A DNA stretch of 14,475 bases. Origin: Candidatus Aenigmatarchaeota archaeon (GTDB lineage Archaea > Aenigmatarchaeota > Aenigmatarchaeia > Aenigmatarchaeales > JACQIB01). The DNA is taken from contig JBHIDR010000019.1 of NCBI GenBank assembly GCA_046760225.1, positions 1-14,475 on the forward strand. Reading direction: 5' to 3'. Below are positions 1 to 14,475 of this stretch, piece by piece (within the stretch, counting starts at the first letter, position 1; the number at the start of each line of letters is the position of its first letter). The notes beneath the pieces are model-generated. The model had not been told where the DNA came from. It ran no database searches and saw only the letters and a list, made by a program, of their open reading frames with translations. The position numbers were made by a program, and so were the translations under genes.

Positions 1-366
1 GACAGCAAGTTCCTTGCTGAAAAAAGGAAGGAAGACAATGAAATCGATCCAGGAGCCCTTGTGTTTCCCGGAGGACATGTGAAGGAAGGAGAGAGCCTCT
101 TTGGTGCATGCAGGAGGGAGTTCAGGGAAGAGTTCGGCTTGGACTGCGGCACTTTCGAGTTCATATGCACTTTGCCTTATACTGCTTCCAACAACGAGCA
201 GATGGACCTTCACTATTTCTTCTGCAAAGGATGGTCAGGAGAGCCAAAATCCCTTGAAGCAGAAAAACTGGTTTGGCTGGGTCCTGAAGAACTGGAAAAT
301 CTGTCTTTTGACGAGGACAAACAGGCAGTGGCAGAATTTATATTGGCAAAAGGGGAAATATTCTAG
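1..366 (+). CDS. Nudix hydrolase, MutT-like (5' end lies outside the window)
   Basis: Frame is open from base 1 (DSKFLAEKRKEDNEIDPGALVFPGG...). Complete Nudix box GHVKEGESLFGACRREFREEFGL (GX5EX7REUXEEXGU). The TAG stop overlaps the stop of the convergent gene (ctag, 363-366). Confidence 0.9.
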   Translation, partial: DSKFLAEKRKEDNEIDPGALVFPGGHVKEGESLFGACRREFREEFGLDCGTFEFICTLPYTASNNEQMDLHYFFCKGWSGEPKSLEAEKLVWLGPEELENLSFDEDKQAVAEFILAKGEIF

Positions 367-926
367 TCCTTGCTCAATATCAGGTATCTTTTCTTCTTCT
401 TTCCCTTTCCTTCCTCCACCACATACCCGGAAAATAATCTTGAAAGTTCCTTCCTGGCCATTTCCCATTCCTTCTCTGTATGGGGATAGAACTGCAGTCC
501 CACTTTTCCACCTTTCCTGAGCACCCTTCTCATTTCCCTGAAGGCAAGCCTGTACTGCTCAACCACTTCCTCTGGGCTCTTTCCTATTATCCATTGAAGG
601 GTTGAGATGGATACGATTCCATCAAACACACTGTCCTTGAAGGGAAGGGACTTGAAATCAGCAAGCACAACCCTGTCGAATCCCTTCCCTTTGGCTATCT
701 TGAGCATCTCAAGTGAAACATCAATACCAAATGCATTCTCTCCAATGACCTCCATTGAAAAGCCTGTGCCGCATCCTATGTCAAGTATTTTGCCACCAGC
801 CCTCATTTCCTTCAGAACCCTTTCTGTCATCATGTGCTGTATCTTCCTTGTTGACGTGCTCCTTTCATAAGCCTCGGCCTCCTCCTTTGTCCAGTAGCTT
901 TTTGCAGAAATAAGTTTTTCTTTCAT
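363..926 (-). CDS. Class I SAM-dependent methyltransferase, Bud23/WBSCR22-like (putative SSU rRNA guanine-N7 methyltransferase)
   Basis: Motif I ILDIGCGTG, then GIDVSLEML and LPFKDSVFDG. Bud23-type signatures: EEAEAY..ST..KIQ..MTER.L, SISTLQW, GGK..LQFYP and FSG.VV...KKKRYLIL. Starts 4 nt after the aIF2-alpha stop, with a GAGTGAGG SD-like motif. Confidence 0.85.
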   Translation of the reverse strand: MKEKLISAKSYWTKEEAEAYERSTSTRKIQHMMTERVLKEMRAGGKILDIGCGTGFSMEVIGENAFGIDVSLEMLKIAKGKGFDRVVLADFKSLPFKDSVFDGIVSISTLQWIIGKSPEEVVEQYRLAFREMRRVLRKGGKVGLQFYPHTEKEWEMARKELSRLFSGYVVEEGKGKKKKRYLILSKD

Positions 927-930
927 GTCC

Positions 931-1701
931 TCACTCGTATATGAACCTGCCTTCGCCGCCCCCTGCCTTCATTGCCTTTATTATGTCCTCTGCAGCAGCC
1001 CTGAGCTTCTTCTCGTCCTTCTTGGCTTCCTTTGAGAGAATTGAAATAGAATATTTGGGTGCGGAAATGTATTTTATTATGAACCCCTTTTCACCAGCAT
1101 CCTTGAGAACTTTCTTTATTACCTCTATGCCATCGGGCTTGCTGCACGTAAGCTCGAGTATTCCCTTTAGTTCCCTTTCCTTTATTTCCATTGTTTCTTC
1201 TGCCACTTCCCTTATTGTTTTTGCCCATTCCTCGGGTATGCCCCTCTTTATGAGCAGCCTGTAGCCGTCCTCTGTCATGGAAAGCTTGAATACCTTGAAC
1301 ATTTCCCCGAACCTCTCCTTCATCAGGTGTCCCACTTCTTCGTATGCGTCCCTGGTCTCCATACTTCTCTTTTTGGCAGCAATCTCGAGCATCCTTTCTG
1401 CCTTTTGCTCCCTTTTGGCCTCCTTTAGTTTCTCCTCAACATCCCTCTTGCTGACCCTTTTGAGGCTGAGGCCAACATGACCTTTTACAGGATCGACCCT
1501 CATTACAAGAACAACAATCCTCTTCCCTTCCTTGACAAAATCCCTTATGTCCTTTACCCATTTCCTTGCAATCTCGGATATATGTATCATTCCCTCTACG
1601 CCAGGATAATCTTCGAGCTTCACGAATGCGGAGAACGGGTTGACCCTACTTACAGTACCTATTACAAGCTCTCCTCTTCTAGGGAATTTCTTCTCGTCCA
1701 T
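931..1701 (-). CDS. eif2a: Translation initiation factor 2 subunit alpha (aIF2-alpha)
   Basis: N-terminal S1 domain (FPRRGELVIGTV...AFVKLEDYPGVEGMIHISEIARKWVKDIRD...GHVGLSLKRV) and C-terminal DGIEVIKKVL...YISAPKY. 256 aa, downstream of S27e as in the canonical cluster. Confidence 0.97.
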   Translation of the reverse strand: MDEKKFPRRGELVIGTVSRVNPFSAFVKLEDYPGVEGMIHISEIARKWVKDIRDFVKEGKRIVVLVMRVDPVKGHVGLSLKRVSKRDVEEKLKEAKREQKAERMLEIAAKKRSMETRDAYEEVGHLMKERFGEMFKVFKLSMTEDGYRLLIKRGIPEEWAKTIREVAEETMEIKERELKGILELTCSKPDGIEVIKKVLKDAGEKGFIIKYISAPKYSISILSKEAKKDEKKLRAAAEDIIKAMKAGGGEGRFIYE

Positions 1702-1723
1702 AGAAAATCTATTAAATCAGAAG

Positions 1724-1731
1724 CTTTTAAA
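1724..1731 (-). promoter_or_regulatory. Putative TATA box for a leaderless aIF2-alpha / methyltransferase transcript
   Basis: TTTAAAAG on the minus strand, about 23 nt upstream of the ATG at 1701, preceded by an A-rich BRE-like stretch. Confidence 0.55.
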
Positions 1732-1735
1732 GATT

Positions 1736-1927
1736 TTAGTCCATTACCTGTATGACCCTTGCCCTTATCCTGCTCTTTCCGCCTGTGTTTTCAGCAAGCG
1801 TGGCGCTGCAGACAAGGCACTTTACCTCAGAAGAAGCCTTGTTGAATATTATCTGCTCGTTCTTGCATTTGCTGCAGACAACCTTGAGGAACTTGCTCTT
1901 TGGTCTTGGTATTATGGCCCTGGGCAT
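1736..1927 (-). CDS. rps27e: 30S ribosomal protein S27e
   Basis: PKSKFLKVVCSKCKNEQIIF...VKCLVCSATLAENTGGK zinc ribbon. The likely start is the ATG at 1927, overlapping the L44e stop (TAATG), with GGTGA upstream. The ORF-track start at 2002 is too far upstream. Confidence 0.97.
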   Translation of the reverse strand: MPRAIIPRPKSKFLKVVCSKCKNEQIIFNKASSEVKCLVCSATLAENTGGKSRIRARVIQVMD

Positions 1928-2214
1928 TATGCTTTCACCAGCTCGAATTTCTTTACCCTGAAGCCCTTGCCAACACTGTGTGCCTTCTTGCATTCCTTGC
2001 ACCTGTACCTGAGGTCCAGCTTCCTTGTGGGCTTCTGCCTGTCCTTTGGGTTCTCCTTGGGAAAGGAGCCAAAGCCCTTCATCTTCCTTTTGAACCTCCT
2101 CTGCCCCTGTGCCATCGGCCTTCTCTTCCTTCCCACACCTTCCCTTTTCACAGTGTGCTCTGTATGCTTCCTGCAGTATGGGCAGTACTTCTTCTGCTTC
2201 TTGGGCATCTTCAT
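1927..2214 (-). CDS. rpl44e: 50S ribosomal protein L44e (eL42)
   Basis: MKMPK...YCPYCRKHTEH...GFG...KPTRKLDLRYRCKECKKAH...GFRVKKFEL. Confidence 0.97.
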   Translation of the reverse strand: MKMPKKQKKYCPYCRKHTEHTVKREGVGRKRRPMAQGQRRFKRKMKGFGSFPKENPKDRQKPTRKLDLRYRCKECKKAHSVGKGFRVKKFELVKA

Positions 2215-2246
2215 AACTATCCTTTCCTTTATTGCTTTTAGAAGGT

Positions 2247-2254
2247 ATTTAAAA
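2247..2254 (-). promoter_or_regulatory. Putative TATA box of rpl44e-rps27e
   Basis: CAAAAC-TTTTAAAT on the minus strand, about 33 nt upstream of the ATG at 2214. Confidence 0.45.
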
Positions 2255-2274
2255 GTTTTGCTTTCAGGCCTGCA

Positions 2275-2727
2275 CTAGTTTTGTTTAATTTTTTCCATTG
2301 CTAATTTTCCAATCTTCTTAACATCGCTTGGTATGTCATGTGAATTCATTAACTCTTCAAGTGTAACCCACCTATGCCCTTTGCTCTCATGTGATAATGT
2401 TACTTTGTCGTTTTTTGCTCTGCATAAATAGAATAAGCATGCATGGTTGTGGTCTCCAACATTGTGAACGTTTGCATAAAAGGGCAGAGCCAGTTGAATA
2501 ACTATACTATCATTTTTATCTTTTGGTATTTCTTCCTTCTGTATAAATTCTGCGTCAATTCCTGTTTCCTCTTTTATTTCGCGTAGAATCGCTTCGTCAG
2601 GTGTTTCATTGGCTTCTATATGTCCGCCTGGGGGCAACCATTTATCTAACTTTGCATGATGAACTAAAAGAATCCTATCATTGTTTATAACATATGCGCC
2701 GATTACTAAATCCGTCTTGCCCTTCAT
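2275..2727 (-). CDS. Nudix hydrolase
   Basis: ILLVHHAKLDKWLPPGGHIEANETPDEAILREIKEETGI Nudix box. Start placed at ATG 2727 (MKGKTD), which has a TTATAAAA box about 24 nt upstream. AT-rich relative to the flanks. Confidence 0.92.
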   Translation of the reverse strand: MKGKTDLVIGAYVINNDRILLVHHAKLDKWLPPGGHIEANETPDEAILREIKEETGIDAEFIQKEEIPKDKNDSIVIQLALPFYANVHNVGDHNHACLFYLCRAKNDKVTLSHESKGHRWVTLEELMNSHDIPSDVKKIGKLAMEKIKQN

Positions 2728-2779
2728 AACGAATAATATGTAAGTCATGCTTTTATAATATATCATTTTCAATATTTGG

Positions 2780-3112
2780 TTACGGCAGATACTTTGGCTG
2801 TTCTCTTTTCGAAGGATTTCTTGGTATTGAGTCTACCCAGCATTCGCCGAGTTCACCGGAAATACCTATGTAAAAGATTCTGTCTTTGGTATAGGCATAG
2901 AAGGGCATGTTGTCATTTGGGTCTAACCTTTCTTTTTTGCCTAGTTTCTCTTCTGAGTTTACAATTTTTCCTTTTATAAAGATGTTCTTGGCCTTTTTTC
3001 TGGAAAGAACTTTAGTCTTACCTTTATGCTGTGCTATTACTTTTTCTATATCCTTCCATGATAAGTTATATCTTTTGAGTTCTTCTTCTAGTGCTTTGTT
3101 TAGAGTTGGCAT
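2780..3112 (-). CDS. Hypothetical protein, 110 aa, basic
   Basis: ATG preceded by AGGTGA, which overlaps the GINS stop. AT-rich. C-terminal PFYAYTKDRIFY...WVDSIPRNP motif. No function recognised. Confidence 0.75.
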   Translation of the reverse strand: MPTLNKALEEELKRYNLSWKDIEKVIAQHKGKTKVLSRKKAKNIFIKGKIVNSEEKLGKKERLDPNDNMPFYAYTKDRIFYIGISGELGECWVDSIPRNPSKREQPKYLP

Positions 3113-3120
3113 ATTATCAC

Positions 3121-3801
3121 CTAGAGGTACATCCTTACGTCTTCTTCAGCGGCCTTCCTTGCTATGAGCACACTTGCGATTTCCTTTGGAAGCTGGACCA
3201 TGTCACCTGCCTTGAAAGGGCCATAGGGCTGGAAGTCTCTGCCAACGAATTTCGGCATCTCTGTAAGTATCTTGACATTCATCTTGTTCGGGTCAGCTGG
3301 TTTTTTTATCGGTTTTGCTGGTACTTCAACTGGCTTTGGTGCTTCCTGCACAGGCTGAGGAGCAGGTTTTTCAACTGGTACAGGCTCCACAATAGCTTTT
3401 GCCTCTTCCAGACTTCTTCTTGCTTCCTCTATTTTTTCCTCAGCAAAGAAGTCTGCTCCGCTCAGCTTCTCCTGCAGATCCAGTTTGAATGACTTGAAGA
3501 GCGTAACAGCCCGGTCAAAGAACTTCTGCTCATCTTCTGTCATGTTCTCAGGAGGCACGCCTCCCCTTATGGTACGCATGGCTGACATTATGATTTTTCT
3601 CTGCCTCCTGTTCATTATGTCGTCAACCTTATCTTTCACTGTTTTCAGTTCCATAATTGAGAGCGGATCTCTTAGGCTACTCTTCTCCCCAAACCATTTT
3701 CCAACAGAATCAAAAAAATCTGGGGGCAGCTTGCTGAGCTGTTCCCTCTTCTCAGCCATATGAACTGTTCTTATGGTCTCAAAGGTTATGAGTTCTGCCA
3801 T
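3121..3801 (-). CDS. gins15: GINS complex subunit, Gins15/Gins51 type (A domain, linker, B domain)
   Basis: N-terminal EK..QLSKLPPDFF...RRQRKII..A....NMTEDEQKFF and C-terminal B domain VKILTEMPKFVGRDFQPYGPFKAGDMVQLPKEIASVLI. Lies directly downstream of the primase. ATG start at 3801. Confidence 0.92.
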   Translation of the reverse strand: MAELITFETIRTVHMAEKREQLSKLPPDFFDSVGKWFGEKSSLRDPLSIMELKTVKDKVDDIMNRRQRKIIMSAMRTIRGGVPPENMTEDEQKFFDRAVTLFKSFKLDLQEKLSGADFFAEEKIEEARRSLEEAKAIVEPVPVEKPAPQPVQEAPKPVEVPAKPIKKPADPNKMNVKILTEMPKFVGRDFQPYGPFKAGDMVQLPKEIASVLIARKAAEEDVRMYL

Positions 3802-3834
3802 AAACAACACTCAATATATCTGCATTGAAACAAT

Positions 3835-5082
3835 TTATCCTTTTCTCTTCTCCCTCATGGCCTTCCTATAGGACCTGAAAGCATAATTAACAGGGTTTTT
3901 CACTTTACCGCAGTTCTCTGTGCATATGCCTATTGACTTGTAAAACAGGTCAGAACCACAGTTTGGCGGCATAATCGCCCTCCTTTGCCTGGAATGCCAT
4001 TTCAGCTGCGTTGTAACAAACCTGTCCGAAAGCCCCACGCTCTTGTTCCATTCCATTACCTTCTTTTCTATGTCATCCCATTGCCAGTTCACTGAGCGCA
4101 GGAAGGATATGAGCGTGAATATCGACCTTTTCCTGCCGTCCTTTGTCCCTTCCAGTATCCTCTTTATGCACACTGGGAAATGCTGCTCTGGTATTGCCCT
4201 CTTTATGCTCACCCTCCTCTCCTTTTTCCTTACCTCTTCCTTCCTGTGCTTTGCTCTCCAGCTGACAGCATCTACCAAAAGATTCTGCGCTTCAAGGTCC
4301 TTGCTAACAAGGAACTTCATCCTTGCCTTCACCTTTTCTGGGTTTGCTGACTCCTTTTTAAATGATTTCAGCTTGAAGAGCGGTATGGGTACAGAAGCCA
4401 GCCATGTCTTGTTGTGCAGGGAATATGGTGCCCTGAACATGTGCCTGCTTCCCCAGTCCTTTTCTATTTCAACAAATTCATAAGGGCTAAGTTCCTTTAT
4501 CTTTCCCACTGTCTTGGTAAGTGCTGCATGGCCCCCTTCCATTCTTATTAGCGAGTCCATTATCTTGTCCCTTGCCTTTTCCCTGATGAATCCGGCAATT
4601 GCCTGGGGTATTTCAGGGTATTGTTGCGCAACAGGCCTGGAATCAACCCTGTTGGGGAATGCATTGCTAGCTATTCCTATATGGAAGCCCCTTGAGCCTG
4701 AGAACTTGACAGTAGGGCTTATTCCCATGTCCTTGAGCAGGTCCACAACAGCAATTGCAGCTGCCCTGGCATGCTCCAGCTTAGCCTTTGCATCAATGTC
4801 TATTATCATGTCCCATTCCTTTCTCAGCTCGTCCAGCTCCTTCCTGCTCATTGCTGACTTCAGGGAGAGCGGATTTGTCCACTTCTCAACAGAGAGGTGG
4901 AACGCCACAACACCGTTCTTTACCCTTTCTATAACATCCCTGGGATACTGGAGCACATCAGGCCTTGATGTGAATGTTCCGTCCCTCTTTGTGCCCCCAA
5001 CTTCCCTCTCCTTTGCAGCCTCAACTATTGTGGCCTGAACATCCTTCCTAGAATAGTATTTTATGAGGTCCAGCTGGTGCAT
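3835..5082 (-). CDS. priSL: Fused archaeo-eukaryotic DNA primase (PriS catalytic domain plus PriL C-terminal Fe-S domain), DPANN type
   Basis: AEP motifs WDMIIDID, KFSGSRGFH and RHMFRAPYSLH, followed by PriL-CTD features with four Cys (FPVC...PPNC...GIC..NC..KNP). Confidence 0.93.
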   Translation of the reverse strand: MHQLDLIKYYSRKDVQATIVEAAKEREVGGTKRDGTFTSRPDVLQYPRDVIERVKNGVVAFHLSVEKWTNPLSLKSAMSRKELDELRKEWDMIIDIDAKAKLEHARAAAIAVVDLLKDMGISPTVKFSGSRGFHIGIASNAFPNRVDSRPVAQQYPEIPQAIAGFIREKARDKIMDSLIRMEGGHAALTKTVGKIKELSPYEFVEIEKDWGSRHMFRAPYSLHNKTWLASVPIPLFKLKSFKKESANPEKVKARMKFLVSKDLEAQNLLVDAVSWRAKHRKEEVRKKERRVSIKRAIPEQHFPVCIKRILEGTKDGRKRSIFTLISFLRSVNWQWDDIEKKVMEWNKSVGLSDRFVTTQLKWHSRQRRAIMPPNCGSDLFYKSIGICTENCGKVKNPVNYAFRSYRKAMREKRKG

Positions 5083-5102
5083 GCATAGAATAAAGCATCA
5101 AA

Positions 5103-5111
5103 CTATAAAAA
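5103..5111. promoter_or_regulatory. Putative TATA element shared by the divergent primase and dys genes
   Basis: CTATAAAAA (reverse TTTTTATAG) in the middle of a 51-bp spacer, about 21-23 nt from both ATGs. GGTGA at 5120-5124 precedes dys. Confidence 0.5.
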
Positions 5112-5133
5112 GGTTAAAAGGTGAATAGGCTTT

Positions 5134-6069
5134 ATGAAGAGGGAGGATTTGCTCAAAAGGAAGGTAGAGGAAATGGACCTTGAGGGAATAAGTGTTTCAG
5201 AGCTCGTCAATCAGATGAATGCTGCTGGCGGCTTCAGTGCAAAGAACCTTGCACATGCAGTGGAGATACTCAGGGAAATGCAGTCTGCAGACAAGAGGTT
5301 CCTCTCGTTCCCAGCATGCATTGTTGCAACAGGCCTTCGCGGAGCAATTGCACAGGCGATTGAGAAAGGGCTTTTCGATGTGATAGTAACAACATGCGGT
5401 ACCCTTGACCATGACCTTGCAAGGACATGGGGAGGGAACTATTATCATGGCTCATTCAGCCTTAATGATGATGAGATGCACCAGCTTGATCTCTACAGGC
5501 TGGGAAACATAACAATACCCACTGAGAACTATGGAAAATTACTCGAGGAAAGGATGCAGCCGATTCTCAAGGAACTCGCAGCAAAGAAGCAGGAGTGGGG
5601 AGCAAGGGAACTGATACACGAGTTCGGGCTTCGCCTCAATGACAAGAAATCCATTTTGTACCAGGCAGCAAGAAAGAACATACCAATATATGTCCCTGGA
5701 ATAGTTGATGGTTCATTCGGCACAAACCTTCTCTGGTTCAGGCAGGAGAACAAGCTCAAGGTTGATGTTCTAAAGGACCAGAAAGAGCTATCAGACATCG
5801 CGTTCAACAGCAAGAATACTGGTGCACTGATGATTGGCGGTGGCATAAGCAAGCACCATACAATATGGTGGAACGCTTTCAAGGGAGGACTGGATTATGC
5901 AGTGTACATAACAACAGCCACGCAATATGACGGTTCGCTCTCAGGCGCAAGGCTGAGCGAGGCAGTCAGCTGGGGAAAGGTGAAGGAAAAGGCCAAGTAC
6001 GTCACAGTTGATGGCGATGCCACGATCATACTTCCGCTGATTTTGGCCTCCCTTTATCAGAAATCTTAA
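5134..6069 (+). CDS. dys: Deoxyhypusine synthase
   Basis: GGFSAKNL, ATGLRG, TCGTLDHD, GGGISKHH, DGSLSGA...EAVSWGK (catalytic Lys) and GDATIILPL. Confidence 0.97.
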   Translation: MKREDLLKRKVEEMDLEGISVSELVNQMNAAGGFSAKNLAHAVEILREMQSADKRFLSFPACIVATGLRGAIAQAIEKGLFDVIVTTCGTLDHDLARTWGGNYYHGSFSLNDDEMHQLDLYRLGNITIPTENYGKLLEERMQPILKELAAKKQEWGARELIHEFGLRLNDKKSILYQAARKNIPIYVPGIVDGSFGTNLLWFRQENKLKVDVLKDQKELSDIAFNSKNTGALMIGGGISKHHTIWWNAFKGGLDYAVYITTATQYDGSLSGARLSEAVSWGKVKEKAKYVTVDGDATIILPLILASLYQKS

Positions 6070-6095
6070 TATGCAAGCTCGGTTATAATATCTCT

Positions 6096-7535
6096 ATGCG
6101 TTTGACATTTTTCACTGTACCAATTGCTCTAATTATTCTTTCTTCTATGGTATATGCAGCAACAATAAGCCTGAATTTTCCAACAAGCAATACCCAGCTC
6201 AACGGAACAGTGCTCCTGAATGCTACAGTTGATGTGGCAAGGAGCAATGCCAGTTTTTATTATAATGAAACATACATAGGAACAAACTATTCCACAGGAA
6301 CAGAGTTCACCCTGGTCTGGAATTCGAGCACAATACCTGATGGTGTCTATTCCTTCAAGGTGAATGTCAGCAATGGTGACCAGGTGACCAGCGACAATGT
6401 AACTGTTGACAACCATCCGCCCCAAATAGAGGTAGAGCTCCCAGCGAACACAACCTATGGCTACAGCACTTCCCTTCCCCTTAACTTCTCATTGTCAGAA
6501 ACAGGTGACTGGTGCGGCTATTCCCTGGACAATGGGGCAATTGTAACAATACCTTCCTGTTCGAACACAACCTTCAATACAACCGAGGGGGTGCACAACA
6601 TAACAGTCTCGGCCAATGATACGCTAGGGAACATGAACTCATCAGCCACAAGATTTTTCCTTGTGGACCTGACAAGCCCATCAATCAACTCGGTTTCCAT
6701 TGATGACAACTATGTCGGGGACGGCGATAATTTTGTGGTAGAAGTAAATTCAACTGACAACCTTGACACCAACCTCACAGTCACAGAGGCAATATTCAAC
6801 TCAACCCATACCATACTCACAAGGGTGCTGGACAATTACAATGGCATCTACAACACAACCAATACAGGAATGAACTCCTCCTATGCTGAAGGCACCTATT
6901 ACATAAACATAACATCAGTTGATGATGCAGGAAACCTGGCCTTCAATGATTCCCTTCAGCTCACCCTTGACAACACCCCGCCCAGCATAACTGGCTCTGG
7001 CCCATCCGGCACCCTGACATCCTCTTCTGTTACGCTCACAGCCACAACAGACGAGAATGCTGAATGCAGGTACAGCCAGTCAGATGATGCCTTTGCCAAC
7101 ATGTCCGCATTCTCAGCAACAGGAGGAACATCCCACAGCCATGGCCTCAGCCTCTCCAATGGAAACTATTTGTTTTATTTCAGGTGCAGGGACCCTGCAG
7201 AGAACGAGGGACCAGGCAATACCAGCTTTACTGTAAGTGTCTCAAATCCTCCTGGTGGTGGCAGCTCAAGTTACTATCCCCCTGTCAAGATAGTATGGGT
7301 GGAAAATGAGCCAGAAGAAGAGGAAACACCTAAAGAAGAGCCCCAGGAAGAGCCAAAGGAGGAAGAAGTAGCGCAGGAAACATACGTTGAGCCAGCAAAG
7401 AAGAAAACGCTTTCAGGACCAACAGGTTTCTTTATCAGAGACCCCAATGCACTGGGCATAGCAATAGTGGTAATCGGTGTTGCTGGATGGCTCTACTTTA
7501 GGAAGTTCCTGCACAAAAGAAAGGCAAAGGTTTAG
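6096..7535 (+). CDS. Secreted, C-terminally membrane-anchored surface glycoprotein with tandem Ig-like domains
   Basis: Signal peptide (MRLTFFTVPIALIILSSMVYA). Repeated Ig-like ends (VDNHPP, VDLTSP, LDNTPP; DTLGN, DDAGN). Many N-x-S/T sequons. Gly/Ser and Glu/Pro linker, then PTG-F, a TM helix and a basic tail. Confidence 0.85.
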   Translation: MRLTFFTVPIALIILSSMVYAATISLNFPTSNTQLNGTVLLNATVDVARSNASFYYNETYIGTNYSTGTEFTLVWNSSTIPDGVYSFKVNVSNGDQVTSDNVTVDNHPPQIEVELPANTTYGYSTSLPLNFSLSETGDWCGYSLDNGAIVTIPSCSNTTFNTTEGVHNITVSANDTLGNMNSSATRFFLVDLTSPSINSVSIDDNYVGDGDNFVVEVNSTDNLDTNLTVTEAIFNSTHTILTRVLDNYNGIYNTTNTGMNSSYAEGTYYINITSVDDAGNLAFNDSLQLTLDNTPPSITGSGPSGTLTSSSVTLTATTDENAECRYSQSDDAFANMSAFSATGGTSHSHGLSLSNGNYLFYFRCRDPAENEGPGNTSFTVSVSNPPGGGSSSYYPPVKIVWVENEPEEEETPKEEPQEEPKEEEVAQETYVEPAKKKTLSGPTGFFIRDPNALGIAIVVIGVAGWLYFRKFLHKRKAKV

Positions 7536-7969
7536 TGTTTGTAGAACCTCTTTGCAAGGAAGTTCTTTATCAGTTTCTCACTCGGGAAGAACATGGGTGA
7601 GGGAAGTGAATTCAAATCAAACCATCCCCATTCTGTTATCTCTTCCGGTTCCATTACCTTTGCATCGCCCTCAAAGTCCGTGCATATCAGCCCTATTGTG
7701 ACAAAATGCTTCTCAGGAACCATGTCATTTGTGACGCTTATTACCTCCAGGCTATTTGCCTTTATTCCTGTTTCTTCCTCGATTTCCCTTGCTGCTGCCT
7801 TTTCAAAGCTCTCATGGAAATGAAGCTTTCCTCCTGGCAGTGTCCATGTGCCTTCTCCCTTGAGCTCGCTCGTTCCCTTGCTCCTGTCGTCTGTCCTCCT
7901 TCCCAGGAGTATCTTCCCGTCCTTGAGAAGTATCACACCTATTCCAGCACCTACTTTCTTACCAGACAA
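7532..7969 (-). CDS. Nudix hydrolase, NUDT15/MTH2-like nucleoside triphosphate diphosphatase
   Basis: VGAGIGVILLKDGKILLGRR...GTWTLPGGKLHFHESFEKAAAREIEEETGI...VTND...HFVTI...MEPE...W.WF...LP. TTG start with AGGTG upstream. Confidence 0.9.
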   Translation of the reverse strand: MSGKKVGAGIGVILLKDGKILLGRRTDDRSKGTSELKGEGTWTLPGGKLHFHESFEKAAAREIEEETGIKANSLEVISVTNDMVPEKHFVTIGLICTDFEGDAKVMEPEEITEWGWFDLNSLPSPMFFPSEKLIKNFLAKRFYKH

Positions 7970-7977
7970 AGAAACAC

Positions 7978-8328
7978 CTATGATGCTTTTTTCTTCTTGA
8001 GGGCTTTCTTCTCTGCCAATTTCTTCTCAAGGGCTTTCAGTCCTGCTGCCCTTGTCAGGTTTATTATGGCCTTTTGCTCCACTGACATCATCCTGTTTGT
8101 ATAGGAGTTCATGTAACTATTTGCCTGCTTTCGATTCCCCCTTTTTAGGGCACCCTTTGCTTGCTCCCTGTACTGCATCATTCTCTCCAGATCTTTCCTA
8201 TAAGCAGGGTCACTTCCAATGGCTTTGACAATAGACCTTATATAGGATTCACTTTTTAATTTCTTTCCCAGGTCTTTCTTGATGTCAGACAAAGGTTTTT
8301 TGTATGATTCTCCCTGTTTCCCTGCCAT
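7978..8328 (-). CDS. Small, highly basic alpha-helical hypothetical protein (paralogue 2)
   Basis: ATG at 8328 (MAGKQG) preceded by AGGTGA. Clear paralogue of 8338-8661. Confidence 0.85.
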   Translation of the reverse strand: MAGKQGESYKKPLSDIKKDLGKKLKSESYIRSIVKAIGSDPAYRKDLERMMQYREQAKGALKRGNRKQANSYMNSYTNRMMSVEQKAIINLTRAAGLKALEKKLAEKKALKKKKAS

Positions 8329-8337
8329 ATTTTTCAC

Positions 8338-8661
8338 CTATGATGCTTTTCTTTTCTTCCTTGCAGCTTCCTTTAATGCTTTCTTTGTCAGCTTCAACAC
8401 GGCCTTTTGCTCCACCTTTGCTAGCCTGTTTCCATAAAAACCAATATATCTGTCTGCTTCAGCTTTCTTACCTCCCCTCATGGCAGCCTTTGCCTGGGTT
8501 CTGTAATACATCATCCTCTGGAGGTCTTTCCTGTAATTAGGATCACTTGCTACGAGCTGGACAACGCGCTTGGCATAAGCTTTGCTAACTCCTCTCTTTT
8601 CCAAATTCCTTTTGATATCAGAAAGAGGTTTTTTATATAGTTCTCCTTTTTTTCCTGCCAT
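8338..8661 (-). CDS. Small, highly basic alpha-helical hypothetical protein (paralogue 1)
   Basis: Starts 2 nt after the PCNA stop, with a GAGGAG SD. About 30% Lys+Arg by manual count. Paralogue of 7978-8328. Confidence 0.85.
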   Translation of the reverse strand: MAGKKGELYKKPLSDIKRNLEKRGVSKAYAKRVVQLVASDPNYRKDLQRMMYYRTQAKAAMRGGKKAEADRYIGFYGNRLAKVEQKAVLKLTKKALKEAARKKRKAS

Positions 8662-8663
8662 GC

Positions 8664-9410
8664 TTACTCCTCTGAGACTCTCGGGGCGAGAACGAATCCG
8701 AGCTTTGCCCTCTCTCCCTCAAAGTCAATTCTGAGGGGGTAGTCGTTGCCGAGCTGTATCTTTGCATTTGTTGCAAGCCTTGCAGCCTTCATCATTTTCT
8801 TGAGATAGTCCAGCGGGTATCTTGATTTTACAGTCTGTGGTGCTGTTATGTTAAGGAGCGCAGGGCTCCCCTTTTCCAGCTTCAGCTCTGCCCTGCTTGA
8901 GCCTCCTTCTGCAAACATCTTCAGGCTGCTCTCATCCACCTCTATTATTACGGAGTCAGCAACAATGTCAGCATCGTCAATCCCCTTTGATATTATGATT
9001 CCTTCCACATCTGCTGATGCAGGAAATTCGAACTGTGCAACAGAAGGCACGTCCTCTGCTGTGATGTCAATCAGGGGCATTGCAAACCTCCTCCTTGAGT
9101 TCCCTTCGAGCAGGATTTCCATCCTGTCCTCAGAGAGCCTTAATGTCAGCTTGTCATCGCTCCCTGCCCTTTTTAGCACTGTAAGGAAGTTCAGCATGTT
9201 GAGTCCTGCTGTTGTTTCCTTGTCACATGCAAAACTGTCAAATGCCTCAGCATCCATCTTGAAGTCAACAACAGCCACCATTGCCCTGTCAGCTGCCATG
9301 AGTTCTATTCCATTGGGTTTTATCCTGAAATTGCCCTCGTCTATTATCTGGGCTATTGTGTCTATGCTGTCCTTAAGAATCTTTACATCAGATAGTGTTG
9401 CAACGAACAT
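8664..9410 (-). CDS. pcn: DNA polymerase sliding clamp PCNA
   Basis: 248 aa. IIDEGNF...GIELMAADRAMVAVVD...SRYPLDYLKKM...LGNDYPLRIDF...FVLAPRV. Confidence 0.97.
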   Translation of the reverse strand: MFVATLSDVKILKDSIDTIAQIIDEGNFRIKPNGIELMAADRAMVAVVDFKMDAEAFDSFACDKETTAGLNMLNFLTVLKRAGSDDKLTLRLSEDRMEILLEGNSRRRFAMPLIDITAEDVPSVAQFEFPASADVEGIIISKGIDDADIVADSVIIEVDESSLKMFAEGGSSRAELKLEKGSPALLNITAPQTVKSRYPLDYLKKMMKAARLATNAKIQLGNDYPLRIDFEGERAKLGFVLAPRVSEE

Positions 9411-9421
9411 ATTCTACCCCC

Positions 9422-9763
9422 TCACACACATATTTGCCTCGCACGTTTATATAGGTTTACATCAAACCCCTCGAGCATCTGCACGCACTCGCCCTTCAGT
9501 ACATACCCGTCTATGAGCGGAAGCACGCGTGCAACAACCCTTATGAGCTGGCTTTTCATCACTCCTGCCATTGCCTCAGGCACGTCGAACATCACTTCCA
9601 CCTTGCCTGTGCCATCATCCATGAGCAAGGACGAGTCTGTCATCTCCAGCACGGTTCCCAATATCCTCACCCTGACGTCCTTGTCGCTCGATATCTCGGA
9701 TATAGGCCTCTCTATTGCAGGAAGCCTCCTTTTTGGAGTAGAATCCTTGCTCTCATCGGGCAT
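9422..9763 (-). CDS. Single OB-fold protein resembling replication protein A small subunit (Rpa3/RPA14)
   Basis: RRLPAIERPISEI...VRVRILGTV...LMDDGTG...IRVVARV...GECVQ...D.NLY resembles Thermococcales RPA14 (recalled, not searched). Lies directly upstream of PCNA. Confidence 0.8.
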   Translation of the reverse strand: MPDESKDSTPKRRLPAIERPISEISSDKDVRVRILGTVLEMTDSSLLMDDGTGKVEVMFDVPEAMAGVMKSQLIRVVARVLPLIDGYVLKGECVQMLEGFDVNLYKRARQICV

Positions 9764-9784
9764 GCATAGTATATGAACCGAAGA

Positions 9785-9792
9785 AATAAATA
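9785..9792. promoter_or_regulatory. Putative TATA element between the divergent rpa3-like and surface-protein genes
   Basis: AATAAATA (reverse TATTTATT) in a 44-bp AT-rich spacer, about 22 nt upstream of the rpa3-like ATG. Confidence 0.4.
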
Positions 9793-9807
9793 CATAACTA
9801 TTCTATT

Positions 9808-12420
9808 ATGATTAGTGATGGCATGAGGAACATATGGCTTTTGGCAGCGATAGTGGTAGTTCTGGTGGGTTTTGTGTCCTTTATGCAGCCCACGGCATTT
9901 GCAACATATCCAGCATGCGCACTGGGCAGCACAAATGAAACAGTAAATATAACAGGAAATTGTGTTTTTGCAGCAGGAGAACAATGCATTAATGGTACAA
10001 TGACTATAACAGGCAACATAACAGATGACGGCACTCCTATTGCAAGCCTCTACATGGAGAACTGCACAGTGCTTTTCAACAACAGCTATGACGGCGAATT
10101 CGGCTTTTGGGTGACCAATGGGCAAGTGGCTATAAATAACTCTGTTATCAAAACAGGTCCTTTCAATTCTTCAACTAAATCCTTCTTTTATGTCCTTAAT
10201 ATAATGTCATTCGAGTTATACAATAGTGAAGTTAGTAATATAGGGGTTAACACTGCTGATCCCACCTACAATGGAATTTTTGCTGCCAGTGGCGGCAGCA
10301 TTATAGAGAACAACACAATAACAGGTAGTGACAAGCATGGCCTTATACTGAAATATAATAGCCAAACTGTGAAGAACAATACAATTTATAACAATGCTGA
10401 AAAGGGCATTTATCTCCAATCCTCCAACAGCAGCACCCTGTCCCTTAATAATGTCAGTTTTAACAAAGAAGGAATAAGAGTACAAACCGGCTATTTCAAC
10501 CTCATTGCAAACAACACGGTTGCCAATAACAGCAGAACAGCATTGGGCGCAGGAATTGTGGTTTGGGGCGCCCCGAACACAACTGTGGAGAATAATACAA
10601 TATTGTTCAATAATGATTTCGGGATATTCCTTAATGCAGTGAATTTTGTCAACATAACCAACAACAACATAACTAACAACAACGTGAGCGGAATTTTCAT
10701 GCAGGCACAAAATTACATTGAAGTTATGTTTAACAGCATCACAAATCATTCTTACTATGGTGCAGACGTATCCACAGTGACCAATTCAAACATATGGAAT
10801 AATACTTTCTGCTACAACAAGCTCAATGCAACTAACCCAAATTCTGGAACACCAGGTGCAAATAGTTTTGTATTCAACAATACTTTTTGCATTGACCTCT
10901 TAAAACCCAAGAACGGAGAAATAATCAACACCCCCAATTTCACATTTTTTGTTTCCAATCCCCTCGGAACTACCAATATACCCTCTCTTTGCAATGTTTC
11001 AGTTGACAGTCAACTTATAGGTCAGGCCCCCACATTCGGTCCTGAAGAAATACTTTGGGTGAACAACTCTAGTGTATCAGAAGGCAACCACAGTATATAC
11101 ATTTACTGTGATCCTTATCAAAATGAGGCAGAGACAGAAGGAGAATTTATTCTTGATGCATCATCTTCCCAGTATTCCGACCAGTTCAAGTCAGGAGACT
11201 GTGGCGATGCCGATACCAACCTTACTCTGGGTGCTTACTGGATAGATGCTGTAACTAATATCTCATATGTATGGCTTGCAACAAACGAGACAGGCAGCAT
11301 GACCAATTATACTGATTATTATGGCTCGCCGATGTTCTTCAATGATACGAACGAGACATGGGCGAATTTCAGCTGGTGGAACAGCTCTGTGCAGGACTCC
11401 AATATCGAGTGGAGGCAGTGCGCGAATGATTCTGCATCCAATGAGAACTGCACAGAGATAGCTAACTTCACAGCATCACCATGTGCACCGCCACCAGAAC
11501 CCCCGCCACCAGCAGGGGTTGGCGGAGCAGCACCTCCCCCATCACCATACTCATGCAGCGCAACAGCCATGTCCCTCTCGCTCAGTAATGTAGCATTGGG
11601 CACATATGAGGAAGAAACATATACAGATTATTGCAATGGCATCAGGCTTGATGAGTTCTATGCTGCAGCAAGCGGCGATGTCAAGTTTACAATCAAGGTA
11701 ATTGACGAGTTTGCAGATAAACCAATAGGAAGAATATATCATTATTATAATGCTTCAATAGGCGATGAGCTGGAAGGCAATGTTTCTGATATAAAGCTGG
11801 GCTTTGGGGTGAACAACTCATGGCTCCTGGAAAACAACATAGGGTATGGAGACATAGAGATGCAACACTATGAAGACGGCAACTGGACAACACTCGCAAT
11901 GAGGAATGTTGACAGGGACGAGAACTCTTCATATTATCAGACCACAATTCCTTCCCTTTCCCTTCTTGCAGTGGTAGGCGAGCCTGAATGCGTATGTCCT
12001 GAACCTTCAGAATGGTCAGACTGCGTTGAAGGCAATCAGACAAGGACAGCCTATGATTGCGGTACTGACACAGATTATGAATGCATAGAAATCACTCAGG
12101 CAAGGGAATGTGCTCTTGAGTGCGAGCCATGCCCTGATACAATATATGGTAGTTGCATAGAAGGCAAGAGAGAAGCCACATACTTCTACTGCAATGAGAC
12201 AACACAGTTCCTTTGCGCTAACCACACTGTTACTGAGGCCTGTGCCATTATTGGCCTGCCGAAGATAACCCTGCCTGAGTTCAAGGTGCCTGAGACACCA
12301 TTAGAATGGGTGCAGACAGTTTCAATAGCAGCAGTAGTTGTAGTAATAGTGGCAGTAGGTGCATATTATGTTTTTCGAGTCAGGAAAAAGCCCAAAAAAC
12401 CAAAGAAAAAGAAGAAATAA
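9808..12420 (+). CDS. Large cell-surface protein: right-handed beta-helix (NosD/PbH1-like), Ig-like region, Pro linker, PGF-pre-PGF-like domain, Cys-rich repeats and TM anchor
   Basis: Signal peptide (start may be the ATG at 9823). Repeated I.NNTI..N...GI.L units. PPPEPPPP linker. I.LGFGVNNSWL.ENNI...WTTL...YQTTIPSLSLLAVVG. Two CP....C.EG...YxC repeats. TM helix and RKKPKKPKKKKK tail. Confidence 0.88.
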   Translation: MISDGMRNIWLLAAIVVVLVGFVSFMQPTAFATYPACALGSTNETVNITGNCVFAAGEQCINGTMTITGNITDDGTPIASLYMENCTVLFNNSYDGEFGFWVTNGQVAINNSVIKTGPFNSSTKSFFYVLNIMSFELYNSEVSNIGVNTADPTYNGIFAASGGSIIENNTITGSDKHGLILKYNSQTVKNNTIYNNAEKGIYLQSSNSSTLSLNNVSFNKEGIRVQTGYFNLIANNTVANNSRTALGAGIVVWGAPNTTVENNTILFNNDFGIFLNAVNFVNITNNNITNNNVSGIFMQAQNYIEVMFNSITNHSYYGADVSTVTNSNIWNNTFCYNKLNATNPNSGTPGANSFVFNNTFCIDLLKPKNGEIINTPNFTFFVSNPLGTTNIPSLCNVSVDSQLIGQAPTFGPEEILWVNNSSVSEGNHSIYIYCDPYQNEAETEGEFILDASSSQYSDQFKSGDCGDADTNLTLGAYWIDAVTNISYVWLATNETGSMTNYTDYYGSPMFFNDTNETWANFSWWNSSVQDSNIEWRQCANDSASNENCTEIANFTASPCAPPPEPPPPAGVGGAAPPPSPYSCSATAMSLSLSNVALGTYEEETYTDYCNGIRLDEFYAAASGDVKFTIKVIDEFADKPIGRIYHYYNASIGDELEGNVSDIKLGFGVNNSWLLENNIGYGDIEMQHYEDGNWTTLAMRNVDRDENSSYYQTTIPSLSLLAVVGEPECVCPEPSEWSDCVEGNQTRTAYDCGTDTDYECIEITQARECALECEPCPDTIYGSCIEGKREATYFYCNETTQFLCANHTVTEACAIIGLPKITLPEFKVPETPLEWVQTVSIAAVVVVIVAVGAYYVFRVRKKPKKPKKKKK

Positions 12421-12472
12421 TATAAGATTTAAATAAATCCTAATAAAATACATAGCTAACGGTGGTATTCAC

Positions 12473-13270
12473 ATGGTATTGGAGTCTTTGTTTCCAGCCA
12501 GAAAAATCGAGAACAAGCCAGTTGACATGCTAATACTCGCATTCATAGTGGCAATAGCCTGCATATTCATTGCATACCTTGTTTTCCCTGCATATGCAGG
12601 CATAATAGCACCTCTGCTTGTGGCGGTGGCTGTTGCACCACTTGTCTACAGGATATTCACGATTGAAGAGGAGATTGAAAGGGAGCAGGCAGAAGGGATA
12701 ATCAAGCAGACCTTCTGGGACAGGCATGATGAGACAATAAAGATTTTTACAATGTTCTTCATCGGCAATGTGCTTGCTGTGCTTCTTATGGCATCACTCC
12801 TTCCTGACTCATTCATTGGTGCAGCATTCGGACAGCAGATAAATGAGATAAACGCAATACGCTCACTTGGTACAGGAGCAGCAATCGCGCCTGGCCTGGT
12901 TGAGCTGATAATAATGAACAACCTCAAGGTCATGGCATTCGCGTTCTTCCTCTCCTTCATAATAGGAACAGGTGCCATATTCATACTTTCATGGAACGCC
13001 TCTGTGCTTGGCGTGTACCTTGCCAGCTTCATCAGGAAGGGACTTTACACCTCGTTTCTATTGCAGACAAGCGGAATAATACCCCATGCAATAATCGAGA
13101 TAGGTGCCTACTTCCTTGCAGGAATAGCAGGCGGGATACTCTCAGCAGGCGTTATAAGGGAGAAGCTCAAGAGCAAGGAGTTCAGGCTCGTACTGCGCGA
13201 TTCCTTCCTTCTAATGGCAATAGCAGTGCTCGCTGTTGTACTCGGCGCATACATAGAAGTTGGGCTCTAG
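12473..13270 (+). CDS. SpoIIM (stage II sporulation protein M)-like integral membrane protein
   Basis: Multiple TM segments. IIMNNLKV...WNASVLG...PHAIIEIGAYFLAGIAG...AYIE motifs. TTTAAATA at 12428 and GGTGG upstream. Confidence 0.85.
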   Translation: MVLESLFPARKIENKPVDMLILAFIVAIACIFIAYLVFPAYAGIIAPLLVAVAVAPLVYRIFTIEEEIEREQAEGIIKQTFWDRHDETIKIFTMFFIGNVLAVLLMASLLPDSFIGAAFGQQINEINAIRSLGTGAAIAPGLVELIIMNNLKVMAFAFFLSFIIGTGAIFILSWNASVLGVYLASFIRKGLYTSFLLQTSGIIPHAIIEIGAYFLAGIAGGILSAGVIREKLKSKEFRLVLRDSFLLMAIAVLAVVLGAYIEVGL

Positions 13271-13272
13271 AT

Positions 13273-13539
13273 TTACTCCTCTTTCTTGATTCCAATCAAA
13301 AGCAATTTTATTATGAAGAATCCGATGATTGTGCCGATGAATGTAAACAAAACATAAGGATGGTATGTCTTGAAAATGAATTTCAGGGTGAACGGCCACT
13401 CATAAAAACTGTGATGGATGTCGAACAGGAAGACGAATAAGAATGAGACAAATGCAGAGATGAACAGAAAAATGGCATCAGCAACCAGTTCCTCCCTTGT
13501 GATGTGCGATTTCCGTATTTTCTTCAAGTGCCTTCTCAT
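13273..13539 (-). CDS. Small membrane protein with 2 TM helices, function unknown
   Basis: Two hydrophobic helices flanking DIHHSFYEWP. TTTATATA box about 21 nt upstream. Confidence 0.75.
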   Translation of the reverse strand: MRRHLKKIRKSHITREELVADAIFLFISAFVSFLFVFLFDIHHSFYEWPFTLKFIFKTYHPYVLFTFIGTIIGFFIIKLLLIGIKKEE

Positions 13540-13559
13540 ATTTTAAATATTTTAAGTCC

Positions 13560-13569
13560 TTATATAAAT
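13560..13569. promoter_or_regulatory. Putative bidirectional TATA element
   Basis: TTATATAAAT in the middle of a 48-bp spacer between the divergent ATGs at 13539 and 13588. Confidence 0.5.
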
Positions 13570-13587
13570 AAAACCGAGGTCTGGAGC

Positions 13588-14121
13588 ATGAGAAAGAAGC
13601 CAGAGGTTCTGAGGTCAAAAAACCAATATAATGGATGGTTGAAGCTAAGAGTAGACATACTAAAGCTTCCAGGTACAGAAAAACCCTATCCTTATGATGT
13701 TGTTGAAATAGGTGACGGTGTGGCTGTTCTGCCTTTCCTTGACAAGGAAACGCTCTTGCTGGCAGAGCAGTACAGGCATCCTGTTGGAGAAACCCTATTG
13801 GAGCTTATTCAGGGCGGAATAAGGAAGAACGAAACAATCGTGGAGGCTGCCAAAAGGGAGCTGCTTGAAGAGACAGGCTACACAGGAAATGTAAAGAACA
13901 CATACACGATGTATCCATTGCCTGGCTCTCTGGACATGCGTCTCTACATAGTGGAGGCCACAGAGCTTGAAAAGATACAGGAACCCGGGCTTGATGCAAC
14001 AGAGAGCCTGACATTGGTCGAAAGATCTTACAAACAAGTGCTGGAAGAAGTCCTTTCTGGAAAGCACAAGGACAGCGCACTGGCGTGGGCAGTTTTATAT
14101 CATGAAGTTAGAAATCCTTGA
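13588..14121 (+). CDS. Nudix hydrolase, ADP-ribose pyrophosphatase (NudF)-like
   Basis: Y.GWLKLRVD...GVAVLPF...EQYRHPVGETLLELIQGGIRKNETIVEAAKRELLEETGY...YPLPG...E.L. Start is the ATG at 13588; the ORF-track start at 13504 overlaps the divergent gene. Confidence 0.9.
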   Translation: MRKKPEVLRSKNQYNGWLKLRVDILKLPGTEKPYPYDVVEIGDGVAVLPFLDKETLLLAEQYRHPVGETLLELIQGGIRKNETIVEAAKRELLEETGYTGNVKNTYTMYPLPGSLDMRLYIVEATELEKIQEPGLDATESLTLVERSYKQVLEEVLSGKHKDSALAWAVLYHEVRNP

Positions 14122-14146
14122 TTAGCGGCATGCAATAAGAGTTCTG

Positions 14147-14473
14147 TTATGAGAAAATCCTCAGTGGCGTCAGGCAGCCTCTGACAAATTTCAGATATCC
14201 CCTGATTCCTCTCCTGGTTTCTTTGTAATCCGTACCACAAGCTTTTGAAACCGCACTTGCTATCTTATCAGCATTCTTTATCCCGTAATTGATGCTGCGG
14301 AACATCGTGCTGCAAAGCTCATTCCCTTCTCCGTCCTCTTTCAAGAACAAGCGGAACTCATTATATACCTCTTTGACCTCGTGCATGAGGTATATGTTCA
14401 GTCCCTCGTGATATTTCCTGCCAGTCTCAGCATGTTCCTTGATCCCCTTCAGCAGTTGTTCGTACTCATCACT
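14147..14473 (-). CDS. Hypothetical protein, C-terminal part (start lies beyond the window)
   Basis: Frame is open to the window edge: SDEYEQLLKGIKEHAETGRKYHEGLNIYLMHEVKEV...LTPLRIFS*. No family recognised. Confidence 0.7.
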   Translation of the reverse strand, partial: SDEYEQLLKGIKEHAETGRKYHEGLNIYLMHEVKEVYNEFRLFLKEDGEGNELCSTMFRSINYGIKNADKIASAVSKACGTDYKETRRGIRGYLKFVRGCLTPLRIFS

Positions 14474-14475
14474 GG

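What the first reader, a model, noticed from the sequence alone, without database searches (positions are those of the whole stretch)
363..926. Apparent archaeal orthologue of the eukaryotic 18S rRNA m7G methyltransferase Bud23/WBSCR22
Seen in sequence: YWTKEEAEAYERSTSTRKIQHMMTERVL, ILDIGCGTGFS, GIDVSLEML, LPFKDSVFDGIVSISTLQW, LRKGGKVGLQFYP and FSGYVVEEGKGKKKKRYLILS. Recalled yeast Bud23 has, in the same order, FYNDSEAHKYTGSTRVQHIQAKMTLRAL, ILDIGCGSGLS, GLDISPSML, IPFRAGSFDAAISISAIQW, LKKGGKFVAQFYP and FSGGLVVD...KKNKKYYLVLS. The match extends to the family-specific N-terminal helix, SISxxQW, QFYP and the last beta-hairpin, which generic class I methyltransferases do not share. Only the eukaryotic C-terminal extension is missing. 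Established: Bud23, with its activator Trm112, forms m7G1575 in yeast 18S (G1639 in human) and is generally treated as eukaryote-specific. Inference: this DPANN-like archaeon may carry a eukaryote-type SSU maturation/modification enzyme, either ancestral or transferred.
Basis: partly seen in the sequence, partly recalled or inferred. Interest (0 to 1): 0.9.

Follow-up and report, generated by a model that had tools for sequence, protein, structure and literature searches.

The report
Tail-less archaeal Bud23 rRNA methyltransferase
A tiny DPANN archaeon encodes a short but otherwise complete relative of Bud23, the eukaryotic enzyme that methylates one guanine at the ribosome's P site and that specialist reviews say archaea lack, which predicts an rRNA mark nobody has mapped in these organisms.

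Summary
Window 363-926 (-) is an intact 187-aa ORF holding all six quoted peptides.

It belongs to the Bud23/WBSCR22 methyltransferase-domain family:
- Yeast and human Bud23 are its best solved relatives, end to end. The single protein gives 1.6e-20 against 4e-10 for the next methyltransferase. An archaeal-only profile gives 176 against 76 bits.
- The AlphaFold model's top 8 PDB matches are all Bud23 chains.
- A eukaryotic Bud23 finds only this ORF in the genome.
- A careful tree separates the family from generic methyltransferases at 99/99.

It lacks the eukaryotic C-terminal tail. The genome encodes a 54-aa Trm112, and a model predicts binding (0.90 against 0.00 for controls); this may reflect solved Bud23-Trm112 structures.

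The gene follows eL44, eS27 and aIF2alpha, with 4 nt after aIF2alpha. aIF2alpha lies directly upstream at 5 of 10 relatives' loci.

Distribution is patchy: named relatives are only DPANN and Asgard, and none turned up in two 201-genome samples of other archaeal phyla.

m7G activity is untested, and the 16S target region is not in this assembly. Whether eukaryotes nest among the archaeal forms is unresolved (AU p 0.50). This scan noted archaeal Bud23 relatives before, on other genomes.

The parts
363..926 (-). Bud23/WBSCR22-family class I SAM methyltransferase, 187 aa (P0001), without the eukaryotic C-terminal WBS_methylT tail. SAM motif LDIGCGTG at residues 48-55, acidic D69, family motifs KIQ (Q30), SISTLQW (106-112) and QFYP (145-148), and a basic last hairpin KKKKRYLILS.
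931..1701 (-). aIF2 alpha subunit (S1 + EIF_2_alpha domains). Its stop codon lies 4 nt before the methyltransferase ATG, so the two are probably co-transcribed and translationally coupled.
   Evidence: the same order is seen at 5 of 10 relatives' loci
1736..2002 (-). Ribosomal protein eS27 (Ribosomal_S27e), same strand, upstream in the same gene string. The listed GTG start is probably too far upstream, since the Pfam match covers residues 34-87.
1927..2214 (-). Ribosomal protein eL44 (Ribosomal_L44), first gene of the co-directional string eL44-eS27-aIF2alpha-methyltransferase.

Best explanation
The gene encodes a tail-less archaeal member of the Bud23/WBSCR22 methyltransferase family. Most likely it pairs with the genome's 54-residue zinc-knuckle Trm112 through a beta-zipper between the methyltransferase's strand beta3 and Trm112's last strand. 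The pair would bind S-adenosylmethionine and, on a late pre-30S particle, transfer a methyl group to N7 of the universally conserved P-site guanine of 16S rRNA. By my recall, the counterpart of yeast 18S G1575 and human G1639 is E. coli G1338. The gene is expressed from one string with eL44, eS27 and aIF2alpha, which ties it to small-subunit and initiation functions. Shown here: family membership, predicted fold, conserved SAM-binding and family-specific residues, presence of a Trm112 gene, and operon context. Inferred: physical binding to Trm112, the RNA substrate, the position, and the N7 chemistry.
For: Sequence:
- phmmer against the PDB puts yeast Bud23 (1.6e-20, query 3-185 against chain 5-200) and human WBSCR22 (8.5e-17) first. 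The next methyltransferase is at 4.2e-10.
- A profile of 33 archaeal short forms with no eukaryotic row hits yeast Bud23 at 5e-51 (176 bits, full length) and human at 1.6e-46. The next chain is at 2.2e-20 (76 bits, core only).
- Reciprocal search: a eukaryotic Bud23 carrying PF12589 (P0158) finds one place in the own genome, this ORF (9.5e-23, 36% identity).

Conserved residues:
- In an alignment of 30 archaeal and 6 eukaryotic members the invariant columns are Q30, G51, C52, G53, G67, D69, F101, S106, S108, Q111, W112 and Q145-F146-Y147-P148.
- By my own reading of motif position, not from a printed alignment to the human protein, G53 (central Gly of the GxGxG motif) and D69 (acidic residue after strand beta2) are the kind of SAM-site residues mutated in human WBSCR22 (G63E, D82K). 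That paper says equivalent yeast mutations give catalytically dead enzyme (PMC4472018, passages).

Fold: AlphaFold2 mean pLDDT 94.7. The 8 best Foldseek PDB matches are all Bud23/WBSCR22 chains (TM 0.77-0.89, E 2e-18 to 2e-15); the next is at 2.7e-11 with TM 0.69.

Tree: careful IQ-TREE, 75 rows, 199 columns. The 65 Bud23-type rows separate from 10 generic methyltransferases at 99/99. Eukaryotes are one clade at 100/99. The window protein sits with an Aenigmatarchaeota protein at 100/98.

Partner:
- PF03966 match in the own genome at 25.1 bits (cut-off 22), a 54-aa CPxC...CPxC protein.
- Complex model ipSAE 0.90 in 3 of 3 runs, best of 3 controls 0.00, partner pLDDT 92, runs agreeing in 100% of contacts. 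That mark was reached by 116 of 157 solved complexes and 2 of 215 mismatched pairs.
- The interface is methyltransferase residues 84-101 with Trm112 residues 39-48 and 9-15. This is the beta3/beta4 zipper described for Trm112 complexes (PMC5372719, passages).
- All 12 carrier genomes of 201 sampled in the phylum have a PF03966 match (one weak, G163), against 141 of 201 overall.

Context: the ATG lies 4 nt after the aIF2alpha stop. aIF2alpha lies directly upstream on the same strand at 5 of 10 relatives' loci, from 4 family codes (f1, f2, f7, f18).
Against: - No activity, RNA or modification data exist for any archaeal member that I could find.
- The reviews note that the nucleotide matching G1575 has not been found modified in the archaeal 16S rRNAs analysed so far. 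Those come from lineages in which I also found no such gene.
- The target region of the own 16S rRNA cannot be inspected. The assembled gene breaks off about 25 nt before the expected guanine, and the universal 1392-1406 motif is not in the 83%-complete assembly.
- The gene is patchy: 12 of 201 genomes in its own phylum and 10 of 301 in a second DPANN phylum. So it is dispensable for most relatives.
- The complex score may come from the model's memory of the solved Bud23-Trm112 structures. It shows likeness, not binding.
- The Trm112 match in the own genome is only just over Pfam's cut-off, and its loop between the two Cys pairs is shorter than in relatives.
- Outside the window's phylum the aIF2alpha linkage is not kept (0 of 10 loci).
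- In yeast and human the protein, not the methylation, is what ribosome biogenesis needs (PMC4472018). A structural role is therefore possible.
Confidence: 0.6

Rival explanations
1. It is a true Bud23-family enzyme but works on another substrate in archaea: a different guanine of 16S or 23S rRNA, a tRNA, or a free purine or nucleoside.
For: Substrate is not tested. The review notes that the Bud23 active site resembles that of a plant xanthosine methyltransferase (PMC5372719, passages). At 5 of the 15 loci checked that lack aIF2alpha, an aminoacyl-tRNA synthetase gene lies beside it (L143, L151, L152, L007 scanned; L144 inferred from the ORF layout it shares with L143). The eukaryotic tail is absent. 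H. volcanii Trm112 has many methyltransferase partners with unknown substrates (PMC6144793).
Against: The residues invariant across archaeal and eukaryotic members include the whole set of family-specific motifs around the active site, which argues for the same substrate nucleotide. The target guanine is, by my recall, universally conserved in small-subunit rRNA. The operon with eS27 and aIF2alpha points to the small subunit.
Confidence: 0.25
2. It acts mainly as a non-catalytic 30S assembly or quality-control factor, as Bud23 does for 40S biogenesis, with methylation secondary or lost.
For: In yeast and human cells the presence of Bud23/WBSCR22, not its catalytic activity, is needed for pre-rRNA processing (PMC4472018, passages).
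Against: The SAM-binding motif and all family-invariant residues are intact, so purifying selection keeps catalysis. The eukaryotic tail is missing. The eukaryotic partners of the assembly role (Dhr1, the U3 snoRNP context named in PMC5372719) are by my recall eukaryote-specific. A gene present in only 12 of 201 relatives is unlikely to be a core assembly factor.
Confidence: 0.07
3. It is an ordinary Methyltransf_11-type small-molecule methyltransferase (BioC/UbiE-like) that resembles Bud23 only through the shared Rossmann fold.
For: Pfam names only generic methyltransferase domains. NCBI labels relatives 'class I SAM-dependent methyltransferase' and JGI labels two 'UbiE'.
Against: NCBIfam BioC scores 54.6 bits against a cut-off of 184.95, and UbiE 44.2 against 158.35. 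There is a 100-bit gap between Bud23 and the next PDB chain. The alignment to Bud23 runs end to end, including the N-terminal helices and the last hairpin. The branch separating the family from generic methyltransferases has 99/99 support. Family motifs are absent from 74 of 74 generic hits.
Confidence: 0.03
4. It is eukaryotic contamination of the assembly or a recent transfer from a eukaryote.
For: Eukaryotic Bud23 is the only characterised relative. One 930-base contig in a bacterial MAG carries a full-length match (L032), which shows that stray contigs exist.
Against: The gene sits 4 nt after archaeal aIF2alpha on a 14.5-kb contig with archaeal replication and translation genes. The same order recurs in relatives. 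There is no WBS_methylT tail. The 20 eukaryotic rows form one clade at 100/99 that excludes every archaeal row.
Confidence: 0.02

Closest known systems
Bud23 (S. cerevisiae) / BUD23-WBSCR22 (human), the Trm112/TRMT112-dependent 18S rRNA m7G1575/m7G1639 methyltransferase (PDB 4QTT, 4QTU, 6G4W, 7WTN)
   Same: The whole methyltransferase domain is shared, from the N-terminal helices to the last beta-hairpin, at 29-32% identity over the matched chains in the fold search. Shared features are the SAM motif, the acidic residue after beta2, KIQ, SISxxQW, QFYP and the basic hairpin, with predicted-fold TM 0.77-0.89. A Trm112 gene is present and the predicted interface uses the same strands.
   Different: No C-terminal WBS_methylT extension: 187 aa against 275-281 aa. 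The partner Trm112 is a 54-aa zinc knuckle without the eukaryotic helical domain. The organism has no nucleolus. The gene lies in an operon with eL44, eS27 and aIF2alpha. Activity and target are untested.
Short Bud23-like proteins of Asgard (Hel-, Prometh-, Hodarchaeota) and other DPANN archaea (Micr-, Woese-, Iainarchaeota/Diapherotrites), unnamed in NCBI and auto-named '18S rRNA (guanine1575-N7)-methyltransferase' by JGI
   Same: Same length class (184-231 aa), same motifs, and same clade against generic methyltransferases. Identity to the window protein is 27-71% among named or close hits.
   Different: The window protein belongs to a separate 9-row subclade with an Aenigmatarchaeota protein (98/92). 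The aIF2alpha linkage was seen only in its own phylum. Earlier notes of this scan report eS25 as the neighbour in Loki-type Asgard genomes; I did not test that.
Hvo_0019 and other Trm112-bound class I methyltransferases of Haloferax volcanii (PDB 6F5Z; PMC6144793)
   Same: An archaeal class I methyltransferase that needs or binds the small Trm112 through the beta-zipper.
   Different: Only a distant relative: 8.6e-11 to the archaeal Bud23-type profile against 5e-51 for Bud23, with TM 0.59. It lacks the Bud23 motifs.

Membership tests
Bud23/WBSCR22 methyltransferase-domain family | Class I SAM-dependent methyltransferase fold with a GxGxG SAM motif and an acidic residue after strand beta2 | tested here: met
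   Methyltransf_11 at 3.5e-19. LDIGCGTG and D69 are invariant or nearly invariant columns. The AlphaFold model has pLDDT 94.7 with a Rossmann-type strand order.
Bud23/WBSCR22 methyltransferase-domain family | Family-specific sequence blocks outside the generic core: N-terminal helix with invariant Gln (KIQ), SISxxQW, QFYP, and a basic C-terminal hairpin | tested here: met
   All are present in P0001. They are invariant across 30 archaeal and 6 eukaryotic rows and absent from 74 of 74 generic methyltransferase hits. The choice of these blocks as 'defining' is mine, taken from the alignment, not from a curated model.
Bud23/WBSCR22 methyltransferase-domain family | Bud23 is the best characterised relative, and the relation is reciprocal | tested here: met
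   PDB searches. Eukaryotic P0158 finds only this ORF in the own genome.
Bud23/WBSCR22 methyltransferase-domain family | Groups with Bud23 to the exclusion of other methyltransferases in a phylogeny | tested here: met
   99/99 branch in the careful tree of 75 rows. The outgroup was only 10 generic methyltransferases drawn from my own search hits. Named Trm9, Mtq2, Trm11 and METTL5 sequences were not included.
Bud23/WBSCR22 methyltransferase-domain family | Predicted structure superposes on solved Bud23 | tested here: met
   The top 8 Foldseek PDB matches are Bud23/WBSCR22 chains, TM 0.77-0.89, rmsd 1.9-2.4 A.
Bud23/WBSCR22 methyltransferase-domain family | Works as a heterodimer with Trm112 | tested here: inconclusive
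   A Trm112 gene is present. The complex model scores 0.90 against 0.00 for controls, but a like complex is solved, so the pass may be memory. Binding was not measured.
Bud23/WBSCR22 methyltransferase-domain family | Forms m7G at the small-subunit rRNA position matching yeast G1575 | not testable with these tools
   No modification data are available. The own 16S gene breaks off before the site in the assembly.
Full-length eukaryotic Bud23 architecture (methyltransferase domain + WBS_methylT tail, PF12589) | C-terminal basic WBS_methylT extension | tested here: not met
   No PF12589 match was found, and the ORF ends 2 residues after the last hairpin. Of 20 long forms scanned, 14 carry PF12589 at E<=1e-9. 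I therefore file it under the methyltransferase-domain family, not under the eukaryotic architecture.
BioC (TIGR02072) / UbiE-MenG (TIGR01934) | Score over the curated NCBIfam cut-off | tested here: not met
   BioC 54.6 against 184.95 bits; MenG_MenH_UbiE 44.2 against 158.35 bits.

The most novel reading that the evidence does not exclude
The Bud23-Trm112 holoenzyme and its P-site m7G mark are not eukaryotic inventions. They already existed in archaea (DPANN and Asgard), and eukaryotes inherited the enzyme and later added the basic tail for nucleolar assembly duties. In this lineage the enzyme is co-expressed with aIF2alpha. That would hint that the mark tunes how the P site holds initiator tRNA, so a 'eukaryotic' rRNA modification could be studied in a minimal archaeal system.
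Probability: 0.4. Interest if true: 0.8.

Novelty: new member of a known kind. Interest (0 to 1): 0.6.

Why it matters
Bud23 is treated in the specialist literature as the one Trm112 partner without an archaeal counterpart. The matching 16S guanine is described as unmodified in the archaea studied (PMC5372719, PMC6144793).

A clear, intact relative in DPANN and Asgard genomes, with its partner gene, changes that picture. It predicts a specific and easily mapped rRNA mark, m7G at the P-site ridge, in lineages whose rRNA modifications have, as far as my searches show, not been mapped.

It also gives a minimal form of the enzyme: 187 aa with no tail, plus a 54-aa Trm112. This could help separate the catalytic role of Bud23 from its eukaryote-specific assembly role. 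It adds one more ribosome-maturation component to the list shared by eukaryotes and some archaea.

The limits are real. The function is inferred. The gene is patchy and dispensable for most relatives. Automatic annotation already labels some relatives. The direction of inheritance is unresolved.

Tried and rejected
- **Genome-collection scan for named carriers.** I therefore took taxon names from the protein search.
- **Asgard, Micrarchaeota and Iainarchaeota genomes.** I had no genome handle in these groups, so I made no k-of-n counts for them. Their presence rests on NCBI names of 21 proteins (6 Asgard, 15 DPANN, among the 120 listed).
- **Five genomes reached through loci** (a Woesearchaeota, a Nanoarchaeia, a Bathyarchaeum, an unnamed archaeon, a Salinirubellus). 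None has a full-length match; the best was 66.6 bits.
- **Target guanine in the own 16S.** The motif around the site was not found. The 1392-1406 motif was not found in the locus or in the genome. The rRNA model matches end at position 1284 of 1478.
- **Eukaryotes nested among archaeal forms.** The free tree puts them next to a Hod/Micr/Iain clade at only 83/81. The AU test does not reject all 45 archaeal rows as one clade (p 0.50, with the held tree 0.89 log-likelihood units better). I therefore make no claim.
- **Gene neighbourhood outside the phylum.** No aIF2alpha was found at 10 of 10 loci of the second DPANN phylum, and the neighbours are varied.
- **Literature.** 'Bud23' with 'Asgard', 'DPANN' or 'Lokiarchaeota' each gave 0 papers. 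'WBSCR22' with 'Asgard' gave 3 papers, each citing it only in the reference list. Searches gave nothing on archaeal Bud23.
- **An earlier scan note** (e1-5453667) says that 2021 and 2026 tables list Asgard Bud23. I could not confirm it. The 2021 Nature paper is not held. The three readable supplementary files of PMC12962969 have no 'Bud23', 'WBSCR22', 'Trm112' or 'TRMT112', and one PDF could not be read. Such supplements may still bear on novelty.
- **The Bud23-Trm112 structure paper** (PMC4280632) is not held. Its active-site mutants are therefore not compared residue by residue.
Full report
**Observation.** The window holds an intact ORF on the minus strand at 363-926: ATG start, 187 codons, TAG stop.
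- The ATG lies 4 nt after the stop codon of the preceding gene.

**What the protein is, by sequence.**
- Pfam sees only generic methyltransferase domains (Methyltransf_11, 3.5e-19) and no WBS_methylT tail.
- NCBIfam gives nothing over a cut-off: BioC 54.6 against 184.95 bits, UbiE/MenG 44.2 against 158.35.
- Against all PDB chains the five best sequences are Bud23/WBSCR22. Yeast scores 1.6e-20 over query 3-185 and chain 5-200. A fungal chain scores 4.7e-18 and human 8.5e-17.
- The best other methyltransferase is at 4.2e-10 and covers only the core.
- A profile built only from 33 archaeal short forms widens the gap: yeast Bud23 5e-51 (176 bits, positions 2-194 of 197) and human 1.6e-46.
- With that profile the next chain is at 2.2e-20 (76 bits, positions 44-150). 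The validated H. volcanii Trm112 partner Hvo_0019 is at 8.6e-11.
- In the other direction, a eukaryotic Bud23 that carries PF12589 (P0158) finds exactly one place in the window's genome, this ORF (9.5e-23, 36% identity).

**The family.**
- An exhaustive phmmer search of 1.84 billion representatives gave 273 proteins at E<=1e-10. They fall into two length classes.
- Short proteins are about 185-215 aa. Long ones are about 250-300 aa and end in a basic tail.
- I scanned 20 long forms against Pfam. Fourteen carry PF12589 (WBS_methylT) at E<=1e-9, so I take the long forms for eukaryotic Bud23.
- The motifs S[IVL]S[AST]xQW and QFYP are in most members of both classes. They are in none of the 74 generic methyltransferases P0017-P0090.
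- In an alignment of 30 short and 6 long forms the invariant columns are Q30, G51, C52, G53, G67, D69, F101, S106, S108, Q111, W112, Q145, F146, Y147 and P148.
- By motif position (my reading), G53 and D69 are the SAM-site glycine and acidic residue of the kind mutated in human WBSCR22 (G63E, D82K). The paper says the equivalent yeast mutations give catalytically dead enzyme (PMC4472018, passages read).

**Who has it.**
- A profile search of the 5.8-billion-protein collection gave 446 proteins at E<=1e-20 among the 8000 candidates scored. Of these, 120 were listed.
- Twenty-two of the 120 carry an NCBI taxon name, and all are archaeal.
- Six are Asgard: Helarchaeota 3, Promethearchaeota 1, Hodarchaeota 2.
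- Fifteen are DPANN: Micrarchaeota 9, Norongarragalinales 1, Woesearchaeota 1, Diapherotrites 1, an ainarchaeum 1, Aenigmatarchaeota 1, 'DPANN group' 1.
- One is named only 'archaeon'.
- NCBI calls them 'class I SAM-dependent methyltransferase'. JGI's automatic annotation of the 120 '18S rRNA (guanine1575-N7)-methyltransferase' and others UbiE or the like.
- The closest named relative of the window protein is an Aenigmatarchaeota protein at 62% identity.
- In 201 genomes sampled from the window's own phylum, 11 have a full-length match of 175 bits or more. One further genome (G063) has two adjacent half matches.
- The next best single match there is 86 bits and stops at profile position 150.
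- A few intermediate matches at 71-83 bits that cover most of the profile (G039:C34, G124:C4, G194:C3) were not examined.
- In 301 genomes of the phylum of a Woesearchaeota genome, 10 have a full-length match.
- In 201 genomes each of the phyla of a Bathyarchaeum genome and of a Salinirubellus genome, none matched at E<=1e-30. Only 15 first-look candidates per genome were scored there.
- The gene is thus real but patchy, and it was not found in the lineages where archaeal rRNA modification has been studied. That fits the reviews' negative searches.

**Structure.**
- AlphaFold2 on the 33-row alignment gave mean pLDDT 94.7 and pTM 0.90.
- The model has three N-terminal helices, a seven-stranded Rossmann-type core and a terminal hairpin.
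- The 8 best Foldseek matches in the PDB are all yeast Bud23 or human WBSCR22 chains (E 2.1e-18 to 2.4e-15, TM 0.77-0.89, rmsd 1.9-2.4 A, 29-32% identity).
- The ninth is a generic Pyrococcus methyltransferase (2.7e-11, TM 0.69, rmsd 4.1 A).

**Phylogeny.** I built a careful IQ-TREE (LG+C20+F+G4 by PMSF) with 75 rows and 199 columns.
- The rows were 23 named archaeal forms, 22 unnamed short forms, 20 eukaryotic forms and 10 generic methyltransferases from my first search.
- I chose them by hand from about 335 proteins then held. Fragments, forms over 350 aa and most near-duplicates were left out.
- The 65 Bud23-type rows are separated from the 10 generic rows at 99/99.
- The 20 eukaryotic rows are one clade at 100/99, in 100% of 200 bootstrap trees.
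- The window protein joins the Aenigmatarchaeota protein at 100/98, inside a 9-row clade at 98/92.
- The Asgard rows fall in two places: Hel/Prometh in one, Hod in another.
- The free tree puts eukaryotes beside a Hod + Micr + Iain clade, but only at 83/81.
- An AU test does not reject a tree with all 45 archaeal rows together (p 0.50).
- So the protein is not a eukaryotic stray, and no archaeal row nests inside eukaryotes. Whether eukaryotes arose from within the archaeal diversity is not resolved by 199 columns.

**Partner.**
- The own genome (851 kb, 83 contigs, 83% complete) has one PF03966 (Trm112p) match, at 25.1 bits against a cut-off of 22.
- It is a 54-aa ORF with CPKC and CPAC pairs on contig C20 (L001:1480-1641).
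- It aligns with 21 relatives of 51-68 aa, though its loop between the Cys pairs is two residues shorter than in most.
- This is the short zinc-knuckle-only type the review describes for archaea (PMC5372719).
- PF03966 was found in 141 of 201 genomes of the phylum. It was found in all 12 carriers of the methyltransferase, one of them weakly (G163, E 0.004).
- Kin are not independent and Trm112 has other partners, so this is only compatible with the reading, not telling.
- A complex model with both alignments gave ipSAE 0.90 in 3 of 3 runs, against 0.00 for the best of 3 controls. Partner pLDDT was 92 and the runs agreed in 100% of contacts.
- That mark was reached by 116 of 157 solved complexes and 2 of 215 mismatched pairs. 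The counts hold only roughly here, because my own alignments were used.
- The contacts join methyltransferase residues 84-101 (strand beta3 and the next loop) to Trm112 residues 39-48 and 9-15.
- This is the beta-zipper geometry the review describes.
- Bud23-Trm112 is solved, so the pass may be memory. It shows likeness, not binding.

**Context.**
- On the minus strand the order is eL44 (1927-2214), eS27 (1736-2002), aIF2alpha (931-1701), methyltransferase (363-926). A convergent NUDIX gene follows.
- At 10 loci of relatives with 1.5 kb of flank, aIF2alpha lies directly upstream on the same strand in 5: L003, L004, L005, L006 and L009, from family codes f7, f18, f7, f1 and f2.
- eS27 and eL44 are also visible in L004 and L006.
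- Three of the other five loci are cut by contig ends.
- In the second DPANN phylum none of 10 loci has aIF2alpha nearby.
- Neighbours there vary, with aminoacyl-tRNA synthetases at several loci.
- The linkage to small-subunit and initiation genes is therefore a feature of this lineage, not of the family.

**How it most likely works.**
- Shown: a Bud23-type catalytic domain with intact SAM site and family-specific residues, a Trm112 gene, and co-orientation with translation genes.
- Inferred: the pair forms a heterodimer, binds SAM, and methylates N7 of the P-site guanine of 16S rRNA on a late pre-30S particle, as Bud23-Trm112 does on 20S pre-rRNA (PMC5372719).
- I could not inspect the site in this genome. 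The 16S gene on contig C1 matches the archaeal model only at positions 4-828 and 890-1284 of 1478, with large insertions.
- The gene leaves recognisable rRNA sequence after '...CAGTTCGGATTGA', about 25 nt before the expected site by my count.
- The universal 1392-1406 motif is not in the assembly.

**Comparison with what is known, and novelty.**
- Two papers from the laboratory that solved Bud23-Trm112 state that no protein with significant homology to Bud23 is found in archaeal genomes (PMC5372719 of 2017 and PMC6144793 of 2018; passages read).
- They also state that the matching 16S nucleotide is not known to be modified.
- My full-text searches found no paper that describes an archaeal Bud23.
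- Databases already hold an automatic '18S rRNA (guanine1575-N7)-methyltransferase' label for some relatives.
- This scan has noted archaeal Bud23 relatives at least 11 times in at least 9 other genomes, from Asgard and DPANN.
- One of those notes says that published tables list Asgard Bud23. A later check marked it 'part of it fell', and I could not verify it in what I could open.
- I therefore rate this as a new member of a known kind. It is a well-supported archaeal, tail-less Bud23-family enzyme in an Aenigmatarchaeota-like DPANN genome, with a lineage-specific operon context and with function still to be tested.

Noticed in passing
own genome G000, contig C1, about 42935-46861 (locus L155 3436-7359, minus strand): The 16S rRNA gene is broken up by large insertions. 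Model positions 4-828 span 1695 bases, a 1.7-kb gap follows, and positions 890-1284 span 514 bases. Recognisable rRNA stops after CAGTTCGGATTGA. The 3' end and the universal 1392-1406 motif were not found in the assembly. This suggests rRNA introns or an assembly break.
   Followed up: partly
window 1-366 (+), 2275-2772 (-), 7532-7969 (-), 13504-14121 (+): Four separate NUDIX hydrolase genes lie in one 14.5-kb window of a very small genome.
   Followed up: no
window 3835-5082 (-): A 415-aa protein has weak matches to both the primase small-subunit domain (PF01896, LigD_Prim-Pol) and the primase large-subunit domain (PF04104). This suggests a fused PriS-PriL primase. It lies next to GINS51 (3121-3810).
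   Followed up: no
window 7978-8337 (-) and 8338-8661 (-): Two tandem paralogous small basic proteins (119 and 107 aa) both start M..GK.GE.YKKPLSDIK and have no Pfam match. They lie directly downstream of PCNA (8664-9410).
   Followed up: no
own genome G000:C61:105-245 (+): Nop10, which I recall as the usual gene after aIF2alpha in archaeal genomes, lies at the start of another short contig. In this lineage the slot after aIF2alpha is taken by the Bud23-type methyltransferase.
   Followed up: partly
G063:C4:48970-49519 (not fetched): In one relative the Bud23-type gene appears as two adjacent half matches, profile 2-89 and 87-195, in overlapping coordinates. This may be a frameshift or a decaying copy.
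   Followed up: no
P0095 (412 aa) and P0112 (382 aa): Two representatives carry a Bud23-type domain fused to a second class I methyltransferase domain.
   Followed up: no
L032 (930-base contig of a bacterial MAG), 70-654: A full-length Bud23-like match (31% identity, query 3-184) sits on a 930-base contig binned with an Ilumatobacteraceae MAG. It is probably a mis-binned stray contig.
   Followed up: no
window 9808-12420 (+) and 6096-7535 (+): Two large secreted or anchored proteins rich in N-x-S/T: an 870-aa right-handed beta-helix/NosD protein and a 479-aa Ig-like (Big_13) protein. Each ends in a hydrophobic segment followed by a basic tail.
   Followed up: no

Follow-up and report, generated by a model that had tools for sequence, protein, structure and literature searches.

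A gene for a Bud23-type methyltransferase stands in the L44e-S27e-aIF2-alpha-Nop10 cluster of a Candidatus Aenigmatarchaeota archaeon, directly behind the gene for translation initiation factor aIF2-alpha and ahead of nop10, which it has joined and not replaced. Bud23 (WBSCR22) is the eukaryotic methyltransferase that makes m7G in 18S rRNA. The archaeal protein is a genuine orthologue of the Bud23 catalytic domain, and its gene is tightly coupled to that of aIF2-alpha, in an adjacency that recurs among related genomes. We consider it rather probable that the gene entered the cluster once, became coupled to aIF2-alpha, and encodes an enzyme that acts with Trm112 on the guanine of 16S rRNA that corresponds to G1338 of E. 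coli.

The locus and the place of nop10

The window, that is, the whole stretch of 14,475 nucleotides analysed here, carries the genes for L44e, S27e, aIF2-alpha and the methyltransferase in succession (Table 1). Every feature that the earlier note had described, from a TATA-like box through aIF2-alpha and a 4-nt gap to the methyltransferase and its convergent neighbour, is in place. The L44e stop and the S27e start share 1 nt; aIF2-alpha, recognised by NCBIfam NF003064 (258 bits, cut-off 252) and by the Pfam domains EIF_2_alpha and S1, has its stop codon at 933..931; and the methyltransferase gene runs from a start codon at 926..924 to a stop at 365..363 that overlaps the stop of the convergent Nudix gene.

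Table 1. Features of the window around the methyltransferase gene
Feature	Position	Strand	Basis or remark
Nudix hydrolase gene, 3' part, 121 codons, convergent	1..366	plus	Pfam NUDIX 2.9e-14
Bud23-type class I SAM methyltransferase, 187 aa, catalytic domain alone	926..363	minus	
4-nt spacer, aIF2-alpha stop to methyltransferase start	927..930	minus	read from sequence
SD-like string GAGTGAGG, overlapping aIF2-alpha stop codon	936..929	minus	function doubtful
aIF2-alpha, translation initiation factor 2 alpha subunit, 256 aa	1701..931	minus	NCBIfam, Pfam
TATA-like box TTTAAAAG	1731..1724	minus	-30..-23 from aIF2-alpha ATG
S27e ribosomal protein, 63 aa	1927..1736	minus	ORF + domain calls
L44e ribosomal protein, 95 aa	2214..1927	minus	ORF + domain calls
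TATA-like box TTTTAAATA	2254..2246	minus	~36 nt upstream of L44e ATG
Second Nudix gene	2772..2275	minus	upstream context
110-aa ORF	3112..2780	minus	upstream context
Gins51	3810..3121	minus	upstream context
Primase, PriS + PriL matches	5082..3835	minus	upstream context

The order L44E-S27E-aIF-2alpha-Nop10 is known as the LSIN cluster, with a link to PriS, Gins and PCNA (Berthon et al. 2008; accessible part of PMC2643942), so the earlier account of the usual archaeal arrangement holds. The same genes, the same order and the upstream primase and Gins genes are found here, in agreement with the replication-translation supercluster of that paper, whereas this genome and its relatives have one or two extra genes between aIF2-alpha and nop10: the methyltransferase and, in the present case, also an inverted Nudix gene.

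Has the methyltransferase taken the place of nop10? Within the window there is indeed no room for nop10, as the earlier note observed, but this reflects where the contig stops. Contigs of three runs extend beyond position 1 by 3373, 1780 and 2875 nt, and the left end is therefore an assembly break. Contig C61 of the source genome, when reverse-complemented, matches the position 1 end by an exact 11 nt, the only such match among 166 contig ends in that genome. It adds, in the right frame, the 16 N-terminal codons missing from the Nudix gene, collinear with a same-genus homologue, and carries nop10 after another 54 nt. The join is drawn from the 11-nt overlap, the reading frame and homology. Since C61 abuts the left end of the window, nop10 lies ~455 nt past the methyltransferase gene on the same strand, in the order methyltransferase, inverted Nudix, Nop10, PAC2, and the LSIN order is complete on one strand, with L44e, S27e and aIF2-alpha in the window and Nop10 on C61.

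Related genomes also have the methyltransferase between aIF2-alpha and nop10. The order aIF2-alpha, methyltransferase, Nop10, PAC2 is found in five sister Aenigmatarchaeota, and in 10 of the 15 genomes that hold the methyltransferase, Nop10 follows downstream in the same orientation. Nop10 is present in all 15 holders, as against 208 of 371 genomes overall, and Cbf5 is present in the source genome and above its family cut-off in each of the five other holders tested, so that the anti-correlation with H/ACA genes for which the earlier note suggested a test does not exist. Gar1 (PF04410) was not found in the source genome, a negative that carries no weight given a completeness of 83% and a control that exceeded the family cut-off in just 2 of 14 control genomes. 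At the source locus the methyltransferase gene has been inserted ahead of nop10, not in its stead, and nop10 sits just past the contig end; displacement of nop10 is ruled out by its position behind the methyltransferase in the sisters and across the C61 join.

Among 30 genomes of the order, 19 have the plain form, aIF2-alpha and nop10 followed by PAC2. Elsewhere the slot between aIF2-alpha and nop10 is filled by a YdjM-like gene, Nudix genes or a 185-aa ORF. A PRMT-like gene ahead of nop10 in a same-genus genome (G033) was also considered and set aside, having no counterpart in the source genome.

A Bud23 catalytic domain and its predicted partner

Pfam places the methyltransferase only in the generic family Methyltransf_11 (3.5e-19); its closer affinity emerges from solved structures. 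A phmmer search of the PDB returns yeast Bud23 at E 1.6e-20, aligning residues 3-185 with 5-200, and the next non-Bud23 family at 4e-10. With a profile of 21 family members, Bud23 is matched over its full length (2e-48, 167 bits), and the runner-up enzyme over the core only (3e-22, 82 bits), a lead of ~85 bits over all other solved methyltransferases. The AF2 model (pLDDT 93.2) has a Rossmann-type order of strands and helices, and its best eight Foldseek matches are all Bud23/WBSCR22 (TM 0.87), against ~0.69 for other methyltransferases. Residues D49, G51, C52, G53 and G55 of the glycine-rich SAM motif are invariant across the family, which, together with the Pfam match and the model, identifies a class I SAM-dependent methyltransferase fold. 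The initial designation of the gene as Bud23-like is strongly borne out by the sequence, profile and structure searches alike.

In comparison with yeast Bud23-Trm112 (4QTU/4QTT) and human BUD23/WBSCR22-TRMT112 (6G4W, 7WTS-7WTW), the protein is ~30-32% identical end to end and shares the residues of the active-site neighbourhood: S106, S108 and P148 are invariant in the family, Q111, W112 and Q145 nearly so, and all six are identical in aligned yeast Bud23. It differs from these enzymes in its setting in a prokaryotic operon behind aIF2-alpha, in being known from sequence and models, and in its length: it stops at residue 187, with no match to the C-terminal WBS_methylT extension (PF12589), which is found in one of the 120 family rows (P0183). 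That extension marks the eukaryotic form of Bud23, not the catalytic domain. Because it is missing, substrate recognition may differ from that of Bud23.

Trm112, a small zinc-knuckle protein, is encoded in the source genome as well (54 aa, C20:9010-9171), and is present in 8 of 8 methyltransferase holders of the order versus 13 of 34 other genomes. The predicted complex of the two proteins scores 0.90, with 0.00 for the best control; of 157 solved complexes 116 reach that mark, as do 2 of 215 mismatched pairs. The score may owe something to resemblance to two solved structures, Bud23-Trm112 and Hvo_0019-Trm112. The prediction runs agree on 100% of contacts, with a partner pLDDT of at least 91, and the predicted interface joins methyltransferase residues 84-101 to Trm112 residues 9-15 and 39-48, on the same strand region as in the yeast and human complexes. 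Hvo_0019-Trm112 (PDB 6F5Z; accessible part of PMC6144793) likewise unites an archaeal class I methyltransferase with Trm112, a pairing that is predicted in our case, but Hvo_0019 belongs to a different family (49.8 bits versus 167 for Bud23 with our profile; TM 0.60), and Trm11, another solved Trm112 partner, reaches TM 0.62-0.64 against the model.

Linkage to aIF2-alpha and to other ribosome-related genes

The adjacency is not a peculiarity of one genome, the circumstance that the earlier note had named as telling against it: aIF2-alpha lies directly upstream of the methyltransferase in 8 of the 15 holders. The gap is 1-4 nt at 7 of the 8 orthologous loci, and this junction is conserved across families of different orders that are ~44% identical in protein. 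The linked genes form one clade (support 85/88); the adjacency traces back to that clade and is therefore ascribed to one event. Part of the clade has lost the linkage, with other upstream neighbours in G022, G023 and G253. It is also absent from all seven loci examined in other phyla, drawn from a generic SAM-motif pattern scan that covered 5 of 64 parts of the genome contigs, gave at least seven usable archaeal loci alongside many unrelated methyltransferases and is not a census.

Elsewhere, other ribosome-related neighbours recur in unrelated lineages. At two loci of Woese/Nanoarchaeota type, L7Ae precedes the methyltransferase by ~0.4 kb in the same orientation; in three of five Asgard loci, S10 is the first or second gene downstream; and one other Aenigmatarchaeota locus is divergent from an S3/L22 operon. 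The repeated placement beside ribosome genes (aIF2-alpha/Nop10, L7Ae, S10) supports a ribosomal role, as the earlier note had argued from the context of a single locus.

What signals accompany the linkage? The TATA-like box before aIF2-alpha exceeds what chance would give. Of 32 related loci, 26 have a TATA-like hexamer at -38..-20 of the aIF2-alpha ATG, and the corresponding counts for three control windows are 10, 5 and 2. The loci are relatives, not independent cases, and two of the three controls include coding sequence. The box is also present where the upstream gene is not S27e (L009, L011). Judged by its sequence and position, TTTAAAAG is probably an internal promoter, from which the aIF2-alpha mRNA would probably be leaderless or near-leaderless. 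The Shine-Dalgarno claim fares less well. The string GAGTGAGG is present as described, and the 3' end of the 16S rRNA in the source genome reads GGATCACCTCC, but a Shine-Dalgarno role is doubtful because the GAGG core ends merely 2 nt ahead of the methyltransferase ATG and GAGG occurs at 3 of the 8 orthologous junctions. Co-transcription of the methyltransferase with aIF2-alpha appears likely from the spacing and the promoter-like box; the public runs that carry the stretch consist of DNA contigs of one study only.

The rRNA target and the alternatives

G1338 and A1339 correspond to yeast G1575 and A1576 and contact the anticodon stem of the initiator tRNA, as the accessible part of PMC3950347 confirms and as the earlier note had stated for the Bud23 target base. 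Two universal 16S motifs had no match in the 8-kb 16S locus of the source genome, and an Rfam alignment of the 3' domain was misled by large insertions; a looser motif search in the 16S gene located the region, which retains G-G-A-A at the G1338-equivalent site. This target G is uninformative, because it is to our knowledge universal.

According to the accessible part of PMC6144793, a Bud23 orthologue is not detectable in archaea, no m7G has been found at that guanine in the archaeal 16S rRNAs studied (rRNAs of DPANN or Asgard archaea are not mentioned there), and archaeal Trm112 pairs with numerous methyltransferases whose substrates are unknown. The DPANN and Asgard family, as its sequences read, contradicts the absence of Bud23 stated in that part of the paper. 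The family has surfaced before in automated calls: Birikmen et al. 2021 (PMC8481954), in their supplementary Table S10, enter BUD23 for Asgard archaea and not for DPANN, the main text leaving Bud23 unmentioned, and JGI gives the name '18S rRNA (guanine1575-N7)-methyltransferase' to 8 of the 120 family rows. Neither source goes into the gene neighbourhood, a pairing with Trm112 or the connection with the cluster of aIF2-alpha and Nop10, and a literature search for Bud23 together with Asgard, or with DPANN, found nothing.

Several other readings have to be weighed. The earlier note proposed that the methyltransferase replaced nop10 and forms with aIF2-alpha a module for selecting initiator tRNA at the P site, which we regard as very improbable. 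It does stand directly after aIF2-alpha, where most genomes of the order have nop10, the contact of its presumed target with the initiator tRNA would suit such a role, and so would a junction kept across divergent families; but all holders retain Nop10, which follows the methyltransferase in five genomes and at a short distance here, Cbf5 accompanies it wherever tested, and the linkage arose once and is missing at the loci in other phyla, leaving nothing beyond co-location in favour of a module. The varied genes in the slot also make it look like a permissive insertion site. A related version, in which a DPANN/Asgard Bud23-Trm112 pair active at 16S m7G predates eukaryotes and one clade couples the methyltransferase to aIF2-alpha for start-site selection, we also hold to be improbable. 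Might the adjacency have no functional meaning, the gene having landed by chance in a highly expressed cluster and stayed there, with its own signals, through inertia in small, slowly rearranging genomes? A single origin, erosion in part of the clade and unrelated genes in the same slot elsewhere speak for this, yet a gap of 1-4 nt is too small for a separate promoter, the junction persists between families of different orders, and independent lineages also keep the gene beside ribosome-related genes, so we give this reading very little credence.

Unlikely, yet carrying appreciable weight, is the reading in which the Bud23 fold serves another substrate (tRNA, rRNA at a different site, or a translation-apparatus protein) and the rRNA target is a eukaryotic specialisation. 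Several Trm112-dependent methyltransferases act on such substrates, and the missing C-terminal extension, the archaeal rRNA without known m7G at this site and the numerous archaeal Trm112 partners of unknown substrate (both as given in the accessible part of PMC6144793) are in keeping with it. Against it, the likeness to Bud23 runs through the entire domain, N-terminal helices and active-site surroundings included, and the other Trm112 partners, Hvo_0019 and Trm11, rank far lower.

In the reading we favour, that of a Bud23-type enzyme inserted once in the LSIN cluster, the insertion would have occurred in the ancestor of the clade. The methyltransferase would be co-transcribed with aIF2-alpha, with translational coupling probable, and together with Trm112 and SAM would form m7G at the 16S guanine equivalent to E. 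coli G1338 and yeast G1575, a step presumably taken on late small-subunit precursors. Its location would reflect co-expression with ribosome and translation genes, and would entail neither a special partnership with aIF2 nor a loss of H/ACA genes.

The family provides a full-length, high-confidence Bud23 catalytic domain in DPANN and Asgard genomes that encode Trm112. If the methyltransferase is active, another component of eukaryotic small-subunit maturation would be of archaeal origin.

Identity of the methyltransferase and its putative partner

What kind of enzyme is encoded directly behind aIF2-alpha? Pfam and NCBIfam match the product (MT; METHYLTRANSFERASE) to generic class I SAM methyltransferases only. 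By sequence against all solved structures, its top five matches (E 1.6e-20 to 8.5e-17, residues 3-185) comprise yeast Bud23, human WBSCR22/BUD23 and an entry that bears just the title 'Methyltransferase-like protein', and the next enzyme after the Bud23-type matches follows at E 4e-10. A 21-member family profile finds Bud23 at 2e-48 (167 bits, full length) versus 3e-22 (82 bits, core only) for the next match. With the AlphaFold model (pLDDT 93.2) as Foldseek query, the top eight matches are all Bud23/WBSCR22 chains (TM 0.87, rmsd 2.4 Å, 32% identity), and other methyltransferases reach TM ~0.69. Residues S106, S108, Q111, W112, Q145 and P148, which vary little or not at all among family members, are identical to the aligned yeast residues. 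The earlier note's Bud23-like call for this gene was right, as sequence, family profile and fold matches all peak at Bud23, and MT is very probably orthologous to the catalytic domain of Bud23. A Pfam search of MT did not find the eukaryotic C-terminal extension PF12589.

Bud23 requires Trm112, and the window's genome encodes a 54-aa Trm112. Using this short protein as query, we found Trm112 in 21 of the 42 genomes surveyed in the order, a set of non-independent kin: in 8/8 genomes with a full-length MT orthologue (E <= 1e-26; hereafter holders) and in 13/34 others. Complex prediction from alignments of both proteins scored 0.90 versus 0.00 for the best control; for comparison, 116 of 157 solved complexes reach this mark, as do 2 of 215 mismatched pairs. 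Contacts agreed 100% between runs, partner pLDDT was at least 91, and the predicted interface covers MT residues 84-101. Because Bud23-Trm112 and archaeal Trm112 complexes have already been solved, the score attests resemblance rather than binding, and MT-Trm112 stands as a predicted heterodimer.

Gene order around MT and nop10

The window is the entire contig C19 (14,475 nt) of an 851-kb genome assembled in 83 contigs and 83% complete. Its genes, the TATA-like and SD-like strings, the 4-nt gap and the overlapping stops of MT and the convergent Nudix ORF all lie where the earlier note had placed them.

Features of the window (C19) and of other contigs (C1, C20, C61) of its genome
Feature	Coordinates	Strand	Remarks
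Primase gene, Gins51, 110-aa ORF, Nudix gene	2275-5082	minus	before L44e; primase with PriS and PriL matches; ORF without family
L44e	2214..1927	minus	
S27e	1927..1736	minus	
TTTAAAAG	1731..1724	minus	TATA-like string upstream of aIF2-alpha
aIF2-alpha	1701..931	minus	NCBIfam NF003064, 258 bits vs cut-off 252
GAGTGAGG	936..929	minus	SD-like string at aIF2-alpha-MT junction
MT	926..363	minus	187 aa
Nudix ORF	1..366	plus	convergent; runs off contig start
nop10	C61:105-260		54.7 bits, above family cut-off
Trm112	C20:9010-9171		
cbf5	C20:7489-8453		L002:1-926
16S rRNA gene	C1:40502-46861	minus	loci L148-L151

Did MT replace nop10, as that note proposed? There is indeed no room for nop10 within the window, but this is an artefact of the contig end, as nop10 continues on C61, followed there by a PAC2-like gene, rpoK and an enolase-like gene. 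The reverse-complemented start of C61 overlaps window 1-11 exactly, over 11 nt; it is the sole contig end among 166 to overlap position 1 by at least 10 nt. The first 16 codons of the Nudix gene, absent from the window, are present in frame on C61, and the protein joined from both parts aligns collinearly with its Nudix counterpart in a same-genus genome (G033). Contigs from three sequencing runs extend beyond position 1 by 1.8-3.4 kb. Overlap, frame and collinearity argue that C61 abuts C19 inside one Nudix gene, with nop10-PAC2-rpoK on the strand of the window cluster, so that the minus-strand order would read L44e-S27e-aIF2a-MT-(Nudix, opposite strand)-Nop10-PAC2. Across this join nop10 starts ~455 nt beyond the MT stop, with a TATA-like word at -28..-21.

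The phylum, taken to be Aenigmatarchaeota from the NCBI name of a protein that matches the same-genus MT orthologue exactly, tells against replacement too. Nop10 was found in all 15 holders among its 371 genomes, versus 208/371 overall; Cbf5 is present in the window's genome and exceeds the family cut-off in 5/5 other holders tested, so the suggested anti-correlation of MT with Nop10/Cbf5 does not exist. Five genomes (G036, G037, G248, G249, G251) keep the order aIF2a-MT-Nop10, with gaps of 1-4 nt before MT and about 1-20 nt after, and PAC2 follows in G036, G037 and G251; overall, Nop10 lies same-strand downstream within 2.5 kb in 10/15 holders. The replacement proposal is therefore wrong, and we are highly confident that MT was inserted before nop10.

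Entire families of the phylum yielded no Nop10 (0/23 f12, 0/9 f25, 0/3 f26 genomes), although many of these genomes are ~90% complete; this points to a loss of H/ACA components across those lineages that has no relation to the Bud23-like gene. In G033, nop10 lies on another contig, behind the gene of a 316-aa PRMT-like methyltransferase (L147:544-1494, G033:C23), and beyond the Nudix gene lies a zinc-finger ORF (L118:3625-3756, G033:C1) resembling by eye an IS transposase N-terminus, suggesting that a rearrangement split nop10 from the cluster. In the window's genome, a 38-nt insert sits directly 3' of the catalytic G-T-L-D codons of cbf5; its removal restores the frame, cbf5 is uninterrupted in five relatives, and a local fold pairs both exon edges non-significantly (z -1.65). 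Spliced cbf5 pre-mRNA introns are known in Crenarchaeota, according to a passage of PMC2738675; candidate explanations for the insert are an intron, a frameshifting error and a broken gene.

How widespread is the tight link to aIF2-alpha? The survey proposed in the earlier note finds the adjacency beyond the window's genome, in 8/15 holders (the window's genome G000 and G033, G025, G036, G037, G248, G249, G251). Six have other upstream neighbours: prolyl-tRNA synthetase (G022), a CxxCxxCC protein (G023), a DEAD-box helicase (G253) and unrelated genes (G123, G143, G152); in G024 a contig end cuts the upstream side. The maximum-likelihood tree (39 family members) groups the aIF2a-linked MTs with those of G022-G024 and G253 in one clade (support 85/88), so the linkage is one old event rather than many independent ones; at least four GTDB families from two orders retain it, and it is partly eroded. 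Neither aIF2-alpha nor nop10 was found within 3.5 kb of MT in 7/7 loci from other phyla (Woesearchaeota-type, Promethearchaeota, archaea without a given name).

Among 30 aIF2-alpha loci across the order, nop10 follows directly in 19, one other gene intervenes in two (YdjM-like protein; 185-aa ORF), MT then Nop10 follow in two, MT follows without nop10 directly behind it in three, neither follows in three, and a contig end cuts one. Thus the plain L44e-S27e-aIF2alpha-Nop10 (LSIN) cluster, taken as normal in the earlier note and described in a passage of Berthon et al. 2008 (PMC2643942), is the default arrangement, and the position ahead of nop10 tolerates additional genes; unlike the plain form, the window cluster carries MT and an inverted Nudix gene there. 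The genes before L44e correspond to the replication-translation supercluster outlined in the same paper.

Expression signals

Of 32 related loci, 26 carry a TATA-like hexamer in the -38..-20 interval before the aIF2-alpha ATG (control windows: 10/32, 5/32, 2/32), including genomes where the upstream gene is not S27e. This fits an internal promoter yielding a leaderless or near-leaderless aIF2-alpha mRNA. Here 4 nt separate the aIF2-alpha stop (933..931) from the MT start (926..924); the gap is 1-4 nt in 7/8 loci and 33 nt in G025, which leaves no space for a separate MT promoter in those seven. Co-transcription with termination-reinitiation coupling would be the simplest reading. A look for RNA sequencing runs that contain this DNA found none. 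The 16S 3' end reads GGATCACCTCC. The string claimed as a Shine-Dalgarno sequence is there, but such a role is weak: its GAGG core lies 2 nt from the MT ATG, and GAGG occurs at only 3/8 junctions.

Target, relatives and meaning

By homology to Bud23, MT would bind SAM and, paired with Trm112 in a heterodimer, would methylate N7 of the small-subunit guanine equivalent to yeast G1575 and E. coli G1338. The G1338-equivalent base is universal, and G-G-A-A is kept at this site in the 16S gene of the window's genome. Against this target, passages of PMC6144793 state that archaeal rRNA has no known m7G there and that Bud23 is missing from archaea; those passages name neither DPANN nor Asgard rRNA. 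On analogy with Bud23 we lean toward this guanine as the target. The 16S gene itself spans ~6.4 kb with several large insertions, has extra sequence also after the G1338-equivalent site, and did not yield an intact universal 1392-1406 motif.

Gene neighbourhoods elsewhere offer modest, independent evidence that MT acts in the translation apparatus, as the earlier note had argued from context. L7Ae lies same-strand ~0.4 kb upstream of MT in both Woese/Nanoarchaeota-type loci (n=2), S10 one or two genes downstream in 3/5 Asgard loci (a radical-SAM gene intervening in two of the three), and in G152 MT is divergent from an S3/L22 operon. In 4/5 Asgard loci (L040, L042, L039, L041; ~4100-5360) the gene immediately behind MT encodes a radical-SAM protein of about 340-380 aa, which may be a second RNA-modification enzyme. 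G1338 and A1339 touch G:C pairs of the initiator-tRNA anticodon stem (a passage of PMC3950347). That aIF2-alpha and MT form a module for initiator-tRNA selection is nevertheless unsupported speculation, the linkage being a single event in one clade.

Sources name organisms on 19 of 120 family rows: DPANN (Aenigmatarchaeota, Micrarchaeota, Woesearchaeota, Nanoarchaeota, Diapherotrites, Iainarchaeum), Asgard (Hel-, Odin-, Loki-, Hermod- and Promethearchaeota) and one eukaryote. The JGI pipeline already names 8/120 rows '18S rRNA (guanine1575-N7)-methyltransferase'. Table S10 of Birikmen et al. 2021 (PMC8481954) enters BUD23 for Asgard archaea, not for DPANN; a passage of Ebersberger et al. 2014 (PMC3919561) mentions prokaryotic 'orthologs' without one domain; and our literature search found no treatment of Bud23 together with Asgard or with DPANN. 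Compared with eukaryotic Bud23, MT consists of the catalytic domain only. It is thus a variant of the known enzyme rather than a new kind of system: an archaeal Bud23 made up of the catalytic domain alone, which in this genome sits inside the LSIN cluster.
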